Source: Escherichia coli
GTDB taxonomy: Bacteria > Pseudomonadota > Gammaproteobacteria > Enterobacterales > Enterobacteriaceae
Direction: 5' to 3' (one strand)
Assembly (NCBI RefSeq): GCF_011045215.1
Contig: NZ_CP049201.1
DNA length: 64,000 nucleotides
Part shown: one piece after another, positions 1-64,000 of the stretch
Numbering within the stretch: position 1 is the first letter of the stretch
How the letters are laid out: each line of letters starts with the position of its first letter
The notes under the pieces: generated by a model
Seen by the model: only the letters and a program-made list of their open reading frames with translations
Database searches by the model: none
What the model was told of the DNA's origin: nothing
Translations under genes and position numbers: made by a program

Positions 1-125
1 AAGCGCACGGTCGAATTAAATTTACCGACACCGTACAGTTAGACGAATTTCGCCGTGCGCTTTCGTGTTGTGTGCCTGCTTTTAACCACGTCAGGCGAGG
101 TGGTATCCTTAAAATCACCACAGTT

Positions 126-701
126 TTAAGGATTCATTAAGCAATGTCGCAACCACCAATAAATCCGCTTAAGAACATGAAAATTGATTACTGGTATAAA
201 GCGCTTACAGTTGTTGGCGCTGCGTTGTTTGTCTTTAATGGAACGTCTTTTTTTGACAGATATCCCGTTGTTCCATTGGGTTTTTTGTCCTCCGGCATCT
301 TTTTTATTGGTTTGGGGGAGTGGATTAATCACCCTCTCAAAGTGAGATTTATTGGTCCTGGGGTTTGGACTCGTGGATATAATCGTTCTTCGTGCGCACT
401 CGGCATCATCTTCGACATACTTGGTTGTTTCCTGATTGTTACAGGAGTCGTCAAGTTCTTCTGATGTAAAACCGCAAATGGGGCACGTAACGGGAATTTT
501 GAAAAGCGTTTCTCCGGGTTCCAGAACAAAATTTTCTGCGGTCTGATTTTGCTTCTCATATTTGTGCTCCGCGTCATTGTGAGAGCACATTCTTATTCTG
601 AGTGCCTGTTTAAACTCACTGAAGCTGAGAGCTTCTTCGCCTTCGGCAAGGCCTTCGAAGTATTCTTCGTAAGCCTTTTCCATGATTGTGTCGAAATCCA
701 T
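126..701 (-). CDS. YdfB/YdfC-like zinc-ribbon ORF, apparently fused or extended reading frame
   Basis: Translation MDFDTIMEKAYEEYFEG...PVTCPICGF matches recalled YdfB and YdfC N-terminal regions in one frame with no stop; downstream half is K/N/R-rich and may be non-coding read-through. Start at 701 overlaps ydfA stop. Confidence 0.3.
   Translation of the reverse strand: MDFDTIMEKAYEEYFEGLAEGEEALSFSEFKQALRIRMCSHNDAEHKYEKQNQTAENFVLEPGETLFKIPVTCPICGFTSEELDDSCNNQETTKYVEDDAECARRTIISTSPNPRTNKSHFERVINPLPQTNKKDAGGQKTQWNNGISVKKRRSIKDKQRSANNCKRFIPVINFHVLKRIYWWLRHCLMNP
144..464 (+). CDS. Small membrane protein, three predicted TM helices; embedded antisense to the 126..701 ORF
   Basis: ATG preceded by AAGGA; translation has three hydrophobic stretches (LTVVGAALFVF, LGFLSSGIFFIGLG, ALGIIFDILGCFLIVTGVV). 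Only one of the two overlapping ORFs is likely real. Confidence 0.3.
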   Translation: MSQPPINPLKNMKIDYWYKALTVVGAALFVFNGTSFFDRYPVVPLGFLSSGIFFIGLGEWINHPLKVRFIGPGVWTRGYNRSSCALGIIFDILGCFLIVTGVVKFF

Positions 702-702
702 A

Positions 703-858
703 TCACTCACCTGAGTTTCTTTCCAGCCAGCGACGGGCACCATTTTCGGTTTTAAACGTTTTGCTTTTGGTATACGTCATCGCGGTGAACGTGCCGTCCT
801 GGTTGGGGAACACGCCACATACCAGAGATTCGCTGTTGCCAAGATCGATAGTATCCAT
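703..858 (-). CDS. ydfA: YdfA-like small prophage protein (51 aa)
   Basis: Internal Met start with GAGG 5 nt upstream; translation MDTIDLGNSESLVCGVFPNQDGTFTAMTYTKSKTFKTENGARRWLERNSGE matches recalled Qin YdfA; sits downstream of dicA as in Qin. Confidence 0.5.
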   Translation of the reverse strand: MDTIDLGNSESLVCGVFPNQDGTFTAMTYTKSKTFKTENGARRWLERNSGE

Positions 859-938
859 GCTGACCTCATTTCCCCTTAACGCCTGGGTAGCGGAACTGTT
901 TGCTGAGAACACCGTGCGGTGTCTTGATGGAAATTAAT

Positions 939-988
939 TTAGAATAATCTAACATGATAGGCAAGTGTTTTTTGTTAGGTTAGTCTAA
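939..988. promoter_or_regulatory. Two TTAG-N6-CTAA palindromic operator-like sites (939..952 and 975..988)
   Basis: ttagaataatctaa and ttaggttagtctaa share the architecture of the site at 1486..1499 in the dicA-dicC intergenic region. Confidence 0.4.
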
Positions 989-1026
989 CAAAAAGAGTGA
1001 GCGCAACTAATCACTTGAAAAGAATG

Positions 1027-1434
1027 TTATTTTATTGATTTATTTTTACGCGCTTTAAGCATTTCTTCGAAGAGTTTGTTGAAGTTTTCTACTCTTGCGC
1101 GCATTTCAGACAGCAAGGCTTCCTGCTCGGAAGATGGAAGAGCATCGAATAATTCGATCAATTCTTTGTGGTTGGGAGTTAGCTCTGTTTCCACATGAAG
1201 TTCTTGTGCAGGCACTGGTGCCTTGTCTTCATCACCAAACATTAGCCATGTAGGTGAGCACTTCAGAGCATCCGCTAAAGCAAACAATCGTTTTCCGACT
1301 GGCTGGGTTTCGTCTCTTTCCCATTGTGAAATTGTGACGTGAGCAACTCCAGCGAGGCGCGCAGCTTCTCGTTGTGTTAAGCGTAATTCTTTTCGTCGCG
1401 CCAGAACTCGCTGGCCTAGGGTTCTTGTATCCAT
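1027..1434 (-). CDS. dicA: DicA-family HTH (Cro/C1-type) prophage repressor, 135 aa
   Basis: Translation ...LTQREAARLAGVAHVTISQWERDETQPVGKRLFALADALKCSPTWLMFGDEDK...MRARVENFNKLFEEMLKAR matches recalled DicA in length and motifs; divergent from a Cro-like gene. Confidence 0.85.
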   Translation of the reverse strand: MDTRTLGQRVLARRKELRLTQREAARLAGVAHVTISQWERDETQPVGKRLFALADALKCSPTWLMFGDEDKAPVPAQELHVETELTPNHKELIELFDALPSSEQEALLSEMRARVENFNKLFEEMLKARKNKSIK

Positions 1435-1511
1435 AGTTAGGTAATTCTAATTTTTCTTGACTTAGGTATCCCGCGCACAATAATGTTAGAAAAGTCTAAC
1501 AAGAGGGGGCT
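1435..1511. promoter_or_regulatory. Divergent dicA/dicC promoter-operator region with TTAG-N6-CTAA palindrome at 1486..1499
   Basis: Intergenic 77 bp between divergent repressor genes; ttagaaaagtctaa palindrome; TTGACT (1459..1464) -35-like hexamer. Confidence 0.5.
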
Positions 1512-1742
1512 TTGATGCTTAAAGTTGACGCAATTACTTTTTTTGGCAGCAAAACAAAGCTTGCCAATGCCGCAGGAGTGAGACTGGCAAGTGTTGCTGC
1601 TTGGGGGATACTGGTTCCTGAAGGTCGCGCGATGCGTCTACAGGAGGCATCTGGCGGGGAGCTTCAGTATGATCCCAAAGTTTATGACGAATATCGTAAG
1701 ACGAAGCGGACGGGGCGGTTGAACAATGAAAATCACTCCTGA
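1512..1742 (+). CDS. dicC: DicC-like Cro-type regulator, 76 aa
   Basis: Translation ...FGSKTKLANAAGVRLASVAAWG...EGRAMRLQEASGGELQYDPKVYDEYRK matches recalled DicC; divergent from dicA. Confidence 0.75.
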   Translation: MMLKVDAITFFGSKTKLANAAGVRLASVAAWGILVPEGRAMRLQEASGGELQYDPKVYDEYRKTKRTGRLNNENHS

Positions 1743-2247
1743 ACAGGCTCGTGAGGCTCTGGATGCCTGGATATGTCGACCAGGAATGACACAGGAGCAG
1801 GCGACGATATTAATCACTGAAGCATTCTGGGCTTTGAAAGAGCGCCCGAACATCGATGTTCAGCGTGTCACATATGAAGGTGGCGCGGTTGATCAGCGAG
1901 CGCTTAGCGTTAATCGAGTGAAGATATTCGAACGCTGGAAGGCTATCGACACCAGGGATAAGCGTGAAAAGTTCACAGCGCTAGTGCCTGCAATTATGGA
2001 GGCTATCCGGATTAGTGATTTCAGGTTGTATCGTGAGATCAGTGATGGAAAAAGTATTACGTACATGATCGCCGGGTTAAATAAAGAATATGGCGATGTG
2101 GTGGAATCTGGACTGCTTTTTGCAGATCCTGCCGTTGTAGATCGTGAAACTGACGAACTTATAGAAAAAGCAATTGCTTTCAAGCTTGCGTATCGACAGC
2201 AATACCAACAAAAAGCTGGATGGAATTATGAGTCTTCTTTTTGCTGA
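1726..2247 (+). CDS. Hypothetical early-region protein (cII-position), 173 aa
   Basis: ORF between cro-like gene and replication initiator, overlapping both by a few codons; no motif recognised. Confidence 0.5.
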   Translation: MKITPEQAREALDAWICRPGMTQEQATILITEAFWALKERPNIDVQRVTYEGGAVDQRALSVNRVKIFERWKAIDTRDKREKFTALVPAIMEAIRISDFRLYREISDGKSITYMIAGLNKEYGDVVESGLLFADPAVVDRETDELIEKAIAFKLAYRQQYQQKAGWNYESSFC

Positions 2248-3193
2248 ACGCCCACTGGTTATAAACACGCAGCTGGCAATGAAAATCGGCTTAAACGAAG
2301 CCATTGTTTTGCAACAACTGCACTACTGGTTGAGAGATACCAACTCCGGTATGGAATGTGATGGTGTTCGCTGGATTTATAACACAACGGAACAATGGCT
2401 GGAACAGTTCCCATTCTGGTCAGAGTCAACGTTAAAACGCGCGTTTGCAAGTCTGAAAACGCTGGGGCTTTTGCGTTGTGAAAAGCTCAATAAATCAAAG
2501 CGCGATATGACCAATTTCTACACGATCAACTATGGGAGCGAGCTTTTAGATGGTGGCAAATTGAACGAATCCATCGGTTCAAAATGCGCCGCTCCATCAG
2601 GTCAAAATGACACGATGGAAGAGGTCAAAATGAAACGCTCCATTGGTTCAAAACGACCCAATGTCATCGGGTCAAAATGGCCTGATGATCTTACAGAGAA
2701 TACAACAGAGATTACTACAGAGAATAAAAACACTTTTCGTCCGGAAGCTTCGCAACCGGACCCGCAGACGACTGAACAGGATTTTTTAACCCGGAACCCC
2801 GACGCGGTTGTGTTTAGTGTGAAAAAACGCCAGTGGGGTAGCAGGGAGGATTTGGCGTGTGCGCAGTGGATTTGGGGGCGGATCGTGAACCTTTACGAAC
2901 AGGCTGCCAGCGACGATGGAGAGATCATGCGACCAAAAGAGCCTAACTGGACAGCCTGGGCCAATGACGTGCGCACAATGCGGATGCTGGATGGCAGAAG
3001 CCACAGACAAATTTGCGAAATGTTTGGTCGGGTACAGCGGGATCCATTCTGGGTAAAAAACATCATGAGCCCGTCAAAACTCCGCGAAAAATGGGACGAA
3101 CTGGTCATCCGCCTGGGACGTTCACCTGTACAGCGTTGTGTGAATCATATTTCTGAACCGGATACAGAAATTCCGCCTGGTTTCAGAGGATAA
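2228..3193 (+). CDS. Phage replication initiator (lambda O-like), contains internal origin iterons
   Basis: Internal ATG at 2228 (M19 of ORF 2174..3193); gene contains five 23-bp-spaced iterons plus an AT-rich tract, the hallmark of O-type initiators. Confidence 0.6.
   Translation: MSLLFAERPLVINTQLAMKIGLNEAIVLQQLHYWLRDTNSGMECDGVRWIYNTTEQWLEQFPFWSESTLKRAFASLKTLGLLRCEKLNKSKRDMTNFYTINYGSELLDGGKLNESIGSKCAAPSGQNDTMEEVKMKRSIGSKRPNVIGSKWPDDLTENTTEITTENKNTFRPEASQPDPQTTEQDFLTRNPDAVVFSVKKRQWGSREDLACAQWIWGRIVNLYEQAASDDGEIMRPKEPNWTAWANDVRTMRMLDGRSHRQICEMFGRVQRDPFWVKNIMSPSKLREKWDELVIRLGRSPVQRCVNHISEPDTEIPPGFRG
2570..2679 (+). repeat. Origin iterons: five copies of ~TCCATCGGTTCAAAATG at ~23-bp spacing, followed by AT-rich tract 2690..2740
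   Basis: Copies begin at 2570, 2593, ~2616, 2639, ~2663; then acagagaatacaacagagattactacagagaataaaaac. Confidence 0.6.
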
Positions 3194-3233
3194 GTTTTGA
3201 TTTCAGGTCATGAGGTAATTTTAAGGGGGACTT

Positions 3234-3635
3234 GTGGCAAAAGTTTTTACACAAGAAGAGCGGGAAAAAATTAAAGGGCAGGTGGTGGAACTCGTGCGCC
3301 AGAGCGGTCGTGAGACGTTACGGCAACTGGAAGCTAAAACAGGTGCGACTAGATATCTGATGAGCGTTCTTGCCAGAGAGCTGGTAGCCAGTGGCGATGT
3401 ATACAACTCCGGCTACGGGTTATTCCCGTCTGAACAGGCGCGTAAGGACTGGCAAAACGCCCGCAAAAAACTATCGAGGGCAAAGGTGAAGAAAACAGCT
3501 GTGGTTGATCCGGACCTTATCTGGTCGTTACCTGATGGAGAAATACGTCGCTACGACAGTCGCCTAAACATAATCTGTCGCGAGTGCCGGATGAGTGAAG
3601 TTATGCAGCGCATACTGGCATTTTATCAGGGATAA
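3234..3635 (+). CDS. Hypothetical phage protein (replication-region, P-position), 133 aa
   Basis: ORF with GGGGGA RBS-like sequence upstream; no motif recognised. Confidence 0.45.
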   Translation: MAKVFTQEEREKIKGQVVELVRQSGRETLRQLEAKTGATRYLMSVLARELVASGDVYNSGYGLFPSEQARKDWQNARKKLSRAKVKKTAVVDPDLIWSLPDGEIRRYDSRLNIICRECRMSEVMQRILAFYQG

Positions 3636-3831
3636 TGTTAGGTATTTTAGACGTTACTAGATTAAAAAGCATTAGTTCAGGAGTGAATTGACATTCTCAT
3701 TTTTCATGGCACAGGGTAGATCTGGCGTGGTTGTCCGCTTTGTGCCAGAAGCGGACATAGCAGGTGCCAGATGCATTTGTTATTCTTCATTGAATTGAGC
3801 AGTATCCTTAACAGGAACTCTGAATACATAA

Positions 3832-4470
3832 ATGAAGATGAAAAACATGTCTGAAGTGTTGACCCAAGAAAAGCTTATTTTTGTTGCCCAGAGACTAAAG
3901 GCCCTCGCGCAGTCAGGCCTGACCTATTCAAAAGACGTCTTTGACAAGGAACGCTATGAAGCCTTGCGTGAAATTGCCGCTGGACTGCTGAGTTCGCAGT
4001 TTGATATTAGCCGCAATGATTTGTTTCATGTATCGGAAACGGGTTACGCGACGCCCAAAACAGATGTGCGTGCGTTTATCCTGCGTAATAATCGTATTCT
4101 GATGGTGAAAGAGGCTGCAGATGGATTATGGAGTCTTCCTGGCGGATGGGCAGATGTTGGAGATACACCTTCTGAAGCTGTGCGTCGAGAGGTCGAAGAA
4201 GAAACCGGATTAAAAGTCAGAGTGACTAAACTATTGGGAGTTTGGGATCGTAATCTTCACGGCCATCCGCCTTTACCCTGGCATGTTTACAAGCTGATTT
4301 TTCTCTGTGAAGAAGTAGGTGGCAGCCTGTCAATCAGCCATGAGTCACTCGATGCTGATTTTTTTGATGTCAACGACCTGCCTGAATTGTCGCTTTCAAG
4401 AATTGTGCCTGAGCAGATTGCTGTCAGCCTGAGAGTAGCGAAAGGTGATGAAAAAACATGGTTTGATTAA
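3832..4470 (+). CDS. NUDIX hydrolase with N-terminal extension (ADP-ribose pyrophosphatase-like)
   Basis: Nudix box visible: GGWADVGDTPSEAVRREVEEETGL; ~90 aa N-terminal domain as in ADP-ribose pyrophosphatases. Confidence 0.8.
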   Translation: MKMKNMSEVLTQEKLIFVAQRLKALAQSGLTYSKDVFDKERYEALREIAAGLLSSQFDISRNDLFHVSETGYATPKTDVRAFILRNNRILMVKEAADGLWSLPGGWADVGDTPSEAVRREVEEETGLKVRVTKLLGVWDRNLHGHPPLPWHVYKLIFLCEEVGGSLSISHESLDADFFDVNDLPELSLSRIVPEQIAVSLRVAKGDEKTWFD

Positions 4471-4493
4471 CTTTCTTCTGCAACCATTAAGGA

Positions 4494-5138
4494 ATGGCAA
4501 TGATATTCAACGCTAAGGGTTTTTTATTCGATATGGACGGTACGCTGGTTGATTCAACAGCCGTAGTGGAAAACGTCTGGAGAGATTTTTGTGCAGAATA
4601 CGGTCTTGATTCTCAGGCTGTGATTGCTTACGCACACGGGCGGCAAACGATTGATACACTAACGCATTTTATTGGTGCAGGTGAGAAAACCAATAAAATC
4701 GCGGCCTCACTCGAAGAGGTTGAAATCAACACGACAGAAGGCGTTACTGAAGTAAAAGGGGCCGCTGCACTCTTATCAAAACTGCCACCGGATAGCTGGG
4801 CACTTGTCACTTCTGCAGGCAGAATGCTTGCCGAAAACAGGATGAAAGCGGCTAATCTCCCCTTACCCAGAGTAATGGTGTGTGCAGAAGATGTAATGAC
4901 GGGAAAACCAAGTCCCGAGGGTTACATCAAAGCAGCTTTGGCTTTGGGCCTTGAGCCTGGTGAATGCGTGGTATTTGAGGATGCATCTGCGGGTATAAAA
5001 GCAGGGCTGGCAAGTGGAGCTTCGGTAATAGCTGTTCAGCCTGACGCTCTGGGATCATCTGAAGCCCATGCCGTCAGCGAACTGTCTGACATTATGGTCA
5101 AGATTTCCGGAGAACGTTTCAATATCATCTGTGGTTAA
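4494..5138 (+). CDS. HAD-superfamily (subfamily IA) hydrolase/phosphatase
   Basis: HAD motif I FDMDGTLVDS near N-terminus; C-terminal motifs (VVFEDASAGIKAG). Confidence 0.8.
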   Translation: MAMIFNAKGFLFDMDGTLVDSTAVVENVWRDFCAEYGLDSQAVIAYAHGRQTIDTLTHFIGAGEKTNKIAASLEEVEINTTEGVTEVKGAAALLSKLPPDSWALVTSAGRMLAENRMKAANLPLPRVMVCAEDVMTGKPSPEGYIKAALALGLEPGECVVFEDASAGIKAGLASGASVIAVQPDALGSSEAHAVSELSDIMVKISGERFNIICG

Positions 5139-5687
5139 TCACGTTACACAATACGCATCAATGGACGCTGAGTAGTTCGCGAGTTTTAAACTTCCAACGT
5201 CCGCTTTTCGCTCAAAGCGGACTAGAAGGTTAGCTTGTATCGGACTTTGCGTATTAAATGACTAGTGGTTGAGCCCCATTTCCACAGAAAAAATCAGAGA
5301 AACTATACCCAATAGTTGTATTGAATCACTGACGAGACAGCCTCATATTCATCAGGACTGGTGTACGTCCAATACAGGAGGTTGTGGTGCTGGTTCTCAA
5401 ATGTGCGCTGGCTATTACGGCTGTAATGGCGATTTATTGTCTTGCTATTGTTCTTATGGATCGCCTTTCTGACTGATTTCATATTGGCGAGGTAACGGTA
5501 GTTAAGTAGAATGGCTGCGGGTGCTTGAGGCTATCTGCCTCGGGCATGAACACCAACGGCAGATAGAGAAAAGCCCCAGTTAACATTACGCGTCCTGCAA
5601 GACGCTTAACATTAATCTGAGGCCAATTTCATGCTAGACACATGTAGGTTAGCCTCTTACGTGCCGAAAGGCAAGGAGAAGCAGGCT

Positions 5688-5843
5688 ATGAAGCAGCAAA
5701 AGGCGATGTTAATCGCCCTGATCGTCATCTGTTTAACCGTCATAGTGACGGCACTGGTAACGAGGAAAGACCTCTGCGAGGTACGAATCCGAACCGGCCA
5801 GACGGAGGTCGCTGTCTTCACAGCTTACGAACCTGAGGAGTAA
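5688..5843 (+). CDS. hokD: Hok/Gef-family type I toxin (HokD/RelF-like), 51 aa
   Basis: Translation MKQQKAMLIALIVICLTVIVTALVTRKDLCEVRIRTGQTEVAVFTAYEPEE matches recalled HokD; in-frame upstream extension from 5631 is mok-like; sok antisense expected ~5600..5700 on minus strand. Confidence 0.85.
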   Translation: MKQQKAMLIALIVICLTVIVTALVTRKDLCEVRIRTGQTEVAVFTAYEPEE

Positions 5844-5911
5844 GAGACCCGGCGAGGGATAAATCCCTCGCCACCTCTGATGTGGCAGGCATCCTCAACG
5901 CACCCGCACTT

Positions 5912-5939
5912 AACCCGCTTCGGCGGGTTTTTGTTTTTA
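5912..5939 (+). terminator. Rho-independent terminator of hok mRNA
   Basis: Hairpin acccgcttcggcgggt followed by tttttgttttt; preceded by a second hairpin 5851..5872. Confidence 0.6.
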
Positions 5940-6059
5940 TTTTCAACGCGTTTGAAGTTCTGGACGGTGCCGGAATAGAATCAAAAATACTTAAGTAGCG
6001 CGCAGGGATAAGAGGGATGGTCCCTTAAAGGGGAGAGCTAATTATCCGGAAGGATTCTG

Positions 6060-6311
6060 ATGATGAACATCGAAGAACTGCGTAAAATTTTTTGTGAAGA
6101 TGGCCTCTATGCTGTGTGCGTTGAAAATGGAAACATTGTTAGTCATTACCGCATTCTGTGTTTGCGAAAGAATGGGGCTGCGTTAATTAATTTTATGGAT
6201 GCTCGGGTCACGGACGGATTTATCTTGCGCGAAGGTGAGTTTGTCACTTCATTACAGGCACTGAAAGAGATCGGAATAAAAGCAGGCTTTTCAGCTTTTG
6301 CAGAAGAATAA
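6060..6311 (+). CDS. rem: Rem-like small prophage protein, 83 aa
   Basis: 83-aa ORF with GGAAGGA RBS upstream; position after hokD as rem in Qin; length matches recalled Rem. Confidence 0.55.
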   Translation: MMNIEELRKIFCEDGLYAVCVENGNIVSHYRILCLRKNGAALINFMDARVTDGFILREGEFVTSLQALKEIGIKAGFSAFAEE

Positions 6312-6377
6312 ACTCATCTACAATCTTGCGCGGGGCTGAACTCCCGCTGAGTAACACCGTGCCACCGGAGAAAACCG

Positions 6378-6656
6378 ATGGCACGCAACGTAAAATATTA
6401 CAATTCTGATAATTCGCCCGTTCTTGCCTGCACGCACGAGCGGTATTCTCACGCATTCAAGTCTGAATGGTTCCAGCACCCTCCATGCACTGAAGAGCAG
6501 GCTGAATGGATAATTCAGTGTTACCGCAGGCGCGGATACGAGGTTAAGAAAGCCCTTAGTCTCGACTACCGTCACTGGATAATCTCAGTCAGATTGCCTT
6601 ACTCCGAACGCCCACCGCGTCCGTCCCGTACATTCCAGCAACGCATCTGGAGGTAA
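6378..6656 (+). CDS. Hypothetical nin-region protein, 92 aa
   Basis: ORF with GGAG RBS upstream; Cys/His-containing; no family assigned. Confidence 0.4.
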   Translation: MARNVKYYNSDNSPVLACTHERYSHAFKSEWFQHPPCTEEQAEWIIQCYRRRGYEVKKALSLDYRHWIISVRLPYSERPPRPSRTFQQRIWR

Positions 6657-6657
6657 C

Positions 6658-7707
6658 GTGCGGGTATTACTTCGACCTGTTCTGGTACCGGAACTCGGGC
6701 TGGTGGTCGTTAAGCCGGGCCGTGAATCCATGCCGGTATTCCACAATACCCGGGTACTGGTGGAGCCGGAACCGAAAAGCATGCGTAATCTGCCGTCCGG
6801 GATCGTTCCTGCCGTTCGCCAGCCGCTGGTGGAAGACAAAACATTGCTGCCGTTTTTCAGTAATGCACGGGTAATTCGTGCTGCTGGTGGTGCTGGTGCA
6901 TTGTCTGACTGGCTGTTGCGCCATATTAAATCCTGCCAGTGGCCACACGGCGATTATCATCACAGCGAAACCGTTATTCACCGTTATGGTACCGGCGCAA
7001 TGGTGTTGTGCTGGCACTGCGACAACCAGCTGCGTGACCAGACATCCGAATCACTCGAGCAACTTGCTCATCAAAACCTGTCAGCATGGATGATTGACGT
7101 CATCGGTCACGCAATAAGCGGTACGCAGGAGCGTGAATTATCTCTGGCTGAATTATCCTGGTGGGCGGTCCGCAATCAGGTGGCGGACGCGCTACCGGAA
7201 GCGGTATTACGTCGTTCGCTGGGGTTGCGTGCGGAAAAAATCCGCTCCATGTACCGTGAAAGCGACATCGTACCGGGAGAGCAGACCGCCACCAGCATAC
7301 TGAAACAGCGCACAAAAAATCTTGCGCCGCTGCCTCACGCCCACCAGCAACAGAACCCACCACAGGAAAAGACGGTGGTCAGCATTGCCGTTGATCCTGA
7401 GTCTCCGGAATCTTTCATGAAACGACCTAAACGTCGCCGCTGGGTTAATGAAAAGTACACGCGCTGGGTTAAGACACAGCCGTGTGCATGTTGTGGAAAG
7501 CCCGCTGATGATCCCCACCACCTGATAGGCCACGGTCAGGGGGGAATGGGTACAAAAGCGCATGACCTCTTTGTGTTGCCTTTGTGCAGAAAGCATCACG
7601 ACGAGCTGCATGCGGATACCGTGGCATTTGAAGAGAAGTATGGCTCCCAGCTGGAGCTGATATTTCGTTTTATCGATCGTGCGCTGGCAATTGGCGTGCT
7701 GGCCTGA
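6658..7707 (+). CDS. ydfU: DUF968-family prophage protein (YdfU-like), 349 aa
   Basis: C-terminal CACCGKPADDPHHL...CRKHHDELH zinc-binding-like motifs as recalled for YdfU/DUF968; position before Q as in Qin. Confidence 0.7.
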   Translation: MRVLLRPVLVPELGLVVVKPGRESMPVFHNTRVLVEPEPKSMRNLPSGIVPAVRQPLVEDKTLLPFFSNARVIRAAGGAGALSDWLLRHIKSCQWPHGDYHHSETVIHRYGTGAMVLCWHCDNQLRDQTSESLEQLAHQNLSAWMIDVIGHAISGTQERELSLAELSWWAVRNQVADALPEAVLRRSLGLRAEKIRSMYRESDIVPGEQTATSILKQRTKNLAPLPHAHQQQNPPQEKTVVSIAVDPESPESFMKRPKRRRWVNEKYTRWVKTQPCACCGKPADDPHHLIGHGQGGMGTKAHDLFVLPLCRKHHDELHADTVAFEEKYGSQLELIFRFIDRALAIGVLA

Positions 7708-7709
7708 TT

Positions 7710-8069
7710 TTGTGGAGAAAGTTGATGCGTGATATGTATGAAGTTTTAGACCGCTGGGGAGCGTGGGCTGCAGCAGATAACAGTGGTGTGGACTGGCAGC
7801 CGATAGCAGCAGGCTTTAAGGGGCTTTTACCTCATGGTAAAAAAATACGCCTTCAGTGTGATGATGATGAAGGCATCATGATAGACGGCTGTGTTGCCCG
7901 CCTGTGTAAGTATAAACCAGACGAATATGAGCTGATCATTGCTCACTTCGTTATAGGTATTTCACTGCGTTCTATTGCGAAGAGACGCAGATGCTCAGAT
8001 GGAACAATCCGGAAGCAATTGCAGACTGCGTTAGGTTTCATTAATGGGGTTATGTACATGCTCAAGTAA
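7710..8069 (+). CDS. Phage antitermination protein Q-like, 119 aa
   Basis: Small basic protein with Cys cluster and C-terminal HTH-like segment (IAHFVIGISLRSIAKRRRCSDGTIRKQL), at the canonical Q position upstream of the lysis cassette. Confidence 0.6.
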   Translation: MWRKLMRDMYEVLDRWGAWAAADNSGVDWQPIAAGFKGLLPHGKKIRLQCDDDEGIMIDGCVARLCKYKPDEYELIIAHFVIGISLRSIAKRRRCSDGTIRKQLQTALGFINGVMYMLK

Positions 8070-9288
8070 TATTTGGCATTAATTTAAATAAAATACCGAT
8101 GATGCCTATGAATGTAGGCATCCATGCTAGTGATAATAAACTGTCAAGCACCTTATGACAAAAATCCTCATTGTCATTTAATTTTTTAATAGCCTCTTCT
8201 AAGCTCTCTTTAAGATCGCTGGTGTCATCCTTTATTCTATATCTTAATTGTCCAAAAAGTATTTCTTTAGAGTGTGAAATACGAGCAAGTTGTTTTTTTT
8301 GTGACACAATCATTGCAGATGTTATTATTGCTGTGATAATCAATCCAATTAAAGCAATAATCCAATCAGCTTTTGTTGTTAATTTGAAAATAGCAATTGA
8401 ACCAGCTAGTGAAATAGGTATTGCAAGAGCTTTGTTAGAAATTTCTGAAATTATTTTTGACAGTTTTTCTGAGTAATCGAGTTCAGCATCAACAACTTCT
8501 TTCCTTGCTTTATGAAAAGAAAATGCCGATATATAAGCAGCTAAGTTGTTCGTATAAAGTTCGCATATGAAATCCCACTTGTTAATTAACTCGACAAAGG
8601 AATTTCCATTTTTATTAACATACTCAATAACTGTGTTTCTGAAAGTGTTAATCTTTTCAATGTGATGGGCATCAGTAGTAGCTTCACTACTTACTAATGT
8701 TTTAACTAACTGAGTATTTACTGTTTTATCATTAAAAATTTCTTCTGTAATATTTGTTTCAATTACAGCAGAAGAAGATTTAGACTCTGAGTTTAAAATA
8801 AAGACTAAACGATAAAATGTACCTTTGCTATCTTTTTTTATATCATGGAAATGAGCAAGCATGGAAAGAGCATTGATTAGCTCACAAATGTCCTCAATTT
8901 TTTGGATATAAGAAGGTTTTGGTGTTTCTAATGAATAGAAATCATCCTCTATAATATAGAAATACTCTGGCATTATGCCTTTCTTGAGCGTGTTTATTTT
9001 TACAAACTCGTTTTTATTTTTATAAAAACGATTCGCACTTCCTTGTGAAATTTTAAACGAGTATGTAAGAAAATTTCCCTTTTCAGGAAAGTCTTCATAA
9101 TCATAAATTAAATGACCATCCACCTCTATTTCGTCAGCTGTACCAGCTTGAAAAGTAGGGTTCAAAATTCTTTTGAACAATGATTTTACGTCTGCATTAT
9201 AAGCTATACGCGCAGAAAACTTAGCCCCGTCAAAATGAGGATAGCTTGATAATCTATACAGATTAACTATTATACTAAAATCATTCAT
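8062..9288 (-). CDS. Membrane protein, 408 aa, three predicted TM helices in C-terminal third; candidate effector of two-gene cassette
   Basis: ATG overlaps upstream gene stop (ATGA at 9285..9288); hydrophobic helices (ALAIPISLAGSIAIFKL, WIIALIGLIITAIITSAMIV, LLSLAWMPTFIGIIGILFKLM); AT-rich codon usage. Confidence 0.7.
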   Translation of the reverse strand: MNDFSIIVNLYRLSSYPHFDGAKFSARIAYNADVKSLFKRILNPTFQAGTADEIEVDGHLIYDYEDFPEKGNFLTYSFKISQGSANRFYKNKNEFVKINTLKKGIMPEYFYIIEDDFYSLETPKPSYIQKIEDICELINALSMLAHFHDIKKDSKGTFYRLVFILNSESKSSSAVIETNITEEIFNDKTVNTQLVKTLVSSEATTDAHHIEKINTFRNTVIEYVNKNGNSFVELINKWDFICELYTNNLAAYISAFSFHKARKEVVDAELDYSEKLSKIISEISNKALAIPISLAGSIAIFKLTTKADWIIALIGLIITAIITSAMIVSQKKQLARISHSKEILFGQLRYRIKDDTSDLKESLEEAIKKLNDNEDFCHKVLDSLLSLAWMPTFIGIIGILFKLMPNIT

Positions 9289-10451
9289 TCTTTATCTTCT
9301 TCATTACTCGGGTTATCAGTTTCTTTCAACGCTCTTCTTATCTTAGTTAATGCTTCAACAGGCAAATTATTAAATGTTAGGCTTTGGTTTTCGTCATCAT
9401 AATATATTTTAGCATCAGTTGTGACACCGAGTAAATCCTTGTCGAAGTGAAAGCTCAATGATGGGGTTTTATATATCACATTGCGGATTTTATCTAAGGA
9501 GTTTTTATTGATTACGAACTCTGATGGGATTCTGACTTCCTCACTATTGAGGTGTTTCATTAATTTATCAACAAGTTCTGTTTTTTCTTCCTCTTTTAAA
9601 TAGGACATATGGCCTGAAGCAAGCGATTCGATATCAGAAAGCCTTGCAGAGTGCTCGTTGTCAAATTGCTTTTCTAAGTATTTGATAACATCATTTCTAA
9701 ATGACTCTGCTTGATTTTTTAAAAGAGGTTCTTTCTTAAAGAAACGCCTTATTTCATCTGGTAACTTACGGGTTGCGCCTGCTGAAGCAATCCCCTTGTC
9801 ACATCCTAATGCTGCTATAAAATATGCTGCCGCTGACTGTCCCGTAGTTTTGCTTATAAAGCTTAGATAACTTAAGTCTGTTTTTTTTAAATCATCTGCT
9901 TTTTGGTATTCTTCATAATATCTGAAATTTATTTTTGCTGCTTGGTTAATATTACCAAGTTCTAAGTGAATCATTTCCTCTGGCTCTAAATTTTCACTAA
10001 TAGTTACGCCATTAGTTTTTTTGATCATTGTAACCAATAGATAACGGAAACCAGATAAAATATAATCAGTAAAAACAACATATCCTCCAGAAGCCCAAAT
10101 CTGCTCTTGAGCAGATTTATACATTTGTTTCATAACTTCCTTCGATAATTCAATGAAATCATTTGAAACAGATTGTTGAACTAAAGAGTATTTATGAAAT
10201 AGTTCTGGTATAGGGCCTTGTTTTGTTTTATTTTTAATAAAAACACCATAATGCGCTGAGTTCCCTTTTGAACCATACAAATCAATAACACCGTCTACTA
10301 ATTTTTTTACTATATCATTTGTTTTATCTAGTTCTGTATCACGAAGATTGTATGGTTTGGAGTGATCGAAGTCTTTATTAGATTCTTTTAAGAGCTCATG
10401 AACGATTACGTGGCGTATGCTTGCTTTGCTCATTTTTTTGGTCAATTCCAT
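9285..10451 (-). CDS. NdpA/YejK-like (NA37 family) nucleoid-associated-protein homologue, 388 aa; candidate sensor of two-gene cassette
   Basis: Motif-level resemblance to recalled E. coli YejK: N-terminal IRHVIVHELLK, central GGYVVFTDY...YLLVTMIK...ISENLEP, YLSFISKTTGQSAAAYF, C-terminal SLTFNNLP. AT-rich (~30% G+C in a 60-nt spot check). Confidence 0.75.
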   Translation of the reverse strand: MELTKKMSKASIRHVIVHELLKESNKDFDHSKPYNLRDTELDKTNDIVKKLVDGVIDLYGSKGNSAHYGVFIKNKTKQGPIPELFHKYSLVQQSVSNDFIELSKEVMKQMYKSAQEQIWASGGYVVFTDYILSGFRYLLVTMIKKTNGVTISENLEPEEMIHLELGNINQAAKINFRYYEEYQKADDLKKTDLSYLSFISKTTGQSAAAYFIAALGCDKGIASAGATRKLPDEIRRFFKKEPLLKNQAESFRNDVIKYLEKQFDNEHSARLSDIESLASGHMSYLKEEEKTELVDKLMKHLNSEEVRIPSEFVINKNSLDKIRNVIYKTPSLSFHFDKDLLGVTTDAKIYYDDENQSLTFNNLPVEALTKIRRALKETDNPSNEEDKE

Positions 10452-10551
10452 GCGGTTAAGCTAACAATTGTAAAGAGCATAATAAATTACTAACGCGTAC
10501 GCAAAAACTATCATAATCTGTTAAGAGTGGTTACTTCGCCACACAGCTTAA

Positions 10552-10580
10552 ACCCGCCGTCGAGCGGTTTTTTTGTACCT
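10552..10580 (+). terminator. Candidate late-operon terminator (tR'-like) preceded by candidate late promoter
   Basis: Short GC hairpin cccgccgtcgagcgg followed by ttttttt; upstream TTACTA-N18-TCATAAT promoter-like hexamers at ~10489..10522. Confidence 0.35.
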
Positions 10581-10672
10581 GTAAAACTGGTGCAGTACAG
10601 TAAACACGCTGGTGGTCGTGAATACTGACTTTTTATCTTGCTGGCTTTTTAGACAAGAGTTATTGGTATGTC

Positions 10673-10900
10673 ATGTTAACCAGAAGGGAAAAAGACATGC
10701 TAAAACAGCAAGATATGACAGAAACCGCCGCCGCAGTCCTTCATTTCTTACCTGCTGACAAGTGGGTAACGCCACGCATGATGACGAGAACTACCGGAGT
10801 AAGCGAAGCCCGGTGCCAGTTAATACTGACTCAGTTAGTTCTGGCGGGTCTGGCGAAGGATAACGGCGGGTACGGGAATAAATTCAGACGCTGCCAGTAA
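10673..10900 (+). CDS. Hypothetical small protein, 75 aa (possible winged-helix)
   Basis: ORF first in the late operon; no motif assigned. Confidence 0.4.
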   Translation: MLTRREKDMLKQQDMTETAAAVLHFLPADKWVTPRMMTRTTGVSEARCQLILTQLVLAGLAKDNGGYGNKFRRCQ

Positions 10901-11050
10901 TGGCGGTTTCCTGCTGTGAAAATGGGCGGCTGGTGGGTGTTGGTAGCACCTGCCAGCCATTCGCTCATGCTTACTGGTCACAAGCGAACCACGGCCCACT
11001 GCTTTAGCGCAAAAGCAGAGTGAGCCTACCAGAGTTACGCTTACTGATCC

Positions 11051-12103
11051 ATGAAAAATACTGTAAAAATAAACAGTGTTGATTTAATCAACGCTGATTG
11101 CCTGCATTTTATTCAGTCCTTGCCTGATGATTCCATTGATCTGATTGTTACCGATCCGCCGTACTTCAAAGTGAAGCCCAACGGCTGGGACAATCAGTGG
11201 AAAGGGGACGAAGATTACCTGAAGTGGCTGGACTACTGTCTGGCCCAGTTCTGGCGGGTACTGAAACCAGCCGGAAGCCTTTACCTGTTCTGTGGACATC
11301 GCCTGGCATCTGATATTGAGATCATGATGCGTGAACGTTTCAACGTGCTTAACCATATCATCTGGGCGAAGCCGTCCGGACGTTGGAATGGGTGTAATAA
11401 AGAAAGTCTGCGCGCATATTTTCCTGCCACAGAGCGCGTTCTGTTTGCTGAACATTACCAGGGGCCATATCGCGGCAAAAGTGACGGCTATGCGGCAAAA
11501 GAAAGGGAACTCAAACAGCACATAATGGCACCGCTGATATCGTATTTCAGGGATGCTCGTGCCGAACTGGGTATAACGGCAAAACAAATTGCCGAAGCCA
11601 CAGGTAAGAAAAATATGGTTTCCCACTGGTTTGGTGCCAGTCAGTGGCAGTTGCCGAATGAGGCTGACTATCGGAAGTTACAGGCACTGTTTTCCCGTAT
11701 AGCGGCAGAGAAGTTTCAGGAACAACAACTGGAACAACCACACCACCAGCTGGTGGCATCTTATGATTCACTGAATCGCAAATATTCTGAATTGCTGGAT
11801 GAGTTTAAATCTCTCCGGCGCTATTTCTCCGTATCAGTCTCCGTGCCTTATACCGATGTCTGGATGCATAAACCCGTTCAGTTCTACCCGGGTAAACATC
11901 CGTGTGAGAAACCTGCGGATATGCTCCGGCAAATAATCAATGCCAGTAGTCGACCTGGTGATCTGGTTGCTGATTTTTTTATGGGATCCGGTTCCACAAT
12001 AAAAGCAGCAATGGCGCTGGGGCGTCGGGCCTTAGGTGTTGAGCTTGAGTCAGAGCGGTTTAACCAGACAGTGAAAGAGATATACGAGCTGGTGGGGAAA
12101 TAA
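11051..12103 (+). CDS. Orphan DNA N6-adenine/N4-cytosine methyltransferase (beta class)
   Basis: Catalytic DPPY motif near N-terminus (LIVTDPPYF) and AdoMet-binding FxGxG near C-terminus (DFFMGSGST); no cognate endonuclease gene adjacent. Confidence 0.85.
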   Translation: MKNTVKINSVDLINADCLHFIQSLPDDSIDLIVTDPPYFKVKPNGWDNQWKGDEDYLKWLDYCLAQFWRVLKPAGSLYLFCGHRLASDIEIMMRERFNVLNHIIWAKPSGRWNGCNKESLRAYFPATERVLFAEHYQGPYRGKSDGYAAKERELKQHIMAPLISYFRDARAELGITAKQIAEATGKKNMVSHWFGASQWQLPNEADYRKLQALFSRIAAEKFQEQQLEQPHHQLVASYDSLNRKYSELLDEFKSLRRYFSVSVSVPYTDVWMHKPVQFYPGKHPCEKPADMLRQIINASSRPGDLVADFFMGSGSTIKAAMALGRRALGVELESERFNQTVKEIYELVGK

Positions 12104-12109
12104 TCTGGT

Positions 12110-12133
12110 GGCCACGTAGGTGGCCTTTTTATT
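12110..12133 (+). terminator. Hairpin plus T-tract after methylase gene
   Basis: ggccac-gtag-gtggcc followed by tttttattt. Confidence 0.45.
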
Positions 12134-12169
12134 TCCATTACACAGCACCCGCATCTGCGAGGTGGGGTT

Positions 12170-12385
12170 ATGAAATCCATGGATAAGTTAACAACGGGTG
12201 TCGCCTATGGCACCTCAGCAGGTAGTGCCGGGTACTGGTTTTTACAGTTGCTCGATAAAGTCACGCCCTCACAGTGGGCGGCAATAGGTGTGCTGGGTAG
12301 TCTGGTATTTGGCTTGCTGACGTATCTGACAAACCTTTATTTCAAGATTAAAGAAGATAAGCGTAAGGCTGCGAGAGGTGAATAA
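12170..12385 (+). CDS. Class II pinholin (phage 21 S-like), 71 aa with dual start MKSM
   Basis: Translation [71 protein letters not shown] matches recalled S21. Confidence 0.8.
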
Positions 12386-12882
12386 TGTCGCCATCATTAC
12401 GCAAGGCTGTTGCTGCTGCTATTGGTGGTGGGGCTGTTGCCATAGCGTCTGTGCTCATCACTGGTCCGAGTGGTGACGATGGCCTGGAAGGTGTCAGCTA
12501 CATACCATACAAAGATATCGTTGGCGTATGGACTGTATGTCACGGACACACCGGAAAAGACATCATGCTAGGTAAAACGTATACCGAAGCAGAATGCAAA
12601 GCCCTCCTGAATAAAGACCTTGCCACGGTCGCCAGACAAATTAACCCGTACATCAAAGTCGATATACCGGAAACAACGCGCGGCGCTCTTTACTCGTTCG
12701 TCTACAACGTGGGTGCTGGCAATTTCAGAACATCGACGCTTCTTCGCAAAATAAACCAGGGCGATATCAAAGGCGCATGTGACCAGCTACGTCGCTGGAC
12801 ATACGCTGGCGGTAAGCAATGGAAAGGCCTGATGACTCGTCGTGAGATTGAGCGTGAAGTCTGTTTGTGGGGGCAACAATGA
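12385..12882 (+). CDS. SAR endolysin (lysozyme, phage 21 R-like)
   Basis: N-terminal Gly/Ala-rich SAR domain ([20 protein letters not shown]); lysozyme-family core; ATGA overlap with holin stop. Confidence 0.85.
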
Positions 12883-13346
12883 GCAGAGTAACCGCGATTA
12901 TCTCCGCTCTGGTTATCTGCATCATCGTCTGCCTGTCGTGGGCGGTCAATCATTACCGTGATAACGCCATCGCCTACAAAGAACAGCGAGATAAAAAAGT
13001 CAGTGAGCTGAAGCAGGCGACCGCCACCATCGCTGACATGCAGCAGCGTCAGCGTGATGTTGCTGCGATCGATGCAAAATACACGAAGGAGTTAGCCGAT
13101 GCGAAAACTGAAAATGAAACTCTGCGCGCTGATGTTGCCGCTGGTCGTAAGCGCCTGCGGGTCAATGCCAGTTGCTCCGCAGCCGTGCGTGAAGCCACCG
13201 GACCCACCAGCATGGATAATGCAACCAGCCCCCGACTGGCAGACACCGCTGAACGGGATTATTTCATCCTCAGAGAACGGTTGATGACGATGCAGAAGCA
13301 ACTGGAAGGGGCGCAGGAATATATCCGCACCCAGCGCATTAAGTAG
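12867..13346 (+). CDS. i-spanin Rz
   Basis: N-terminal TM segment then coiled-coil-like sequence; overlaps endolysin end; Rz1 embedded in +1 frame. Confidence 0.75.
13099..13284 (+). CDS. o-spanin Rz1 (lipoprotein), embedded in Rz
   Basis: Lipobox LVVSAC followed by Pro-rich mature region. Confidence 0.7.
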
Positions 13347-13367
13347 CTGGAGAAAAAACACGAATCT

Positions 13368-13730
13368 GTGGTTTTTACTGAGCGCGGTGTACACGGTGGA
13401 ACATATGGCGGGAAGTTTGTTGCTTATGATTATGCAGCATGGCTAAACCCCGGATTTAAATATGCAGCCTATAAAGTCCTGGATGACTACTTCACCGGAG
13501 AACTTCAGCATCGCAACAGCTTAAGTGCGCAGCTCAATATGAAGTGTCATGAGTTTGATCAGAAAAAAGATATGGCGAGCTTCTGTGGACAAGGGCTGGC
13601 GGCATGGCGCTATACGAAGCCAGTGTTGGTCGCTGAGATTAACTCCCTGGCTAACCAGCTGCAGATAACGATCCCCGGGCTGTCCGGTATTTGCCGGTAT
13701 GAAATTACCGGAAGGCGCGGTCGTTACTGA
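13368..13730 (+). CDS. KilA-N-domain-like protein or remnant (GTG start)
   Basis: Translation FTERGVHGGTYGGKFVAYDYAAWLNPGFKYAAYKVLDDYF resembles KilA-N domain; non-ATG start, same frame as Rz. Confidence 0.35.
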   Translation: MVFTERGVHGGTYGGKFVAYDYAAWLNPGFKYAAYKVLDDYFTGELQHRNSLSAQLNMKCHEFDQKKDMASFCGQGLAAWRYTKPVLVAEINSLANQLQITIPGLSGICRYEITGRRGRY

Positions 13731-13959
13731 GTAACAGCAGGCATTACAGCAGCCCTTCACTGAGGGGCTGCGATAATGTGAGGAATAAAAAACCGGCAGG
13801 GGAAATCCATTGAAGATTTGCCGGTGGCAAAAGATGGCCATGCTTTTAACCTTAGTAGCAGAGTTACGGAGTTCAACAACGACCGTCGCCGTTATCTTGC
13901 TGAAAGGCGTTTCAATGATTTTCATCAATTTATTCATCAGCAATGGTGATAATCACTCT

Positions 13960-14100
13960 CATTTTGGCGGGTCCTTCCGGTGGGGTGGCCTGCCACGGGG
14001 CGGGAGCGTCGCGGAAAAAGGCTAGTTTTTGAAATTTCATTCGTCATCACCACCACTGTAATAGATTGATATTACAGTGGTTTTATTTTTATGGTGTCGA
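13960..14100. promoter_or_regulatory. Candidate cos (cohesive-end) region upstream of small terminase
   Basis: GC-rich block gggtggcctgccacggggcgggagcgtcgcgg, then AT-rich DNA with 11-bp inverted repeat ccactgtaata/tattacagtgg (14053..14080); resembles recalled lambda cos layout. Confidence 0.3.
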
Positions 14101-14184
14101 TTTTGATTGTTTTTTTGTTCACCACTAACACCGTTTGCCTAAAGTTGTTCGCAAGATGCATGTTTAAAACATTCTGGAGCGGGT

Positions 14185-14679
14185 ATGGATCGAGAGTTAA
14201 AAAATCTGACGCTGAATATCAGTCAACTGGCGGCACTGTCAGGTGTACATCGCCAGACTGCTGCGGCAAGGCTGCAAAATCTACCCGTTGCAGGGGGGCA
14301 TGAAAGCAACCTCAAGCTTTATCGGGTGGTTGATATTGTGTCGGCATTTCTGGCATTGCCACCGCCGGTTGCAGAAGGCGAAATGGACGCGCATGAGCGC
14401 AAAGCCTGGTATCAGTCTGAACGTGAGCGTCTTAAGTTCGAACAGGAAACGGCACAACTCATTCCGGCCAGTGATGTCAGACGGGAGTTTGCCATCTGGG
14501 CAAAAGCGGTCGTGCAGGTGCTGGAGACATTACCGGATATTCTGGAACGTGACTGCGGTCTGCAGCCTGCCGCTGTGAGCCGTGTTCAGTCCATTATTGA
14601 TGATCTGCGCGATCAGATAGCCCTGCGGGTGACTGAAGCAGGTGCGGATGATGAGGAGGAATTACAGCAGGAGGAGTAA
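14185..14679 (+). CDS. Terminase small subunit
   Basis: N-terminal HTH-like segment (LNISQLAALSGVHRQTAAARL), acidic C-terminus, immediately upstream of large terminase with overlapping stop/start. Confidence 0.7.
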   Translation: MDRELKNLTLNISQLAALSGVHRQTAAARLQNLPVAGGHESNLKLYRVVDIVSAFLALPPPVAEGEMDAHERKAWYQSERERLKFEQETAQLIPASDVRREFAIWAKAVVQVLETLPDILERDCGLQPAAVSRVQSIIDDLRDQIALRVTEAGADDEEELQQEE

Positions 14680-16781
14680 TGCTGAATCAGGAAACCGCAA
14701 AGGCAGCACGAACCGATTCAGGTTATATCCTTCGCGCACCGAGACGAATGCGGGTTGCTGATGCCGTTGCTCAGTATATGCGGGTGCCCATGGGGGCAGG
14801 GAACTCAGTCCCGTGGGATCCGCTGGTGGCACCGTATGTTATTGAGCCGATGAACTGCCTGGCCTCGCGTGAATACGACGCAGTGATATTTGTTGGCCCG
14901 GCACGAACCGGCAAGACTATCGGCCTGATTGACGGCTGGGTGATTTACAACGTGATTTGCGATCCTGCTGATATGCTGATCATTCAGATGACGGAGGAAA
15001 AAGCCCGCGAACACTCCAAAAAACGACTCGCCAGAACGTTTCGCGTCAGCCCGGAAGTGGTCAGTCGCCTGAGTCCGAACAAAAATGACAACAACGTTTA
15101 TGACAGAACATTCCTTGCTGGTAACTACCTGAAAATCGGCTGGCCGTCAGTCAATATCATGTCCTCATCAGATTATAAATGCGTCGCGCTGACGGATTAT
15201 GACCGTTTTCCGGAAGATATTGATGGCGAGGGGGATGCTTTCTCTCTTGCCTCAAAACGTACCACCACATTTATGTCCAGCGGTATGACGCTGGTGGAGA
15301 GTTCCCCCGGCAGGGATGTGAAGGATGTGAAATGGCGACGGACTTCACCGCATGAGGCTCCACCAACCACGGGGATCCTGTCGCTCTATAACCGTGGTGA
15401 TCGCCGTCGCTGGTACTGGCCCTGTCCACACTGTGGTGAGTATTTTCAGCCCTGCGGCGATGTGGTTGCTGGTTTCCGTGATATTGCCGATCCCGTGCTG
15501 GCAAGTGAGGCGGCTTATATTCAGTGTCCTTCCTGTTCAGGACGGATTATGCCTGAACAAAAACGTGAGCTGAACGGACGTGGGGTCTGGTTGCGGGATG
15601 GTGAATCCATCAATGCGGATGGCAGTCGTTATGGTGATCCCCGACGCTCACGTATTGCGTCATTCTGGATGGAGGGTCCGGCAGCTGCTTACCAGACACT
15701 CTCGCAACTCGTTTACAAACTGCTTACTGCAGAACAGGAATACGAGACAACCGGAAGTGAAGAAACACTCAAGACGGTTATCAATACCGACTGGGGATTA
15801 CCTTATCTTCCCCGCGCCAGCATGGAGCAACGAAAAAGTGAACTGCTTGAGCAGCGGGCAGAGCCAGTTCCTTCCCGCAGTGTGCCGGATGGCGTTAATT
15901 TCCTTGTGGCGACAGTGGATGTGCAGGCGGGACGTCATCGCCGTTTTGTGGTTCAGGTAACGGGCTATGGCAGCCGTGGCGAACGCTGGATTATTGATCG
16001 TTACAACATCACGCAGTCATTGCGCGGTGACAGCGACGGGGAGAGCCAGCGAATTGATCCGGCCAGCTATCCGGAAGACTGGGATGTCCTGCTGACGGAT
16101 GTTTTTCATAAAAGCTGGCCGCTGGCCTCCGATCCTTCTCAACAAATGCGACTGATGGCAATGGCGGTGGACTCCGGCGGTGAAGACGGGGTCACTGATA
16201 ATGCCTATAAATTCTGGCGTCGTTGCCGTCGTGATGGCCTTGGTAAACGTATTTACCTGTTTAAGGGCGACAGCATCCGGCGCGCAAAACTGATCACCCG
16301 TACATTCCCTGATAACACCGGACGAACGGGCCGACGGGCGCAGGCCGCAGGTGATGTGCCGCTCTGGCTTCTTCAGACGGATGCACTGAAAGACCGGGTG
16401 AATAACGCGTTATGGCGTGACTCGCCAGGTCCCGGCTATGTGCATTTCCCTGACTGGCTGGGGAGCTGGTTTTACGACGAACTGACGTATGAAGAGCGGA
16501 GCAGTGACGGGAAATGGAGTAAGCCGGGTCGCGGTGCCAACGAAGCTTTTGACCTGATGGTGTATGCCGAGGCTCTGGTCATTCTGCATGGATACGAAAA
16601 GATCCGCTGGCCGGATGCACCGGAGTGGGCGAGCCGGGAAACCTGGCTGGAGTGTGTCCCGGACAGTACCGAACCGTCATCCTCACCGGAACCGGTATCC
16701 ACGCCTGTTAAAAAACAAAAACGGAAGAAAACAGTAACTGACGATGTTAACCCCTGGCTGACTTCCGGAGGATGGTTATGA
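14679..16781 (+). CDS. Terminase large subunit (GpA-like), 700 aa
   Basis: Walker A-like VGPARTGKT; size and position typical of lambda gpA family. Confidence 0.85.
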   Translation: MLNQETAKAARTDSGYILRAPRRMRVADAVAQYMRVPMGAGNSVPWDPLVAPYVIEPMNCLASREYDAVIFVGPARTGKTIGLIDGWVIYNVICDPADMLIIQMTEEKAREHSKKRLARTFRVSPEVVSRLSPNKNDNNVYDRTFLAGNYLKIGWPSVNIMSSSDYKCVALTDYDRFPEDIDGEGDAFSLASKRTTTFMSSGMTLVESSPGRDVKDVKWRRTSPHEAPPTTGILSLYNRGDRRRWYWPCPHCGEYFQPCGDVVAGFRDIADPVLASEAAYIQCPSCSGRIMPEQKRELNGRGVWLRDGESINADGSRYGDPRRSRIASFWMEGPAAAYQTLSQLVYKLLTAEQEYETTGSEETLKTVINTDWGLPYLPRASMEQRKSELLEQRAEPVPSRSVPDGVNFLVATVDVQAGRHRRFVVQVTGYGSRGERWIIDRYNITQSLRGDSDGESQRIDPASYPEDWDVLLTDVFHKSWPLASDPSQQMRLMAMAVDSGGEDGVTDNAYKFWRRCRRDGLGKRIYLFKGDSIRRAKLITRTFPDNTGRTGRRAQAAGDVPLWLLQTDALKDRVNNALWRDSPGPGYVHFPDWLGSWFYDELTYEERSSDGKWSKPGRGANEAFDLMVYAEALVILHGYEKIRWPDAPEWASRETWLECVPDSTEPSSSPEPVSTPVKKQKRKKTVTDDVNPWLTSGGWL

Positions 16782-16990
16782 ACCAGAATGATATCGAAGC
16801 CATGATTCAGCGTTATACGGAAGCTGAAATGGCGGTGCTGGACGGAAAATCCGTCACCTTTAATGGTCAGCAGATGACCATGGAAAACTTATCTGAGATC
16901 CGGCAGGGACGGCAGGAGTGGGAGCGCCGCCTTGCGGCTCTGATTACACGACGACGGGGGCATCCCGGGTATCGGCTGGCGAGGTTCTGA
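16772..16990 (+). CDS. Head-tail joining protein (gpW-like), 72 aa
   Basis: Small ORF between terminase and portal as lambda W; C-terminal RRRGHPGY resembles lambda W tail. Confidence 0.5.
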   Translation: MVMNQNDIEAMIQRYTEAEMAVLDGKSVTFNGQQMTMENLSEIRQGRQEWERRLAALITRRRGHPGYRLARF

Positions 16991-18498
16991 TGGCAATTCT
17001 TGATGATGTGATTGGCGTTTTTTCACCAGGATGGAAAGCGGCAAGGCTGCGTTCCCGTGCGGTGATCCAGGCTTATGAGGCCGTAAAAACGACGCGGACA
17101 CACAAAGCCCGACGGGAGAACCGAACTGCCGACCAGTTAAGCCAGTACGGGGCCGTGTCGTTACGTGAGCAGGCCCGTTACCTTGATAACAACCACGATC
17201 TGGTTATTGGTGTATTTGACAAGCTGGAAGAACGGGTGGTGGGGAAAAACGGGATTATTGTCGAGCCACATCCGGTATTACGCAATGGGGCCATTGCCCG
17301 TGACCTGGCTGCGGAGATTCGCACCCGATGGAGTGAATGGTCTGTCAGCCCGGAAGTCACCGGGCAGTTTACCCGTCCGATGCTGGAACGTCTGATGCTT
17401 CGTACCTGGCTGCGCGATGGTGAGGTGTTTGCCCAGATGGTTTCCGGGCGCATAAACAGCCTGACGCCTTCTGCCGGTGTTCATTTCTGGCTGGAGGCGC
17501 TCGAGCCGGACTTTATTCCCATGACCAGTGATGAGAGCAACAGGCTGAATCAGGGCGTGTTTGTTGATGACTGGGGGCGTCCCGAAAAATATCTGGTGTA
17601 TAAAAGCCGTCCCGTATCCGGACGGCAGATGGAAACCAAAGAAGTGGATGCAGAGCGAATGCTGCATCTTAAATTTGTTCGCCGTCTGCACCAGATGCGC
17701 GGGACGTCTTTATTGTCCGGTGTGCTGATCCGCCTCAGTGCCCTGAAAGAGTATGAAGATTCTGAGCTGACTGCAGCAAGGATCGCCGCCGCTCTGGGGA
17801 TGTACATCCGGAAAGGCGACGGGCAGAGCTATGAAGCGGATGGTAATGGCAGCAAGGATAAGGAACGCGAGCTTACCATTCAGCCAGGCATTATTTACGA
17901 TGATCTGAAACCCGGCGAAGAAATCGGAATGGTGAAGTCGGATCGCCCAAATCCTAACCTTGAAACTTTTCGTAATGGTCAGTTGCGTGCCGTGGCGGCG
18001 GGCAGTCGTCTGAGTTTTTCCAGTACAGCGCGCAACTATAACGGCACTTACAGCGCCCAGCGTCAGGAGCTGGTTGAATCCACTGATGGCTACCTGATCC
18101 TGCAGGACTGGTTTATTGGTGCCGTCACCCGTCCGATGTATCGTGCCTGGCTGAAACAGGCTGTGGCATCCGGTGTTATCAGGCTACCCCGCGATCTTGA
18201 CCTTTCTTCACTGTATACCGCGGTGTATTCCGGACCGGTGATGCCGTGGATTGACCCTGTTAAGGAGGCTGAGGCCTGGAAAATCCAGATTCGTGGTGGA
18301 GCGGCGACAGAATCAGACTGGGTACGTGCTGGTGGTCGTAATCCGGATGATGTCAAACGTCGGCGCAAGGCCGAAATTGATGAAAACCGCAAGCTGGATC
18401 TGGTATTTGATACCGATCCGGCCAGTGATAAAGGAGGCAGCAGTGCCGCAACGAAACGACAGGAGCCGCAGCACACCGACGACCAGTCCGAAGAATAA
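16990..18498 (+). CDS. Portal protein
   Basis: ATG at 16990 overlaps gpW stop (ATGA); ~500 aa, position after terminase and W. Confidence 0.8.
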   Translation: MAILDDVIGVFSPGWKAARLRSRAVIQAYEAVKTTRTHKARRENRTADQLSQYGAVSLREQARYLDNNHDLVIGVFDKLEERVVGKNGIIVEPHPVLRNGAIARDLAAEIRTRWSEWSVSPEVTGQFTRPMLERLMLRTWLRDGEVFAQMVSGRINSLTPSAGVHFWLEALEPDFIPMTSDESNRLNQGVFVDDWGRPEKYLVYKSRPVSGRQMETKEVDAERMLHLKFVRRLHQMRGTSLLSGVLIRLSALKEYEDSELTAARIAAALGMYIRKGDGQSYEADGNGSKDKERELTIQPGIIYDDLKPGEEIGMVKSDRPNPNLETFRNGQLRAVAAGSRLSFSSTARNYNGTYSAQRQELVESTDGYLILQDWFIGAVTRPMYRAWLKQAVASGVIRLPRDLDLSSLYTAVYSGPVMPWIDPVKEAEAWKIQIRGGAATESDWVRAGGRNPDDVKRRRKAEIDENRKLDLVFDTDPASDKGGSSAATKRQEPQHTDDQSEE

Positions 18499-18511
18499 TT
18501 CCTGGTTCAGG

Positions 18512-20470
18512 ATGCAGGCTGGTCACCAGAGTGACGCGGATATTTATATTTATGACGAGATTGGTTTCTGGGGTGTTACAGCGAAGCAGTTTATCAGTGA
18601 TCTGAATGCACTGGGCGATATCACCCATATTAATCTCCATATTAATTCACCGGGTGGCGATGTCTTTGAAGGCATCGCCATTTTTAATGCACTGAAAACA
18701 CATGGTGCGTCCATTACCGTTTATGTCGACGGTGTGGCGGCGTCAATGGCGTCGGTCATTGCGATGGTGGGAAACCCGGTCATTATGCCGGAAAACACCT
18801 TCATGATGATTCATAAACCATTTGGCTTTACGGGCGGTGATGCGGAGGACATGCGCACCTATGCCGACCTGCTCGATAAAGTTGAGGCGGTTCTGTTACC
18901 CGCTTATGCACAGAAAACCGGGAAAACCACCGATGAAATTGCTGCCATGCTGGCGGATGAGACCTGGATGTCCGGTGCCGAATGTCTGGCACATGGATTT
19001 GCTGATCAGGTAACGCCAGCCGTTAAGGCAATGGCATGTATTCAGTCAAAACGTACAGAGGAATTTAAAAAGATGCCGGAATCCATTCGAAACATGATTA
19101 CTCCGCCACGCAACAGTGCTCCACGCGTACAGGATAATGAACCTGAAGCCTCCCGGACGCCAGTGCAGGCAGCAGCACCCGTGGTGGATGAAAACAGCAT
19201 CCGTGCGCAGGTACTGGCAGAGCAAAAAGCGCGTGTAAACGGTATTAATGATCTGTTTGCCATGTTTGGCGGGCGTTATCAGACGCTGCAGGCTCAGTGT
19301 CTTGCCGATCCTGAATGTTCGCTGGAGCAGGCCCGCGAAAAGCTGTTGAACGAGATGGGGCGCGAGTCCACGCCATCCAATAAAAATACCCCGGCTCATA
19401 TTTATGCCGGTAACGGTAATTTTGTGGGGGACGGGATCCGCCAGGCGCTGATGGCGCGTGCCGGATTTGAAAAAACCGAACGTGATAATGTCTACAACGG
19501 GATGACCCTGCGTGAATATGCCCGTATGTCACTGACTGAACGGGGTATTGGGGTTTCCAGTTATAACCCGATGCAGATGGTCGGTGCGGCGTTCACACAC
19601 AGTACGTCTGACTTCGGTAATATTCTGCTGGATGTTGCGAACAAAGCCATTCTGCAGGGCTGGGAAGATGCCCCTGAAACCTATGAACAGTGGACGCGGA
19701 AAGGTCAGTTGTCTGATTTTAAAATTGCCCATCGTGTGGGTATGGGGGGCTTCAGTGCTCTGCGTCAGGTGCGTGAAGGGGCGGAATATAAATACGTCAC
19801 CACCGGAGATAAACAGGCCACTATTGCACTGGCGACCTATGGCGAGCTGTTCAGTATCACCCGTCAGGCCATTATCAATGATGATCTGAATATGCTGACC
19901 GATGTCCCGATGAAACTGGGCCGTGCGGCGAAATCCACTATTGCCGATCTGGTTTATGCCATTCTGACGTCTAACCCGAAAATCTCCACAGATAATGTAA
20001 GTCTGTTCGATAAAGCGAAACATGCAAACGTACTGGAGAGCGCTGCAATGGACGTGGCATCGCTGGATAAAGCCCGCCAGTTGATGCGCGTTCAGAAAGA
20101 GGGGGAGCGTCATCTGAATATTCGTCCTGCGTTCGTACTGGTACCGACGGCGATGGAGTCTGTTGCTAACCAGGTCATTCGCTCCTCAAGTGTCAAGGGG
20201 GCTGACATTAACGCCGGTATTATTAACCCGGTGAAAGATTTTGCGACCGTTATTGCAGAGCCTCGTCTTGATGATAACAGCCAGACCACCTTCTACCTGG
20301 CTGCGTCAAAAGGCTCCGATACGATTGAAGTGGCTTATCTCAACGGTGTGGATACGCCATATATTGATCAGATGGAGGGCTTCAGTGTGGATGGCGTGAC
20401 AACGAAAGTGCGTATTGACGCCGGTGTCGCGCCAGTTGATCACCGCGGTCTGGTGAAATGTACGGCGTAA
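18512..20470 (+). CDS. Prohead protease (ClpP/S49-like) fused to major capsid protein (Gifsy-2-type head)
   Basis: N-terminal ClpP-like region (IYIYDEIGFWGV...INSPGGDVFEGIAIFNAL...MASVIAMVGN) continuous with ~450 aa capsid-like region. Confidence 0.75.
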   Translation: MQAGHQSDADIYIYDEIGFWGVTAKQFISDLNALGDITHINLHINSPGGDVFEGIAIFNALKTHGASITVYVDGVAASMASVIAMVGNPVIMPENTFMMIHKPFGFTGGDAEDMRTYADLLDKVEAVLLPAYAQKTGKTTDEIAAMLADETWMSGAECLAHGFADQVTPAVKAMACIQSKRTEEFKKMPESIRNMITPPRNSAPRVQDNEPEASRTPVQAAAPVVDENSIRAQVLAEQKARVNGINDLFAMFGGRYQTLQAQCLADPECSLEQAREKLLNEMGRESTPSNKNTPAHIYAGNGNFVGDGIRQALMARAGFEKTERDNVYNGMTLREYARMSLTERGIGVSSYNPMQMVGAAFTHSTSDFGNILLDVANKAILQGWEDAPETYEQWTRKGQLSDFKIAHRVGMGGFSALRQVREGAEYKYVTTGDKQATIALATYGELFSITRQAIINDDLNMLTDVPMKLGRAAKSTIADLVYAILTSNPKISTDNVSLFDKAKHANVLESAAMDVASLDKARQLMRVQKEGERHLNIRPAFVLVPTAMESVANQVIRSSSVKGADINAGIINPVKDFATVIAEPRLDDNSQTTFYLAASKGSDTIEVAYLNGVDTPYIDQMEGFSVDGVTTKVRIDAGVAPVDHRGLVKCTA

Positions 20471-20493
20471 ACGTCGCAGACAACAACTCTGAT

Positions 20494-20514
20494 GGCCCGT
20501 AAGGGCTTTTTTTG
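20494..20514 (+). terminator. Weak hairpin plus T-tract after capsid gene (partial terminator)
   Basis: gccc-gtaa-gggc followed by ttttttt; second hairpin 20525..20543. Confidence 0.35.
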
Positions 20515-20556
20515 TACCTGAAATCAGCCCCTGAACGGGGCTGTGCGGAGACAGTT

Positions 20557-20880
20557 ATGGCAAAGAATTTTGTAGAAGAAGGAAAAACGGTGGCGATTGT
20601 TGCCAGTGCAGCCATCAGCAGCGGAGATCTGGTGCAGGTGGGTGATGTTTTTGCGGTGGCGCTGACCGATATTCCACAGGGTGAAACAGGCGACGGCATG
20701 ACCGAAGGTGTGTTTATCCTGCCTAAACTGAAAACGGATGACATGAAAACGGGTAAGAAGGTTTATCTGAAGTCCGGAAAAGTTCAGCTGACTAACAGCG
20801 GCTCTGATCCGCTGGTCGGGGTTGTCTGGGCAGATGCCGGAACCAGTGCAGAAGAAGTGCCGGTAAAACTCAATGTCTGA
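20557..20880 (+). CDS. Head decoration/cement-like protein (DUF2190-like)
   Basis: ATG at 20557 with GGAG upstream; small protein after capsid gene. Confidence 0.5.
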   Translation: MAKNFVEEGKTVAIVASAAISSGDLVQVGDVFAVALTDIPQGETGDGMTEGVFILPKLKTDDMKTGKKVYLKSGKVQLTNSGSDPLVGVVWADAGTSAEEVPVKLNV

Positions 20881-21148
20881 TCCCTTTTCCCGGCTGGCAG
20901 CGCGTATGGATGCGATCACGGTCAGAAAGATGGGAAAGACAGCCTCGATTAATGATGTCGATATGACTGTGATCCCGGGAGAAACACTGGCAGAGCTGAA
21001 TGCTCTGTCCGGACCTGCGGTCTCTCTGGTGGTGTTTTCTTCGGGATACCGCCCACGGCGCGGGGATCGCGTTGTTTATGACGGACAACATTGGACGGTC
21101 ACACGGCATGAACGCTTTAACGGTAAGCCAATGATCTTTATTGAGTAA
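20873..21148 (+). CDS. Head completion/head-tail joining protein (FII-position)
   Basis: Position and size; overlaps previous gene end. Confidence 0.45.
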   Translation: MSDPFSRLAARMDAITVRKMGKTASINDVDMTVIPGETLAELNALSGPAVSLVVFSSGYRPRRGDRVVYDGQHWTVTRHERFNGKPMIFIE

Positions 21149-21159
21149 AGAGGTGTGGG

Positions 21160-21738
21160 ATGAAGGGGCTTGAGAATGCCATCCGCAATCTGAACAGCCT
21201 TGATACCCGTATGGTGCCACAGGCCAGCGCATGGGCGATAAACCGTGTGGCACAGAAAGCGGTCTCGGTTGCCACCCGGCAGGTTGCCGGGAATACCGTT
21301 GCGGGAGATAACCAGGTGAAAGGGATACCCCTGAAACTGGTACGTCAGCGTGTCCGGGTGTTTAAAGCCAGTCCGTCAGGAAAAATGACGGCCAGGATCC
21401 GCGTTAACCGGGGCAATCTGCCTGCCATTAAGCTGGGGACCGCCCGGGTCAGACTGACCCGACGTGGTGGAAAACTGCAGTACCGTGGCAGCGTGCTGAA
21501 GGTGGGTAAATATCTTTTCCGGGATGCGTTTATTCAGCAACTGGCGAATGGTCGCTGGCATGTGATGCGGCGTATTGATGGCAAAAATCGTTACCCCATT
21601 GATGTGGTGAAAATCCCTCTGTCCGGACCGCTGACACAGGCATTTGAAGATGCCCGCGACCGCATCATTGCTGCGGAAATGCCGAAACAGCTGGGGTATG
21701 CACTGAAACAACAACTGAGGTTATGGCTGACCCGATGA
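21160..21738 (+). CDS. Tail completion protein (lambda Z-like), 192 aa
   Basis: Same length and position as lambda Z, immediately before U. Confidence 0.5.
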   Translation: MKGLENAIRNLNSLDTRMVPQASAWAINRVAQKAVSVATRQVAGNTVAGDNQVKGIPLKLVRQRVRVFKASPSGKMTARIRVNRGNLPAIKLGTARVRLTRRGGKLQYRGSVLKVGKYLFRDAFIQQLANGRWHVMRRIDGKNRYPIDVVKIPLSGPLTQAFEDARDRIIAAEMPKQLGYALKQQLRLWLTR

Positions 21739-22136
21739 ACCGACATACACAAATCCGCCAGGTCGTACTGGCACGCCTTCGGGAACAGTGTGGAGACAGC
21801 GCCACGTTTTTTGACGGGCTTCCGGCATTTGTTGATGCGCAGGAACTGCCTGCCGTGGCGGTGTGGCTGAGTGATGCTCAGTACACCGGAAAAATGACGG
21901 ATGACGATGACTGGCAGGCTGTTCTGCATATTGCTGTCTTCATCCGGGCACAGGCACCGGATTCAGAGCTGGATATGTGGATGGAGAGCACCATTTTCCC
22001 GGCCCTGAATGATGTACCGGCACTTTCCGGACTCATCGACACCCTGATCCCACTCGGTTTTAACTATCAACGTGATAATGAGATGGCCACCTGGGCGATG
22101 GCGGAAATCACGTACCAGATCACGTACACGAATTAA
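21723..22136 (+). CDS. Tail terminator protein (lambda U-like)
   Basis: Matches recalled lambda gpU: ATFFDG, ELPAVAV, AEYTG-like motif, DSELD.WMES, ITYQITY. Confidence 0.8.
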   Translation: MADPMNRHTQIRQVVLARLREQCGDSATFFDGLPAFVDAQELPAVAVWLSDAQYTGKMTDDDDWQAVLHIAVFIRAQAPDSELDMWMESTIFPALNDVPALSGLIDTLIPLGFNYQRDNEMATWAMAEITYQITYTN

Positions 22137-22146
22137 GGAGGTGGCA

Positions 22147-22890
22147 ATGACCACACCAAATCCACTGGCAAAAACGAAAGGTGCGGGAACGACGTTCTGG
22201 ATGTACACCGGCAAGGGCGATGCGTTTGCGAACCCTTTATCGGACACTGACTGGCTGCGTCTTGCGATGGTGAAGGATCTGCAGCCTGGCGAAATGACCG
22301 CTGATGCAGAAGATGACACTTATCTCGATGATGAAGATGCAGACTGGAAAACGACAACCCAGGGGCAGAAATCCGTCGGTGATACTTCGGCGACGCTGGC
22401 CTGGCGTCCGGGTGACAGCGGGCAGAAAAAACTGGTTCAGTTGTTCGACGCCGGTGAAGTCTGCGCGTTTCGTATCAAATATCCCAACGGTACTGTTGAT
22501 GTTTTCCGTGGCTGGCTGAGTTCACTGGGTAAAACCATTGCCTCAAAAGACGTGATGACCCGCACAGTGAAAATCAGCGGTGTGGGGCGTCCGTATCTGG
22601 CAGAAGAAGGTACTGAAACCGTGGGCGTTACCGGGCTGACGGTGGCACCGGCATCTGCCAGTGTAAAAGTGGGAGCAACCACCACGCTGACCTTTACAGT
22701 AAAACCTGACGGAGCCAGTGACAAAGCGATCAGTGTGCATTCGACAGATCCACAGACTGCCACGGTGACCCTGAACGGGCTTGTGGCCACGGTGAAAGGC
22801 GTGAAGCAGGGCAGTGTCAGCATTGTGGGCATGACTTCTGACGGCGATTTTGTGGCAGTGGCTGCGGTGGCTGTCAGCGCAGCAGGTTAA
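22147..22890 (+). CDS. Major tail protein (lambda V-like) with C-terminal Ig-like domain
   Basis: KGAGTTFWMYTG, NPLSDTDW, YLDDEDADW, NGTVDVFRGW as in recalled lambda gpV; AGGAGG RBS upstream. Confidence 0.85.
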   Translation: MTTPNPLAKTKGAGTTFWMYTGKGDAFANPLSDTDWLRLAMVKDLQPGEMTADAEDDTYLDDEDADWKTTTQGQKSVGDTSATLAWRPGDSGQKKLVQLFDAGEVCAFRIKYPNGTVDVFRGWLSSLGKTIASKDVMTRTVKISGVGRPYLAEEGTETVGVTGLTVAPASASVKVGATTTLTFTVKPDGASDKAISVHSTDPQTATVTLNGLVATVKGVKQGSVSIVGMTSDGDFVAVAAVAVSAAG

Positions 22891-22901
22891 CAGGACGATA
22901 C

Positions 22902-22927
22902 TCATCATTTGCCCCGGTTATCCGGGG
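22902..22927 (+). terminator. Hairpin plus T-tract after major tail gene
   Basis: gccccgg-ttat-ccggggc followed by tttttt. Confidence 0.4.
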
Positions 22928-22947
22928 CTTTTTTGCAGGTGGAGAAC

Positions 22948-23337
22948 ATGATGTTTCTGAAACAGGGCACGTTTAATTATGAAAAGCAGTCCGTGGTGCT
23001 CAGTGAGCTGTCCGGGCTGCAGAGAATTGAATATCTGGCGTTTGTTCAGCAGCGAACGGCAAAGTTTGATGCCGAAGAGGGAGAACTGCCGGAGGCTGAA
23101 CGACAGATTGCTTTTCTGCGGATGGGGATGGATATCAATGCCTGGCTGGTTTCCCGCTCACTGTGGAATGCGGATCAGTCTAAGGATGTTGAGACGCTTT
23201 GCGCATCCGTTATTACAACATGGTCGTATGATGCCCTGGGAGCGGGGGCGGAGATGGTTCTGTCGCTGAGCGGTATGGGAGCCATTGAGAATGCCGGGGA
23301 TTTGGAGCATGAGGTGCTGACGCCGGAAAAGTCCTGA
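22948..23337 (+). CDS. Tail assembly chaperone (lambda G-like)
   Basis: MMFLKQG...SVVLSELSGLQRIE resembles lambda G N-terminus; ATG at 22948/22951 with GGTGGAG RBS. Confidence 0.75.
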   Translation: MMFLKQGTFNYEKQSVVLSELSGLQRIEYLAFVQQRTAKFDAEEGELPEAERQIAFLRMGMDINAWLVSRSLWNADQSKDVETLCASVITTWSYDALGAGAEMVLSLSGMGAIENAGDLEHEVLTPEKS

Positions 23338-23345
23338 CGCGGGAA

Positions 23346-23675
23346 ATGCAGTTTGTCATGCGGCTTGCCCGGGAGTTCCGGCGGGCAGACTGGCGGCGGA
23401 TGCTGTCGGAAATGTCGGCCACTGAGCTTGGTGAGTGGGGCGATTATTTCCGGATGCAGAGCTTCAGTGATGTGTGGATGGATGCGCAGTTTGCCTCGCT
23501 GAAGGCATTGATCGTGAGAATGGTGTCCGGTAGCAGTGATGCTGCGGTGGCTGATTTCAGCCTTTTACCGGAAGAGAACGGGATACCGGAGCGAACGGAC
23601 GAAGAACTGATGCATCTTGGGGAAGGTATTTCCGGAGGTGTGCGTTATGGACCAGATAGCCAACCTGGTCATTGA
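23346..23675 (+). CDS. gpT-like segment; likely expressed only as G-T fusion by -1 programmed frameshift
   Basis: ORF in -1 frame relative to G, open from 23313; overlaps G 3' end; candidate slippery site GGAAAAG at 23325..23331. Confidence 0.55.
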   Translation: MQFVMRLAREFRRADWRRMLSEMSATELGEWGDYFRMQSFSDVWMDAQFASLKALIVRMVSGSSDAAVADFSLLPEENGIPERTDEELMHLGEGISGGVRYGPDSQPGH

Positions 23676-26600
23676 TTTGGGGATTGATGCGGCAGAGTTT
23701 AAAAATGAAATTCCCCGTATCAAAAACCTTCTGAATGGTGCAGCCAGCGATGCAGAACGGTCTTCTGCCCGTATGCAGCGTTTTATGGAGCGTCAGACTC
23801 AGGCCGCCCGGCAGACAATGCAGGCGGCTTCTTCGGCTGCAACAGCCGCATCCGTCCATGCGCAGACGGTGGAGAAGAGCGCACAGGCTCATGAACGCAT
23901 GGCCCGCGAGGTGGAGCAAACCCGCCAGCGTATGGAGGCACTGAGCCAGAAAATGCGCGAGGAACAGGCGCAGGCCATGGCTCTGGCGGAGGCTCAGGAT
24001 AAAGCGGCTGCTGCGTTTTATCGTCAGATTGACAGTGTGAAACAGGCCAGTGCGGGGCTGCAGGAATTACAGCGTATTCAGCAGCAGATCCGACAGGCCA
24101 GAAACAGTGGCGGGATTGGTCAGCAGGATTATCTGGCGCTGATTTCTGAGGTTACTGCGAAAACTCGAGTTCTTACACAGGCTGAGGAAGAGGCTACCCG
24201 ACAGAAAGTGGCGTTTATCCGTCAGCTTAAAGAGCAGGCAACCCGCCAGAATCTTTCATCTTCTGAGTTGCTTCGTGCTAAGGCAGCCCAGCTGGGGGTA
24301 AGCAGTGCTGCAGAAGTGTATATCCGCAAAATGGAGCAGGCAGGAAAAGCCACGCATTCGCTGGGGCTGAAAAGTGCAGCGGCCCGCCAGGAGATAGGCG
24401 TTCTGATAGGTGAACTGGCCCGCGGCAATTTAGGGGCGCTGAGAGGATCCGGGATAACGCTGGCTAACCGTGCCGGATGGATAGACACACTGATGTCACC
24501 GAAAGGCATGATGCTGGGCGGGGTTATTGGCGGTATTACCGCGGCCGTCTATGGTCTGGGTAAAGCCTGGTATGACGGTCAGAAGGAGGGGGAAGAATTT
24601 AACCGCCAGCTGTCGCTGACGGGGCACTATGCCGGAGTCACTGCCGGGCAACTGTGGACGCTCAGTCGTGCTATTTCCGGGAATGGTATCACGCAACATG
24701 CTGCAGCCGGTGCGCTGGCTCAGGTGGTGGGGAGTGGCGCATTTCGTGGAAACGATATCGGTATGGTGGCGAGAGCTGCCGCACAGATGGAGCGATCGGT
24801 TGGCCAGTCGGTCAGCGATACCATAAATCAGTTTAAGCGGCTGAAGGATGATCCTGTAAATGCCGCGAAGGCTCTGGACAATGAGCTGCATTTTCTTACT
24901 GCCACTCAGCTTGAGCAGATACGCGTCCTTGGGGAGCAGGGGCGGTCCAGTGATGCTGCACGGATAGCCATGTCTGCACTGGCAGAGGAAACCGGTCGGC
25001 GTACTGCGGATATTGATAATAACCTCAATGCGCTTGGCAGTACGCTGAAGTATCTGTCTGATTTGTGGAGTCGTTTCTGGGATGCGGCCATGAATATTGG
25101 TCGTGAAGACTCGCTGGATGAACAGATTGCCGCTTTACAGGAGAAAGTGTCGCGGGCGAAAAGACTCCCCTGGACGGCATCATCTTCTCAGGTTGAATAC
25201 GATCAGCAGCGTCTTAACGATCTTCAGGAGAAAAAACGCCAGAAGGATTTGCAGGATGCAAAAGAGCAGGCAGAGCGGAATTATCAGGAGCAACAGAAAC
25301 GACGTAATGCTGAAAATGCTGCACTGAACCGGATGAATGAAACGGAAGCAGCACGACATCAGCGTGAAATTGCGCGTATTAATGCCATGCAGTACGCCGA
25401 TCAGGCTGTCAGGGATGCGGCGATACAACGTGAAAATGAACGTTACGAGAAAGCCCTGGCATCCGGTAAGAAAAAAACACGCGAACCCCGTAATGATGAG
25501 GCCACCCGGTTATTGCTGCAGTACAGTCAGCAACAGGCACAGGTGGAAGGGCAGATTGCTGCTGCCAGACAGTCAGCAGGCATTGCCACGGAAAGGATGA
25601 CAGAAGCGCATAAACAGCTTCTGGCTCTGCAGCAGCGCATCAGCGACCTGGACGGGAAAAAACTGACGGCAGATGAAAAGAGTGTGCTGGCCCGTAAAGA
25701 TGAACTGATTCAGGCACTGACGCTGCTGGATGTAAAACAGCAGGAGCTTCAGAAACAGACGGCACTCAACGAGCTGAAGAAAAAAACAATTCAGCTGACC
25801 AGTCAACTGGCTGAAGAAGAGCGCGCTCAGCGTCAGCAACATGACCTGGATATCGCCACGGTGGGTATGGGTGATCAGCAGCGGCAGCGATATCAGGTAC
25901 AACTGAGTCTTCGCCAGAAATACCAGCAACAGCTGGAGCAGTTGAGGCGGGATAGTGAGCAGAAAGGAACATATAACACGGATGACTACAGAAAGGCCGA
26001 GCAGGCGCTGACGGAGAGCCTGAACCGACAACTGAATGAGAATCGCCGTTATTGGCAACAGCTTGAAATTGCTCAGGGTGACTGGAAAAACGGAGTCCTG
26101 CGTGCACTCCAGAATGTCACTGAGAAAGCGGATAACACAGCCGGGACAGTGGAACAGTTGTTCACGTCTGCGTTCAGTAGCATGAGTGACTGGCTGGCGA
26201 CATTCTGTACTACAGGCAAACTCAATTTCAAATCCTTCACCTCTTCTGTGCTGTCAGATATGTCCAGAATCATGGCTCAGATAGCTTTAATGAAAGCGGT
26301 AAAAGGTATTGCTTCCGCGCTGCCTTTTGATTTTGTAGCCAATGCTGATGGCGGTGTTTATCAGTCGGCTGATTTGAGTCGCTACAGTGGCACGGTGGTT
26401 AACCGTCCGACGTTTTTTGCTTTTGCAAAAGGCGCGGGTGTGATGGGGGAAGCTGGACCTGAAGCCATTCTGCCACTGCGTCGTGGTGCTGACGGTAAGC
26501 TGGGGGTTGTGGCGGATATTGGTGGTTCAGGTATGGCGATGTTTGCCCCGCAGTACAACATTGAGATCAATAACGATGGCACGAACGGGCAGATAGGTCC

Positions 26601-26703
26601 GGCTGCCCTGAAGGTGGTTTATGACCTTGGGAAAAAAGCGGCAGCGGACTTTATGCAACAGCAGGCCCGTGATGGTGGTCGGTTAAGTGGAGCATATCGG
26701 TAA
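23647..26703 (+). CDS. Tail tape measure protein (lambda H-like)
   Basis: ~1018 aa, coiled-coil-rich, Gly-rich segment; position between G-T and M. Confidence 0.85.
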   Translation: MDQIANLVIDLGIDAAEFKNEIPRIKNLLNGAASDAERSSARMQRFMERQTQAARQTMQAASSAATAASVHAQTVEKSAQAHERMAREVEQTRQRMEALSQKMREEQAQAMALAEAQDKAAAAFYRQIDSVKQASAGLQELQRIQQQIRQARNSGGIGQQDYLALISEVTAKTRVLTQAEEEATRQKVAFIRQLKEQATRQNLSSSELLRAKAAQLGVSSAAEVYIRKMEQAGKATHSLGLKSAAARQEIGVLIGELARGNLGALRGSGITLANRAGWIDTLMSPKGMMLGGVIGGITAAVYGLGKAWYDGQKEGEEFNRQLSLTGHYAGVTAGQLWTLSRAISGNGITQHAAAGALAQVVGSGAFRGNDIGMVARAAAQMERSVGQSVSDTINQFKRLKDDPVNAAKALDNELHFLTATQLEQIRVLGEQGRSSDAARIAMSALAEETGRRTADIDNNLNALGSTLKYLSDLWSRFWDAAMNIGREDSLDEQIAALQEKVSRAKRLPWTASSSQVEYDQQRLNDLQEKKRQKDLQDAKEQAERNYQEQQKRRNAENAALNRMNETEAARHQREIARINAMQYADQAVRDAAIQRENERYEKALASGKKKTREPRNDEATRLLLQYSQQQAQVEGQIAAARQSAGIATERMTEAHKQLLALQQRISDLDGKKLTADEKSVLARKDELIQALTLLDVKQQELQKQTALNELKKKTIQLTSQLAEEERAQRQQHDLDIATVGMGDQQRQRYQVQLSLRQKYQQQLEQLRRDSEQKGTYNTDDYRKAEQALTESLNRQLNENRRYWQQLEIAQGDWKNGVLRALQNVTEKADNTAGTVEQLFTSAFSSMSDWLATFCTTGKLNFKSFTSSVLSDMSRIMAQIALMKAVKGIASALPFDFVANADGGVYQSADLSRYSGTVVNRPTFFAFAKGAGVMGEAGPEAILPLRRGADGKLGVVADIGGSGMAMFAPQYNIEINNDGTNGQIGPAALKVVYDLGKKAAADFMQQQARDGGRLSGAYR

Positions 26704-27032
26704 TGGAGACGTTTCACTGGAAAGTGCGCCCGGATATGAATGTGGTATCAGAGCCGAAAGTGGTGACAGTGAAGCTGGGCGATGGTTATGAACAGCGTCG
26801 TGCGGCGGGACTGAATAACCAGTTGTCGACTTACAGCGTGACGATACGTGTTCGTAAATGTGAACACCCATCTTTAAAAGCCTTTCTGGAACGGCACGGT
26901 GGCGTCCGCGCATTTCAGTGGACGCCACCTTATGACTGGAAACCGATTAGGGTGGTTTGTCGTAAATGGTCGGCAAGCGTGGGGGCGCTGTGGGTAACCA
27001 TAACGGCAGATTTTGAACAGGTCGTGGCATAG
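26703..27032 (+). CDS. Minor tail protein (lambda M-like), 109 aa
   Basis: METFHWKV start, identical length and position to lambda M; TAATG overlap with H. Confidence 0.8.
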   Translation: METFHWKVRPDMNVVSEPKVVTVKLGDGYEQRRAAGLNNQLSTYSVTIRVRKCEHPSLKAFLERHGGVRAFQWTPPYDWKPIRVVCRKWSASVGALWVTITADFEQVVA

Positions 27033-27041
27033 GAGGCTCTG

Positions 27042-27740
27042 ATGCAGGATATTCCACAGGAAACACATCATGAGACGACACGCCTCACTCAGTCAGCCCA
27101 GGTGGTGCTCTGGGAAATCGATCTGACAGAGGTCGGTGGTGAACGTTATTTTTTCTGTAATGAGCAGAACGAAAAAGGTGAGCCGGTTACCTGGCAGGGG
27201 CGGCAGTATCAGGCATACCCCATTCAGGGGACGGGATTTGAACTGAACGGCAAGGGCAGTGCTGCCCGTCCGACACTGACGGTTTCTAACCTGCACGGCA
27301 TGGTCACGGGGATGGCGGAAGACCTGCAGAGTCTGGTCGGCGGAACGGTGGTCAGGCGTAAGGTTTACGCCCGTTTTCTGGATGCGGTGAACTTCGTCAA
27401 CGGAAACAGCGACGCCGATCCGGAGCAGGAGGTGATCAGCCGCTGGCGCATAGAGCAGTGCAGCGAACTGAGTGCGGTCAGTGCCTCCTTTGTGTTGTCC
27501 ACACCGACGGAAACGGATGGTGCCGTTTTTCCGGGGCGCATCATGCTGGCTAATACCTGCACCTGGACCTATCGCGGCGATGAGTGCGGTTATCACGGTC
27601 CGGCGGTCGCGGATGAATATGACCAGCCAACGTCCGATATCACGAAGGATAAATGCAGCAAATGCCTGAGCGGCTGTAAGTTTCGCAATAACGTCGGCAA
27701 CTTTGGCGGCTTCCTTTCCATTAACAAACTTTCGCAGTAA
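27042..27740 (+). CDS. Minor tail protein (lambda L-like), 232 aa
   Basis: Length matches lambda L; C-terminal Cys cluster (CTWTYRGDECGY...CSKCLSGC). Confidence 0.8.
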   Translation: MQDIPQETHHETTRLTQSAQVVLWEIDLTEVGGERYFFCNEQNEKGEPVTWQGRQYQAYPIQGTGFELNGKGSAARPTLTVSNLHGMVTGMAEDLQSLVGGTVVRRKVYARFLDAVNFVNGNSDADPEQEVISRWRIEQCSELSAVSASFVLSTPTETDGAVFPGRIMLANTCTWTYRGDECGYHGPAVADEYDQPTSDITKDKCSKCLSGCKFRNNVGNFGGFLSINKLSQ

Positions 27741-27745
27741 ATCCC

Positions 27746-28489
27746 ATGACAGAGACAGAATCAGCGATTCTGGCGCACGCCCGGCGATGTGCGCCAGCGG
27801 AGTCGTGCGGCTTCGTGGTGAGAACGCCGGAAGGGGAAAGATATTTTCCCTGCGTGAATATCTCCGGTGAGCCGGAGGAGTATTTCCGGATGTCGCCGGA
27901 GGACTGGCTGCGGGCAGAGATGCAGGGTGAGATTGTGGCGCTGGTCCACAGCCACCCCGGTGGTCTGCCCTGGCTGAGTGAGGCTGACCGGCGGCTGCAG
28001 GTGCAGAGTGATTTGCCGTGGTGGCTGGTCTGCCGGGGTGAGATTCATAAATTCCGCTGTGTGCCGCATCTCACCGGGCGGCGCTTTGAGCACGGGGTGA
28101 CGGACTGTTACACGCTGTTCCGGGATGCTTATCATCTGGCGGGGATTGAGATGCCGGATTTTCATCGTGAGGATGACTGGTGGCGTCACGGTCAGAATCT
28201 CTATCTGGATAATCTGGAGGCAACGGGGCTATATCAGGTGCCGTTGTCAGCGGCGCAGCCGGGCGATGTGCTGCTGTGCTGTTTTGGTTCATCGGTGCCG
28301 AATCATGCCGCTATTTACTGCGGCGACGGCGAGCTGCTGCACCATATTCCTGAACAACTGAGCAAACGAGAGAGGTATACCGACAAATGGCAGCGACGCA
28401 CACACTCCCTCTGGCATCACCGGGCATGGCACGCATCTGCCTTTACGGGGATTTGCAACGATTTGGCCGCCGCATCGACCTTCGTGTGA
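27746..28489 (+). CDS. Tail assembly protein (lambda K-like; MPN/JAB plus NlpC/P60-like)
   Basis: HSHP metal-binding-like motif (ALVHSHPGG) and downstream Cys/His region; 3' end overlaps the gpI ORF by ~100 nt. Confidence 0.7.
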   Translation: MTETESAILAHARRCAPAESCGFVVRTPEGERYFPCVNISGEPEEYFRMSPEDWLRAEMQGEIVALVHSHPGGLPWLSEADRRLQVQSDLPWWLVCRGEIHKFRCVPHLTGRRFEHGVTDCYTLFRDAYHLAGIEMPDFHREDDWWRHGQNLYLDNLEATGLYQVPLSAAQPGDVLLCCFGSSVPNHAAIYCGDGELLHHIPEQLSKRERYTDKWQRRTHSLWHHRAWHASAFTGICNDLAAASTFV

Positions 28490-29034
28490 AAACGGGGGCC
28501 GAAGCCATCCGGGCGCTGGCCACACAGCTCCCGGTGTTTCGTCAGAAACTGAATGAGGGCTGGTATCAGGTGCGCATTGCCGGGCGTGATGCAGGCGAAA
28601 ATGAATTATCTGCCCGTCTTAATGAGCCGCTGGCAAATGGTGCCGTGATCCACATCGTGCCGCGTCTGGCGGGAGCTAAAAGTGGCGGTGTGTTTCAGGT
28701 GGTGCTTGGGGCGGCGCTGATTGCGGTGGCATGGTGGAATCCTGTGGGTTGGCTGGGTGCCGCGGCTGTATCGGGCATGTATGCGGCAGGGGCCAGTATG
28801 ATCCTGGGCGGAGTGGCGCAGATGCTGGCACCGAAAGCCAGGACGCCCACGGCAGCCAGTACAGATAACGGCAAACAGAACACGTATTTCTCCTCACTGG
28901 ATAACATGGTTGCCCAGGGCAATGTTCTGCCTGTTCTGTACGGTGAAATGCGCGTGGGGTCACGTGTGGTTTCTCAGGAGATCAGCACGGCAGACGAAGG
29001 GGATGGTGGTCAGGTTGTGGTGATTGGTCGCTGA
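28387..29034 (+). CDS. Tail assembly protein (lambda I-like)
   Basis: MAATHTLPLASPGMARICLYGDLQRFGRR and C-terminal NGKQNTYFSSLDNMVAQGNVLPVLYGEMRVGSRVVSQEIS match recalled lambda I; true start may be internal. Confidence 0.65.
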   Translation: MAATHTLPLASPGMARICLYGDLQRFGRRIDLRVKTGAEAIRALATQLPVFRQKLNEGWYQVRIAGRDAGENELSARLNEPLANGAVIHIVPRLAGAKSGGVFQVVLGAALIAVAWWNPVGWLGAAAVSGMYAAGASMILGGVAQMLAPKARTPTAASTDNGKQNTYFSSLDNMVAQGNVLPVLYGEMRVGSRVVSQEISTADEGDGGQVVVIGR

Positions 29035-29094
29035 TGCAAAACATTTTATGTGAAACCGCCTGCGGGCGGTTTTGTCATTTATGGAGCGTGAGGA

Positions 29095-32000
29095 ATGGGT
29101 AAAGGCAGCAGTAAGGGGCATACCCCGCGCGAAGCGAAGGACAACCTGAAGTCCACGCAGCTGCTGAGTGTGATCGATGCCATCAGCGAAGGGCCGGTTG
29201 AAGGTCCGGTGGATGGATTAAAAAGCGTGCTGCTGAACAGTACGCCGGTGCTGGACACTGAGGGGAATACCAACATCTCCGGTGTCACGGTGGTGTTCCG
29301 TGCCGGTGAGCAGGAGCAGACACCGCCGGAGGGGTTTGAATCCTCCGGCTCCGAGACGGTGCTGGGTACGGAAGTGAAATATGACACGCCGATCACCCGC
29401 ACCATTACGTCTGCAAACATCGACCGTCTGCGCTTTACCTTCGGCGTGCAGGCACTGGTGGAAACCACCTCAAAGGGGGACCGGAATCCGTCGGAAGTCC
29501 GCCTGCTGGTTCAGATCCAGCGTAATGGTGGCTGGGTGACGGAAAAAGACATCACCATTAAGGGCAAAACCACCTCGCAGTATCTGGCCTCGGTGGTGGT
29601 GGGTAACCTGCCGCCGCGCCCGTTCAATATACGGATGCGCAGGATGACGCCGGACAGCACCACAGACCAGCTGCAGAACAAAACGCTCTGGTCGTCATAC
29701 ACCGAAATCATCGATGTGAAACAGTGCTACCCGAACACGGCACTGGTCGGCGTGCAGGTGGATTCGGAGCAGTTCGGCAGCCAGCAGGTGAGCCGTAATT
29801 ATCATCTGCGCGGGCGCATTCTGCAGGTGCCGTCGAACTATAACCCGCAGACGCGGCAATACAGCGGTATCTGGGACGGAACGTTTAAGCCAGCATACAG
29901 CAACAACATGGCCTGGTGTCTGTGGGATATGCTGACCCATCCGCGCTACGGCATGGGGAAACGTCTTGGTGCGGCGGATGTGGACAAATGGGCGCTGTAT
30001 GTCATCGGCCAGCATTGCGATCAGTCGGTGCCGGACGGTTTTGGCGGCACGGAGCCGCGCATCACCTGTAATGCGTACCTGACCACACAGCGCAAGGCGT
30101 GGGATGTGCTCAGTGATTTCTGCTCTGCGATGCGCTGTATGCCGGTATGGAACGGGCAGACGCTGACGTTCGTGCAGGACCGACCGTCGGATAAGGTGTG
30201 GACCTATAACCGCAGTAATGTGGTGATGCCGGATGATGGTGCGCCGTTCCGCTACAGCTTCAGCGCCCTGAAGGACCGCCATAATGCCGTTGAGGTGAAC
30301 TGGATTGACCCGAATAACGGCTGGGAGACGGCGACAGAGCTTGTGGAGGACACGCAGGCCATTGCCCGTTACGGTCGTAACGTCACGAAGATGGATGCTT
30401 TTGGCTGTACCAGCCGGGGGCAGGCACACCGCGCCGGGCTGTGGCTGATTAAAACAGAACTGCTGGAAACGCAGACCGTGGACTTCAGCGTGGGTGCCGA
30501 AGGGCTTCGCCATGTACCGGGCGATGTCATTGAAATCTGCGATGATGACTATGCCGGTATCCGCACCGGCGGGCGCGTGCTGGCGGTAAACAGCCAGACC
30601 CGGACGCTGACGCTCGACCGTGAAATCACGCTGCCATCTTCCGGCACCACGCTGATAAGCCTGGTTGACGGGCAGGGGAGTCCGGTCAGCGTGGAGGTTC
30701 AGTCCGTCACCGACGGCGTGAAGGTGAAAGTGAGCCGTGTTCCTGACGGCGTTGCTGAATACAGCGTATGGGGGCTGAAGCTGCCGACGTTGCGCCAGCG
30801 CCTGTTCCGCTGCGTGAGTATCCGTGAGAACGACGACGGCACGTATGCCATCACCGCCGTGCAGCATGTACCGGAAAAAGAGGCCATCGTGGATAACGGG
30901 GCGCACTTTGACGGCGACCAGAGCGGCACGGTAAATGGTGTCACGCCGCCAGCGGTGCAGCACCTGACCGCAGAAGTCACCGCAGACAGCGGGGAATACC
31001 AGGTGCTGGCGCGCTGGGACACGCCGAAGGTGGTGAAGGGCGTGAGCTTCCTGCTTCGCCTGACCGTGGCAGCGGATGACGGCCGTGAGCGGCTGGTCAG
31101 CACGGCCCGGACGACGGAAACCACTTACCGCTTCACACAACTGGCTCTGGGGAACTACAGGCTGACAGTCCGGGCAGTAAATGCGTGGGGGCAGCAGGGC
31201 GATCCGGCGTCGGTATCGTTCCGGATTGCCGCACCGGCAGCGCCGTCGCGGATTGAGCTGACGCCGGGCTATTTTCAGATAACCGCCACGCCGCATCTTG
31301 CGGTTTATGACCCGACGGTACAGTTTGAGTTCTGGTTCTCGGAAAAACGGATTGCGGATATCAGGCAGGTTGAAACCAGCGCGCGTTATCTTGGTACGGC
31401 ACTGTACTGGATAGCCGCCAGTATCAATATCAAACCGGGCCATGATTATTATTTTTACGTTCGCAGTGTGAACACCGTTGGCAAATCGGCATTCGTGGAG
31501 GCTGTCGGTCAGCCGAGTGATGATGCATCAGGCTATCTGGATTTTTTCAAAGGCGAGATAGGGAAAACCCATCTGGCTCAGGAGCTGTGGACGCAGATTG
31601 ATAACGGTCAGCTTGCGCCTGACCTGACTGAAATCAGGACGTCCATAACGGATGTCAGCAATGAAATAACACAGACCGTCAATAAGAAACTGGAAGACCA
31701 GAGTGCAGCGATCCAGCAGATACAGAAGGTTCAGGTTGATACAAATAATAACCTGAACAGCATGTGGGCAGTGAAGCTGCAGCAGATGCAGGACGGACGC
31801 CTTTATATTGCGGGTATCGGTGCCGGTATTGAGAACACCCCTGACGGCATGCAGAGTCAGGTGCTGCTGGCAGCAGACAGGATTGCGATGATTAATCCTG
31901 CGAATGGCAACACAAAGCCGATGTTTGTTGGTCAGGGCGATCAGATATTCATGAATGAAGTGTTCCTGAAACGCCTGACGGCCCCCACCATTACCAGCGG

Positions 32001-32592
32001 CGGTAATCCTCCGGCATTTTCCCTGACATCAGACGGGAGACTGACGGCGAAAAATGCGGATATCAGTGGCAGTGTGAATGCGAACTCAGGAACGCTCAAC
32101 AATGTCACGATTAACCAGAACTGTACGATTAAGGGCATGCTGGAGGCGACCCAGGTCAGAGGAGATTTCGTTAAAGCTGTATCAAAAGCCTTCCCGAAAA
32201 AAGTCGGTACGTGGGGTAACACGGAAACACCAAACGGTACGGTTACAGTCACCATCAGCGATGATCATAACTTTGACCGCCAGATTATTATTCCGCCCAT
32301 TATTTTTAACGGTATAGCGTATGACGATCCGGGGAGCGGAAATAACCCAGGAGGCACGCGATACACGGGTTATGGTTTTGAAGTTCGCAAAAACGGCGTA
32401 TTAATCGCATCCAGAGAAACTAAAGGGGCCATTCCCGGTAGTTACAGTGCAGTTATTGATATGCCGAGTGGCAGGGGAAGCGTCACTCTGGAGTTTAAGA
32501 TTTTCCAGAAAGGCAATCAGGGGGCAGGCAATATCACCGACTGTACGGTGATTGTGACCAAAAAAGCCGCTTCCGGCATCAGTATTCGTTGA
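29095..32592 (+). CDS. Tail tip/host specificity protein (lambda J-like), 1165 aa
   Basis: Size, position, fibronectin-like repeats; GGAATGGG RBS context. Confidence 0.9.
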
Positions 32593-32614
32593 AATATTTA
32601 TAACCCCAATAAAG

Positions 32615-32639
32615 GGCGTCAGGAATGACGCCTTTTTTA
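32615..32639 (+). terminator. Rho-independent terminator after J
   Basis: ggcgtcagg-aat-gacgcc followed by ttttttatt. Confidence 0.6.
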
Positions 32640-32662
32640 TTGCAGAAAAGCGAGAGGTAATT

Positions 32663-33262
32663 ATGCGTAAAGTTTGTGCAGCAATTTTGTCCGCAGCCAT
32701 TTGTCTGGCCGTATCCGGTGCGCCTGCATGGGCGTCTGAACATCAGTCCACGCTGAGCGCGGGGTATCTTCATGCCTCGACGAACGTCCCCGGCAGTGAT
32801 GATCTGAACGGGATTAACGTGAAATACCGTTATGAGTTTACGGACACACTGGGGCTGGTGACGTCATTCAGCTATGCAGGAGACAAGAATCGCCAGCTGA
32901 CCCGTTACAGCGATACCCGCTGGCATGAAGATTCCGTTCGTAACCGCTGGTTCAGCGTAATGGCGGGGCCGTCTGTGCGCGTAAATGAATGGTTCAGCGC
33001 GTATGCGATGGCGGGTATGGCTTACAGCCGTGTGTCGACTTTCTCCGGGGATTATCTCCGCGTAACTGACAACAAGGGGAAAACGCACGACGTGCTGACC
33101 GGAAGTGATGACGGTCGCCACAGCAACACGTCTCTGGCGTGGGGAGCTGGCGTGCAGTTTAACCCGACCGAATCCGTGGCCATTGATATTGCTTATGAAG
33201 GCTCCGGCAGTGGCGACTGGCGCACTGACGGTTTCATCGTGGGTGTCGGTTATAAGTTCTGA
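32663..33262 (+). CDS. lom: Lom/Ail-family outer membrane beta-barrel protein
   Basis: Signal peptide (AICLAVSGAPAWA), beta-barrel-like alternating pattern, C-terminal F; position after J as lambda lom. Confidence 0.85.
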   Translation: MRKVCAAILSAAICLAVSGAPAWASEHQSTLSAGYLHASTNVPGSDDLNGINVKYRYEFTDTLGLVTSFSYAGDKNRQLTRYSDTRWHEDSVRNRWFSVMAGPSVRVNEWFSAYAMAGMAYSRVSTFSGDYLRVTDNKGKTHDVLTGSDDGRHSNTSLAWGAGVQFNPTESVAIDIAYEGSGSGDWRTDGFIVGVGYKF

Positions 33263-33288
33263 TTAGCCAGGTAACACAGTGTTATGAC

Positions 33289-33317
33289 AGCCCGCCTGTT
33301 CAGGCGGGCTTTTTTGT
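33289..33317 (+). terminator. Rho-independent terminator after lom
   Basis: agcccgcctg-tt-caggcgggct followed by tttttt. Confidence 0.65.
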
Positions 33318-33326
33318 GGGGTGAAT

Positions 33327-36300
33327 ATGGCAGTAAAGATTTCAGGTGTACTGAAAGACGGCACAGGAAAACCGGTACAGAACTGCACAATCCAGCTGAA
33401 AGCAAAACGTAACAGCACCGCGGTGGTGGTGAACACGCTGGCCTCAGAAAATCCGGATGAAGCCGGGCGTTACAGCATGGACGTTGAGTACGGTCAGTAC
33501 AGCGTTATTCTGTTGGTGGAAGGATTCCCGCCGTCACATGCCGGGACCATCACCGTGTATGAAGATTCCCGACCCGGTACGCTGAATGATTTTCTCGGTG
33601 CCATGACGGAGGATGATGCCCGTCCGGAGGCTCTGCGCCGTTTTGAACTGATGGTGGAAGAGGTGGCGCGTAACGCGTCCGCGGTGGCACAGAACACGGC
33701 AGCCGCGAAGAAGTCAGCCGGCGATGCCGGCACATCTGCCCGTGAGGCGGCAACCCATGCGACTGATGCTGCAGGCTCAGCACGCGCAGCCAGCACGTCA
33801 GCCGGACAGGCCGCTTCGTCGGCTCAGTCAGCGTCTTCCAGCGCAGGAACGGCATCAACAAAGGCCACTGAAGCATCAAAAAGTGCTGCCGCTGCAGAGT
33901 CCTCAAAAAGCGCGGCAGCTACCAGTGCCAGTGCCGCGAAAACGTCAGAAACGAATGCTGCAGCGTCACAACAATCAGCAGCCACTTCTGCATCCACCGC
34001 GACCACGAAAGCGTCAGAAGCTGCCACCTCAGCCCGGGATGCGTCGGCTTCAAAAGAGGCGGCAAAATCATCAGAAACGAACGCATCCTCGAGCGCCAGT
34101 AGCGCATCTTCCTCGGCAACAGCGGCAGGAAATTCCGCGAAGGCGGCAAAAACGTCAGAGACGAACGCCAGGTCTTCTGAAACGGCAGCGGGACAGAGCG
34201 CCTCGGCTGCGGCAGGCTCAAAAACAGCGGCTGCGTCGTCTGCCAGTGCAGCGTCAACAAGTGCCGGGCAGGCCTCAGCCAGTGCCACCGCCGCCGGAAA
34301 ATCGGCAGAAAGCGCCGCATCGTCTGCTTCAACAGCCACAACGAAGGCTGGCGAAGCCACTGAACAGGCCAGCGCAGCAGCGAGGTCTGCTTCCGCAGCG
34401 AAGACATCCGAAACGAACGCGAAAGCGTCGGAAACCAGCGCAGAATCCTCAAAAACGGCTGCCGCATCGTCAGCCAGTTCGGCGGCGTCATCGGCATCAT
34501 CGGCGTCTGCTTCAAAAGATGAGGCGACCAGACAAGCGTCAGCAGCGAAGAGCAGCGCCACGACGGCATCCACGAAGGCGACAGAGGCTGCTGGCAGTGC
34601 GACGGCGGCAGCTCAGAGCAAAAGTACGGCGGAATCCGCGGCAACGCGCGCCGAGACAGCAGCTAAACGGGCAGAGGATATTGCATCCGCCGTGGCGCTT
34701 GAGGATGCAAGTACGACGAAAAAGGGGATAGTACAGCTCAGCAGTGCGACCAACAGTACGTCTGAAACGCTGGCGGCAACGCCAAAGGCAGTAAAATCAG
34801 CCTATGACAATGCAGAGAAACGTCTGCAGAAAGACCAGAACGGCGCTGATATACCCGATAAGGGATGCTTCCTGAACAACATTAACGCGGTCAGTAAAAC
34901 AGACTTTGCTGATAAGCGTGGTATGCGTTATGTGCGGGTTAACGCTCCTGCAGGTGCAACATCTGGAAAATATTACCCTGTTGTTGTTATGCGTTCTGCT
35001 GGCTCAGTAAGCGAACTGGCATCAAGAGTCATTATCACCACGGCAACGCGAACCGCAGGCGATCCGATGAATAACTGCGAGTTTAACGGATTTGTTATGC
35101 CTGGTGGCTGGACTGACAGGGGGCGTTATGCTTATGGCATGTTCTGGCAATATCAAAACAATGAACGAGCCATTCACTCAATAATGATGAGTAATAAGGG
35201 CGATGATTTGCGCTCTGTGTTCTATGTTGATGGCGCTGCTTTCCCTGTTTTTGCGTTTATTGAAGATGGCCTGTCAATATCCGCACCTGGTGCTGATCTC
35301 GTTGTTAATGATACGACCTATAAGTTTGGGGCAACAAATCCGGCGACTGAATGTATCGCGGCGGACGTTATCCTTGATTTTAAGAGTGGGCGTGGTTTTT
35401 ATGAGTCTCATTCGTTAATCGTTAACGATAACTTGTCGTGCAAAAAACTTTTTGCCACAGACGAAATTGTAGCGCGTGGTGGTAATCAGATTCGAATGAT
35501 AGGTGGGGAGTATGGGGCATTATGGCGTAATGATGGCGCTAAAACTTACCTGCTGCTTACCAATCAAGGTGATGTTTATGGTGGCTGGAATACATTAAGA
35601 CCGTTTGCTATTGATAACGCAACCGGCGAACTGGTTATTGGAACCAAACTGTCCGCAAGTCTGAACGGTAATGCATTAACAGCAACAAAGCTGCAAACGC
35701 CAAGACGGGTTTCTGGTGTTGAGTTTGATGGTTCCAAAGATATTACTTTAACCGCCGCGCATGTGGCTGCTTTTGCCAGAAGGGCAACGGATACATATGC
35801 CGATGCGGATGGTGGCGTTCCCTGGAATGCCGAATCAGGCGCTTATAATGTCACCCGCTCTGGCGACAGCTATATTCTGGTTAACTTCTATACCGGAGTC
35901 GGAAGTTGCCGGACCCTGCAGATGAAGGCGCATTACAGAAATGGTGGTCTGTTCTACCGTTCTTCAAGAGACGGTTATGGTTTTGAGGAAGACTGGGCAG
36001 AAGTTTATACCTCGAAAAATCTTCCACCAGAAAGCTACCCAGTCGGCGCACCAATCCCGTGGCCATCAGATACCGTTCCGTCTGGTTATGCCCAGATGCA
36101 GGGGCAGACTTTTGACAAATCTGCCTACCCGAAACTTGCAGCCGCTTATCCGTCAGGCGTGATCCCTGATATGCGTGGCTGGACGATTAAGGGCAAGCCC
36201 GCCAGTGGTCGTGCCGTATTGTCTCAGGAACAGGACGGCATTAAATCGCATACCCACAGCGCCAGCGCATCCAGTACGGATTTGGGTACGAAAACCACAT

Positions 36301-36728
36301 CGTCGTTTGATTACGGAACCAAATCCACGAATAACACCGGGGCGCATACCCATAGTATTAGCGGGACTGCAAATAGTGCCGGTGCGCACCAACACAAGAG
36401 TTCCGGTGCATTTGGTGGCACGAACACGAGCATTTTTCCTAATGGTTATACTGCGATTTCAAATCCAAGCGCGGGGATTATGAGCACAACAAGCGGTACT
36501 GGCCAGACTCGTAATGCAGGGAAGACATCATCAGATGGTGCTCATACCCACTCACTGTCCGGCACTGCTGCAAGCGCAGGTGCACACGCACATACTGTCG
36601 GTATTGGTGCTCATACGCACTCCGTTGCGATTGGTTCACATGGACACACCATCACCGTTAACGCTGCTGGTAACGCGGAAAACACCGTCAAAAACATCGC
36701 ATTTAACTATATTGTGAGGCTTGCATAA
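33327..36728 (+). CDS. stf: Side tail fibre (lambda Stf-like), ~1134 aa with long Ala/Ser/Thr-rich repeat region and His-rich C-terminal repeats
   Basis: N-terminus [26 protein letters not shown] and C-terminus [31 protein letters not shown] match recalled lambda Stf; repeats SAA.TSETNA and GAHTHS. Confidence 0.85.
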
Positions 36729-37309
36729 TGGCATTCAGAATGAGTGAACAACCACGGACCATAAAAATTTATAATCTGCTGGCCGGAACTAATGAATTTA
36801 TTGGTGAAGGTGACGCATATATTCCACCTCATACAGGTCTGCCAGCAAACAGTACCGATATTGCACCGCCAGATATTCCGGCAGGCTTCGTGGCTGTTTT
36901 CAACAGTGATGAGGCATCGTGGCATCTTGTTGAAGACCATCGGGGTAAAACGGTTTATGACGTGGCTTCCGGCGACGCGTTATTTATTTCTGAACTCGGC
37001 TTATTACCGGAAAATGTCACCTGGTTATCCCCGGAAGGGGAGTTTCAGAAGTGGAACGGCACAGCCTGGGTGAAAGATGCAGAAGCAGAAAAACTGTTCC
37101 GGATCCGGGAGGCGGAAGAAACAAAAAACAACCTGATGCAGGTAGCCAGTGAGCATATTGCGCCACTTCAGGATGCTGTAGATCTGGAAATCGCAACGGA
37201 GGAAGAAAACTCGTTGCTGGAAGCCTGGAAGAAGTATCGGGTGTTGCTGAACCGTGTTGATACATCAACTGCACCTGATATTGAGTGGCCTGTAATACCA
37301 GAAGTTTAA
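36728..37309 (+). CDS. tfa: Tail fibre assembly protein (lambda Tfa-like)
   Basis: 193 aa; TAATG overlap with stf; followed by hairpin agcccgc...gcgggct at 37316..37345. Confidence 0.8.
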
Positions 37310-37428
37310 AATAAAAGCCCGCTTAAAATATCGCGGGCTTCGAAATATAAATGTATTTTCAGAGGCTAGAGCTTAGGATATCTCAGCGGCAATTAACTTA
37401 TGAGGGATAGCTAAATACCAGAAGATAA

Positions 37429-38319
37429 TTAGTTTTTACTATTTATCTTTGTTTGTGGTTCTCCTTCAGCAAGCTCAGCGCCAGTGACAGGATTGATGTC
37501 TTCATGGGATTTCAACCTTGTTGCCATAGCTTTTATCATAGCTTCTTGCTTGGTCGAAAGATTTATCGAGGCCTTCCCATCCCCACCGTCAACCGCTGGA
37601 ACTGGATCGGAAATATAGTCAAAGTTTTCATCACTGTTCCAACTACCTCTGACGTCTTCACCTTCTGACATGTTGTAATATACGTTTTTGTATTTCTCAA
37701 TTGGTGGTAATTTTCCTGGTGGAAAGGTGTTGCGAATTGAATGTAATGCTTTTTCAAATGAAAGCATGTGTGCTGCTTCCCTGGTCATTAAAAATGCCAG
37801 AGTGTCTTTTACTCCAGGATCATCAGTAACATTAATGAGACGTTCGTAAATGATCTTTGCCCGAGCTTCAGCTGCAATATTTGAACGAAGATCGGCCGTG
37901 ACTTCGCCAATAGTATCAACATAAGCTGCAGTCCAGGGTACTCCAGCTGAATTAGTTAATGCTGGGCCTCCTCCGTAGAGGAGAGAAGTTATATGGCTGT
38001 CATTGCCATTTTGAGTTAAGGAACGGTAAAGCTCAGCTTCATTCTCAGTTCCTTCAGCAAGTGCTCCTTTTGCACCTTTGTTGAGCATACCAACAAGAGA
38101 ACCAATAATTTCGAGATGACTTAGTTCTTCTGTTGCTATGTCCATCAGCATATCCCTTCGGCCTGCATCTTCATCACTTAAGCCTTGAGTGAAGTATCGG
38201 CATGCTGCTGCAAGCTCACCCTGTGGCCCGCCGAATTGTTCTAAAAGTAGATTAGCCAAGCCTGGGTTTGGCTCACTTACACGTACTGTATATTGAAGTT
38301 TTTTCACGTGTCTAAACAT
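37429..38319 (-). CDS. katN: Manganese catalase (KatN-like), 296 aa
   Basis: Mn-catalase ferritin-like features (EELSHLEI, TREAAHM); last gene of a yciGFE-katN-type operon. Confidence 0.8.
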   Translation of the reverse strand: MFRHVKKLQYTVRVSEPNPGLANLLLEQFGGPQGELAAACRYFTQGLSDEDAGRRDMLMDIATEELSHLEIIGSLVGMLNKGAKGALAEGTENEAELYRSLTQNGNDSHITSLLYGGGPALTNSAGVPWTAAYVDTIGEVTADLRSNIAAEARAKIIYERLINVTDDPGVKDTLAFLMTREAAHMLSFEKALHSIRNTFPPGKLPPIEKYKNVYYNMSEGEDVRGSWNSDENFDYISDPVPAVDGGDGKASINLSTKQEAMIKAMATRLKSHEDINPVTGAELAEGEPQTKINSKN

Positions 38320-38337
38320 AATGCCTCCTCAAAAGAA

Positions 38338-38844
38338 TTATTTTTTGGCTTCAACTCCATCAATTTCAGATCTGACCATGAATTGCTCAGTGGTGTCAGG
38401 AATATGGTTAAGAAGCCATTCAGCCATTTGTTTTTCTTCATTAAGAATTGCTTCAATAATGGGTACTGAAGCTGTATCACCCGCATTTTTGGCTGCTGCG
38501 AGAAGAGATGTGTAGCACGCAATTTCAAATTGTTCGAAAACATAGCCACTGATCGAACCTTTGACAATTTCATCAGATGGAAAAATTCCACCAATGGATT
38601 GCCCAAACGCGGCCATTTTACTCATAGAGTCTTTAATGACAGAGCGCGAAATATTATTACGATCAAGTATGCTTTCAAGCTGTGAAAGCTGGTTCTTTGT
38701 TTCGCTAATGTGCTGCTCAATTCTGGAACGTAACTCTGGATAGTTTTCTATCCGGCTGGCCATAGACTCAAGCATTTTTTCAGCTTGTTTCTCCATCGCA
38801 TGTGCATCACGAAGCCAGTCATGGTAATGTTCAATTCTATTCAT
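38338..38844 (-). CDS. yciE: YciE-like ferritin-like (DUF892) stress protein, 168 aa
   Basis: Length and organisation as recalled Salmonella yciGFE-katN operon. Confidence 0.75.
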   Translation of the reverse strand: MNRIEHYHDWLRDAHAMEKQAEKMLESMASRIENYPELRSRIEQHISETKNQLSQLESILDRNNISRSVIKDSMSKMAAFGQSIGGIFPSDEIVKGSISGYVFEQFEIACYTSLLAAAKNAGDTASVPIIEAILNEEKQMAEWLLNHIPDTTEQFMVRSEIDGVEAKK

Positions 38845-38880
38845 AATCTGTTTATCCTAAAAGAAATTGAAGTCTATAGT

Positions 38881-39387
38881 TCAGGAGTTATCCTGAGCTT
38901 TTTTATTAACGTTATTAAATGCCAGGTCTGTTAATTTGACATCAGTAGCTTTTTCCTCTTCCAGTGTTTCTTTCAGGAGTTTAGCCGCTTTTTTATATCC
39001 TAATTGCTCAGCGAGTGTTACCAAAGTGCCATAACTGGCAATTTCATAGTGCTCTACTTTTTGTGCTGCAGCAATCAATGCAGCATCACGTACTTCATTT
39101 TTATCAGTGCTTTCAATTACCTCATTCGCCTCTTCGATAAGTCCTTCCATTGCGGCACACTTAATTCTTTTCAATTTAAGACCATCTTCAGAATCAACAA
39201 TCTGATCGATGCGTTCAATTTGACCATGTGTCTCATCAAGATGTGACTGAAAAGCAGCGGTTAATTTATCACTATATGCAGAGCGACTAAGTTTAGACAG
39301 TGCCTTTGTTAGTTGTTTCTCAGCGCTGTATGTATCCGATAATAAGTGGATGAAGATATCTTCAACAGATTTAATTTGCATAATCAC
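38881..39387 (-). CDS. yciF: YciF-like ferritin-like (DUF892) stress protein, 168 aa
   Basis: Paralogue of the adjacent gene; same size. Confidence 0.75.
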   Translation of the reverse strand: MIMQIKSVEDIFIHLLSDTYSAEKQLTKALSKLSRSAYSDKLTAAFQSHLDETHGQIERIDQIVDSEDGLKLKRIKCAAMEGLIEEANEVIESTDKNEVRDAALIAAAQKVEHYEIASYGTLVTLAEQLGYKKAAKLLKETLEEEKATDVKLTDLAFNNVNKKAQDNS

Positions 39388-39459
39388 TCCAGAGTTTTCA
39401 CTGCGAGCCCGTAGGCTCGCAGTTAGCTTCAGTTATTCACGAATGTAGGGGATGATAAA

Positions 39460-39642
39460 TTAAGAGTCAGATTTACGGCCGCCACCATGGCTATTCTGAC
39501 CACCTTTTTTCCCTGCTTCTGATGCTCTTTGTGGATCGTTTTTAAAATTACCGCCACTATGTTGGCCGCCTTTACGACCAGCGTCAGAAGCTTTTTGTCG
39601 ATCTTCAGCGAAATTACCTGCACCGCCACGATGTTCGGTCAT
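39460..39642 (-). CDS. yciG: KGG-repeat stress protein (YciG-like), 60 aa
   Basis: Translation contains repeated KGG/GG motifs (RKGGQHSGG, KKGGQNSHGGG). Confidence 0.75.
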   Translation of the reverse strand: MTEHRGGAGNFAEDRQKASDAGRKGGQHSGGNFKNDPQRASEAGKKGGQNSHGGGRKSDS

Positions 39643-39723
39643 ATCATTTCTCCTCTGATTTTCAAATTGTAAATAACATGTGCCTTGTCAGCACCCAATT
39701 AACTTTAGTAACAAATAAGAAAG

Positions 39724-39770
39724 TGTCAAATAACAGATTGGTATGCGCATTTTGATGTGACAAATAACAG
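39724..39770. repeat. Direct repeat TGTCAAATAACAG / TGACAAATAACAG upstream of yciG-like operon (candidate regulator binding sites)
   Basis: Two near-identical 13-mers 33 bp apart, ~80-130 bp upstream of the operon start in an AT-rich leader. Confidence 0.3.
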
Positions 39771-40377
39771 TTGTAAAAAATATGTGCTCAGTGAGTATAA
39801 TTTATTGATATCTTAGTGATTAATGGGAAGTTTAGGTTGTAACTCAAAAGATTAATATACCCAAATTTACATTTATATATTATTTGATGCTCCTGGTGTT
39901 GTTTTTCTCAATAAGAATACTCTGTAAAATAATTCAATCGTAAGATGGTGGTTATTCATATTTTTGAGATACTTCCTAATAGAGTCCATCCCTTGAATAA
40001 ATAATTGTTTTAAAATTTCGTCTAACAAACTAATTACAAAAACTTTTATATAACCCAAAGAATCATGATTATTCTTAATCGTCAAGATTTGACCGTAAAA
40101 ATTTAAGCACAGAAAATTGTGTGCAAGGATGTGTTGTTCAGTCTGTCGAACTTTCGATAGTTTGAGTATTAAATGATTTCCAGCCGTTATTGATTTTACG
40201 CGTAATTCCATAAAAAACTTATCTGTTGGAGAGTTATTTGGGGCATATATGGGACAGAAATCGGCCCCAGATAGACAGTGAGATCGATCTCAGGACGCTT
40301 TTGAAAAAATGCAACTATCTGAAAAAACGTAGAAAACGCCAAGGAACCCACAGGATGTGAAAAAACACCTGTGAATT

Positions 40378-41661
40378 ATGGATTTCCAGTTATATTCGCT
40401 CGGCGCAGCGTTGGTGTTTCATGAAATATTTTTTCCTGAATCATCAACGGCAATGGCGTTAATTCTGGCAATGGGAACCTACGGTGCAGGTTATGTCGCG
40501 CGTATTGTCGGAGCATTTATTTTCGGCAAAATGGGCGACAGAATAGGGCGTAAAAAAGTGCTCTTTATTACCATCACCATGATGGGGATCTGTACCACCT
40601 TAATTGGTGTGTTACCGACCTATGCACAGATTGGTGTTTTTGCACCCATCTTGCTGGTGACGCTGCGTATTATTCAGGGATTGGGTGCAGGTGCGGAAAT
40701 TTCCGGTGCCGGTACGATGCTGGCGGAATATGCGCCAAAAGGTAAGCGCGGAATTATCTCCTCATTTGTGGCTATGGGAACTAACTGCGGAACCTTAAGC
40801 GCAACGGCAATCTGGGCCTTTATGTTCTTCATTCTCAGTAAAGAGGAACTGCTGGCGTGGGGATGGCGTATACCGTTCCTGGCGAGCGTTGTCGTGATGG
40901 TCTTTGCTATCTGGTTGCGTATGAATCTGAAAGAAAGCCCGGTCTTTGAGAAGGTTAACGACAGCAACCAACCAACAGCAAAACCTGCACCTGCTGGTAG
41001 CATGTTCCAGAGCAAATCCTTCTGGCTGGCAACAGGGCTGCGTTTTGGTCAGGCAGGTAACTCCGGATTAATTCAGACTTTCCTTGCAGGCTATTTAGTG
41101 CAGACGTTATTGTTTAACAAAGCAATTCCAACAGATGCATTGATGATCAGTTCGATTCTCGGCTTTATGACCATTCCGTTCCTTGGTTGGTTATCCGATA
41201 AAATTGGTCGCCGGATCCCGTATATTATTATGAATACCTCCGCGATTGTGCTGGCATGGCCAATGCTTTCTATCATCGTAGATAAAAGCTATGCCCCGAG
41301 CACCATTATGGTTGCACTGATTGTGATTCATAACAGTGCGGTGCTGGGATTATTTGCTCTGGAAAATATTACCATGGCAGAAATGTTTGGTTGTAAAAAC
41401 CGCTTTACCCGGATGGCTATTTCAAAAGAAATTGGTGGTCTTATCGCTTCCGGTTTTGGTCCTATCCTGGCAGGTATTTTCTGCACCATGACGGAATCCT
41501 GGTATCCGATCGCCATTATGATCATGGCATATTCAGTGATTGGTTTAATCTCTGCGCTGAAAATGCCAGAAGTGAAAGACCGTGATTTAAGTGCGCTGGA
41601 AGACGCTGCGGAAGATCAACCGCGTGTTGTAAGAGCTGCGCAACCTTCCAGAAGTCTGTAA
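40378..41661 (+). pseudogene. ydfJ: ydfJ, MFS transporter, N-terminally truncated by prophage insertion (3' fragment)
   Basis: 427-aa ORF begins directly at the GxxFFP region; first TM helix (~40 aa) of the ProP/ShiA-type fold is missing; in-frame stop immediately upstream. Confidence 0.65.
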
Positions 41662-41749
41662 ATCCTCAATCCCTTCTCTTACCGGAGAGGGGATTTTTAT
41701 CCATATAACAAAACATGTAGCTTGCCATATTTAAATTTAAGGAATTGTT

Positions 41750-43210
41750 ATGGGAAATAATTTGTTATCAGCAAAAGCGACACTCCCTGTTTATGATCGT
41801 AATAACCTGGCCCCAAGAATTGTTCATTTAGGCTTTGGTGCATTTCACCGTGCGCATCAGGGCGTGTATGCCGATATTCTTGCTACAGAACATTTCAGTG
41901 ACTGGGGATATTATGAGGTCAACTTAATCGGTGGCGAACAGCAAATTGCCGATTTACAACAGCAAGATAATCTTTATACCGTTGCGGAAATGTCGGCCGA
42001 TGCGTGGACGGCTCGCGTCGTTGGCGTCGTTAAAAAAGCCTTGCACGTACAGATAGATGGCTTAGAAACCGTGTTGGCTGCGATGTGTGAACCGCAAATC
42101 GCGATTGTCTCTCTGACAATCACCGAAAAAGGGTATTTCCACTCTCCGGCGACCGGACAGTTAATGCTCGATCACCCGATGGTCGCTGCCGACGTGCAAA
42201 ATCCCCACCAGCCGAAAACAGCAACAGGGGTGATTGTTGAGGCGCTGGCTCGCCGTAAAGCGGCAGGACTTCCCGCATTTACCGTCATGTCATGTGACAA
42301 CATGCCAGAAAACGGTCATGTTATGCGTGACGTTGTCACTTCCTACGCGCAAGCCGTTGATGTAAAACTGGCACAATGGATCGAAGATAACGTGACTTTC
42401 CCATCAACAATGGTGGACCGTATTGTGCCCGCAGTGACAGAGGATACGCTGGCGAAAATCGAACAACTTACCGGTGTGCGCGATCCTGCTGGCGTTGCCT
42501 GTGAACCTTTCCGCCAGTGGGTAATAGAAGATAATTTTGTTGCCGGACGTCCGGAATGGGAAAAAGCGGGAGCAGAACTGGTTAGCGATGTACTGCCTTA
42601 TGAAGAGATGAAGTTGCGCATGCTCAACGGCAGTCATTCATTCCTGGCGTATCTGGGTTATCTTGCCGGATATCAGCACATTAATGACTGTATGGAAGAT
42701 GAACATTATCGTCATGCGGCGTATGGCTTGATGTTGCAGGAACAAGCGCCGACGCTGAAAGTGAAGGGCGTTGATTTGCAAGATTACGCTAACCGATTAA
42801 TTGCACGCTATAGCAACCCGGCGTTACGTCATCGAACCTGGCAGATTGCGATGGATGGCAGCCAGAAATTGCCACAGCGGATGTTGGATTCTGTTCGCTG
42901 GCATCTGGCGCATGACAGCAAGTTCGATCTGCTGGCGCTGGGCGTCGCGGGTTGGATGCGTTATGTCGGTGGTGTTGATGAACAGGGAAATCCGATAGAA
43001 ATCAGTGACCCACTGTTACCTGTTATTCAGAAGGCTGTACAAAGTAGTGCCGAAGGGAAAGCGCGCGTCCAGTCATTGCTGGCGATTAAGGCGATTTTTG
43101 GTGGTGATTTGCCAGACAATAGCTTGTTTACTGCAAAAGTGACGGAAGCGTACTTGTCTTTATTAGCGCATGGCGCGAAAGCGACCGTGGCGAAATATTC
43201 CGTGAAGTAA
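41750..43210 (+). CDS. ydfI: Mannitol-dehydrogenase-family oxidoreductase
   Basis: 486 aa; gene order identical to K-12 ydfI. Confidence 0.85.
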
Positions 43211-43245
43211 AAAAAGCAATGCCGCCATCGGCGGCATTCACACGC

Positions 43246-43449
43246 TTAGTTCATGCCGAGACGAATCAGGTCCAGAGGTGCCAGTTTCTCTTCACAACCT
43301 TCAACAACTACGGTTTTTCCGCGGCGGATTTGCTCAGCGGTCAGACCTTCAGTATCAATCGACAGGATCTTGCCAGTGTGACCGGTGCCGCTAACCATAA
43401 CACGGCTGCCAGTGGTGATTGCGTTACGGTTACGATCGTAGGTCGTCAT
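43246..43449 (-). CDS. ydfZ: Small protein YdfZ, 67 aa
   Basis: Length and position. Confidence 0.7.
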
Positions 43450-43625
43450 AGGTGTTTTCTCCTTTCTGATTTACAGTCGAAGCCCACGTAACGGGCGCAA
43501 TATAAATACTCCTGTCGAGTGAAATATTTTTTGTTTTTGATCAAGCTCACATCTTTTTTGATGCATGCATGAGCCATAAGGCGGGGGTAAAGACTCTCAT
43601 CCCGGATGGGATGAGAGGAAATGAA

Positions 43626-44312
43626 TTACTCTTCGCTAAACCAGTCGCTGTTTTCCTGGCGGATCTGGCGCACGGATTCGCTGATTTCCTGCAAATGTTG
43701 CGTCATTGCACGTTCTACCGCATCGCCATCACGTTTTTGCAGGGCAGAGAAAATATCAAGATGCTGGCGTAACAGCATTTCTGGTGGAGAAACATGGTCG
43801 AAACTCATATAGCGCACGCGATCAACGGTCGCTTTCAGGTTCTCAATGGTATCCCACGCCAGTTGACAGTCGGCAATCTGCGTCAGGAGTTGATGGAAGT
43901 TGTCATCAAGTTCAAAAAAATCATCCAGTTGCTTGCGCTCAATGGCAATGCGTTGCTGGTGAAGATTTTGTTCCAGTTGGTAGCACTGGCTTTCAGTAAT
44001 CATGCTCGCCGCCCGACGCGCCACCGCGCACTCAATGGCCTGACGGATAAAACTGCCGTTGCGCACCTGGGCCATGGAAATTTTGTTGACGTAGCTGCCA
44101 CGCTGCGGACGAATTTGAATCAGACCATTTTCCGCCAGTTTAATAAAGGCTTCACGAACCGGCTGGCGTGACACATTGAAACGAACAGAAACTTCTTTTT
44201 CCGACAACGGTGTGCCTGGAGCAATCAGGCAATGGACAATGTCGCGACGAAGGATACGATAAATTTGCTGATTGACAGGCTGTGTGGGATTAAGTTGCGT
44301 TTCGACGGTCAT
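43626..44312 (-). CDS. ydfH: GntR/FadR-family transcriptional regulator
   Basis: N-terminal winged-HTH ([11 protein letters not shown]...[21 protein letters not shown]), FCD-type C-terminus. Confidence 0.85.
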
Positions 44313-44400
44313 TCGTTCTTGCTTGTGAGTGAGTTAACTGCATGAGTCTACCACTTTTTTGTGACAAGCAATAACCCGGCAGTTACGCCGGGTATAAAAA

Positions 44401-45147
44401 TTACTGACGGTGGACATTCAGTCCGGCATAGCTTTGGGTAACCGGCATCATTTCCAGGGTATTGATATTGACGTGAGCAGGCAGCGTTGACACCCACCAG
44501 ACGGCTTCGCTGACATCTTCTGGCGTCAATGCAACGGTATTTTGATAGGTTTTTTCCGCTTTACTGTCATCGCCTTTAAAGCGGACATTGGAAAACTCGG
44601 TGCCACCCACCAGACCCGGTTCGATGTCGGTGACGCGCACCGCCGTACCATGCAGATCCGTACGCAGATTCAGGCTAAACTGACGAACAAACGCTTTCGT
44701 CGCACCGTAAACGTTACCACCGGCATACGGCCAGCTACCTGCCGTTGAGCCAATGTTAATAATATGACCATGATTACGTTCAACCATACCCGGTAAGACG
44801 GCGCGCGTCATATATACCAGGCCTTTGTTGTTGGTATCAATCATCGTCTCCCAGTCTTCAACGTTGGCTTTATGCGCAGGCTCCATGCCCAACGCCAGGC
44901 CAGCATTGTTTACCAGGATATCAATATTGCTCCACTCGGCAGGGAGCGATGCCAGCATCTCTTCAATAGCGGCGCGGTTGCGAACGTCCAGTTGGGCGAT
45001 ATACAGATTATCTCCCAGTTCGTCTTTTAACTCCTGCAACCGTTCCTGGCGACGGCCAGTGGCGATAACTTTATGCCCTTGTTGAATAAAACGACGAGTA
45101 ATGCATTCACCAAAACCTGCCGTTGCTCCAGTTACTAAAACGATCAT
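44401..45147 (-). CDS. ydfG: NADP-dependent short-chain dehydrogenase (3-hydroxy acid dehydrogenase)
   Basis: TGATAGFG Rossmann motif; internal start MIVLVTG used; catalytic Y-x3-K present. Confidence 0.85.
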   Translation of the reverse strand: MIVLVTGATAGFGECITRRFIQQGHKVIATGRRQERLQELKDELGDNLYIAQLDVRNRAAIEEMLASLPAEWSNIDILVNNAGLALGMEPAHKANVEDWETMIDTNNKGLVYMTRAVLPGMVERNHGHIINIGSTAGSWPYAGGNVYGATKAFVRQFSLNLRTDLHGTAVRVTDIEPGLVGGTEFSNVRFKGDDSKAEKTYQNTVALTPEDVSEAVWWVSTLPAHVNINTLEMMPVTQSYAGLNVHRQ

Positions 45148-45283
45148 CTCACTGTTCCTCAACGCTTTTGTGTGTCAATAACATAGCACGTGATGCTTAA
45201 GAGCGGGTAATACTGGTTTGCAAGATTGCACTCCGTTATCAGTAAGCCTACGCTATGGAACACCTCGCGTTCAGGAGAAGAAA

Positions 45284-47329
45284 ATGACAACAATGAATCC
45301 TTTCCTTGTGCAAAGCACATTGCCGTATCTGGCTCCTCATTTTGATCAAATTGCCAATCATCACTATCGCCCGGCATTCGATGAGGGAATGCAGCAAAAG
45401 CGGGCAGAAATTGCTGCCATCGCGCTTAACCCGCAAACGCCTGATTTCAACAATACTATTCTGACACTGGAACAAAGCGGAGAATTACTTACCCGCGTTA
45501 CCAGCGTCTTTTTTGCGATGACTGCGGCGCATACCAATGATGAATTACAGCGTCTTGATGAACAGTTTTCCGCTGAACTGGCGGAACTGGCTAATGATAT
45601 CTATCTGAACGGTGAATTATTCGCGCGGGTAGATGCTGTCTGGCAGCGCCGTGAATCCCTGGGGCTTGATAGTGAATCCATCCGCCTGGTGGAGGTGATT
45701 CATCAACGTTTTGTCCTTGCCGGAGCCAAACTTGCGCAAGCTGATAAAGCAAAATTAAAAGTACTGAATACAGAAGCTGCGACCCTAACCAGTCAGTTTA
45801 ACCAGCGATTACTGGCAGCAAATAAATCCGGCGGTCTGGTTGTGAACGATATCGCGCAGCTGGCAGGAATGAGTGAGCAAGAGATTGTACTGGCGGCAGA
45901 GGCGGCTCGCGAGAAAGGTCTGGATAACAAATGGCTGATTCCGCTGCTGAATACCACCCAACAACCGGCGCTTGCCGAAATGCGCGATCGTGCGACGCGA
46001 GAACAACTGTTTATTGCGGGCTGGACGCGAGCGGAAAAAAGTGATGCCAATGATACCCGCGCTATCATTCAACGTCTGGTGGAGATCCGTGCACAACAGG
46101 CTACATTACTTGGTTTTCCTCATTATGCCGCATGGAAAATCGCCGATCAGATGGCAAAAACACCTGAAGCAGCGCTCAACTTTATGCGGGAAATTGTTCC
46201 AGCGGCGCGTCAACGTGCAAGCGATGAATTAGCCTCCATACAGGCGGTTATCGATAAGCAGCAGGGCGGGTTTAGCGCGCAGCCGTGGGACTGGGCATTT
46301 TATGCCGAACAGGTACGGCGGGAGAAATTTGATCTTGATGAGGCGCAGCTCAAGCCATATTTTGAATTAAACACGGTGTTGAATGAAGGTGTATTCTGGA
46401 CCGCGAATCAGCTCTTCGGTATTAAGTTTGTCGAACGTTTTGATATTCCTGTCTACCATCCTGACGTTCGGGTGTGGGAAATATTTGATCATAATGGCGT
46501 GGGGCTGGCGTTATTTTACGGTGATTTCTTCGCCCGTGATTCAAAAAGCGGCGGTGCATGGATGGGCAATTTTGTTGAGCAATCAACGCTTAATGAAACG
46601 CATCCGGTAATTTATAACGTCTGCAATTATCAGAAACCCGCTGCCGGTGAGCCTGCGTTGTTACTCTGGGATGATGTCATAACCTTATTCCATGAATTTG
46701 GTCATACGCTGCACGGCCTTTTTGCCCGCCAGCGTTATGCCACGCTCTCCGGCACCAACACGCCGCGTGATTTTGTCGAATTTCCGTCGCAAATCAACGA
46801 ACACTGGGCAACGCATCCGCAGGTATTCGCTCGCTACGCCCGGCATTATCAGAGCGGGGCAGCAATGCCTGACGAACTGCAACAGAAAATGCGTAATGCC
46901 AGCCTGTTCAACAAAGGGTATGAGATGAGCGAACTGCTTAGCGCCGCACTTCTCGATATGCGCTGGCATTGCCTGGAAGAAAACGAAGCAATGCAGGATG
47001 TCGATGATTTTGAATTGCGGGCGCTGGTGGCAGAAAATATGGATCTTCCTGCTATACCGCCACGCTATCGCAGCAGTTATTTTGCCCATATTTTTGGTGG
47101 CGGATATGCCGCAGGTTATTACGCTTATCTGTGGACGCAAATGTTGGCCGATGATGGTTACCAGTGGTTTGTTGAGCAGGGCGGATTAACGCGTGAAAAT
47201 GGGCTGCGTTTTCGCGAGGCGATCCTTTCCAGAGGTAACAGCGAAGATCTGGAACGCCTGTATCGACAATGGCGCGGTAAGGCTCCTCAGATTATGCCGA
47301 TGCTGCAACATCGTGGCTTGAACATATAA
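45284..47329 (+). CDS. dcp: Dipeptidyl carboxypeptidase II (M3 family zinc peptidase)
   Basis: HEFGH zinc motif; 681 aa from internal ATG at 45284. Confidence 0.9.
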   Translation: MTTMNPFLVQSTLPYLAPHFDQIANHHYRPAFDEGMQQKRAEIAAIALNPQTPDFNNTILTLEQSGELLTRVTSVFFAMTAAHTNDELQRLDEQFSAELAELANDIYLNGELFARVDAVWQRRESLGLDSESIRLVEVIHQRFVLAGAKLAQADKAKLKVLNTEAATLTSQFNQRLLAANKSGGLVVNDIAQLAGMSEQEIVLAAEAAREKGLDNKWLIPLLNTTQQPALAEMRDRATREQLFIAGWTRAEKSDANDTRAIIQRLVEIRAQQATLLGFPHYAAWKIADQMAKTPEAALNFMREIVPAARQRASDELASIQAVIDKQQGGFSAQPWDWAFYAEQVRREKFDLDEAQLKPYFELNTVLNEGVFWTANQLFGIKFVERFDIPVYHPDVRVWEIFDHNGVGLALFYGDFFARDSKSGGAWMGNFVEQSTLNETHPVIYNVCNYQKPAAGEPALLLWDDVITLFHEFGHTLHGLFARQRYATLSGTNTPRDFVEFPSQINEHWATHPQVFARYARHYQSGAAMPDELQQKMRNASLFNKGYEMSELLSAALLDMRWHCLEENEAMQDVDDFELRALVAENMDLPAIPPRYRSSYFAHIFGGGYAAGYYAYLWTQMLADDGYQWFVEQGGLTRENGLRFREAILSRGNSEDLERLYRQWRGKAPQIMPMLQHRGLNI

Positions 47330-47373
47330 ACACCACCAATGGCTGTCCTGGAGATATCGCCAGGCCAGCCTGG

Positions 47374-47892
47374 TTATAGCAGTAACTGCAGCAGCTGGGC
47401 GAGGGCAAACCTCACCGCTAAAGCTAATACCGTTTCGCAGTCGCCAGCAAAATGCATAACCGCAGTGTAGTTCTGGCCTTTAATATGCCACGCGAACCAG
47501 ACGGTACCCGCTGGCGTACCATCTTCACCGCCCTCCGGTCCGCCGTAGCCGGTAATGGCAATACTGACATCAGCATCCGCACGCTCTATGGCACCGGTTG
47601 CCATTTCTGCTGCCACTTTCTCACTCACCGCAGAATATCGTTCAAGAGATTGCTGGCTTACGCTGAGGATTTTCATCTTTGCCTGATCGGTGAAAGTAAC
47701 AAATCCTGCACCGTAAAATTTGGGTGTATCTTCAGCTGCACACAGGGCGCTAGCCAACTTACCGCCGGTGCATGATTCGGCGGTAGTTAAGCGTAATTGA
47801 TCCGCGATAAGTCTTTGACTCAACGCGGATGTCAGGTTTTCAATAGTGTCGGTATCTGCAAGTTGTACAATTTTATTTCTATTAATGTTCAC
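47374..47892 (-). CDS. ydeJ: CinA/PncC-like nicotinamide-nucleotide amidase family protein
   Basis: 172 aa; sequence and position as recalled YdeJ. Confidence 0.8.
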   Translation of the reverse strand: MNINRNKIVQLADTDTIENLTSALSQRLIADQLRLTTAESCTGGKLASALCAAEDTPKFYGAGFVTFTDQAKMKILSVSQQSLERYSAVSEKVAAEMATGAIERADADVSIAITGYGGPEGGEDGTPAGTVWFAWHIKGQNYTAVMHFAGDCETVLALAVRFALAQLLQLLL

Positions 47893-48167
47893 TGTTTTTT
47901 GTCCACGCTTTTATATGTAAAGGTGATTTGCTTTTTCTGTATGCTCGTCCAATATAATAATTTCCAAACATATAAATCCGATTATTCTGAAAATATGTTT
48001 AAGACTTTTCAATCTTCTTAACTTTAGTGAGTTAAATTCTCTGAATATTTGACAGCTAGTTGGCTGATTTTAAATGCCTTATAACAATTGGCAGTATTCT
48101 TATTTGGCAATTATAAAAATAGCAACCAGACTTAATAAGTCAAACCAAACGCAATTAAGGAGTTAGT

Positions 48168-48560
48168 ATGAAATTTCAGGCCATTGTATTAGCAAGTTTT
48201 CTTGTCATGCCTTATGCGTTGGCAGATGACCAGGGCGGTTTAAAACAGGATGCAGCGCCACCGCCGCCTCATGCAATAGAAGATGGCTATCGCGGCACCG
48301 ATGATGCAAAAAAAATGACCGTTGATTTCGCAAAAACCATGCACGATGGCGCTTCGGTTTCACTACGCGGTAATTTGATTTCTCACAAAGGAGAGGACCG
48401 TTACGTTTTTCGCGATAAGAGCGGTGAAATTAATGTTGTTATTCCTGCGGCCGTCTTTGATGGACGAGAAGTTCAGCCGGACCAGATGATCAACATTAGC
48501 GGCAGTCTCGATAAGAAAAGCGCGCCGGCCGTCGTTCGGGTCACTCATTTGCAGAAATAA
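48168..48560 (+). CDS. ydeI: Periplasmic OB-fold (BOF) protein
   Basis: Signal peptide then OB-fold domain; 130 aa. Confidence 0.8.
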
Positions 48561-48814
48561 AAATAAATTAGCCTGATGGCCTGAACTACTGGGCCATTAG
48601 GGTATTGGGTTATGCTATTTGTCATCCTTTTATTTACGATAATGCAGAGGTAATTTACAGAATTAAACACTTTTTTATCCGCTGATTTTGTTTTAAATCA
48701 CAATGTTATCTCAGAAATGACTCATAACTTCGGATTTCTATGAAAATATTGACGTAATTTTGCTTTTCTCTCGTTAGAATAGCGCACACAAGGAACTGTG
48801 AAAAAGGAGTGGCA

Positions 48815-49705
48815 ATGATCAAGAAGACAACGGAAATTGATGCCATCTTGTTAAATCTCAATAAGGCTATCGATGCCCACTACCAGTGGCTGGTGAGTAT
48901 GTTTCACAGCGTGGTCGCGAGAGATGCCAGTAAGCCAGAAATAACGGATAACCATTCTTATGGACTGTGCCAGTTTGGTCGGTGGATTGATCATCTGGGG
49001 CCACTCGATAACGATGAATTACCTTACGTTCGGCTAATGGATTCTGCCCATCAACATATGCATAACTGTGGTCGGGAATTAATGCTGGCTATTGTTGAAA
49101 ATCACTGGCAGGACGCGCATTTCGACGCCTTTCAGGAGGGGTTGCTTTCTTTTACTGCGGCATTAACCGATTACAAAATTTATTTGCTGACGATCCGTAG
49201 CAATATGGATGTTTTGACGGGATTGCCGGGTCGTCGGGTTCTTGATGAATCCTTTGATCATCAGTTACGCAACGCTGAGCCTCTGAATCTTTATTTAATG
49301 TTGTTGGATATTGACCGATTTAAATTGGTTAATGATACCTACGGGCATTTAATCGGCGATGTAGTATTACGCACCCTGGCAACTTACTTAGCCAGTTGGA
49401 CGCGTGATTACGAAACGGTTTATCGCTACGGGGGCGAAGAATTTATCATTATTGTCAAAGCGGCTAATGATGAAGAAGCATGTCGTGCAGGTGTCAGAAT
49501 TTGCCAGTTAGTCGATAACCATGCCATCACACATTCTGAAGGGCATATCAACATTACCGTGACAGCAGGTGTCAGTCGCGCATTTCCTGAAGAGCCTCTG
49601 GATGTGGTCATTGGAAGAGCAGACCGGGCAATGTATGAGGGTAAGCAAACCGGAAGAAATCGCTGCATGTTTATTGACGAACAAAATGTGATTAACCGAG
49701 TTTAA
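48815..49705 (+). CDS. dgcZ: Zinc-sensing diguanylate cyclase
   Basis: N-terminal MIKKTTEIDAILLNLNKAIDAHYQW (CZB domain) and RYGGEEF GGDEF active site. Confidence 0.85.
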   Translation: MIKKTTEIDAILLNLNKAIDAHYQWLVSMFHSVVARDASKPEITDNHSYGLCQFGRWIDHLGPLDNDELPYVRLMDSAHQHMHNCGRELMLAIVENHWQDAHFDAFQEGLLSFTAALTDYKIYLLTIRSNMDVLTGLPGRRVLDESFDHQLRNAEPLNLYLMLLDIDRFKLVNDTYGHLIGDVVLRTLATYLASWTRDYETVYRYGGEEFIIIVKAANDEEACRAGVRICQLVDNHAITHSEGHINITVTAGVSRAFPEEPLDVVIGRADRAMYEGKQTGRNRCMFIDEQNVINRV

Positions 49706-49744
49706 GCTCCGTTTAACATTCATTGAGAAAACTGATGCTACTGT

Positions 49745-49850
49745 GTCAACGATCCGTTATCAGTGCAGGAAAATGCCTGTTAGCGTAAAAGCAAAACACA
49801 AATCTATCCATGCAAGCATTCACCGCCGGTTTACTGGCGGTTTTTTTTTC
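49745..49850 (+). ncRNA. mgrR: Candidate MgrR-like sRNA ending in terminator 49821..49850
   Basis: Intergenic region downstream of dgcZ, divergent context with mgtS; strong hairpin caccgccgg-ttta-ctggcggt followed by nine T; recalled MgrR lies at this locus. Boundaries approximate. Confidence 0.35.
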
Positions 49851-49924
49851 GCCGTCATAAAAATCAGGCCCCTTGTACACAACTGTAACAAGGGGCCGGT
49901 TAGGTGAGGGATTATCTCCGTTCA

Positions 49925-50020
49925 TTAGTCATCCCATTTGTGGCTGAAATACGCGGCCAGAAAACCAGAAAATAAAATTATTCCCAGTACGGCCATAAAA
50001 ACATTCATATTACCCAGCAT
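49925..50020 (-). CDS. mgtS: Small membrane protein MgtS (YneM), 31 aa
   Basis: Reverse-strand translation MLGNMNVFMAVLGIILFSGFLAAYFSHKWDD; terminator hairpin ggccccttgt...acaaggggcc at 49866..49900 on minus strand. Confidence 0.65.
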   Translation of the reverse strand: MLGNMNVFMAVLGIILFSGFLAAYFSHKWDD

Positions 50021-50146
50021 TATTTGCCTCCGTTTATGGTGTGGTGTGTTTCCTCGCTTACCTTAATTTTTATCTCAATGAGAAAGATATTAGCAGAGGT
50101 AACCTAAACGAAGGCTGAATTAAATTTTTATTGTGTTCGACTTAAA

Positions 50147-51334
50147 TCAACAAAGCGCGGGCTGCCCCCACGGTTTTGCACGAATCCCTTTTAACATCAG
50201 CACCCACGCAGCAATGATCACCAACGCTAAGATGATAAACAGCGAGGAAGGCGGCAGGCTGGTTAGCACTACGCCACTCACTAATGGGTTAATCGCGGCA
50301 CCAAGCCAGCCTAAAGACTGGGCGGAAAAATAGCTGGCTTTCATTCCTGGCGGCGCAATATGGTCAATCAACATATACTCGCCCGGCGCATAAATGATTT
50401 CACCGACAGTAAATACCGCAGCTGACATACCCCACAATAGCAGGCTGTTGCCGGAAAAAATAAAACCGACCAGACCGATGACGAAACAGAGGGTGCCAGC
50501 TGTCATCAGCGCGCGGATGTTAGCCGGGTTAAGGCGGCGGCCCACGGAATATTGCAACGTAACCACCATGGCAGCATTCACCGGAAGAACAACCGCGACC
50601 ACCTTTTCGGCAAAATCCCCATCAGCAATCACCATCACATATTGTGAAATGCATGATGCAAATGCGCCGCTAACAAAAGAAGCCAGAAAGCCAGAGCAGG
50701 TAAACCACAACAGTGCTTTATCTTGTAATAAAACTTTCGGCGACCAGACACTGCCTGTTTCCGTGGCGATGATTTTCTCGCTGCGCTTTACCCAAATTTG
50801 AATGAAAAGCATGGGAAACGCGGAACAGATAGCTGCCAGCCAAAAGGGCAGATTGATGCTCTGCATCACCAACAGCGTGCCGAGCGGCGGACCGATGGTC
50901 CAGCCAATGTTGAGCATGGTGTAGTTGATTGAGAAGATTTTCGTTTTGCTGGTGGACGAAAGATTGTCGGCAAACCAGGCTTTCAACACGGTAGCAAAAA
51001 CGGAATAGGCGCAGTTAATGAGGGCAAAAAAGAGCACCACCAGCGTTACGTTATTCACTAAAGGAATGGCAATAAAACCGCTGGCGAAGGCGGTAATTGC
51101 CAGTAACATATAGCGTTTCTTGTCGAACTTATCCGCCAGGATACCAAAACCGAGGCTAAAAACGACGCCAATAGTGAGCGCAATTGTCATCGCATAACCG
51201 ATTAGATCGACACTCAGGCTGTACTGGCGACTCAAGTAAATGGTCATAAATGGCAGCGTAGCGCCGCGTCCGATGGTTAATAACAATGACGAGGCAAGAA
51301 GGGCGCTGGTAGAGCGTCGTAGGGATAAGTTCAT
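50147..51334 (-). CDS. ydeE: MFS efflux transporter
   Basis: 395 aa, 12-TM-like hydrophobicity; gene order. Confidence 0.85.
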   Translation of the reverse strand: MNLSLRRSTSALLASSLLLTIGRGATLPFMTIYLSRQYSLSVDLIGYAMTIALTIGVVFSLGFGILADKFDKKRYMLLAITAFASGFIAIPLVNNVTLVVLFFALINCAYSVFATVLKAWFADNLSSTSKTKIFSINYTMLNIGWTIGPPLGTLLVMQSINLPFWLAAICSAFPMLFIQIWVKRSEKIIATETGSVWSPKVLLQDKALLWFTCSGFLASFVSGAFASCISQYVMVIADGDFAEKVVAVVLPVNAAMVVTLQYSVGRRLNPANIRALMTAGTLCFVIGLVGFIFSGNSLLLWGMSAAVFTVGEIIYAPGEYMLIDHIAPPGMKASYFSAQSLGWLGAAINPLVSGVVLTSLPPSSLFIILALVIIAAWVLMLKGIRAKPWGQPALC

Positions 51335-51528
51335 TTGTCTGTCCGGCAGTGCGTTTCGTTATGTTTTGTTTTAGAGATGTAAAGAAATAGCATGGCAAAA
51401 ATCCGAAGTATAGCGACTTATTTGCGCATTAATGCCGTCGTAACCGGCGACTAACGAATCAACTGTTAAAGAAAAGTAAATTCAGCTAAGTTGATTGCTT
51501 ACAAAAGATGAAATTCAGAGGCGGTAGA

Positions 51529-52428
51529 ATGTCGCGAAAAGATGGGGTGTTGGCGCTACTGGTAGTGGTCGTATGGGGGCTAAATTTTGTGGTCATCAAA
51601 GTGGGGCTTCATAACATGCCACCGCTGATGCTGGCCGGTTTGCGCTTTATGCTGGTCGCTTTTCCGGCCATCTTTTTTGTCGCACGACCGAAAGTACCAC
51701 TGAATTTGCTGCTGGGGTATGGATTAACCATCAGTTTTGCGCAGTTTGCCTTTCTGTTCTGCGCCATTAATTTTGGTATGCCTGCTGGACTGGCTTCGCT
51801 GGTGTTACAGGCACAGGCGTTTTTTACTATCGTGCTTGGCGCGTTTACTTTCGGGGAGCGACTGCATGGCAAACAATTGGCGGGGATCGCCTTAGCGATT
51901 TTTGGCGTACTGGTGTTAATCGAAGATAGCTTTAACGGTCAGCATGTGGCGATGCTCGGTTTTATTTTGACTCTGGCAGCGGCATTTAGTTGGGCGAGTG
52001 GCAATATCTTCAACAAAAAGATCATGTCTCATTCATCCCGTCCGGCGGTAATGTCTCTGGTCGTCTGGAGCGCATTAATCCCGATAATTCCGTTTTTTGT
52101 CGCCTCGCTCATTCTCGATGGCTCCGGAAAAATGATTCACAGTCTGGTCACTATCGACATGACCACCATTCTGGCGTTGATGTATCTGGCATTTGTAGCG
52201 ACGATAGTTGGCTACGGGATTTGGGGTACGCTGCTTGGACGCTATGAAACATGGCGTGTCGCACCATTATCATTACTGGTGCCGGTAGTCGGTCTGGCAA
52301 GTGCAGCGTTACTGCTGGATGAACGCTTAACAGGTCTGCAATTCTTAGGGGCTGTGCTCATTATGGCCGGACTGTATATCAATGTATTTGGTTTGCAGTG
52401 GCGTAAAGCGGTGAAGGTAAGAGGTTAA
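51529..52428 (+). CDS. eamA: Cysteine/O-acetylserine exporter (DMT family)
   Basis: Internal start MSRKDGVLALLVVVVWGLNF; 299 aa. Confidence 0.85.
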   Translation: MSRKDGVLALLVVVVWGLNFVVIKVGLHNMPPLMLAGLRFMLVAFPAIFFVARPKVPLNLLLGYGLTISFAQFAFLFCAINFGMPAGLASLVLQAQAFFTIVLGAFTFGERLHGKQLAGIALAIFGVLVLIEDSFNGQHVAMLGFILTLAAAFSWASGNIFNKKIMSHSSRPAVMSLVVWSALIPIIPFFVASLILDGSGKMIHSLVTIDMTTILALMYLAFVATIVGYGIWGTLLGRYETWRVAPLSLLVPVVGLASAALLLDERLTGLQFLGAVLIMAGLYINVFGLQWRKAVKVRG

Positions 52429-52458
52429 CAAGCCCCGATATGCCGGGGCCTGAATATA

Positions 52459-52677
52459 CTACATGGCTTGTTGGTTATAATAGGGCACGCCCAGCGCATC
52501 CGATTTGTCACTGCCTGTACCCATGTGATTTAAATCGAACGGTGGTTGTTCCTGCGATGGGGGAACAACCACCACATCGCCACAGGAAGTAACGAGCGGT
52601 TGCTGGGTTTGTTCCGCAAAGCCCTGCGCGGAAAAGAGAATAAGCGCAGCTGCTATTGCGGATAAAAGTGGTTTCAT
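52459..52677 (-). CDS. marB: Multiple antibiotic resistance protein MarB
   Basis: 72 aa with signal peptide; downstream of marA. Confidence 0.8.
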   Translation of the reverse strand: MKPLLSAIAAALILFSAQGFAEQTQQPLVTSCGDVVVVPPSQEQPPFDLNHMGTGSDKSDALGVPYYNQQAM

Positions 52678-52708
52678 GATTGCCTCAGTGACGTTGTCAC
52701 GTTATCAA

Positions 52709-53092
52709 CTAGCTGTTGTAATGATTTAATGGATGTAAAAAGCGCGATTCGCCCTGCATATTGGTCATCCGGTATTTATGCGGCGGAACATCAAAGTAAT
52801 TTTTGAAGGTTCGGGTCAGAGTTTGTTGCGACTCGAAGCCATATCGTTCTGCCAGATAGAGTATTGGCTCGTTACTTTCCTTCAGCTTTTGCGCGATTTC
52901 CGTCATCTTACGGCTGCGGATGTATTGGCCTAATGAATGACCGGTTTCTTTTTTAAACATCCGTTGCAGGTGCCATTTGGAGTAACCCGAACGCTCTGAC
53001 ACTTTCTCCAGTGACAGTGGCGATTCCAGGTTGTCCTCGATCCAGTCCAAAATGCTATGAATGGTAATAGCGTCAGTATTGCGTCTGGACAT
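52709..53092 (-). CDS. marA: AraC-family transcriptional activator MarA
   Basis: Translation [51 protein letters not shown]... matches recalled MarA. Confidence 0.9.
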
Positions 53093-53112
53093 CGTCATAC
53101 CTCATTTTTTGT

Positions 53113-53547
53113 TTACGGCAGGACTTTCTTAAGCAAATGCTCAAGTGTTGCCACTTCGTCCGCCGTCAGGTTTTTTGTTAATTCTTGATGCAGGTCCTGG
53201 CCAACTAATTGATGGCATTGTTCACATATTGCCGCGCCGCTGGTGGTAAGTTTTACCAGTACGCCGCGCTTATCATTCGGGTTCGGCAACCTTTCAACCC
53301 AGCCTTTACAGACCAGGCGATCCAGCATACGGGTCAGTGCTCCCAGGTCGACCGACAACACTTTTTTCAGTTCAACCGGAGTAATACACGCCGCGCAGCG
53401 GATAGAGCAGAGCACCTTAAACTGTGCCGCAGTAATATCCAGCGGAGACAGATACTCATTAAGCAGACGATCTTTCTTCTGATTAACCATATGGATTAAG
53501 CGACCCAATGGAATAATTTCATTGAACAGATCGCTGGTACTTTTCAC
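53113..53547 (-). CDS. marR: MarR repressor
   Basis: 144 aa winged-HTH; MKSTSDLFNEIIPLGRLIHMVNQKKDRLLNEYLSPLDITAAQFKVL matches recalled MarR. Confidence 0.9.
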   Translation of the reverse strand: MKSTSDLFNEIIPLGRLIHMVNQKKDRLLNEYLSPLDITAAQFKVLCSIRCAACITPVELKKVLSVDLGALTRMLDRLVCKGWVERLPNPNDKRGVLVKLTTSGAAICEQCHQLVGQDLHQELTKNLTADEVATLEHLLKKVLP

Positions 53548-53758
53548 ATTAGTTGCCCTGGCAAGTAATTAGTTGCAGAGGATAATATTGCCCAGGCAAG
53601 TATAAGTCAAATGAATGAATTGACCGATGCCACGTTTTGCTAAATCGGTTCAAGTTTTGGTCAATGCGATGCAAGGTTAGCTAAAGAGTGACACTTTATC
53701 CTTGTTTACCCCTTATACTTTTCGCTGATAACCCAGATACACAGGATAACAACCACCA
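53548..53758. promoter_or_regulatory. marO operator/promoter region (divergent marRAB and marC promoters)
   Basis: Intergenic region between divergent marR and marC; contains ttgcc/ggcaa-type MarR-site-like repeats. Confidence 0.55.
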
Positions 53759-54424
53759 ATGTTAGATTTGTTTAAAGCAATTGGCCTGGGGCTGGTGGTG
53801 TTACTGCCGTTAGCTAACCCATTAACAACTGTCGCGTTATTTCTTGGCCTGGCAGGCAACATGAACAGTGCCGAACGTAATCGTCAGTCGTTGATGGCCT
53901 CGGTGTACGTATTTGCCATCATGATGGTGGCGTATTACGCCGGGCAACTGGTGATGGATACATTTGGCATTTCGATTCCCGGTCTGCGAATTGCAGGCGG
54001 CTTAATCGTCGCTTTTATCGGTTTTCGGATGCTTTTTCCGCAACAGAAAGCGATTGATTCACCGGAGGCGAAAAGCAAGTCGGAAGAGCTGGAAGATGAA
54101 CCCAGTGCCAATATTGCCTTTGTGCCACTGGCAATGCCAAGTACCGCCGGTCCGGGAACCATTGCGATGATTATTAGCTCGGCGTCCACAGTGCGTCAGA
54201 GTTCAACCTTCGCTGATTGGGTTCTGATGGTTGCGCCGCCGCTGATCTTTTTCCTGGTGGCGGTTATTTTGTGGGGAAGCCTACGCAGCTCCGGCGCAAT
54301 TATGCGGCTGGTGGGCAAGGGGGGAATTGAAGCGATCTCCCGCCTGATGGGGTTCCTGCTGGTATGTATGGGTGTGCAGTTTATTATTAACGGCATCCTG
54401 GAAATCATTAAAACGTACCATTAA
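53759..54424 (+). CDS. marC: MarC-family inner membrane protein
   Basis: 221 aa, multi-TM; divergent from marRAB. Confidence 0.85.
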
Positions 54425-54448
54425 AAAAGGCCCGAATGGGCCTTTCAA

Positions 54449-55639
54449 CTATTGCGTCTGTTCTTCGAGTGTCACTGGCCAGCGGCGAAATATAATGATT
54501 GACCATATTAACGCGGCAAAAGCAGGCACCGCGCCCACATAACCAATCATCGACATTGACCAGTGCAGACTCACCTGATTACCTACCAACGCACCCGCCC
54601 CGATTCCAATATTAAATATCCCGGAGAATAGCGCCATCGCGACGTCGGTGGCATCTGGTGCCAGCGCCAGCACTTTAACCTGCATACCAAGCCCGATGAT
54701 CATCATCGCGATCCCCCAGAAAATACTCAGCACCCCGAGGTGTATTTCACTGTTCGCCGCAGGTAGCAGCAGTGCCAGACACACCAGCAACAGCGCAATC
54801 GCCGTACTTACCAACGCAGACGCATATTGATTACCCAGTTTACCGAAAATCACGCTGCCAATAATGCCCGCACCACCGAGTAATAACAGTAATGCCGTGG
54901 CAAAGTTGGCGCTGAATCCCGCAATGTTTTGCACAAAAGGCTCAATATAGCTGTATGCCGTGTAATGGGCGGTGACAACCACCACAGTTAACAAATAAAT
55001 GCTCATCAATGCCGGGCGGCGGAACAATAGCGGGAGGCTTTTCAATGAACCGGAATGCTCACTGGGCAGTAAGGGAAGTAACTTAATCAGGCACAAAAGG
55101 GTAATAAGCGCCCCGATACCAATCGCGAAGAAGGTCATTCGCCAACCGAAATACTGCCCCACAATGCGCCCGAGAGGTAATCCTAATACCATTGCCAGTG
55201 CTGTACCTGTGGCAATTAAACTCAATGCCTGTGCTCGCTTCCCGGCCGGAGCCATACGGATCGCCAGGGACGCCGTAATCGACCAGAAAATCGCATGTGC
55301 AAAAGCCACACCAATGCGACTGATCACCAGAACGGTAAAGCTCCACGATAAAAACGACAGTACGTGGCTGGCAATAAACACCACAAACAGGCAGATCAGT
55401 AATTTGCGCCGTTCAACCTGGCTGGTCATTAGCATAAAAGGCAATGACATTAGCGCTACTACCCATGCGTAAATGGTCAACATAATGCCGACCTGAGCGG
55501 TTTGCATGTGAAAACTTTGCGCAATGTCAGAGAGCAGGCCAACAGGGACAAATTCGGTGGTGTTGAAGATGAAGGCGGCGACTGCCAGCGTAACGACCCG
55601 TAGCCACGCCACTTTGCGGGAAACAGTGTTTGTTGTCAT
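54449..55639 (-). CDS. sotB: MFS sugar efflux transporter SotB (YdeA)
   Basis: 396 aa, MFS hydrophobicity pattern; gene order. Confidence 0.85.
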
Positions 55640-55789
55640 AACAGATTATCGGGTGAGTTGCGAAAAAGTGATGAAATGATCTTAAAACGGTTAATGATGT
55701 GAATACAATGCATTTGTGATCTGGATCGCGTTTTCCGTTTCTCTGACGCTGATTCTTTCACGCGTCAGAGAGACGGTAAACATCACGGT

Positions 55790-56905
55790 TTAATGACGAT
55801 CAGGAATGTCTGGCGTTTTGGAGGTTGCGGGTATAGGTGGTCTGACAGGGGAGCGAGGCCTGTTTTTCACCAGGTCTTCATGAGTAACTTTTGGCGGTGT
55901 TTCATTTTTTACAAAAAGTTTGAGGGTCTTGCGCGCCATATGTTTGATAATTTTATCATCACTTAATGATGCTGGCATCAACACGTCATTCAAATCACTT
56001 TCATTGGGATTCATAAATTGGTGATAGTGTAACAACATATTGGCGAAAAATAAAAACAAGTCCTGAAAATGAGGAGGTTCTTGTTCTGCTAAAAGGGATA
56101 AAAAGCAGATGCAGACTTCGGGTAGTACATGTTTGTTAGAACCTAATGAATCCATCAGGCTTTGCAATAAATCCTCTTTTAATTCGCTGTCCGTTATGTC
56201 GAGAATGGCGGTGATCAAGTTAGGATCTTTATTGACGAACCATCTGTGAACCTCAGAGTTATTCCATAATCGGGGGAGTATGACAAAATTACCGCGAGAG
56301 ATAAAATTCAGGACAAGCAAATCAAACTGGCGTAAGTAATCTGCAGCGGTATGGTGATCCGGAGGCAGGGGTTCAATATGTGGTGTATGCGCTCTTTTGA
56401 TGGGAACGGCAGGGTTGATCATTGGAAATTGTTCAATAAAATCATTCAGAAACAGAAAGAGCACACGCTCGACGCCGGTCTGAAATACGCGCCCCATAGT
56501 GACAGGCTTTGGGTTGGGAGCGCAAAAAATATTAATTTCTCCATCATGGCGGAAATTATCTAAATAAATAGGGCTTAAATTTATTACTACCTGAAATTCA
56601 ATATTTTCTTTGTGTCTTCCATTCCTGGCGGGATAAGTGAGTTTAAACTGAACCTTTTCATTGTATAGCGTGTCGTTACCCCGAAAAGAAGTCCTCTGAA
56701 TATATGATAAGTTGTCAAGGTTATTAAATATCTTTTTTGTGGCTGAGTTGATGTTTAAAGACGTGCGCCACTCTTCATTACATATTATTGTACTAAGTGC
56801 ATCAATAAAATCCTTTAAAACTTCTTTTACCTGCGGTGCAATATTACGAACGGGAAAATCATCAGGAAGAGATATGTAATTGCTGATGCTTACTGGCGTA
56901 ACCAT
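55790..56905 (-). CDS. yneK: Uncharacterised protein YneK
   Basis: 371 aa; gene order. Confidence 0.7.
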   Translation of the reverse strand: MVTPVSISNYISLPDDFPVRNIAPQVKEVLKDFIDALSTIICNEEWRTSLNINSATKKIFNNLDNLSYIQRTSFRGNDTLYNEKVQFKLTYPARNGRHKENIEFQVVINLSPIYLDNFRHDGEINIFCAPNPKPVTMGRVFQTGVERVLFLFLNDFIEQFPMINPAVPIKRAHTPHIEPLPPDHHTAADYLRQFDLLVLNFISRGNFVILPRLWNNSEVHRWFVNKDPNLITAILDITDSELKEDLLQSLMDSLGSNKHVLPEVCICFLSLLAEQEPPHFQDLFLFFANMLLHYHQFMNPNESDLNDVLMPASLSDDKIIKHMARKTLKLFVKNETPPKVTHEDLVKNRPRSPVRPPIPATSKTPDIPDRH

Positions 56906-56982
56906 ATTTGCCCCATATAGTCATAAGTCATCGGAACATCACTATATAGAGCATATTAACCGCAAGAACTATCAAAAATAGC

Positions 56983-57864
56983 TCATTGATATCCCTGTCT
57001 TGCCGAGTCAGGCACATCCAGCAGTTGAATAAATGCCTCGAGCGGACGTGTTTTCGCACCACGACGCCAGACCAGCCAGGTTGTTAACCAACGCCATTGC
57101 TCAGCTAACGGCCACGCTTCAACCTGGTGATGCCCCGGCATACTTTCCAGCATAGAGCGCGGAATAAGCGCAATGCCTGCTCCTGCGACTACACAGGCCA
57201 ACATTCCGTGATAAGACTCCATCTCATGGATAGTTCCCGGAGCGGCACCGTCAGCATGAAACCAGCTCTCGAAGTGGCGACGATACGAACAATTGGCACG
57301 GAAGGCATAAATGTTACTGCCATTAACCTGACTGGCACGGATTACTGGCGCATGACCTTGTGGCGTGACGATCATCAGCTCCTCGCGGTATACCGGTATC
57401 CCGTCAATGGCAGTATGGTTAATGGGTCCATCAATAAACGCCGCATTAAGTTTTCCCTCCAGCACACCTTCCAGCATAGTGCCGGAAGGGCCGGTGGAAA
57501 GTGAAAACTGAATTTTGGGATAACGACGGTTGAATTCCGCCAGCGTGGCCGGAATGCGAACTGCTGCGGTGCTTTCCAGCGAACCCAGAGAAAATAAACC
57601 TTGCGGCTCATCGCCAGCGACAACGCTCCGCGCTTCATCCACTAACGCGAGAATTTGTTGGCTATAGCGTAAAAAGTTATGCCCGGCAGGAGATAGACGT
57701 AAACGCTGATTCTCGCGAATAAACAGATCTACCCCCAGTTCTGTTTCCAGCTGGCGTAGACGGGTAGTGAGATTCGACGGCACGCGATGCACTATTGCTG
57801 CAGCCTGCGTAATGCTGCCAGCTTCGGCAACCGCGTTGAACATCTCCAGTTGGGTCAGATCCAT
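56983..57864 (-). CDS. yneJ: LysR-family transcriptional regulator
   Basis: N-terminal LysR HTH ([38 protein letters not shown]); divergent from sad. Confidence 0.8.
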
Positions 57865-57964
57865 AACATTCTCGATTCGTGAATAAGTGGCTTAATATTA
57901 TTCATTTTAAAGCAAGAGTAAATCTGCGTATCTTCATACCATGACTCATAAAGGAGATACCCCG

Positions 57965-59353
57965 ATGACCATTACTCCGGCAACTCATGCAATTTCGATA
58001 AATCCTGCCACGGGTGAACAACTTTCTGTGTTGCCGTGGGCTGGCGCTGATGATATCGAAAACGCACTTCAGCTGGCGGCAGCAGGCTTTCGTGACTGGC
58101 GCGAGACAAATATAGATTATCGTGCTGAAAAACTGCGTGATATCGGTAAGGCTCTGCGCGCTCGTAGCGAAGAAATGGCGCAAATGATCACCAGCGAAAT
58201 GGGCAAACCAATCAACCAGGCGCGCGCTGAAGTGGCGAAATCGGCGAATTTGTGTGACTGGTATGCAGAACATGGTCCGGCAATGCTGAAGGCGGAACCT
58301 ACGCTGGTGGAAAATCAGCAGGCGGTTATTGAGTATCGACCGTTGGGGACGATTCTGGCGATTATGCCGTGGAATTTTCCGTTATGGCAGGTGATGCGTG
58401 GCGCTGTTCCCATCATTCTTGCAGGTAACGGCTACTTACTTAAACATGCGCCGAATGTGATGGGCTGTGCACAGCTCATTGCCCAGGTGTTTAAAGATGC
58501 GGGTATCCCACAAGGCGTATATGGCTGGCTGAATGCCGACAACGACGGTGTCAGTCAGATGATTAAAGACTCGCGCATTGCTGCTATCACGGTGACCGGA
58601 AGTGTTCGTGCTGGAGCGGCTATTGGCGCACAGGCTGGAGCGGCACTGAAAAAATGCGTACTGGAACTGGGCGGTTCGGATCCGTTTATTGTGCTTAACG
58701 ATGCCGATCTGGAACTGGCGGTGAAAGCGGCGGTAGCCGGACGTTATCAGAATACCGGACAGGTTTGTGCAGCGGCAAAACGTTTTATCATCGAAGAGGG
58801 AATTGCTTCGGCATTTACCGAACGTTTTGTGGCAGCTGCGGCAGCCTTGAAAATGGGCGATCCCCGTGACGAAGAGAACACTCTCGGACCAATGGCTCGT
58901 TTTGATTTACGTGATGAGCTGCATCATCAGGTGGAGAAAACCCTGGCGCAGGGTGCGCATTTGTTACTGGGCGGGGAAAAGATGGCTGGGGCAGGTAACT
59001 ACTATCCGCCAACGGTTCTGGCGAATGTTACCCCAGAAATGACCGCATTTCGGGAAGAAATGTTTGGCCCCGTTGCGGCAATCACCATTGCGAAAGATGC
59101 AGAACATGCACTGGAACTGGCTAATGATAGTGAGTTCGGCCTTTCAGCAACTATTTTTACCACCGACGAAACACAGGCCAGACAGATGGCGGCACGTCTG
59201 GAATGCGGTGGGGTGTTTATCAATGGTTATTGTGCCAGCGACGCGCGAGTGGCCTTTGGTGGCGTGAAAAAGAGTGGTTTTGGTCGTGAGCTTTCCCATT
59301 TCGGCTTACACGAATTCTGTAATATCCAGACGGTGTGGAAAGACCGGATCTGA
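57965..59353 (+). CDS. sad: Succinate-semialdehyde dehydrogenase (NAD(P)+)
   Basis: Aldehyde dehydrogenase motifs (ELGGSDP, catalytic Cys in GQVCAAAKR); AAGGAG RBS before ATG at 57965. Confidence 0.85.
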
Positions 59354-59416
59354 CGCGACATATTTAGCTCTGATATACTCGCAGGTCTTTTCAGACCTGC
59401 GGTCCAGGAGTAGAAA

Positions 59417-60343
59417 GTGGCAGTCGCCATGGATAATGCAATTTTAGAAAACATCTTGCGGCAAGTGCGGCCGCTCATTGGTCAGGGTAAAGTCGCGGAT
59501 TATATTCCGGCGCTGGCTACGGTAGACGGTTCCCGATTGGGCATTGCTATCTGTACCGTTGACGGACAGCTTTTTCAGGCCGGAGACGCGCAAGAACGTT
59601 TTTCCATTCAGTCTATTTCCAAAGTGCTGAGTCTCGTTGTCGCCATGCGTCATTACTCCGAAGAGGAAATCTGGCAACGCGTCGGCAAAGATCCGTCTGG
59701 ATCACCGTTCAATTCTTTAGTGCAACTGGAAATGGAGCAGGGTATTCCGCGTAATCCGTTTATTAATGCCGGTGCGCTGGTGGTCTGCGATATGTTGCAA
59801 GGGCGATTAAGCGCACCACGGCAACGTATGCTGGAAGTCGTGCGCGGCTTAAGCGGTGTGTCTGATATTTCCTACGATACGGTGGTAGCGCGTTCCGAAT
59901 TTGAACATTCCGCGCGAAATGCGGCTATCGCCTGGCTGATGAAGTCGTTTGGCAATTTCCATCATGACGTGACAACCGTTCTGCAAAACTACTTTCATTA
60001 CTGCGCTCTGAAAATGAGCTGTGTAGAGCTGGCCCGGACGTTTGTCTTTCTGGCTAATCAGGGGAAAGCTATTCATATTGATGAACCTGTGGTGACGCCA
60101 ATGCAGGCACGGCAAATTAACGCGCTGATGGCGACCAGTGGTATGTACCAGAACGCGGGGGAGTTTGCCTGGCGGGTGGGACTACCGGCGAAATCTGGCG
60201 TTGGTGGCGGTATTGTGGCGATTGTTCCGCATGAAATGGCCATCGCAGTCTGGAGTCCGGAACTGGATGATGCTGGTAACTCGCTTGCGGGCATTGCCGT
60301 CCTTGAACAATTGACGAAACAGTTAGGGCGTTCGGTTTATTAA
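59417..60343 (+). CDS. glsB: Glutaminase 2
   Basis: 308 aa serine-dependent glutaminase family; gene order. Confidence 0.85.
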
Positions 60344-60702
60344 TGCAGTCTCTCGATCCACTCTTCGCGCGTTTATCCCGTTCAAAATTTCGATCTCGCT
60401 TTCGTTTGGGCATGAAAGAGCGTCAGTATTGTCTGGAGAAAGGCGCGCCAGTCATCGAACAACATGCGGCGGATTTTGTCGCTAAACGTCTTGCTCCGGC
60501 ATTACCGGCTAATGACGGTAAGCAAACCCCCATGCGCGGGCATCCGGTGTTTATCGCTCAGCACGCCACTGCAACCTGTTGTCGCGGTTGTCTGGCTAAG
60601 TGGCATAACATTCCGCAGGGTGTTTCGTTAAGCGAGCAACAACAACGTTATATCGTGGCGGTAATCTATCACTGGCTGGTTGTACAGATGAATCAGCCAT
60701 GA
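60343..60702 (+). CDS. yneG: DUF4186-family protein YneG
   Basis: 119 aa; overlaps glsB stop. Confidence 0.7.
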   Translation: MQSLDPLFARLSRSKFRSRFRLGMKERQYCLEKGAPVIEQHAADFVAKRLAPALPANDGKQTPMRGHPVFIAQHATATCCRGCLAKWHNIPQGVSLSEQQQRYIVAVIYHWLVVQMNQP

Positions 60703-60840
60703 GAATTGCGGAAAACGACAAAATAGTATTCCCAGGGTACCTTTATTTGCCGCCGCTGTCAGCGAACATGCTATCCTTTATGAGAATTTACTTATTACGT
60801 TGAGATAATTGCCACCCGCAATTGTATGGACAGATAATTA

Positions 60841-62259
60841 ATGCATGTACACCCCATTTCAACTTTCCGTGTGTTCCAGGAAGGTCATCTGCTACGTAAT
60901 AGCATCGCTATTTTTGCGCTAACCACGCTGTTCTATTTTATTGGTGCAGAGTTACGGCTGGTTCACGAACTTTCTCTTTTCTGGCCGCTGAATGGCGTAA
61001 TGGCGGGGGTGTTTGCCCGCTATGTCTGGCTTAATCGACTGCATTACTATGCGATCAGTTATGCGGCGATGCTGGTTTATGATGCCATAACCACCGAATG
61101 GGGACTGGTTTCACTGGCTATCAATTTCTCCAATATGATGTTTATTGTTACCGTCGCCTTACTGGTCGTGCGGGATAAGCGTCTGGGGAAAAATAAGTAT
61201 GAGCCAGTAAGTGCCTTACGGCTATTTAATTACTGTCTGATTGCCGCATTATTATGCGCTATTGTCGGGGCGATTGGTTCGGTCAGTATTGATAGTCTGG
61301 ATTTCTGGCCTTTGCTTGCGGACTGGTTCAGTGAGCAATTCTCAACGGGCGTGTTGATCGTGCCTTGTATGCTGACGTTGGCTATTCCTGGAGTGCTGCC
61401 GCGCTTTAAAGCAGAACAGATGATGCCCGCCATCGCGCTTATTGTGTCGGTTATTGCCTCGGTAGTCATTGGCGGAGCGGGGAGTCTGGCGTTCCCGCTG
61501 CCTGCATTAATCTGGTGTGCAGTGCGCTATACGCCGCAGGTAACATGTCTGTTGACCTTTGTTACCGGTGCGGTGGAAATCGTACTGGTGGCTAATTCGG
61601 TGATTGATATCTCGGTCGGTTCGCCGTTCTCCATTCCGGAAATGTTCTCCGCACGTCTCGGTATTGCCACGATGGCGATATGCCCAATTATGGTTTCTTT
61701 TAGCGTGGCAGCGATCAATTCGCTAATGAAGCAAGTTGCGCTGCGAGCCGACTTTGATTTTCTGACTCAGGTTTACTCACGGTCCGGTCTTTATGAGGCG
61801 CTGAAAAGTCCATCGCTGAAACAGACACAACATCTGACTGTCATGCTGCTTGATATCGACTATTTCAAAAGTATTAACGATAACTATGGACATGAATGTG
61901 GCGATAAAGTGTTAAGCGTGTTTGCCCGGCATATTCAGAAGATTGTCGGTGATAAGGGGCTGGTGGCGCGCATGGGCGGCGAAGAATTTGCTGTTGCAGT
62001 GCCGTCGGTGAATCCTGTCGATGGTCTGCTAATGGCGGAAAAAATCCGTAAAGGCGTTGAACTGCAACCATTCACCTGGCAACAAAAAACGCTTTATCTC
62101 ACGGTAAGTATTGGCGTCGGTAGTGGTCGCGCATCGTACCGAACGCTGACCGATGACTTTAATAAATTGATGGTCGAAGCCGATACGTGTCTGTATCGCT
62201 CGAAGAAAGATGGGCGCAACCGTACCAGCACTATGCGTTACGGTGAGGAAGTTGTCTGA
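60841..62259 (+). CDS. dgcF: Membrane-anchored diguanylate cyclase (MASE-like N-terminus plus GGDEF)
   Basis: Multi-TM N-terminal half and GGEEF active site (RMGGEEF); true start may be internal. Confidence 0.75.
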   Translation: MHVHPISTFRVFQEGHLLRNSIAIFALTTLFYFIGAELRLVHELSLFWPLNGVMAGVFARYVWLNRLHYYAISYAAMLVYDAITTEWGLVSLAINFSNMMFIVTVALLVVRDKRLGKNKYEPVSALRLFNYCLIAALLCAIVGAIGSVSIDSLDFWPLLADWFSEQFSTGVLIVPCMLTLAIPGVLPRFKAEQMMPAIALIVSVIASVVIGGAGSLAFPLPALIWCAVRYTPQVTCLLTFVTGAVEIVLVANSVIDISVGSPFSIPEMFSARLGIATMAICPIMVSFSVAAINSLMKQVALRADFDFLTQVYSRSGLYEALKSPSLKQTQHLTVMLLDIDYFKSINDNYGHECGDKVLSVFARHIQKIVGDKGLVARMGGEEFAVAVPSVNPVDGLLMAEKIRKGVELQPFTWQQKTLYLTVSIGVGSGRASYRTLTDDFNKLMVEADTCLYRSKKDGRNRTSTMRYGEEVV

Positions 62260-62485
62260 CATCTTTGTTCATTCAGAGCGATTTAAATGCAATGTGTTCT
62301 ACCACTTTATGATCCAGGAAAAGGCGTTTTTCCTCGATTAAACCATGATCCGCGCCACACTTTTCTCATAAAACTGCTCATTAATCATCAGGAGTTGATC
62401 AAAACAGGGGTTCGGCGTATTAAAGTTTGTTAACCTGTCGTACCAATTCAAACAGGTTGTATGACTAATCAGAAGGGAACCCATT

Positions 62486-63937
62486 GTGAAAACACTAAAT
62501 CGTCGCGATTTTCCCGGTGCACAGTATCCAGAACGTATCATTCAGTTTGGTGAAGGTAACTTCCTGCGCGCCTTTGTTGACTGGCAAATAGATCTCCTGA
62601 ATGAGCACACCGATCTGAATTCTGGCGTGGTCGTTGTTCGTCCGATTGAAACTTCATTCCCGCCGTCACTGAGCACGCAGGATGGTCTGTACACCACCAT
62701 TATCCGTGGCCTGAATGAGAAGGGGGAAGCGGTCAGCGACGCGCGTCTGATTCGCTCGGTTAATCGTGAAATCAGCGTCTACAGTGAATACGATGAATTC
62801 CTGAAACTGGCGCACAACCCGGAAATGCGCTTTGTTTTCTCTAACACCACCGAAGCGGGTATCAGCTACCATGCGGGCGATAAATTCGATGATGCGCCAG
62901 CGGTAAGCTATCCCGCAAAACTGACACGTCTGCTATTCGAGCGTTTTAGCCATTTCAACGGTGCGCTGGATAAAGGTTGGATCATCATCCCGTGTGAGTT
63001 GATCGACTACAATGGCGACGCGTTGCGTGAACTGGTGCTGCGCTATGCGCAAGAGTGGGCACTGCCAGAAGCATTTATTCAATGGCTGGATCAGGCTAAC
63101 AGCTTCTGTTCTACGCTGGTGGACCGTATCGTTACCGGTTATCCGCGTGATGAAGTGGCTAAACTGGAAGAAGAACTGGGTTATCACGATGGTTTCCTCG
63201 ACACCGCTGAACACTTTTACCTGTTTGTGATTCAGGGACCGGAATCCTTAGCGACCGAGCTGCGTCTGGACAAATATCCGCTCAACGTGCTGATTGTTGA
63301 CGATATTAAACCGTATAAAGAACGCAAAGTGGCAATACTCAACGGTGCACACACCGCGTTGGTGCCGGTGGCGTTCCAGGCAGGGCTGGATACCGTAGGT
63401 GAAGCGATGAACGATGCTGAAATTTGCGCATTCGTTGAAAAAGCCATCTACGAAGAAATTATTCCGGTACTGGATTTGCCACGCGATGAACTGGAATCTT
63501 TCGCCAGTGCAGTCACCGGGCGTTTCCGTAACCCGTACATTAAGCATCAGCTGCTGTCTATCGCGCTCAACGGTATGACCAAGTTCCGTACCCGCATCCT
63601 GCCGCAGCTGCTGGCAGGGCAGAAGGCAAACGGCACACTTCCGGCGCGCCTTACTTTCGCATTAGCGGCGTTGATTGCGTTCTATCGTGGTGAGCGTAAC
63701 GGAGAAACATATCCGGTACAGGACGATGCACACTGGCTGGAACGTTATCAGCAACTCTGGAGCCAGCATCGTGACCGTGTTATCGGTACCCAGGAACTGG
63801 TAGCGATTGTGTTGGCAGAAAAAGACCACTGGGAGCAGGACCTGACGCAAGTGCCTGGTCTGGTCGAGCAGGTTGCTAATGACCTGGATGCGATTCTTGA
63901 AAAAGGGATGCGCGAAGCTGTACGTCCGTTGTGCTAA
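62486..63937 (+). CDS. uxaB: Altronate oxidoreductase (tagaturonate reductase)
   Basis: 483 aa, mannitol-dehydrogenase family; GAAGGGAA RBS region; gene order. Confidence 0.85.
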
Positions 63938-63944
63938 TACTCTG

Positions 63945-63972
63945 AACCCGGTTTCGACCGGGTTTCTCATTT
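63945..63972 (+). terminator. Rho-independent terminator after uxaB
   Basis: aacccggt-ttcg-accgggtt followed by tctcatttc. Confidence 0.5.
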
Positions 63973-64000
63973 CACTATATTAGTTACAACATCCTATATG

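What the first reader, a model, noticed from the sequence alone, without database searches (positions are those of the whole stretch)
939..1499. Three TTAG-N6-CTAA operator-like palindromes flanking the dicA repressor gene
Seen in sequence: ttagaataatctaa (939..952), ttaggttagtctaa (975..988) and ttagaaaagtctaa (1486..1499) share an identical half-site architecture. One lies in the dicA-dicC divergent promoter region and two lie downstream of dicA, upstream of the ydfA-like leftward genes, suggesting repressor control of both rightward and leftward early transcription.
Basis: seen in the sequence. Interest (0 to 1): 0.35.

Follow-up and report, generated by a model that had tools for sequence, protein, structure and literature searches.

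The report
Operators of a Qin-type prophage switch
The short palindromes around the dicA-like repressor gene are real and far from chance (there are four, not three), and they are almost certainly the repressor/Cro binding sites of a Qin/P22-type prophage immunity switch, a system already described in E. coli K-12, so this is ordinary.

Summary
These are the only four exact matches in 64 kb. About 0.45 are expected in the whole window and about 0.01 in the two intergenic regions.

Each site sits at a promoter:
- 1486-1499 covers the -10/+1 of the rightward dicC promoter.
- 939-952 lies in the spacer/-10 of the leftward ydfA (dicB-operon) promoter.
- 975-988 lies just upstream of that promoter's -35.
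- 1437-1450 overlaps a putative dicA -10.

The half-sites match the K-12 Qin operator Oc (TTGTTAG-N6-CTAACAA). Oc is bound by DicA in vivo, and an A-to-C change in CTAA abolishes that binding. The half-sites also match the published DicC ChIP-seq motif.

Repressor alleles 50-94% identical to this one keep TTAG/CTAA at the same four positions while the spacers drift. Alleles with a different recognition helix carry a different palindrome (TGAG-AAAA-CTCA) at the same positions.

The layout is collinear with P22 immC, but the OR2-position site is degenerate.

This is a new member of a known kind and of low interest. Binding in this allele has not been tested.

The parts
1486..1499 (.). Operator equivalent to K-12 Oc and P22 OR1. 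Core TTAGAAAAGTCTAA; full palindrome 1484-1501, TGTTAGA-aaag-TCTAACA.
   Evidence: It starts 2 bp after the -10 of dicCp. It aligns with K-12 Oc, TTGTTAGTTATGACTAACAA. Oc is annotated at -8..+12 of dicCp and titrates DicA (PMC3441716; 10.1101/2025.05.13.653802).
1437..1450 (.). It is equivalent to K-12 Oa and P22 OR3 and overlaps the putative dicA -10.
   Evidence: Its half-sites are invariant in five alleles. It is in the same register as P22 OR3 next to the c2 start codon. K-12 Oa was not bound by DicA in the in vivo assay of PMC3441716, so it may be mainly a DicC site.
939..952 (.). Promoter-proximal operator of the leftward ydfA/dicB-operon promoter: TTAGAATAATCTAA.
   Evidence: It lies in the spacer and -10 of the putative promoter TTGCCT-17-TAAATT on the - strand (my reading). 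It is positionally equivalent to K-12 TTAGCCATGACTAA inside TTGACC-17-TAATCT.
975..988 (.). Promoter-distal operator of the leftward promoter: TTAGGTTAGTCTAA, the core of the perfect 26-bp palindrome 969-994.
   Evidence: It starts 11 bp upstream of the putative -35. The equivalent site has one mismatch in GN06098 and PPompW and two in K-12.
1462..1475 (.). Degenerate site at the P22 OR2 position: TTAGGTATCCCGCG. Only the left half-site is kept.
   Evidence: The same position has 7 of 8 core bases in alleles L003 and L008.
1457..1484 (+). Rightward promoter dicCp (PR-like): TTGACT-16-AATAAT.
   Evidence: 10 of 12 consensus matches. The -35 is invariant in five alleles. It is collinear with P22 PR. 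The transcription start was not measured here.
936..964 (-). Putative leftward promoter dicBp (PL-like): TTGCCT (964-959), 17 bp, TAAATT (941-936).
   Evidence: Read. It has 8 of 12 consensus matches, below the threshold of the scan. It occupies the same position as K-12 dicBp TTGACC-17-TAATCT. Inferred.
1444..1449 (-). Putative -10 (TAGAAT) of the dicA maintenance promoter, 9 nt before the ATG. This implies a near-leaderless mRNA.
   Evidence: Read. It is in the same register as TAAGAT before P22 c2. No good -35 is present, in line with PMC3441716 (no obvious dicA promoter; activation by DicA at Oc). Inferred.
1027..1434 (-). DicA-like repressor, 135 aa, the product annotated as WP_000381212.1 in relatives. 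It has an HTH_3 domain and no autocleavage domain.
   Evidence: P22 C2 N-terminal domain, E 1e-18. Recognition helix AHVTISQWER.
1515..1742 (+). DicC-like Cro protein, 75 aa.
   Evidence: 84% identical to K-12 DicC; Pfam P22_Cro, 5e-12.
1726..2247 (+). YdaT/YdfX-like gene, second gene of the rightward operon.
   Evidence: YdaT_toxin; annotation of relatives.
703..858 (-). ydfA-like gene (DUF1391), first gene of the leftward operon controlled by sites 939 and 975.
   Evidence: 8.8e-28. In relatives, dicB and ydfD lie further left, beyond the window start.
6060..6311 (+). rem homologue, 83 aa, the likely antirepressor of the DicA-like protein.
   Evidence: ORF. A relative annotates 'protein Rem' at the collinear position. 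Rem relieves DicA repression in K-12 (PMC10448788). Not compared residue by residue here.

Best explanation
The four palindromes are the cores of 18-20-bp operators (consensus about wwtgTTAGrww | wwyCTAAcaww) of a Qin-type, P22-immC-like immunity switch. Dimers of the DicA-like repressor (1027-1434) bind them, and very probably dimers of the DicC-like Cro protein (1515-1742) as well.

Proposed role of each site:
- 1486-1499 covers the -10/+1 of the rightward promoter. An occupied site blocks RNA polymerase and silences dicC, ydaT and the replication genes. By analogy with K-12 Oc, it may also activate dicA.
- 939-952 lies in the spacer/-10 of the leftward promoter and silences the ydfA...dicF-dicB operon.
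- 975-988 lies just upstream of that promoter's -35 and is an auxiliary site.
- 1437-1450 overlaps the putative dicA -10 and 5' end. It would serve negative autoregulation or shut-off of dicA by DicC, the OR3 role.

The repressor has no RecA-cleavable domain, so derepression would go through the Rem-like antirepressor (6060-6311) or through flipping of the DicA/DicC bistable switch.

Shown here: the sites exist, are non-random, are conserved, covary with the recognition helix, and sit at predicted promoters. Inferred: which protein binds which site, the affinities, the transcription starts, and activation.
For: Statistics: 4 exact sites against 0.45 expected in 64 kb and 0.011 expected in the two intergenic regions, with 0 of 20,000 shuffles reaching 3.

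Anatomy: dicCp is TTGACT-16-AATAAT at 1457-1484, directly abutting the 1486 site. The 939 site lies inside the putative leftward promoter.

Identity with known operators: K-12 Oc is TTGTTAG-N6-CTAACAA. It is bound by DicA in vivo, binding is lost with a single A-to-C change in CTAA, and a multicopy Oc is not tolerated (PMC3441716). A Reg-Seq library independently shows DicA titration at -8..+12 of dicCp. K-12 DicC ChIP-seq has its strongest peaks on either side of dicA, with motif TT(A/C/T)G...C(G/A/T)AA. Deleting dicA derepresses dicBp 22-fold.

Comparative evidence: in five alleles whose repressors are 55-94% identical to this one, TTAG and CTAA are essentially invariant at the same four positions: 140 of 144 core bases, against freely varying spacers. 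In five further loci annotated with the same repressor product, 0 of 32 half-site bases vary, against 4 of 24 spacer bases. Alleles L004-L006 have recognition helix SGSSISLWES instead of (A/S)HV(T/S)(I/V)SQWER, and a changed DicC helix. At the same positions they carry (T/A)TGAGAAAACTCAA palindromes instead.

Protein homology: HTH_3 and P22_Cro domains. The best solved relative is the P22 C2 DNA-binding domain, with V33 and Q37 conserved; PMC5175364 describes an unnumbered conserved valine and Q37 in the recognition helix at the DNA interface. The P22 c2-cro region is collinear, with OR3, the -35 TTGACT, OR2 and OR1 in the same register.
Against: No binding or expression data exist for this allele. 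In K-12, DicA bound only Oc and not Oa or Om in the one in vivo assay reported, so the 1437 site may not be a DicA site. Direct binding of DicA to the dicBp sites is inferred from genetics, not footprinted, in the papers I could read. The leftward promoter and the dicA promoter fall below the consensus-scan threshold, and their starts are unmapped. Paired sites are 36 and 49 bp apart centre to centre, which is not an obvious in-phase cooperative arrangement. A host TetR-family factor (YjdC) and H-NS/Cnu also act at the K-12 dic operator region.
Confidence: 0.85

Rival explanations
1. Division of labour: only the long-armed sites (969-994 and 1484-1501) are DicA operators. The short-armed sites (939-952 and 1437-1450) are mainly DicC (Cro) sites or are non-functional for the repressor.
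For: K-12 DicA bound Oc but not Oa or Om in vivo. The DicC ChIP motif tolerates a looser core. The arms of 939 and 1437 extend beyond 4 bp on one side only. DicC represses dicA 48-84-fold, which needs a site over the dicA promoter.
Against: The TTAG/CTAA cores of the short-armed sites are as invariant across alleles as those of the long-armed ones. The 939 site is the one placed to block the leftward promoter, which DicA represses in K-12. In K-12 it is the distal site that is degenerate.
Confidence: 0.3
2. Chance palindromes in AT-rich promoter DNA with no protein-binding role.
For: The intergenic regions are AT-rich (GC 0.38-0.40). TTAGAAT resembles a -10 element.
Against: 0 of 20,000 local shuffles give even 3 sites. 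The half-sites are conserved across alleles with drifting spacers, and they covary with the recognition helix. They are identical to an operator with in vivo evidence of DicA binding.
Confidence: 0.01
3. RNA-level elements: the palindromes act as hairpins, for example 969-994 as the dicA terminator or as a leader structure.
For: 969-994 lies 33 nt downstream of the dicA stop codon and could form a 10-bp stem.
Against: The stem is almost all A/U and has no U tract on the dicA strand. The terminator scan finds nothing there. There are no Rfam matches in 1-3000. The same core recurs at untranscribed promoter positions. The spacer, which would be the loop, and not the stem register is what varies, and the equivalent K-12 site is not self-complementary.
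Confidence: 0.03
4. The sites are used mainly by host factors, such as the TetR-family YjdC or the H-NS/Cnu complex, rather than by the prophage's own repressor.
For: YjdC ChIP-qPCR enrichment at the K-12 dic locus. Cnu(K9E)/H-NS antagonises DicA at Oc.
Against: The site sequence covaries with the prophage repressor and Cro alleles, which a host factor cannot explain. Loss of K-12 dicA abolishes binding to Oc in vivo.
Confidence: 0.04

Closest known systems
DicA/DicC immunity locus of the Qin cryptic prophage of E. coli K-12 (operators Oc, Oa, Om and the dicBp operators; Bejar et al. 1986/1988, Yun et al. 2012)
   Same: The gene order ydfA <- dicA <- | -> dicC -> ydfX/ydaT is the same. The 14-bp frame TTAG-N6-CTAA is the same, and the sites occupy the same four positions relative to the genes and promoters. 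Both have a 135-aa repressor without a cleavage domain and a rem gene downstream.
   Different: The repressor is only 57% identical and all spacers differ. Here the distal leftward site is a perfect 26-bp palindrome, whereas in K-12 it is degenerate (TATG...CTAA). The replication and late regions are intact here (terminase, portal and tail genes in relatives), whereas K-12 Qin is a remnant.
immC region of Salmonella phage P22 (c2 repressor, cro, OR1-OR2-OR3)
   Same: The N-terminal DNA-binding domain is homologous (45% identity over 80 aa; PDB 1adr and 2r1j are the best hits). The Cro protein belongs to Pfam P22_Cro. The intergenic region is collinear base for base: start codon, AG, a 14-bp palindrome, the -35 TTGACT, then a palindrome after the -10. 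The half-sites are one helical turn apart, and the P22 consensus is ATTTAAGATATCTTAAAT.
   Different: The half-site is TTAG(N) rather than TTAAG. The OR2-position site is degenerate, so there are two sites instead of three. The repressor lacks the C-terminal domain of C2: it is 135 aa against 216 aa and ends where C2 continues, with no family beyond the helix-turn-helix ones matched. Induction is therefore expected through an antirepressor rather than RecA.
Lambda cI/Cro switch with OR and OL
   Same: The logic is the same: divergent repressor and cro genes, shared operators at PR/PRM, and a second operator set at the leftward early promoter. K-12 papers describe DicA/DicC as a bistable switch.
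   Different: There is no sequence relationship between the operators, there are two sites per side rather than three, there is no cleavable repressor, and the spacing of 36 and 49 bp differs from lambda's adjacent 17-bp sites (the lambda spacing is from my own knowledge).
RacR/YdaS/YdaT region of the Rac prophage and CP-933P
   Same: The architecture is analogous: a repressor, divergent from a Cro-like gene followed by a YdaT (CII-like) gene, with several operators in the intergenic region.
   Different: RacR is not the protein found here, and its operator sequences were not compared. The public record named 'Escherichia phage Rac' (MN652886) that carries a 94% identical dicA has a DicA/DicC-type region, not a RacR-type one.

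Membership tests
Qin-type DicA/DicC operators (K-12 Oc type) | Inverted repeat with TTAG / CTAA cores 6 bp apart, extended as TTGTTAG...CTAACAA | tested here: met
   against the Oc sequence and K-12 DNA. Two of the four sites have the extended arms.
Qin-type DicA/DicC operators (K-12 Oc type) | One site covers the -10/+1 of the dicC promoter (annotated at -8..+12 in K-12) | tested here: met
   The predicted promoter lies at 1457-1484 and the palindrome at 1484-1501. The transcription start here is predicted, not measured.
Qin-type DicA/DicC operators (K-12 Oc type) | Divergent dicA-like HTH repressor and dicC-like Cro genes flank the site | tested here: met
Qin-type DicA/DicC operators (K-12 Oc type) | A second operator set lies at the promoter of the ydfA...dicB operon downstream of dicA | tested here: met
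   Sites 939 and 975 align with the K-12 dicBp region. dicB itself lies outside the window but is present in relatives.
Qin-type DicA/DicC operators (K-12 Oc type) | Sequence-specific binding by the cognate DicA and/or DicC protein | not testable with these tools
   Only indirect support is available: covariation of the sites with the recognition helices.
P22-type immC operator region | Repressor DNA-binding domain homologous to P22 C2, and Cro of the P22_Cro family | tested here: met
P22-type immC operator region | Three adjacent operators (OR1, OR2, OR3) between the repressor and cro genes | tested here: not met
   Only two full sites are present. The OR2 position (1462-1475) keeps one half-site.
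P22-type immC operator region | Half-site TTAAG with a 4-bp centre (consensus ATTTAAGATATCTTAAAT) | tested here: not met
   The cores here are TTAG-N6-CTAA, in the same 14-bp outer frame.
P22-type immC operator region | Repressor with the C-terminal domain of P22 C2 (the RecA-dependent self-cleavage and oligomerisation role of that domain is from my own knowledge) | tested here: not met
   The protein is 135 aa, only helix-turn-helix families are matched, and it ends where C2 continues. K-12 DicA lacks the Ala-Gly cleavage bond.

The most novel reading that the evidence does not exclude
Three or four repressor alleles only 55-66% identical to the window's (K-12 Qin, this allele, which is also in E. 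coli B, and the GN06098/PPompW allele) share the same recognition helix and the same TTAG/CTAA cores. The spacers drift even among loci annotated with the identical repressor product. These alleles may therefore form one cross-recognising immunity supergroup. Repressors and Cro proteins of co-resident Qin-like or Rac-like cryptic prophages, and of incoming phages, would then regulate one another's dicB/dicF cell-division inhibitors. This would run on a minimal two-operator switch that lost the OR2 site together with the cooperative, cleavable C-terminal domain.
Probability: 0.3. Interest if true: 0.4.

Novelty: new member of a known kind. Interest (0 to 1): 0.14.

Why it matters
The finding adds little. 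It annotates the operators and promoters of a common DicA allele. About one in ten complete E. coli genomes hold this region (553 of 5,426), including an E. coli B derivative. Databases label its genes only as 'helix-turn-helix domain-containing protein' and 'Cro/CI family transcriptional regulator'.

Knowing the sites helps to predict when the toxic dicB/dicF cell-division inhibitors of such prophages are released. It also explains why multicopy clones of these intergenic regions may be toxic, through repressor titration as in K-12. Finally, it frames a testable question about cross-immunity between prophage repressor alleles that share half-sites.

Tried and rejected
- One-mismatch versions of the motif elsewhere in the window: 22 found against 16.4 expected. 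The apparent cluster at 8031-10391 lies in a GC 0.30-0.35 island, so it is chance.
- Extended motif TGTTAG-N6-CTAACA with up to 2 mismatches: not enriched beyond the known sites.
- Terminator and RNA readings: the terminator scan finds nothing at the sites, there are no Rfam matches in 1-3000, and the ydfA leader fold is not better than shuffles (z = 0.56).
- Cronobacter phage phiES15, whose DicA-like repressor is 52% identical with helix KSSVSVFKWENG: no TTAG-N6-CTAA. It has only TTAG-N11-CTAA and an everted ACTAAC-N4-GTTAGT, which I could not interpret.
- PMC10636207 was a false text match ('dicarboxylate').
- The original 1986 sequence paper (PMC311701) is not held, so the original definitions of Oa, Om and Oc were taken second-hand from PMC3441716.
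- PMC8249747 lists DicA and DicC only as prophage regulators and gives no sites.

Full report
**Observation.** Reading the sequence and a pattern search confirm TTAGAATAATCTAA at 939-952, TTAGGTTAGTCTAA at 975-988 and TTAGAAAAGTCTAA at 1486-1499. These four are the only exact matches in the 64-kb window. Whole-window dinucleotide shuffles give a mean of 0.45, and none of 100 reach four. The intergenic DNA is AT-rich, so I also shuffled only the two intergenic regions (168 and 80 bp, GC 0.40 and 0.38). The mean was 0.011 sites, and 0 of 20,000 shuffles reached three. One-mismatch matches elsewhere are at chance level, 22 against 16.4 expected, and their apparent cluster at 8.0-10.4 kb lies in a GC 0.30-0.35 island. 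Two sites have longer arms: 969-994 is a perfect 10-6-10 palindrome and 1484-1501 is 7-4-7.

**Genes and promoters.**
- The ORF at 1027-1434 (-) is a 135-aa helix-turn-helix protein, 57% identical to K-12 DicA.
- The ORF at 1515-1742 (+) is 84% identical to K-12 DicC and matches Pfam P22_Cro.
- The ORF at 1726-2247 (+) is YdaT-like, and the ORF at 703-858 (-) is YdfA/DUF1391.
- Annotated relatives show that the window begins inside a Qin-like lambdoid prophage. dicB and ydfD lie just left of the window start, and replication, rem, Q, lysis, terminase, portal and tail genes lie to the right.
- A rem-like ORF lies at 6060-6311.

The consensus scan finds one promoter, TTGACT-16-AATAAT at 1457-1484 on the + strand. 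The 1484-1501 palindrome begins at its last base and so covers the expected start site. On the - strand I read TTGCCT (964-959), 17 bp, TAAATT (941-936). This has 8 of 12 consensus matches and is below the scan threshold, but it is in the same place as K-12 TTGACC-17-TAATCT. The 939 site fills its spacer and overlaps its -10, and the 975 site starts 11 bp upstream of its -35. The reverse complement of the 1437 site is TTAGAATTACCTAA, which contains TAGAAT 9 nt before the dicA ATG. That is a plausible -10 for a near-leaderless maintenance transcript, but it is inference only.

**Comparison with K-12 and the literature.** The K-12 Qin locus (L001) has TTAG-N6-CTAA at the equivalent three positions, and a degenerate TATG...CTAA at the fourth.

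- Yun et al. 2012 (PMC3441716) showed in vivo that DicA binds Oc, TTGTTAGTCATAACTAACAA. A single A-to-C change in CTAACAA abolishes binding. The dicA-dicC promoter fragment cannot be cloned at high copy unless Oc is mutated. Oa and Om were not bound in their assay. DicA at Oc represses dicC and activates dicA.
- A Reg-Seq preprint independently saw selection for mutations in the annotated DicA site at -8..+12 of dicCp.
- Ragunathan et al. 2023 (PMC10448788) showed 22-fold derepression of dicBp on dicA deletion, DicC-dependent bistability, and Rem as antirepressor.
- A DicC ChIP-seq study (PMC11430063) found the strongest peaks on either side of dicA, with a palindromic motif TT(A/C/T)G...C(G/A/T)AA.

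The motif in this window is therefore the known DicA/DicC operator core.

**Comparative test.** I collected the same region from other alleles:
- a 94%-identical repressor in a record named 'phage Rac' (L009);
- 66%-identical alleles in strain GN06098 and prophage PPompW (L003, L008);
- K-12 (55-57%);
- three loci with 50%-identical repressors (L004-L006).

In the first four allele types the TTAG and CTAA cores are essentially invariant at the same four positions while the six central bases differ: 140 of 144 core bases match, and central positions are only constrained to be A/T-rich. Five further loci annotated with the same repressor product as this allele show 15 variable positions in the 656-bp region. 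None falls in the 32 half-site bases, four fall in the 24 spacer bases and nine fall elsewhere in the intergenic DNA. Most tellingly, alleles L004-L006 have a different recognition helix (SGSSISLWES instead of (A/S)HV(T/S)(I/V)SQWER) and a changed DicC helix. At the same positions they carry TTGAGAAAACTCAA / ATGAGAAAACTCAA palindromes instead. Sites that change together with the DNA-reading helices of the neighbouring repressor and Cro genes are what operators of an immunity module are expected to do.

**Relationship to P22.** The best solved relatives are the P22 C2 DNA-binding domain structures (1adr and 2r1j, E about 1e-18). V33 and Q37 are conserved; PMC5175364 describes an unnumbered conserved valine and Q37 in the recognition helix at the DNA interface. 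The P22 c2-cro intergenic region is collinear with this one almost base for base. The order is: start codon, AG, a 14-bp palindrome (TTAAGTCATCTTAA, the OR3 position), the -35 TTGACT, the OR2 palindrome, the -10, then the OR1 palindrome. The OR1-3 names are from my own knowledge of P22. The published consensus ATTTAAGATATCTTAAAT with TTAAG half-sites and a 4-bp centre is from PMC5175364. On this map, 1437-1450 is the OR3 equivalent and 1486-1499 the OR1 equivalent. The OR2 position (1462-1475, TTAGGTATCCCGCG) keeps only one half-site here, although it has 7 of 8 core bases in L003 and L008. The repressor lacks the C-terminal half of C2. That fits a two-site rather than a cooperative three-site arrangement, and induction through an antirepressor rather than RecA cleavage.

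**Mechanism and confidence.** The per-site assignments are less certain. The 1486 site as repressor of dicC is strong. The 939 site as repressor of the leftward promoter is good. The 975 site as an auxiliary site and the 1437 site as an autoregulatory or DicC shut-off site are inferences. K-12 Oa was reported not to bind DicA, which is why I hold a division-of-labour rival at about 0.3. Chance, RNA-hairpin/terminator and host-factor-only readings are contradicted.

**Novelty.** The kind of system has been known since 1986-88, and the core motif is identical to the K-12 operator. What is new is only the annotation of the sites for this allele, the fourth site, the loss of the OR2-position site, and the observation that several diverged alleles share half-sites. 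This allele's region is present in 553 of 5,426 complete E. coli genomes, including an E. coli B derivative. Verdict: a new member of a known kind, low interest (0.14).

Noticed in passing
window 909-922: The inverted repeat ACACCG-tg-CGGTGT lies in the predicted 5' leader of the ydfA/dicB-operon transcript. It is invariant in all alleles compared, including K-12, although the operators next to it differ. It could form a small 5' hairpin, but the leader as a whole does not fold better than shuffles (z = 0.56).
   Followed up: partly
window 126-743: A 106-aa ORF at 144-464 (+) looks membrane-like and has no Pfam match. It overlaps, antisense, a long - strand ORF (126-743) whose start resembles YdfB. 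Most genomes with this immunity allele match only from about position 600 rightwards, so this left segment is a variable insertion.
   Followed up: partly
L004-L006 (E. coli XB2, MN06021, FHI_NMBU_10), intergenic regions either side of the dicA-like gene: A second specificity class of the same module. The repressor helix is SGSSISLWES and the DicC helix is GVDPSAVSQW. Palindromes (T/A)TGAGAAAACTCAA replace TTAG-N6-CTAA at the same positions.
   Followed up: partly
window 1432-1450, - strand: The dicA-like gene has no recognisable Shine-Dalgarno sequence (TTACCTAACTATG), and a -10-like TAGAAT ends 9 nt before the ATG. This suggests a leaderless or near-leaderless maintenance transcript. P22 c2 has TAAGAT in the same register.
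   Followed up: partly
window 5631-5843 and 6060-6311: A hokD-like ORF and an 83-aa rem-like ORF lie about 4.5 kb to the right of the switch. In K-12, Rem is the antirepressor of DicA.
   Followed up: partly
window about 8000-10500: An AT-rich island (GC 0.30-0.35 against 0.49 for the window) lies after the Q-like antiterminator gene. In a relative it holds lipocalin-family and DUF523/DUF1722 genes, so it is probably a moron region. It accounts for the cluster of one-mismatch motif hits.
   Followed up: partly
window 3832-4470: A 212-aa ORF in the rightward early operon is annotated as a NUDIX hydrolase in a relative and is followed there by a HAD-family hydrolase. This is unusual cargo between the replication genes and hokD/rem.
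   Followed up: no
L007 (Cronobacter phage phiES15) 548-900: The record annotates no cro gene between the DicA-like repressor and cII. However, the 353-bp 'intergenic' stretch contains a DicC-like reading frame (MYTKSVISHFGSKAAIARALGISQVAVTRWGETVPEKRAARLDHITNGVLKYDPDFYEA...).
   Followed up: no

Follow-up and report, generated by a model that had tools for sequence, protein, structure and literature searches.

Replication gene and its domains

The window analysed here (a stretch of 64,000 nt from the Escherichia coli contig NZ_CP049201.1) carries a lambdoid prophage which may be defective and of which only the right part is included. Within its rightward operon lies a gene for a replication initiator that accommodates, between the regions coding for its two domains, an array of 23-bp repeats, a tract of tandem 12-mers and an inverted repeat (Table 1). 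The start codon of this gene is the one used in the annotated phages PhiR42_1 and mEp460_ev081; in RefSeq, the gene is mostly annotated as ‘hypothetical protein’, and no Pfam family was matched by the protein.

The C-terminal domain is homologous to that of the lambda O protein: in a BLASTP comparison, residues 147–294 align with residues 135–270 of O at 34% identity over 148 aa (E = 1e-27), with the alignment beginning at the last iteron and spanning the 12-mer tract. By contrast, BLASTP detected no N-terminal similarity to O, and the protein did not match TIGR01610 (phage_O_Nterm), against which lambda O scores 132.6 bits. The designation ‘O-like initiator gene’, used in a preliminary description of the locus, is thus appropriate for the C-terminal domain but not for the N-terminal one. 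The AlphaFold2 model of the latter (pLDDT 85, topology H-H-E-E-H-H-E-E) had 4pql, 5kbj and 4pt7 as its top three Foldseek matches in the PDB, at a modest TM score of 0.64 and E values of 7e-4 to 1e-2. These structures, which we take to be N-terminal domains of staphylococcal RepA_N initiators, one of them bound to iteron DNA, suggest through this modest resemblance that the modelled fold may be nearest to the RepA_N plasmid initiators of staphylococci. At the sequence level, PF06970 (RepA_N) matched neither the window protein nor any of 40 family members, which gave only sub-threshold winged-helix and DnaD_N matches, and the N-domain profile found nothing significant among PDB sequences. Altogether, the search for an N-domain family in Pfam, NCBIfam and PDB sequences returned nothing usable, the matches being to the DnaT tail discussed below and to weak winged-helix noise (PadR, MarR, Cdc6). 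Homologue searches with the N-domain gave only short fragments (<200 aa), and full-length homologues were obtained from a search of representative proteins.

Table 1. Features of the replication region; coordinates are those of the window.
Feature	Position	Strand	Basis or remark
pR-like sigma-70 promoter candidate, TTGACT-16-AATAAT, upstream of cro-like gene	1457..1484	+	only promoter-like site in 900-3900
Initiator gene, 321 aa, contains the putative origin	2228..3193	+	phrog_391 ‘replication initiation O-like’, 1.9e-92
N-terminal winged-helix domain (~aa 1-103), presumed iteron-binding	2228..2536	+	AlphaFold2 model
Iteron 0, degenerate, GATGGTGGCAAATTGAACGAATC	2549..2571	+	in register 23 bp 5' of iteron 1
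Iteron 1, CATCGGTTC-AAAAT-GCGCCGCTC	2572..2594	+	direct reading, 17-mer and 15-mer matches
Iteron 2, CATCAGGTC-AAAAT-GACACGATG	2595..2617	+	arms 7/9 complementary
Iteron 3, GAAGAGGTC-AAAAT-GAAACGCTC	2618..2640	+	dyad symmetry weakest
Iteron 4, CATTGGTTC-AAAAC-GACCCAATG	2641..2663	+	arms 8/9 complementary
Iteron 5, CATCGGGTC-AAAAT-GGCCTGATG	2665..2687	+	arms 7/9 complementary
C-terminal domain (aa 147-294), homologous to lambda O C-domain	2666..3109	+	BLASTP
Three tandem 12-mers ACAGAGAnTAnn (third = ACAGAGAATAAA) in AT-rich zone ~2688-2735	2693..2728	+	presumed DNA unwinding/helicase-entry element
Inverted repeat GTCCGG-AAGCTTCGCAA-CCGGAC, right edge of putative origin	2739..2761	+	dyad test 7/9
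C-terminal 21-residue tail VQRCVNHISEPDTEIPPGFRG	3128..3190	+	matches extreme C-terminus of E. coli DnaT
DUF977/LygF (‘Ren-like’) gene	3234..3635	+	PF06163, 6e-27; phrog_142, 1.9e-44

Iteron array

Five copies of a repeat with a 23-bp periodicity had been described as starting at 2570, 2593, ~2616, 2639 and ~2663, and direct reading confirms them: TCCATCGGTTCAAAATG at 2570, TCCATCAGGTCAAAATG at 2593, TGGAAGAGGTCAAAATG, with a diverged left half, at 2616, TCCATTGGTTCAAAACG at 2639 and GTCATCGGGTCAAAATG at 2663, with start-to-start distances of 23, 23, 23 and 24 bp. The repeat unit comprises the full 23 bp and is a semi-palindrome, CATCrGGTC-AAAAY-GaCCyrATG; in three units, at least seven of the nine arm positions around AAAAY are complementary, which is the case at 0.27% of background positions. 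Upstream of iteron 1 there is a sixth, degenerate copy, the counterpart of which is well formed in the related locus L005, and the array of another relative, L087, likewise opens with a good copy. The iteron zone as a whole (2549–2687) corresponds to nt 322–460 of the 966-nt gene, the clear copies beginning at nt 343. The semi-palindromic form of the units agrees with what is described for the iterons of lambda, which are 19-bp imperfect inverted repeats (PMC7466680), and for those of RepA_N systems, ‘inverted repeats converging on a poly-A tract’ (PMC7145576).

The array stands out statistically. When up to three mismatches were allowed, a 17-mer matched five times in the window, four times within the array, whereas shuffled sequences gave an expectation of 0.17 and five matches were reached in none of 100 shuffles. 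The 15-mer core recovered all five copies, and its four scattered single matches elsewhere are at chance level (4.4 expected). No periodicity in the gene is stronger than that at a lag of 23, where self-matching (0.58) lies above all 200 shuffles (maximum 0.50). The 17-mer match at 33639, on the minus strand, was dismissed as a chance occurrence because it falls within a long structural-region ORF (33321–36728) and single matches are expected at that stringency.

Conservation and distribution of the module

Iterons with a period of about 23 bp followed by 12-mers are found at the same place in homologues with 77% nucleotide identity and with 57, 48 and 39% amino acid identity, and the iteron sequences are lineage-specific, changing along with the N-terminal domain. 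In a homologue with 43% identity (L090), 12-mers and repeats occupy the corresponding place, but the periodicity (0.44) is not above shuffles. Staphylococcus phage 96 and Pseudomonas phage AF carry iteron-like repeats and then 12-mers, and in Vibrio phage SSP002 similar repeats are followed by a divergent AT-rich tract. In yet another relative, L004, the same C-terminal module stands behind a different N-terminal domain and the repeats differ as well. Phage TP901-1 has an experimentally mapped origin within its rep gene; we considered it as a characterized relative, but it serves as an analogy only, because its N-terminal domain and repeats are different and the 12-mers are absent.

The module is 96%–98% identical in the deposited genomes of phages mEp460_ev081, PhiR42_1 and HannyBb. 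Of 5426 complete E. coli genomes, 1760 contain it at ≥80% coverage, and the BL21-derived laboratory strain Rosetta2-DE3 is one of its carriers. No rep_origin feature is annotated at this place in any phage record examined, and a literature search retrieved neither publications on this origin nor any occurrence of the 12-mer strings.

Judging from the sequence, it is very probable that positions 2549–2761 constitute the theta-type origin of a lambdoid E. coli prophage, situated where its own initiator gene encodes the linker and operating by a mechanism of the kind proposed below. We consider it unlikely that the repeats are instead initiator-binding sites serving autoregulation, titration, incompatibility or exclusion, with the origin residing elsewhere in the prophage, or that the module is a decayed relic that no longer fires. 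Such readings would accommodate the ability of plasmid-borne iterons to inhibit lambda replication even when the AT-rich region is missing (PMC3349717), the lack of a helicase loader encoded nearby, the presence of only a part of the prophage in the window and the existence of visibly inactivated relatives, with a 23-bp frameshifting deletion (L056) or an insertion of the IS3 family (L024) at the origin site. However, hundreds of loci retain iterons, melting tract and inverted repeat jointly with an intact ORF, the same module occupies the replication position in deposited phage genomes, and neither the 17-mer nor the 15-mer core search uncovered a second iteron array in the window.

12-mer tract and inverted repeat

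The tract at 2693–2728 reads ACAGAGAATACA / ACAGAGATTACT / ACAGAGAATAAA, and the segment 2690–2730 is the least stable 40-bp duplex of the gene (-45.6 kcal/mol versus a mean of -55.4, sd 4.0). With a GC content of about 0.34, the tract is moderately AT-rich, and some other stretches of the region are equally so. Its first characterization, as an AT-rich tract with short repeats, needs to be extended: the repeat is a strictly conserved 12-mer. In 67 phage loci collected by a codon-degenerate pattern, which constitute an unbiased set for this purpose, Glu in the tract is encoded by GAG in 134 of 134 cases and Thr by ACA or ACT in 268 of 268; when each 60%-identity cluster is reduced to one representative, the counts are 22/22 and 44/44, respectively. 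Non-initiator matches to the same degenerate pattern freely use GAA, ACC and ACG. The tract stands downstream of many different iteron types, and in L077 its copy number differs by 12-mer units.

Could the tract chiefly be a recombination linker, that is, a short shared homology for swapping a module of N-domain plus iterons between C-terminal modules, rather than an unwinding element? The window and L004 form a mosaic whose junction, at ~2727, coincides with the end of the tract, and the initiators that share the tract have C-terminal parts belonging to at least 14 BLAST clusters. Yet L004 itself lacks the 12-mers, and in every family examined the tract adjoins the last iteron, at the site where lambda melts (PMC7466680, PMC3349717). 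Moreover, strict preservation in phages of both Gram-positive and Gram-negative bacteria implies purifying selection in each genome, for which evolvability alone is insufficient. An unwinding element is therefore the reading that we prefer, and a mere linker for recombination appears improbable.

The inverted repeat is kept in L005, L086 and L004, and direct reading of the lambda sequence shows GTCAGAG...CTCTGAC at the corresponding place. This element lies just beyond the range 2570–2740 initially delimited. Two matches to a relaxed DnaA-box consensus, TTWTNCACA, at 2818 and 3245, were the only ones found; they lie outside the iteron/12-mer core and were not counted in the origin.

In being short, conserved tandem repeats in an iteron-adjacent melting region, the 12-mers resemble the 13-mers of the unwinding elements of iteron plasmids and oriC, such as RK2 oriV with TrfA (PMC4980987, PMC10602881), but differ from them in sequence (ACAGAGAnTACn), in the 12-bp unit and in the location within a coding region. 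In the RK2/oriC-type systems the initiator also touches one melted strand (PMC4980987, PMC10602881), and lambda O binds AT-rich single-stranded DNA (PMC7466680). The 12-mer could be bound strand-specifically, either by the initiator or by some universally conserved component of the host replisome, and mark the point of helicase entry. It may be common to a large superfamily of winged-helix phage initiators, not covered by Pfam and betrayed by a ‘..Q[IL]xYW..’ helix, which may extend over Gram-negative and Gram-positive hosts, with each member having iterons of its own.

Constraint at the DNA level

As a consequence of the 23-bp period, the repeats are distributed over all three reading frames: the five copies lie in frames 0, 2, 1, 0 and 0, the middle three (2–4) each in a different one, and the encoded peptides are unrelated. 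Among 50 distinct close relatives, third codon positions account for 4 of the 21 variable sites in 2558–2707, compared with 45 of 58 in the N-domain (Fisher p 3.6e-6) and 92 of 153 in the C-domain (Fisher p 6.8e-4), p-values that overstate the evidence, the relatives being phylogenetically non-independent. The iterons are repeats of the DNA rather than of the peptide. That the repeats are nothing but a repetitive, fast-evolving protein linker (peptide repeats such as SIGSK and TE(N/I)TTE, or products of slippage) with no DNA-level role is extremely improbable: although the region does encode the inter-domain linker, the 12-mers are in frame (four codons) and are read in one frame, as T-E-x-T, in 120 of 120 viral loci with the motif, and their copy number shifts by slippage (L077), no peptide repeat can be encoded with a 23-bp period, third-position polymorphism is depleted rather than enriched and the synonymous codons of the tract are frozen across distant lineages; from frames and codon statistics, the peptide-repeat reading was rejected.

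Relationship to known origins

The proposal that the locus has the architecture of ori-lambda within an O-like gene is well supported by the collinearity of iterons, easily melted tract, inverted repeat and homologous C-terminal domain. In gene O, ori-lambda consists of four iterons and a 38-bp AT-rich region (bases 39034–39160). As with ori-lambda, cro- and cII-like genes precede the putative window origin, which sits between the N- and C-terminal domains of the initiator with hardly any shift in codon position, the iterons beginning at nt 343 of the window gene and, as annotated in lambda, at nt 349 of O. In both, dyad-symmetric iterons with AAAAC/T at their centre recur about every 23 bp (spacing 23/23/23/24 versus 20/24/23 in lambda), and an A-rich, easily melted tract follows on the same, promoter-distal side, and then an inverted repeat. 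The differences are equally clear. The N-terminal DNA-binding domain is unrelated to that of O by sequence, the iteron arms are CATCrGGTC rather than TCCCTC, five to six abutting 23-bp units replace four spaced units of 18–19 bp, and the tract repeats a strictly conserved 12-mer, whereas that of lambda is generic AT-rich DNA. Furthermore, the window initiator ends in a DnaT-like tail and, unlike in lambda, is not followed by a P gene or other partner that delivers the helicase.

Origins of RepA_N plasmids also lie inside the repA coding sequence. Best structural matches to the window N-domain, the RepA_N initiators (pSK41 and pTZ2162 RepA; PLE RepA, PMC7145576) recognize semi-palindromic iterons converging on a poly-A tract, as at our locus, and their C-terminal domains are variable and host-specific; the window initiator departs from them in the absence of a PF06970 match, a TM score of only 0.64, the Gram-negative lambdoid context and the lambda-O-type C-terminal domain. 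The Stx phages 933W and P27, with six iterons in O, share with the window more than four iterons and weaker outermost copies, and their extra iterons lengthen the protein linker (PMC7466680). They possess, however, O, P and iterons of lambda type, whereas the window has another N-terminal domain, another iteron class and no P.

DnaT-like tail and the missing loader

Directly 3' of the initiator, at the place of lambda P, stands the DUF977/LygF gene, and this order is kept in phages. The initiator gene is followed by no P-like or DnaC-like partner, and none of the ORFs between it and the lysis genes belongs to a loader or helicase family; the relatives L004 and L090, by contrast, do possess a loader/helicase partner gene, and the O-like/DnaC-like pair of L004 mirrors the dnaT-dnaC operon. 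With the usual partner gene absent, the helicase-loading step is a matter of conjecture.

The C-terminal tail aligns with DnaT residues 159–179 (PDB chains 2ru8, 6aep and 9zbt) and matches positions 160–179 of NCBIfam NF002770 at 16.3 bits, far below the cut-off of 201 bits. The initiator is accordingly not a full DnaT, with which it shares only these last 21 residues, and the name ‘Primosomal protein I’ that RAST gives in phage records most likely derives from the tail alone. In DnaT, the N-terminal domain has been proposed to recruit DnaB/DnaC (PMC13377028), and residues 154–179 aid cooperative binding to single strands (PMC4132743). The domesticated O-derived protein DopC, in which the C-terminal DnaT motif has already been noted (PMC5509034), has this motif in common with the window initiator but lacks the lambda-O C-terminal domain and the iterons, both of which are present here. 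Downstream loader/helicase homologues accompany 14 of 90 initiators with the tail versus 32 of 81 without it (odds ratio 0.28), an association that is only suggestive owing to the phylogenetic redundancy of the set and an incomplete list of loader queries. The DnaT-like tail may plug into the host DnaB-DnaC (or PriA-primosome) pathway in place of a phage loader.

Proposed mechanism

Transcription from the pR-like promoter candidate, to which we assign this role by analogy with lambda pR, would express the initiator and, proceeding rightward, would cross the origin. Dimers of the N-terminal winged-helix domain would occupy the iterons, five to six abutting semi-palindromes of 23 bp, and from the 23-bp phasing and the A-tract centres we infer that a bent nucleoprotein complex resembling the ‘O-some’ might form. 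The resulting stress would open the directly adjoining 12-mer tract, whereupon the lambda-O-like C-terminal domain and the DnaT-like tail would recruit host DnaB, probably as DnaB-DnaC, without a loader encoded by the phage. That the tandem 12-mer is a sequence-specific origin element, as opposed to generic AT-rich DNA, and that the DnaT-like tail replaces the phage loader is a joint proposition which we advance tentatively and which may well prove wrong.

Concluding remarks

As an origin, the element would be of an ordinary kind; as far as sequence comparison indicates, many phages unrelated to one another share its 12-base repeat without a single changed letter. The analysis provides a precise, testable origin of ~210 bp for a replication module that roughly one in three complete E. 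coli genomes carries, and extends the lambda layout, with iterons, melting tract and inverted repeat in the initiator gene, to a class of initiators with a different DNA-binding domain. It also offers two experimental handles that are absent in lambda. The first is an invariant 12-mer beside highly variable iterons, where synonymous recoding could separate the functions of DNA and protein. The second is a loader-less initiator with a C-terminal DnaT peptide, which might reveal by what route ‘initiator-only’ phages obtain the host helicase and, if our reading of the tail is true, would also give a function to the uncharacterised tail of DnaT. In metagenomes, finally, phage origins and initiator genes can be located by means of the 12-mer, which makes a compact sequence tag.

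A probable origin within the initiator gene

The element within the initiator gene is very likely a replication origin that would work much as ori-lambda does; the ori-lambda architecture proposed in the preliminary description is borne out in its structural features, the partner gene excepted. Direct reading of positions 2200–3300 recovered the five iterons where they had first been placed, and the 23-bp periodicity is equally robust: the start-to-start spacing given by the repeat finder is 23, 23, 23 and 24, and lag-23 self-similarity (0.58) is the top periodicity in the gene, above all 200 shuffles. The iteron 17-mer, with up to three mismatches, matched five times in the 64 kb, four of them within the array (0.17 expected from shuffles, 0 of 100 of which reached five), and a 15-mer core found all five copies plus four scattered singles, against 4.4 by chance. 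The counterpart of a sixth, degenerate copy is well formed in the related locus L005. The full unit is a 23-bp semi-palindrome, CATCrGGTC-AAAAY-GaCCyrATG, with 7/9, 8/9 and 7/9 complementary arm positions in the units at 2595, 2641 and 2665, respectively; elsewhere in the gene, 0.27% of positions score as high. The lambda iteron, a 19-bp imperfect inverted repeat (PMC7466680), has the like form TCCCTC-AAAAC-GAGGGA, and the iterons start at nucleotide 343 of the window gene and nucleotide 349 of annotated lambda O. Beyond the tract lies an inverted repeat, at the equivalent of which lambda has GTCAGAG...CTCTGAC. Rightward transcription from the candidate pR-like promoter would cross the origin.

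Features of the replication module and its surroundings
Feature	Position	Strand	Remarks
DicA/CI-like repressor	1027-1434	minus	first in module order
pR-like promoter candidate	1457-1484		upstream of cro-like gene
Cro/YdaS-like gene	1512-1742
YdaT/cII-like gene	1726-2247		directly precedes initiator
Initiator gene	2228-3193	+	321 aa
Degenerate iteron	2549-2571		sixth copy, in register
Iterons (starts)	2570, 2593, 2616, 2639, 2663		TCCATCGGTTCAAAATG, TCCATCAGGTCAAAATG, TGGAAGAGGTCAAAATG, TCCATTGGTTCAAAACG, GTCATCGGGTCAAAATG
Period-23 array	2570-2643		Tandem Repeats Finder
12-mers	2693-2728		ACAGAGAATACA, ACAGAGATTACT, ACAGAGAATAAA; downstream of iterons
Period-12 array	2693-2726		Tandem Repeats Finder
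Inverted repeat	2739-2761		GTCCGG-AAGCTTCGCAA-CCGGAC; kept in relatives
DnaT-like tail	3128-3190		VQRCVNHISEPDTEIPPGFRG
DUF977/LygF ('Ren-like') gene	3234-3635		follows initiator
NUDIX hydrolase	3832-4470
HAD-family hydrolase	4494-5138
Presumed Hok/Gef-type ORF	5631-5843		..MKQQKAMLIALIVICLTVIVTALVTRKDLCEVRIRTGQTEVAVFTAYEPEE
408-aa ORF (phrog_5023) and 388-aa ORF (phrog_3767, 'nucleoid associated protein')	within 8062-10451	minus	late-regulatory region

As to whether the repetition belongs to the DNA or to the encoded peptide, the 23-bp period places successive iterons in frames 0, 2, 1, 0 and 0, and the peptides read from them are SIGSKC, PSGQND, EEVKMK, SIGSKR and VIGSKW. Among 50 distinct sequences out of 79 close IMG/VR relatives (91–100% nucleotide identity), third codon positions account for 45 of the 58 variable sites in the N-domain zone (78%) and 92 of 153 in the C-domain zone (60%), as against 4 of 21 (19%) in the origin zone, 2558–2707 (Fisher p 3.6e-6 versus the N-domain and 6.8e-4 versus the C-domain, both optimistic since the sequences are related). 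The origin has also changed in length or been interrupted in some IMG/VR relatives: L056 has an exact one-iteron deletion of 23 bp, hence a frameshift, at window-equivalent 2599–2621, L077 has gained 24 bp, that is, two extra 12-mers, at ~2692, and L024 carries a ~1.3-kb IS3-family element in the 12-mer tract at ~2704.

A conserved DNA word downstream of the iterons

The AT-rich tract with short repeats noted at the outset is present as the 12-mers, and it forms the least stable 40-bp duplex in the gene (-45.6 kcal/mol versus a mean of -55.4, sd 4.0), but that wording understates what is a conserved DNA word. In homologues defined by their protein, the tract Glu codons are GAG in 17/17 cases, compared with 45% elsewhere in the same genes, and the Thr codons are ACA or ACT only. 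The pattern ACNGARANNACNACNGARANNAC, which admits any Thr codon and either Glu codon, leaves these codons free and thereby removes the selection bias; in the 67 initiator-context loci that it identified, Glu is GAG in 134/134 cases, Thr is ACA/ACT in 268/268 and T is invariably the last base of the variable codon. One representative from each of 11 clusters at 60% identity gives 22/22 and 44/44, whereas GAA, ACC and ACG are all freely used where the pattern matches outside initiator genes. This freezing of synonymous codons indicates that the constraint acts on the DNA.

By exact-motif scan, at least 120 IMG/VR contigs contain the 19-mer ACAGAGAWTACWACAGAGA, which in every case sits within a long ORF and is read in the T-E frame. 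It lies directly 3' of a window-type N-domain homologue in 94 of the contigs listed (at least 120 in total); in the remainder the N-domain before it is another winged-helix-like one of the '..Q[IL]xYW..' type and has iterons of its own. The bearers' C-terminal parts group into at least 14 clusters. As sole query, the 42-nt tract retrieved 128 phage records (Acinetobacter, Bacillus, Staphylococcus, Klebsiella, Stx-converting, Pseudomonas, Xanthomonas and other phages), nearly always under genes annotated as replication initiators. The 12-mer ACAGAGAnTACn recurs letter for letter 3' of many iteron types in phages that infect Gram-negative and Gram-positive hosts (L095–L301). The searchable literature has no instance of the 12-mer motif strings.

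Modular structure of the initiator

The earlier designation 'O-like' fits the C-terminal half of the protein, in which residues 147–294 share 34% identity with residues 135–270 of lambda O (E 1e-27) in an alignment running from the last iteron onward across the tract. It does not extend to the N-domain: TIGR01610 matched lambda O and not the window initiator, which falls outside the lambda O N-terminal family and whose N-domain is, by sequence, unrelated to that of lambda O. The initiator shares its start codon with annotated phages and matches phrog_391 ('replication initiation O-like', 1.9e-92) and no family in Pfam. Modelled with AlphaFold2 from a 40-sequence alignment (pLDDT 85), the N-domain is predicted to be a winged helix, with 4pql, 5kbj and 4pt7 as best PDB matches (TM 0.64, E 7e-4); their labels name the N-domain of a DNA-binding protein, a Rep-DNA complex and an initiator. 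These structures are N-domains of staphylococcal RepA_N plasmid initiators (PMC7145576), one with iteron DNA; the window initiator itself is not, by sequence, a member of RepA_N. The whole protein has 12,364 cluster representatives at E<=1e-3, and the N-domain family occurs in phages of Staphylococcus, Bacillus, Listeria, Vibrio, Pseudomonas and others. No Pfam model exists for this very large N-terminal winged-helix family.

Full-length homologues from the representative search (77% nucleotide identity; 57, 48, 43 and 39% amino-acid identity) all have the iterons and tract after the N-domain, which closes with ..NFYTINY or WYSIDY, and before the C-domain. Their iterons, of ~23-bp period, are lineage-specific (GGTCAAAATG, GGGCAAAA, GGTCAAATTG, AGTCAAAATG or TCGGCAAGATTTACC) and directly abutted by two or three ACAGAGAnTACn units. 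The half-sites co-vary between lineages (CATCGGGTC/GACCCGATG versus CATTTAGTC/GACAAAATG), the behaviour expected of a site that is bound by a dimer and evolves together with its protein. In four of the five homologues no periodicity in the gene surpasses lag 23–24, which also scores above all shuffles; the 43% homologue L090 departs from this (0.44, inside the shuffle range), and lambda scores only 0.46 by the same crude measure. L004, with another N-domain and the same C-domain, has different repeats, lacks the 12-mers and becomes homologous to the window at ~2727, the end of the tract. The N-domain, its iterons and the tract thus move together as a single module of specificity, a pattern classic among lambdoid phages. 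In Staphylococcus phage 96 and Pseudomonas phage AF, iteron-like repeats precede 12-mers, and in Vibrio phage SSP002 similar repeats precede a divergent AT-rich tract.

Possible helicase recruitment and gene neighbourhood

No P, DnaC-like or helicase gene was found from the initiator up to the lysis genes, whereas some relatives possess a loader or helicase gene (a DnaC homologue in L004, a primase-helicase in L090). The last 21 residues of the initiator align end to end with the E. coli DnaT C-terminus (..SEPDxxIPPGFRG), and DnaT-like tails also occur on initiators with other N-domains, in L004 and L087; they most likely account for phage records that carry the label 'Primosomal protein I'. 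DopC is an earlier example of an O-derived protein bearing a DnaT C-terminal motif (PMC5509034). Within DnaT itself, the N-domain has been proposed to recruit DnaB/DnaC (PMC13377028), and residues 154–179 have been shown to aid cooperative binding to single strands (PMC4132743). Among 171 distinct initiators, uncorrected for relatedness, a loader/helicase homologue lies downstream less often with the tail (14 of 90) than without it (32 of 81). The initiator might, tentatively, capture host DnaB-DnaC directly. L004 (2521–4221, E. coli TW10573) encodes a tailed O-like initiator and, directly 3' of it, a close DnaC homologue (NF005931, 4.7e-94); the pair resembles the dnaT-dnaC operon of the chromosome, a hint that the dnaT tail and dnaC share a phage origin.

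The slot held by P in lambda is occupied by the DUF977/LygF gene, which is kept beside this initiator in phages and also lies 3' of the L004 DnaC-like gene. The two hydrolase genes have the look of cargo (morons) and separate the replication module from the nin-like region. The small ORF further on we take, recognizing its sequence by eye, to encode a Hok/Gef-type membrane toxin; mokW and hokD occupy a similar position in the related loci L002 and L004. The two large ORFs of the late-regulatory region, convergently oriented, may be an accessory or defence insert.

Distribution

Of 5426 complete E. coli genomes, 1760 carry at least 80% of the initiator gene, whose usual annotation there is 'hypothetical protein', and the module is 96–98% identical in deposited phage genomes. 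The 12-mer and the DnaT-like tail are the parts of this module worth experiment.

Follow-up and report, generated by a model that had tools for sequence, protein, structure and literature searches.

A NUDIX-HAD gene cassette in an Escherichia coli prophage, bounded by REP/BIME-like hairpins and probably exchanged within them

Background

Work on P2, P4 and other hotspots reports that their cargo is swapped extremely fast, by a mechanism stated to be unknown, and that systems almost identical to each other are found in unrelated mobile elements and in "cryptic" places on chromosomes. The locus studied here lies in a 64-kb window (by the window we mean the whole stretch of E. coli DNA analysed) and raises this question in a concrete form. 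Two adjacent genes, for a NUDIX hydrolase and a HAD phosphatase, stand between two short hairpins in a lambdoid prophage, and we ask what the hairpins are, how the genes between them may be exchanged, and what the gene pair may do. The explanation that we favour as a whole, with fair confidence, is a hairpin-bounded moron with REP/BIME-like boundaries, with exchange taking place inside the hairpins, and with a UDP-X/CDP-X type NUDIX hydrolase and a HAD-IA phosphatase as cargo.

Results

The cassette and its slot

The region is a gene cassette (moron) in the hypervariable slot of a lambdoid, Qin/Rac-like prophage, the slot extending from the DUF977 gene to hok/sok. Its features are as follows.

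3234..3635, + strand: DUF977 (replication P-like) gene of the lambdoid early operon, the left anchor of the slot; context, excluded from the cargo; from the RefSeq annotation of identical loci.
3733..3756, + strand: class-1 boundary hairpin, GTCCGCTT-TGTGCCAG-AAGCGGAC; homology to the P2-like phage copy starts at 3733.
3757..3831, + strand: cassette leader, preceding the NUDIX gene and included in the mobile unit; also conserved as leader in chromosomal NUDIX cassettes.
3832..4470, + strand: NUDIX hydrolase, 212 aa, with a helical Nudix_N domain and a Nudix fold; from Pfam, PDB matches, subfamily motifs and PHROG 25541.
4494..5138, + strand: HAD-IA phosphatase, 214 aa, sugar/glycerol phosphatase-like by sequence; from Pfam HAD_2, NCBIfam and PDB matches.
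5199..5222, + strand: class-2 boundary hairpin, GTCCGCTT-TTCGCTCA-AAGCGGAC; homology to the P2-like phage copy stops at 5223.
5223..5262, + strand: 18-nt spacer (tagaaggttagcttgtat) and, after it, what may be a class-1 unit in decay (cggactttgcgtattaaatgac); from visual comparison with the doublet consensus.
5519..5843, + strand: hokD/sok type I toxin-antitoxin locus, the right anchor of the slot; context, excluded from the cargo.

The right anchor consists of sok, detected in an Rfam search of the window (RF01794, 115 bits, 5519-5693), and the hokD ORF at 5631-5843, for which the ORF list and the RefSeq annotation agree. Between the two anchors at least ten alternative cargos are found, that is, a variable gene block between conserved phage genes, as in other morons. 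SIR2 and HEPN genes are among the cargos of this slot, a P-loop ATPase is among those of the slot and related arrays, and a related array carries the validated defence gene PD-T4-3. The first-pass annotation had compared the position of the NUDIX/HAD pair with that of the relBE-type cargo in the K-12 Qin prophage, and the comparison holds because in Qin relB-relE lies directly upstream of hokD, the gene at which the present slot ends.

The coordinates of the two genes, together with the Nudix box and FDMDGTLVDS, agree with the first reading when checked in the sequence and the translations, while the N-terminal domain of the NUDIX protein, first put at ~90 aa, is corrected to ~70 aa. Pfam assigns residues 14-61 to Nudix_N and residues 77-184 to NUDIX, with an intact Nudix box, GWADVGDTPSEAVRREVEEETGL. 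The leader has counterparts at two other loci (ataaattatgcaagatggatatgtt in L247 and ataaatggtgctggctgcatctgttatt in L255), and the promoter scan gives no strong sigma-70 match within it.

The two boundary hairpins

The left hairpin reads GTCCGCTT-tgtgccag-AAGCGGAC and the right one GTCCGCTT(T)-tcgctc-(A)AAGCGGAC. The pattern GTCCGCTT-N4-10-AAGCGGAC occurs exactly twice in the 64 kb, against 0.00 expected from shuffles, and no further hairpin copy is found in the window at up to six mismatches. Folded as DNA, the two hairpins have energies of -11.1 and -9.0 kcal/mol, with z-scores of -4.3 and -3.0. Neither is followed by a T-run (the following bases are atagcagg and tagaaggt) and the terminator scan calls neither, so that the positions and the missing T-tracts originally described are both confirmed. 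The description of the hairpins as near-identical flanking copies needs some change: such copies are present, but a single 24-nt unit present in both orientations describes them better, the left hairpin having three mismatches to the reverse complement of the right and five in direct orientation.

Beyond the right hairpin, 5223..5262 may, with low confidence and judging from the letters, be what is left of a backbone doublet (class 2, spacer, class 1). The spacer length fits the 33-43 nt start-to-start spacing of such doublets, and the decayed unit falls outside the 8-mismatch threshold.

The same segment in unrelated contexts

From hairpin to hairpin (3733..5223) the segment is found with 99.2-99.6% identity in at least five unrelated contexts, with flanks that have no homology. 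In a megablast search with 3640-5300, the P2-like phages P24C9 and 10W match query positions 94-1584 only, which are 3733-5223 of the window, with 99.3% identity; their copy sits between the tail-fibre-assembly gene G and the sheath gene FI, which is the Z/fun hotspot. Other copies lie in a lambdoid tail-end context (L129, 99.6% identity), in an integrase island (L130, 99.2%) and in another viral contig (L080). Degraded copies also exist, the HAD gene being truncated in L130 and the NUDIX gene lost to IS3 in L131. On the whole, about 21 of 5426 E. coli genomes carry the cassette. The proposal of a discrete mobile module is thus borne out, and the search for the same hairpin-bounded module elsewhere, suggested at the outset, leads to five contexts including the P2-like Z/fun hotspot.

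Junctions inside the hairpins

Across the five contexts the inner arms and the loops are constant and the outer arms differ. The left outer arm reads GTCCGCTT, GTCCGCTC, GTCTGCTC or TTCTGCTT depending on the context, and the right outer arm AAGCGGAC, AAGCAGAC, CAGCGGAG, TAACAGAC or TAGCAGAC. When seven cargos in the same lambdoid slot are compared, it is the outer arm that is common to all and the inner arm that differs. A position-wise test, whose sequence pairs share phylogeny and are non-independent, agrees with this. When a cassette is compared between contexts, the differing hairpin positions are 1, 4, 8 and 9 in class 1 and 16, 17, 19, 21 and 24 in class 2; when different cassettes are compared within one context, the pattern is mirrored. 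In the class-1 hairpin, then, the slot keeps the left arm and roughly the first two bases of the loop, and the remaining loop and the right arm move with the cassette; in the class-2 hairpin, the left arm and most of the loop move with the cassette, and the right arm belongs to the slot. Since the outer arms follow the genomic context and the inner arms follow the cassette, the exchange is placed within the loops.

A dispersed family with a strict grammar

The two hairpins belong to a dispersed family of extragenic palindromes of 24 nt, in which two arms of 8 bp enclose a loop of 8 nt. The loops fall into two classes, TGTGCCAG and TTCGCTCA, each being approximately the other in inverted form, and a strict grammar governs their order: class 1 is followed by the cargo, then by class 2, a spacer of ~18 nt and another class 1. 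Split pairs (class 1 to class 2) have a single gene or a small operon between them, and class 2-spacer-class 1 doublets stand between transcription units. This is reflected in the intervals, as those from class 1 to class 2 (n = 93) have a median of 1280 nt with none at 60 nt or less, and 47 of the 61 from class 2 to class 1 are at 33-43 nt; orientation is mixed in 12 of 216 in this interval census. The doublet folds into one long hairpin (-17.2 kcal/mol, z = -3.3).

The family is widespread. The motif is present in more than 120 IMG/VR contigs, and the two classes occur across enterobacterial prophages, plasmids and chromosomes, with a clean three-cassette array in one lambdoid nin-like region (L031). 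Genomes of Pantoea, Erwinia, Mixta and Chimaeribacter contain the exact class-1 24-mer in multiple copies, with at least four on separate stretches in single Pantoea genomes. The doublet is found in 737 plasmids, intergenic and unannotated, at up to seven places per Pantoea megaplasmid. In E. coli the family is accessory, present in 976 of 5426 genomes (18%) at 1-4 intergenic, unannotated places, with a median of one place.

Many other cargos are enclosed by these two classes, whether in this slot, at P2 Z/fun or in cassette arrays, and cargo-less doublets stand between ordinary genes on plasmids and chromosomes. The first-pass annotation had taken the hairpins as the boundary of this module, and had counted it against that view should they prove to be ordinary terminators conserved without the genes. 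They do bracket the cassette; however, they are not specific to it and are indeed conserved without the genes, yet the missing T-tract and the conserved loop sequences set them apart from ordinary terminators. Overall, the family behaves like REP/BIME elements, a label that is based on this behaviour.

The NUDIX protein and its subfamily

The UDP-Xase/CDP-Chase subfamily of Nudix hydrolases is defined by four motifs and a length of 200-210 aa (PMC3655063), and all four motifs are present in the NUDIX protein. The HLH-region motif G-U-X-Xar-X2-D-X-Xar-D-X-[E/D]-R-Xar is matched by GLTYSKDVFDKERY in the translation; the hinge motif YXTP appears as YATP and the C-terminal LPXLS as LPELS, both aligned with their counterparts in 3q1p; and the signature G-Xar-Xsm-[E/D]-U-X2-[S/T]-X2-E-X3-K-E-U-X-E-E-X-G-U is matched by the Nudix box with one conservative K-to-R change. 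The ORF has 212 aa, and its orthologues 207-209 aa. Its PDB matches are CDP-Chase 3q1p (E=7e-50), 3o8s (E=4e-42) and UDP-Xase 4hfq (E=2e-37). The profile and structure search to which the subfamily had been left therefore points to CDP-Chase and UDP-Xase structures as the nearest, and by motif the protein appears to be a member of the UDP-X/CDP-choline diphosphatase subfamily. The characterised enzymes, UDP-X diphosphatase of S. pneumoniae (SP_1669, 4HFQ) and CDP-Chase of B. cereus (3Q1P), are of the same length class and two-domain architecture, whereas the family was called Gram-positive-restricted in PMC3655063 and the present protein and its orthologues are enterobacterial, with K changed to R in the signature. 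Subfamily enzymes act on pyrimidine NDP-X substrates, form an asymmetric homodimer, hydrolyse UDP-X or CDP-choline and have 3'-5' RNA exonuclease activity (PMC3655063).

Models of other activities stay far under their NCBIfam cut-offs, both for the ADPR-specific equivalogs (NudE 19 bits against 169; NadM/Nudix models 23-28 against 354-449) and for the NAD diphosphatase NudC (27.9 against 158). Phage Nudix proteins linked to ADPr belong mostly to the T4 NudE and NadM clades (PMC9503650), and the present protein lies outside these two clades, which contain most phage Nudix proteins.

The HAD partner and the gene pair

The HAD protein carries FDMDGTLVDS (motif I), VTSAG, GKPSPEGY and EDASAGIKAG, as a HAD-IA protein should, and is matched by TIGR01509 HAD-SF-IA-v3 (61 bits, above the cut-off of 29.4) and Pfam HAD_2 (E=2e-22). 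It scores under the curated cut-off of every NCBIfam equivalog; for the sugar phosphatase PRK11587 (HxpA/YfbT equivalog NF008610) the score is 191 bits against 282, so that the two are similar without being equivalogs. Its best PDB match is yeast glycerol-3-phosphatase 2qlt (E=1.6e-22).

The NUDIX and HAD genes are kept together in chromosomal-like contigs at 80-91% and 72-89% identity, respectively, and two of these contigs carry the same hairpins. In other Enterobacterales, chromosomal orthologues of the NUDIX gene are accessory genes near LysR regulators, dehydrogenases and transporters. The NUDIX gene is also found alone, as a single-gene cassette between doublets (L247), and because remoter orthologues (~70% identity) have no HAD partner, the pairing is perhaps partly fortuitous. 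The cargo would be a small operon that was a chromosomal accessory unit beforehand.

Discussion

How the exchange may work

In the explanation we favour, recombination inside the hairpins would swap cassettes among lambdoid and P2-like phages, integrase islands, plasmids and Enterobacterales chromosomes; the outer arm would remain with the recipient, and the inner arm and most of the loop would go with the cargo. The preferred mechanism would be hairpin-focused short-homology recombination or template switching during phage replication, with a dedicated trans-acting recombinase as a close second. Several cargos of the same slot, namely an alpha/beta hydrolase, a methyltransferase and a DUF7167 block, have no recognisable hairpins beside them, which means that exchange in the slot does not oblige hairpins; among related lambdoid phages, flank homology can do the job there.

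The simplest objection, that the hairpins are incidental, either ordinary intrinsic terminators or chance palindromes beside two genes inherited vertically in the phage lineage, is very hard to maintain. It is true that they sit at gene ends with GC-rich stems, and that REP-like elements can modulate transcript 3' ends, but the lack of a T-tract or a terminator call, the two occurrences where 0.00 are expected by chance, and the conservation of the loop sequences all speak otherwise, and the annotated V-operon terminator of P2 is a different sequence, located inside the cassette. Vertical inheritance fits badly with a cassette in so few E. coli genomes, at 99% identity in at least four unrelated contexts, and the mobility, shuffle, junction and interval results already contradict this explanation. 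A much stronger competitor, though still a tentative one, is a dedicated cassette-exchange system, in which the 8-8-8 hairpins would be core sites of a putative trans-acting site-specific enzyme, a host or phage protein of the tyrosine recombinase or hairpin-nicking HUH type, with the arms proposed as binding sites and the loop as the crossover region. The two loop classes would then be heterospecific inverted sites, and therefore a double exchange would swap cassettes in fixed orientation. Much in the data would suit such a system: the architecture is exactly that of 8-bp inverted arms around a conserved 8-nt centre, the junctions fall in the loop for both classes at mirror-equivalent positions, the loop is conserved as sequence, which would be unusual in a purely structural hairpin, the grammar and orientation are strict, distant taxa hold identical 24-mers, and transfer takes place between replicons with no other shared homology; published work, moreover, leaves room for it by stating the mechanism of rapid hotspot exchange as unknown. 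Other results speak against it. No recombinase is encoded in, or consistently beside, the cassettes examined, and a crude search of 2.1 Mb of loci gives no Y1/RAYT ORF, that is, none with the RAYT signature HUH...Y-x-x-[NQ]-P. By eye the sites have no likeness to dif/XerCD, attC (GTTRRRY) or hix sites, and the loci examined contain no empty single-hairpin site or loop-less palindrome. Finally, the junction interval is the longest stretch of identity between diverged hairpins, so homology-dependent crossovers would fall there anyway.

What the cargo may do

Predictions of substrate for Nudix and HAD proteins are notoriously unreliable. A pyrimidine nucleotide-sugar or nucleotide-alcohol, and not an ADP-ribose-derived signal, is the likely substrate. 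The predicted chemistry has two steps, in which NDP-X would be cleaved to NMP and X-phosphate, and X-phosphate then to X and phosphate. The cargo is probably a catabolic pair for nucleotide-sugars or nucleotide-alcohols. The first-pass annotation had offered two uses for the pair, the degradation of immune signals and metabolic cargo, and the latter seems to fit better, given the subfamily motifs and the chromosomal orthologues among metabolic neighbours.

The former, a counter-defence module hydrolysing ADP-ribose-derived or cyclic-nucleotide immune signals (those of Thoeris, CBASS, Pycsar or NADase products), appears quite improbable, even though phage Nudix, Macro and NADAR proteins have been proposed to counter ADPr-derived signals (PMC9503650), the cassette occupies early-region and hotspot positions where conflict genes gather, and some source databases label its homologues "ADP-ribose pyrophosphatase". 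The motifs and the nearest solved structures indicate CDP-choline and UDP-X diphosphatases instead; the NudE and NadM-Nudix scores of 19-28 bits are far from cut-offs of 169-449; the ADPr-linked phage enzymes are mostly of other clades (PMC9503650); and the orthologues are chromosomal, in metabolic neighbourhoods. In addition, the cassette resides in prophages, where its expression would benefit the lysogen, and degraded copies exist. Degradation of ADPR, cADPR or cyclic-nucleotide signals accordingly finds no support in the motifs, scores and neighbours considered here. Less improbable, but still unlikely, is prophage defence or lysogenic conversion by metabolite depletion, the pair draining a nucleotide-sugar or nucleotide-alcohol pool needed by superinfecting phages or for receptor biosynthesis. 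Candidate pools would be UDP-glucose, UDP-MurNAc-type, CDP-glycerol and CDP-choline-type compounds, for example UDP-glucose for T-even hmC glucosylation, or surface glycan precursors. A solved family member does hydrolyse UDP-glucose and Mur-pathway intermediates (PMC3655063), P2 Z/fun is a recognised defence-type hotspot, a HAD-containing system of a P4 hotspot protects against T7, and the NUDIX domain weakly matches the PADLOC single-gene candidate PDC-S07 (E=6.6e-10). But PADLOC-DB 2.0 gives no system-level match, and for the HAD protein no match at all; the chromosomal orthologues resemble housekeeping accessory genes, and a constitutive drain on envelope precursors would be costly. Because PD-T4-3, SIR2 and HEPN, as well as the P-loop ATPase, are cargo in the same slot or in related arrays, we keep a conflict-related role in view beside the catabolic one.

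Comparison with known systems

In its slot the cassette resembles phage morons and the P2 Z/fun locus (Juhala/Hendrix; Nilsson 2004, Rousset 2022, de Sousa 2026), with a non-essential block between conserved genes and variable cargo. The very same cassette is in Z/fun of P24C9 and 10W, and the two hairpin classes also flank the fun(Z) block of P2 itself. The accessible papers on the P2 hotspot make no mention of hairpins, inverted repeats or a boundary element and state the exchange mechanism as unknown, whereas the boundaries here are set to within a few bases and are common to P2-like and lambdoid phages.

Like REP, BIME and REPIN elements, the hairpins are short imperfect palindromes, intergenic and at operon ends, on some replicons in several copies, and form inverted two-unit doublets that fold as one long hairpin. 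Unlike E. coli REP, to which they are unrelated in sequence, they are low-copy and strain-variable in E. coli, on prophages and MGEs. The published GTAG/CGTC REP families have 4-5 nt loops and stems starting with AT, and the present family fits neither cleanly; CGTC families are published without transposases, and the CGTC tag is found in only some copies here. To our knowledge, classical REPs have not been reported as cassette boundaries in phage genomes.

The pdif modules of Acinetobacter carry a cargo of one to a few genes, including toxin-antitoxin pairs, between inverted XerC/XerD-type sites. They share with our cassettes the two short inverted sites, each with inverted arms around a short centre, the presence of a module in many unrelated replicons and the lack of a recombinase inside; however, our sites are 8-8-8 and not 11-6-11, have no similarity to dif (GGTGCGCATAA-TGTATA-TTATGTTAAAT), and are hosted by Enterobacterales phages, plasmids and chromosomes. 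With integrons and attC the family shares arrays of mostly single-gene cassettes with imperfect palindromes between them, junctions inside the palindrome, so that each cassette has parts of two sites, and a doublet that can fold as stem, internal bubble, stem and loop. Unlike integrons, there is no IntI among the neighbour genes of the loci examined and no attI or GTTRRRY/RYYYAAC core at the hairpins, cargo orientation is variable (P2 fun(Z) and the P22H4 cargo run on the other strand), and the hairpin arrays are short and inside phages. PeSL (promoter-early stem-loop) repeats contain an early promoter and occur in T4-like lytic phages only, while the hairpins here have no recognisable promoter and occur also in plasmids and chromosomes. 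The likeness is in conserved stem-loop repeats that flank small cargo ORFs in a phage genome; in T4-type phages PeSLs reportedly (Arbiol and co-workers, 2010) flank small ORFs in hyperplastic regions and were proposed to serve modular shuffling.

Implications

As to the proteins, the UDP-Xase/CDP-Chase Nudix subfamily is extended by motif to the Enterobacterales and their phages. The cargo matters less than its boundaries, a conflict-related role being a candidate suggested by genomic company. The cassette gives a concrete handle on hotspot exchange, namely a short conserved hairpin pair with a strict grammar and junctions mapped to the loops, and P2-like phages, lambdoid phages, plasmids and chromosomes have these boundaries in common. 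Should the hairpins be the exchange sites, accessory and defence cassettes could be delimited and predicted computationally, and transfer between phage families without flanking homology could be explained. If a dedicated system should prove to be at work, single-operon cassettes, including those with PD-T4-3, SIR2 and HEPN, would be swapped with fixed polarity across the Enterobacterales, and this would supply the missing mechanism for the fast cargo turnover in phage hotspots.

Prophage setting and the two hairpins

The genes under study form the early operon of a Qin/Rac-like lambdoid prophage, in the order cI-like repressor, cro, YdaT-like, O-like, DUF977, two cargo genes, hok/sok, rem, DUF968 and Q-like. 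The first-pass annotation had placed a NUDIX and a HAD-IA gene in the position held by relBE-type cargo in the K-12 Qin prophage, and on both points it holds: Pfam recovers the two genes at 3832-4470 and 4494-5138 respectively, and in Qin relBE lies directly upstream of hokD.

Features of the early operon and of the cassette
1027-1434, minus strand, cI-like repressor
3234-3635, DUF977 (P-like) gene
3733-3756, left hairpin (exact)
3832-4470, NUDIX ORF (Pfam Nudix_N at residues 14-61, NUDIX at 77-184)
4494-5138, HAD-IA ORF (Pfam HAD_2; all four HAD motifs legible in the translation)
5199-5222, right hairpin (exact)

The pattern GTCCGCTT-N4-10-AAGCGGAC occurs twice in the window, against 0.00 occurrences expected by shuffling, and a search of the whole 64 kb, including the low-GC block at 8-10.5 kb, gives no further copy of either unit at up to 6 mismatches. 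The DNA folding energies are -11.1 kcal/mol (z -4.3) for the left hairpin and -9.0 kcal/mol (z -3.0) for the right. As had been noted from the sequence, both lack a T-tract; the terminator scan calls neither, and we therefore reject the reading of the hairpins as terminators. An Rfam search of 3500-5700 (E up to 10) returns sok only and no family covering the hairpins. By-eye comparison likewise rejects attC/integron, dif/XerCD, hix/gix and fim sites, whose sequences are unlike these. The class-1 loop contains GTGCCAA, the core of the sfx sites of the R64 shufflon; since the arms show no relation, the match is regarded as coincidence. The minus strand of the same loop reads TGGCAC, as in a sigma-54 -24 element, but TTGC is absent at the correct spacing and this candidate is rejected as well.

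Farther along, immediately past the DUF968 and Q-like genes, the minus strand carries a pair of overlapping ORFs (408 and 388 aa) at 8062-10451, with a GC content of 0.30-0.35 vs 0.47-0.54 in the surroundings. Neither has a PADLOC match, and the block has the look of a further foreign moron or of an uncharacterised two-gene system. Next to it, at 11051-12103, is a type II DNA methyltransferase gene.

The same cassette in unrelated places

Searched by megablast against phage records, the P2-like phages P24C9 and 10W match only positions 94-1584 of the query, that is, window 3733-5223, at 99.3% identity, and the limits of the match are exactly the first base of the left hairpin and the last base of the right one. 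In these phages the cassette sits between the tail-fibre-assembly gene G and the sheath gene FI, an interval which is the classical Z/fun variable locus. It is also found in a lambdoid prophage, at its tail-fibre end and adjoining the pao genes (L129), in an integrase island with the HAD gene truncated (L130), and in another viral contig (L080). In one copy (L131) an IS3 element has replaced the NUDIX gene. Among complete E. coli genomes the full module is rare, being present at ≥80% coverage in 18 of 5426. The proposal of a discrete mobile module is thus borne out and sharpened, the segment from hairpin to hairpin recurring in unrelated contexts.

In the P2-like Z/fun slot (L001/L126-L128) the outer arms, on the side of the genomic context, continue into a longer inverted repeat, aatctgacaGTCCGC ... 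GCAGACtgtcagatt, which looks like one long hairpin split by the cargo. In addition, TGGCACAG occurs upstream of the class-1 (left-type) hairpin in both the lambdoid slot (window 3707-3714) and the P2 Z/fun slot (~26-28 nt upstream in L126/L127/L128), and is missing in the other three cassette contexts; it is complementary to the class-1 loop (C)TGTGCCA, so that an alternative pairing or pseudoknot would be possible.

Exchange junctions within the hairpin loops

Each unit is of 24 nt, with an 8-bp arm, an 8-nt loop and an 8-bp arm. When five cassette contexts are aligned, the loop and the inner arm, toward the cargo, are invariant (tgtgccag-AAGCGGAC on the left and GTCCGCTT-ttcgctca on the right), while the outer arm varies by context, being GTCCGCTT, GTCCGCTC, GTCTGCTC or TTCTGCTT on the left and AAGCGGAC, AAGCAGAC, CAGCGGAG, TAACAGAC or TAGCAGAC on the right. 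The cassette interior diverges by only ~0.4-0.8% across contexts vs 1-3 changes per 8-nt outer arm, hence the outer-arm changes cannot be mutation after transfer; in L129, 5 of 16 outer-arm positions differ (P < 1e-6 by a rough binomial estimate). The reciprocal pattern is shown by seven cargos in the DUF977|X|hokD slot, where the outer arm and the loop start (..gtggttGTCCGCTTTG..) are kept and the inner arm differs by cargo (AAGCGGAC, GAGCAGAC, GAGTGGTC, GAACTGAT or AACCAGAT), with the mirror image of this pattern on the right side. A position-wise count over all non-redundant hairpins collected is given below.

Positions of the 24-nt unit at which paired hairpins differ (pairs are phylogenetically non-independent, so the counts are a description and carry no P-value)
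Same cassette, different context, class 1 (27 pairs): 1, 4, 8, 9
Same cassette, different context, class 2 (29 pairs): 16, 17, 19, 21, 24
Same context, different cassette, class 1 (52 pairs): 12, 16, 17, 21, 24
Same context, different cassette, class 2 (86 pairs): 1, 2, 4, 6, 8, 9

This pattern places the switch from context to cassette inside the 8-nt loop, at equivalent positions in both classes if the units are read inward. The exchange junctions therefore lie inside the hairpin loops.

A hairpin repeat family with a grammar

The hairpins are not specific to the module; they are instead generic, REP/BIME-like cassette boundaries around many cargos. Among the matches listed, the exact pattern is found in at least 120 IMG/VR contigs, in a wide range of unrelated flanks. 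Two loop classes are distinguished, with the consensus YRTGCCAR for class 1 and NTCGCTCW for class 2, the latter being nearer to the reverse complement of class 1 (3 mismatches) than to class 1 direct (5). A class-1 unit has a class-2 unit after it in the same orientation only where a cargo intervenes (93 intervals, none at ≤60 nt, median 1280 nt). From class 2 to class 1 there is a short spacer, the starts lying 33-43 nt apart in 47 of 61 intervals; orientation is seldom mixed (12/216). The class 2-spacer-class 1 arrangement, here called a doublet, folds into one long hairpin (-17.2 kcal/mol, z = -3.3). The grammar is clearest in L031, a clean array 1,2,1,2,1,2,1 with three one-gene cassettes, whose E. 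coli counterpart (L140) has, in a lambdoid prophage, the replication genes on one side and Q on the other; and the same two classes surround three different cargos in P2 (fun(Z)), P22H4 and P24E6b.

The family behaves like REP, BIME or REPIN elements, yet it is no clean member of the described REP families. The CGTC REP family has loops of 4-5 nt, unlike the 8-nt loops here, and the CGTC/GTAG superfamilies (PMC3733652) are rejected because they differ in loop length and in the rules for the stem. A crude motif search for a RAYT/Y1 transposase ORF gives 0 candidates in 2.1 Mb of loci.

The family is by no means limited to phages. The exact class-1 24-mer is found in 106 stretches of species-representative genomes, mainly in Pantoea, Erwinia, Mixta, Chimaeribacter, Yersinia, Enterobacter and Atlantibacter; single Pantoea genomes have several copies, which lie on megaplasmids and on large contigs of the chromosome. 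The doublets of [Erwinia] mediterraneensis stand between ordinary accessory operons (an ArsR block, AraC+LysE, a phytase-like gene, LysR). The 87-nt doublet is present in 737 plasmids (Klebsiella 519, Pantoea 107, Enterobacter 54), always in unannotated intergenic DNA and at up to 7 places per Pantoea megaplasmid, with neighbours such as trehalose-6-P synthase and an AraC regulator, or a VOC protein and a GntR regulator. In E. coli it is accessory, occurring in 976 of 5426 genomes at a median of one place.

An identical class-1 24-mer was unexpectedly met in Hyphomicrobiales, Bradyrhizobium, Rhodospirillaceae and Oceanospirillales (the loci include L145, L169, L172, L173, L176, L177 and L153-L155, and also L070, L071, L119 and L016 from IMG/VR), together with close variants having loops such as TGGGTCAA or TGGGCCAA. 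These distant units are often doublets ~46 nt apart in high-GC DNA, creating spurious ORFs such as MSAFGGKADI.

Cargo enzymes and their origin

The closest solved relatives of the NUDIX protein are the B. cereus CDP-Chase 3q1p (E=7e-50), the S. suis protein 3o8s, whose deposited name is ADPR pyrophosphatase (E=4e-42), and the S. pneumoniae UDP-X diphosphatase 4hfq (E=2e-37); it scores far under the cut-off of the ADPR-specific NCBIfam models. The UDP-Xase/CDP-Chase subfamily is defined by four motifs (PMC3655063), and the protein has all of them: GLTYSKDVFDKERY, YATP and LPELS, and an extended Nudix signature in which one K is replaced by R. Phage Nudix proteins fall for the most part in other clades, of which T4 NudE and NadM are typical (PMC9503650). 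For the HAD protein, the nearest model is the YfbT/HxpA-type sugar phosphatase (191 bits vs a cut-off of 282) and the best solved relative is yeast glycerol-3-phosphatase. A reasonable chemical reading is a two-step breakdown of NDP-X, in which the NUDIX enzyme is predicted to cut a pyrimidine NDP-X into NMP and X-phosphate, and the HAD enzyme would then cut X-phosphate into X and phosphate. The suggested action against nucleotide signals of host immunity is unsupported, and is disfavoured by the subfamily assignment.

At ~70% identity, the NUDIX orthologues stand alone on the chromosomes of Cedecea, Pseudescherichia, Leclercia, Pantoea, Kluyvera and Sodalis, with varying neighbours and no HAD partner beside them, which weakens the idea of a co-evolved two-gene system but does not abolish it, since the pair is kept in three other, chromosomal-like neighbourhoods (NUDIX 80-91%, HAD 72-89% identity). 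Two of these three (L255 and L254) carry class-2 and class-1 hairpins at the ends. In L247 the cargo between two doublets is NUDIX by itself, a single-gene cassette whose leader is homologous to 3757-3831. Such hairpin-bounded units in chromosomal-like contigs indicate that the cassette was already an accessory unit ahead of its entry into E. coli phages.

Two further loci are recorded here. On the [Erwinia] mediterraneensis chromosome (L189, 8942-9708), a doublet-rich region contains a gene closely homologous to the HAD gene of the window; this gene seems to be broken into two ORFs, perhaps through a frameshift. In the chromosomal-like contig L252, at 2906-3823, a tyrosine recombinase of the Phage_int_SAM_2/Integrase_1 type adjoins a diverged, hairpin-less NUDIX-HAD pair; this is a single occurrence.

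Other cargos and a possible link to defence

Alternative cargos of the DUF977|X|hokD slot include SIR2, HEPN, a Sll1717-type P-loop ATPase, DUF5677, QueH, an alpha/beta hydrolase, a methyltransferase and several unknowns. PD-T4-3, a GIY-YIG protein whose anti-phage function has been validated by experiment, is the fourth cargo of the L031 array (5402-6229; PADLOC E=1.7e-137), thus at least one known defence gene rides in such hairpin cassettes. PADLOC gives no match for 8 of 10 sampled cargos and no system-level match for the NUDIX-HAD pair, and no NUDIX+HAD system is listed in the supplements of Rousset 2022. The company in the slot is suggestive of conflict genes, but is not diagnostic of such a role, because the repeat family also brackets chromosomal regulators and transporters.

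The QueH cargo, an epoxyqueuosine reductase homologue at 700-1365 of L135 (E. coli ST131 EC958), occupies the slot in many ST131-type genomes likewise. It is an odd cargo and might be related to 7-deazaguanine metabolism or modification.

How the cassettes may be exchanged

Two mechanisms are considered for junctions within the loops. The exchange may be passive, with short-homology recombination (Red/RecT/Rap-type) or template switching resolving within hairpins that would stall replication or form secondary structure. This accords with the hairpins being the sole homology between otherwise unrelated replicons, and with the loop and adjacent arm being the longest identical stretch between diverged copies. 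The hairpins as sites of an active, site-specific exchange system also fit the data: the architecture is 8-8-8 with loops conserved in sequence, the junctions are mirror-equivalent, there are two heterospecific classes, and polarity is strict. The closest analogues of such a system would be pdif modules and integron cassettes.

What tips the balance between the two counts against the active system: no candidate enzyme is found, neither an empty single-hairpin site nor a circular junction is seen, and some slot cargos have no hairpins at all. A search of 2.1 Mb of loci for the loop-less or short-loop palindrome GTCCGCnn-N0-5-nnGCGGAC gave nothing relevant. The only "empty" P2-type site found, in Yersinia phage P37 (L125), lacks both hairpins together with the whole segment and ~60 bp to either side, and is therefore no demonstration of a single-hairpin empty site. 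For the three reasons named first we give slightly more weight to passive exchange.

Significance

The exchange mechanism at such hotspots is called unknown in the hotspot literature, the accessible part of which mentions no boundary element. For the hairpin sequences themselves our search found no relevant paper. To judge by its title, Nilsson et al. 2004 may already have noticed flanking repeats at Z/fun, and no priority is claimed for the P2 part of the hairpin boundaries. The cargo here is ordinary and the boundaries are the interesting part: what appears to go beyond the prior literature we found is a set of elements common to lambdoid phages, plasmids and chromosomes, with a defined grammar and with the junctions in their loops.

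Follow-up and report, generated by a model that had tools for sequence, protein, structure and literature searches.

The window, by which is meant the whole 64-kb stretch of Escherichia coli DNA that was analysed, carries on its plus strand an open reading frame at 5688..5843, hok, whose 51-residue product, MKQQKAMLIALIVICLTVIVTALVTRKDLCEVRIRTGQTEVAVFTAYEPEE, is identical to the HokD protein of K-12 and to HokD WP_000813254.1. The product matches the Pfam family HOK_GEF (PF01848; E=3e-23; bit score 81.6, cutoff 22) and PHROG 251, “MokW-like host killing” (2.8e-33), as expected of a Hok/Gef membrane toxin of about 50 residues; the original prediction, made from the sequence of the window, had likewise taken the frame for a Hok/Gef toxin. 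In each of 97 copies that were sampled independently, the frame is intact, with a mean pairwise distance of 0.049 at third codon positions. Within the 64 kb, neither a second hok copy nor a tRNA gene was found. Two minus-strand frames that overlap hok (5657..5821, 54 aa, and 5818..5946, 42 aa) have no family support and were set aside as antisense shadows of hok and of its terminator.

The order of the genes on the plus strand is dicC, ydaT, O, a ren-like gene, a NUDIX gene, a HAD hydrolase gene, hok, rem, a 92-aa ORF, ydfU (DUF968), and Q; from dicC to Q, all the genes lie on one strand and the hok cassette is co-directional with them, while genes for lysis, terminase, portal, capsid, and tail follow downstream of Q. 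The host element looks like a complete Qin-like lambdoid prophage. The cassette itself has discrete boundaries (~5492-5500 to ~5932-5942) and recurs with different flanks in Stx phages and other temperate phages and in some plasmids. The closest relative is the temperate phage mEp460 (LR597641.1, annotated “MokW protein”), which is 99.6% identical over 5250..6060 and has the same upstream 233-bp module, the same allele of the Sok target (see below), and the same downstream rem; further upstream, its cargo is a 449-aa minus-strand gene rather than the NUDIX and HAD genes of the window. The slot upstream of the cassette is indeed a variable cargo site, which is filled by NUDIX/HAD in the window, by the 449-aa gene in mEp460, by small ORFs elsewhere (Rac-like phage, HannyBb), and by relBE in K-12. 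Just upstream of the cassette there is also an unannotated ORF for a 29-aa membrane protein (5387..5476); it gave no matches in Pfam, NCBIfam, or PHROGs, and an exact look-up returned only the labels “hypothetical protein” and “membrane protein”. Another candidate, the minus-strand ORF 5303..5482 that is called in some phage annotations, was rejected as coding, since in several relatives it is broken by stops or has lost its start, and since of its variable codons 1 is synonymous and 10 are non-synonymous.

The features of the cassette are listed in Table 1. The original prediction had confined the locus to 5631-5939; the contents of that interval stand, its extent does not, since the functional unit runs from ~5484 to 5939 and thus begins ~147 nt further upstream, so that about the first third of the module had been missed.

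Table 1. Features of the hok/sok cassette (window coordinates; Sok and mRNA ends are predicted).
Feature	Position	Strand	Basis
hok (mok-hok) promoter: TTGGCG, 17-nt spacer, TAGAAT	5484..5512	+	Promoter scan, 9/12 matches; sigma-70-like
Full-length mok-hok mRNA, ~418 nt, both ends predicted	5519..5936	+	Rfam model start, terminator, fold
tac (translational activator), mRNA 5' end	5519..5529	+	Pairs 5894-5905 (full-length fold, 64-relative consensus); pairs 5572-5577 (truncated centroid, Rfam structure)
Candidate Sok antisense RNA, ~74 nt, ends predicted	~5566..5639	-	Fold; sokC geometry; sokW northern probe
ucb / anti-SD box AGCCCC	5572..5577	+	Pairs mok SD 5619-5623 (full-length fold, 64-relative consensus) and tac (truncated); invariant columns
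Sok-target hairpin: mok SD GAGG (5620-5623) with dcb (5652-5656), mok AUG in upper stem/loop	5620..5656	+	Rfam structure line
Hypervariable patch: upper stem and loop of target hairpin, Sok 5' tail, mok codons 2-5	5625..5645	.	Entropy peak in an otherwise conserved leader
mok frame, 70 codons, in frame with hok	5631..5843	+	ORF list
sok promoter: -35 TTGCCT (5674..5669), 17-nt spacer, -10 TAACCT (5651..5646)	5646..5674	-	Read from minus strand
hok Shine-Dalgarno AGGAG, 9 nt 5' of ATG	5674..5678	+	Sequence; invariant among relatives; K-12 homology starts here
hok toxin gene (HokD, 51 aa)	5688..5843	+	Pfam HOK_GEF, PHROG 251, identity to K-12 HokD
UUACGAA loop with TadA editing motif; A5827 within Tyr47 codon TAC (5826-5828)	5825..5831	+	Sequence; TACG conserved
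3' stem-loop, 9-bp stem	5851..5872	+	Minimum-energy fold; compensatory pair 5855/5868 in consensus of 64 distinct relatives
fbi (fold-back inhibitory) element	5894..5905	+	Pairs tac; between the 5851 hairpin and the terminator
Intrinsic terminator of hok mRNA	5912..5939	+	Terminator scan: hairpin 5912..5929, 7-bp stem, 5 GC pairs, then T run

The leader of 169 nt upstream of hok matches the Rfam family “sok” (RF01794) from end to end (5519..5693, across all 157 positions of the model; bit score 115.3, gathering score 59, E=6e-27). This match lies on the hok-sense strand and takes in the whole leader, and is therefore evidence for a leader/sok region rather than for the orientation of Sok. The model starts 7 nt past the -10 of the hok promoter, at the position predicted for the +1 of the mRNA (~5519). 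The -10 hexamer is kept in nearly all relatives, and the -35 hexamer falls outside the conserved cassette in both the alignment and the entropy profile. Within the leader, a mok frame with a Shine-Dalgarno sequence of its own begins 57 nt 5' of the hok ATG and crosses the hok start region, which bears out the mok-like, in-frame extension of the original prediction; the annotated mokC/hokC pair of MG1655 has the same 57-nt offset and, again, a common stop. Both of the 3' hairpins described at the outset were also recovered where they had been placed, the first by the fold and the consensus of relatives and the second by the terminator scan. Two sub-threshold Rfam matches in the 3' UTR, to isrK (27.4 bits versus a gathering score of 50) and rsmX (23.7 versus 56), are accounted for by these hairpins and were discarded.

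Folding of the 418-nt RNA (5519..5936) gave -172.2 kcal/mol as compared with -129 +/- 6.2 for shuffled sequences (z = -6.94), and in this fold the 5' end, tac, pairs in silico with fbi near the 3' end; the fold-back architecture that had been proposed for the locus is thus reproduced. The 11 pairs of the tac/fbi helix are retained in 62-64 of 64 distinct sequences. Since these relatives are too similar and the pairs nearly invariant, covariation lends the helix no support: among the 64, there are zero compensatory pairs in tac/fbi, and compensatory changes are found solely in local hairpins. When the 3' ~45 nt are deleted, the centroid fold switches tac to pairing with ucb, just as in the Rfam consensus structure. 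There are therefore, in silico, a closed alternative (ucb with the mok SD) and an open one (tac with ucb, plus the mok SD with dcb), and these are the same two pairings as in the closed and open conformations described for the hok mRNA of plasmid R1 (PMC9841398). By analogy with R1 (PMC9841398), the stem-loop at 5851..5872 is likely to protect the end of the hok mRNA once this has been processed to its truncated form. That prophage DNA contains this ORF and these hairpins by chance could be argued from the small size of the ORF and from nothing else, and the probability of this reading is negligible; it is already refuted by the Pfam (E=3e-23) and Rfam (E=6e-27) matches, by the stability of the fold (z = -6.9), and by thousands of conserved copies.

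On the minus strand, the original prediction expected a sok gene around 5600..5700. A candidate antisense gene is indeed there, but shifted, with its body at ~5566..5639 and its promoter in front of it. The position of the 5' end follows from the overlap of 9 nt between sokC and mokC in MG1655, since the same overlap here puts it at 5639; the northern probe for sokW, YO-592 (PMC8621323), corresponds to 5610-5640 of the window. The predicted RNA starts with 10 unpaired nucleotides, followed by a long terminator-like hairpin and a GGGGCUUUUCU end (-30.3 kcal/mol, z = -4.84). Across 69 aligned cassettes, the -35 of the sok promoter is invariant and the -10 nearly so; the latter matches the consensus at only 3 of 6 positions, and because of this weak -10, the promoter was not reported by the generic scan. 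Its hexamers are, base for base, those of the experimentally validated sokW of Sakai prophage 5 (Sp5). There, the conversion of TAACCT into GAGCCG in a “pro-less” construct (primers YO-421/422) led to the loss of antitoxin activity, and sokW supplied in trans on a fragment equivalent to 5538..5690 of the window gave this activity back (PMC8621323). Judged from the sequence, then, a cis-encoded Sok gene appears to lie opposite the mok start. The view that function could not be judged from sequence was, given this identity with a validated promoter, too pessimistic.

The cassette is an already known and ordinary one: under the name hokD it is annotated in thousands of E. coli genomes, it belongs to a PHROG family, and its sister, hokW-sokW of Sp5 and the Stx2 phages, has been characterised by Takada et al. 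[quoted passage not shown] The two cassettes are ~94% identical in nucleotide sequence, with identical sok -35 and -10 hexamers, an identical hok SD region, and, in both, a mok of 70 codons in frame with hok. HokW and HokD share 47 of 51 residues (92%), the four substitutions being C-terminal (TAYEPEE versus VDYESEK). There are, in addition, five differences in the patch that forms the Sok 5' tail and its target, and the 3' ends differ, with no terminator in common. The positions in the phage genome differ too, hokW-sokW being near att (Stx2 phage I), whereas the window cassette is between the replication genes and Q. The more distant hok/sok (parB) system of plasmid R1 has the same parts (tac/fbi, ucb/dcb, mok, Sok, and 3' processing, the last presumed for the window copy by analogy), with the mok AUG at +116 as against +113 in the window and the hok AUG at +174 as against +170 (PMC9841398). 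In R1, however, the carrier is a plasmid and not a prophage, the toxin is only ~44% identical (a figure given for HokW), and mok starts 58 nt before hok, in the +1 frame, instead of 57 nt before it and in frame (PMC9841398). Compared with the Rfam consensus, 16 nt are inserted in the hairpin loop of the window Sok.

Taken together with these systems, the feature is very probably a complete hok/sok cassette that would follow the canonical cycle, a moron that a complete Qin-like lambdoid prophage carries in its early-right (nin-like) region. The pairings in this cycle were obtained in silico; the other steps (3' processing, the instability of Sok, cleavage by RNase III, translational coupling, membrane killing, and a contribution to retaining the prophage or to faster lysis on induction) are drawn from R1 hok/sok and Sp5 hokW-sokW. 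Work on R1 and, in part, on hokW-sokW has shown that the hok mRNA is processed at its 3' end, that RNase III cuts the duplex, and that the protein is toxic and depolarises the membrane (PMC9841398, PMC8621323). A 418-nt mok-hok mRNA would be made from a weak promoter and, with tac paired to fbi and the mok SD masked by ucb, would be neither translated nor bound by Sok. Slow 3' trimming would then remove the terminator and fbi, whereupon the predicted pairing of tac with ucb would expose the mok SD and start within the target hairpin. The short-lived Sok RNA, transcribed from ~5639 to 5566, would bind this hairpin via its 5' tail, which would block the translation of mok and trigger cleavage by RNase III. 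Once Sok synthesis stopped (possible triggers being loss of the element, prophage induction, or a shut-off of transcription), ribosomes would initiate at mok and carry on across the start region of hok. Hok would then enter the inner membrane and depolarise the cell, possibly along with a 70-aa Mok-Hok fusion, which ribosomes starting at mok would make since mok is in frame with hok. For the prophage, the pay-off is likely, by analogy with hokW-sokW, to be its retention and/or a faster lysis upon induction.

The name-giving copy of the toxin gene is hokD (relF) of the Qin cryptic prophage of K-12, which is at the same position in a Qin-type prophage as the window copy and encodes the same protein. 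The homology between the two DNAs starts at 5674, at the hok SD, and from there the two are identical or nearly so, past the terminator and into rem, ydfU, and Q; upstream of this point, relE and a 71-nt spacer in K-12 replace the whole leader of the window. Given where the homology starts, K-12 hokD is without the hok promoter, tac, ucb, the mok start, the Sok target, the sok promoter, and Sok itself. The curated MG1655 record annotates mokC and sokC but neither mokD nor sokD, and K-12 hokD has been described as inactivated by a rearrangement (PMC12214031). The relBE-hokD (relBEF) arrangement of K-12 does not occur in the window, in which relBE is absent and no relE-type junction was found, and in which the NUDIX and HAD genes precede the full leader. 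The original prediction, which described a hokD locus retained while relBE cargo was replaced, was therefore right about the absence of relBE; its framing was K-12-centric, because the full leader is the common form. Thus, among viral loci that encode the identical toxin (IMG/VR, n=80), the full leader is present in 75, relE in 4, and part of the leader in 1; among complete E. coli genomes (n=5426), 4286 have at least one full leader and 1166 have the relE-hokD junction. On this comparison of sequences, the full-leader cassette is the common, complete state, and the relBE-hokD arrangement of K-12 is derived and truncated. The window copy is instructive because its regulatory leader, lost from the textbook hokD/relF, is still in place; what is called hokD in most E. 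coli and in temperate phages is a complete hok/sok module, of which the K-12 copy is a truncated derivative. In two of the 75 full-leader loci, L012 and L056, the cassette is split at AGGAGA (5674-5679) by a 1.1-kb IS that encodes an rve-domain transposase. The insertion point is the same base as that at which the K-12 homology starts.

Completeness in structure need not mean activity. One alternative is that the cassette, though structurally intact, is a physiologically silent and selfish passenger, like the chromosomal hokA, hokB, and hokC loci that fail tests for post-segregational killing. Chromosomal hok loci reportedly do not mediate such killing and are not activated by rifampicin (summarised in bioRxiv 10.1101/2025.08.07.668861). 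HokD, moreover, has Tyr47 at the position where HokB has the second Cys required for its full toxicity (PMC12214031), and hence no hard-coded second Cys. The TadA motif at 5825-5831 would recode Tyr47 to Cys, as has been reported for the K-12 hokD mRNA (PMC5630033), where the level of editing is low (~6%; PMC12214031). The disruption of related copies by an IS (L012, L056) or by truncation (K-12) shows that loss is tolerated. The silent passenger is nevertheless unlikely, since every regulatory element is intact and conserved, the third codon positions of hok are conserved (0.049) with the ORF intact in 97 of 97 copies, HokW, which is 92% identical, is toxic and under the control of sokW (PMC8621323), and inducible phages carry the cassette.

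Another possibility concerns the source of Hok in the prophage. The early-right operon and the cassette run in the same direction, which makes it plausible that induction brings read-through and interference at the sok promoter. Hok could then come mainly from read-through of the early-right region (dicC to Q), with Sok as just a damper; on induction, antiterminated transcription would silence the sok promoter head-on and release Hok as an accessory lysis factor. This would complement the complete-cassette reading rather than exclude it. It would fit with the orientation of all the genes from dicC/O to Q, with the K-12 locus, where the same hok ORF has neither promoter nor leader of its own and is expressed from the relBE promoter directly behind relBE, and with a report that, after RecA-dependent induction of Sp5, sokW RNA is gone and HokW appears, the phage yield being halved without the locus. 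As the main source of Hok, read-through is nonetheless improbable: a conserved -10 and a terminator belong to the cassette itself, it has the precise 5' end that the tac/fbi pairing needs, and it is found in many unrelated flanks and in plasmids that lack such read-through. The preferred reading remains that of a complete cassette with its own promoter and canonical cycle.

Within the otherwise conserved leader, a patch at 5625..5645 is hypervariable, with ~24 alleles among 196 copies, 18 of which have the window allele, CCAATTTCATGCTAGACACATGT. The mean pairwise distance is 0.26 in the patch as against 0.03-0.07 in the rest of the leader and 0.049 at the third codon positions of hok. The patch makes up the loop and upper stem of the target hairpin and is therefore at once the Sok 5' tail and codons 2-5 of mok. 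When ~18 of the alleles were folded, all formed an equivalent hairpin (-11.5 to -15.9 kcal/mol). This variation fits a diversification of antisense specificity. It may be, tentatively, that these ~20 nt are a specificity determinant under diversifying selection and that the alleles correspond to mutually orthogonal pairs of Sok and target, such that up to nine cassettes with the same toxin in one genome would each be addictive for their own prophage without cross-protection. Among co-resident copies, 1 of 20 within-genome pairs had an allele in common, versus 1.9 expected, so that avoidance of common alleles was not significant (P = 0.40). If the allele-specificity of the patch is true, it would explain how a cell can have numerous copies of the same type I toxin cassette side by side, for which Sib/Ibs would be a parallel case.

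Indels in the patch give rise to three configurations of mok: in frame with hok (70 aa), in the +1 frame (68 aa), or as a 19-codon ORF with a TGA that overlaps the hok ATG. In the relatives, all these configurations cross the hok SD, and the variable frames agree with the rule that only the translation of mok up to the hok start matters (PMC9841398).

The Sok-target hairpin on the hok mRNA contains a hypervariable patch (5625..5645), seen in the window and at the aligned positions of the related loci L003-L206, for which about 24 alleles were found among 196 copies. The mean pairwise distance within this patch is about five times the value obtained for the third codon positions of hok, and the hairpin is preserved by every allele. 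Within genomes, an avoidance of sharing of patch alleles was not significant (P = 0.40). The mok frame varies too, and near-identical cassettes differ in its relation to hok: mok has 70 codons and is in frame with hok in the window, has 19 codons in the related locus L019, and has 68 codons in the +1 frame in the loci L023 and L086. Of the 81 loci in the first sample, 17 carry its commonest allele, in which the TGA that ends mok overlaps with the start codon of hok to give ATGA; a +1-frame version of mok is annotated in MN652886.1.

The Rfam family RF01794, labelled "sok antitoxin", matches the hok-sense strand (5519..5693, +) over 157 positions, from the 5' end of the mRNA to the hok AUG. In effect, this family models the hok leader rather than the Sok RNA of around 60-75 nt encoded on the opposite strand. 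Strand calls based on RF01794 would mislead.

Two of the related loci, L012 (392-1486) and L056, carry a 1.1-kb insertion sequence that encodes a 362-aa transposase with an rve domain. It occupies the same site in both, where it separates the sok promoter from the hok Shine-Dalgarno (SD) sequence, and AGGAGA (5674..5679 in the window) is duplicated. Base 5674 is common to this site and to the relE-hokD junction of K-12. The site could be a hot spot for recombination or insertion; another possibility is that it could be the leftover of an IS-mediated rearrangement.

Within hok itself, a TadA editing motif is present (see the table), the loop of which presumably has six of the seven bases of the anticodon loop of tRNA-Arg2. 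The sequence TACG is kept in all of the relatives aligned, including hokW, the sister toxin of Stx phages. In K-12, hokD is reportedly edited from Tyr to Cys at the position equivalent to Tyr47 (PMC5630033, PMC12214031).

Features in the window
Feature	Coordinates	Strand	Description
29-aa hydrophobic ORF	5387..5476	+	GTG start; SD GGAGG at 5377-5381; unannotated
TadA editing motif	5825..5831		loop UUACGAA closed by CAG/CUG; A5827 in Tyr47 codon TAC
408-aa ORF	8062..9288	-	directly downstream of Q antiterminator gene, opposite strand
IS009	37071..37269	+	full-length Rfam match, 228 bits
STnc560	49717..49931	+	full-length Rfam match, 277 bits

The 29-aa ORF, with the product MLVLKCALAITAVMAIYCLAIVLMDRLSD, adjoins the hok promoter on its 5' side and lies inside a 233-bp module (5259..5491) that was found in 1755 of 5426 E. 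coli genomes, has no annotated features there, and also occurs without hok (locus H29). The ORF is open in all 10 distinct versions, with third positions making up 6 of the 11 variable sites, and an overlapping minus-strand ORF gains stops among the versions compared. Searches of Pfam, NCBIfam and PHROG gave no match, and an exact look-up returned only the labels "hypothetical" or "membrane protein". Possible identities of the product are a small membrane protein and a further type I-like toxin.

The 408-aa ORF matches no Pfam family, and its product is hydrophobic in segments near the C terminus. Other genes occupy its position in the closest genome; it may be another moron. L001 (NZ_CP145707.1, 6811..10645) is the genome whose cassette is most like that of the window. 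Its rem gene, downstream of the cassette, is interrupted by IS3-family elements as well as by a group II intron (ltrA), and an IS3 lies upstream of the HAD gene. The hok/sok cassette of L001 is itself unaffected.
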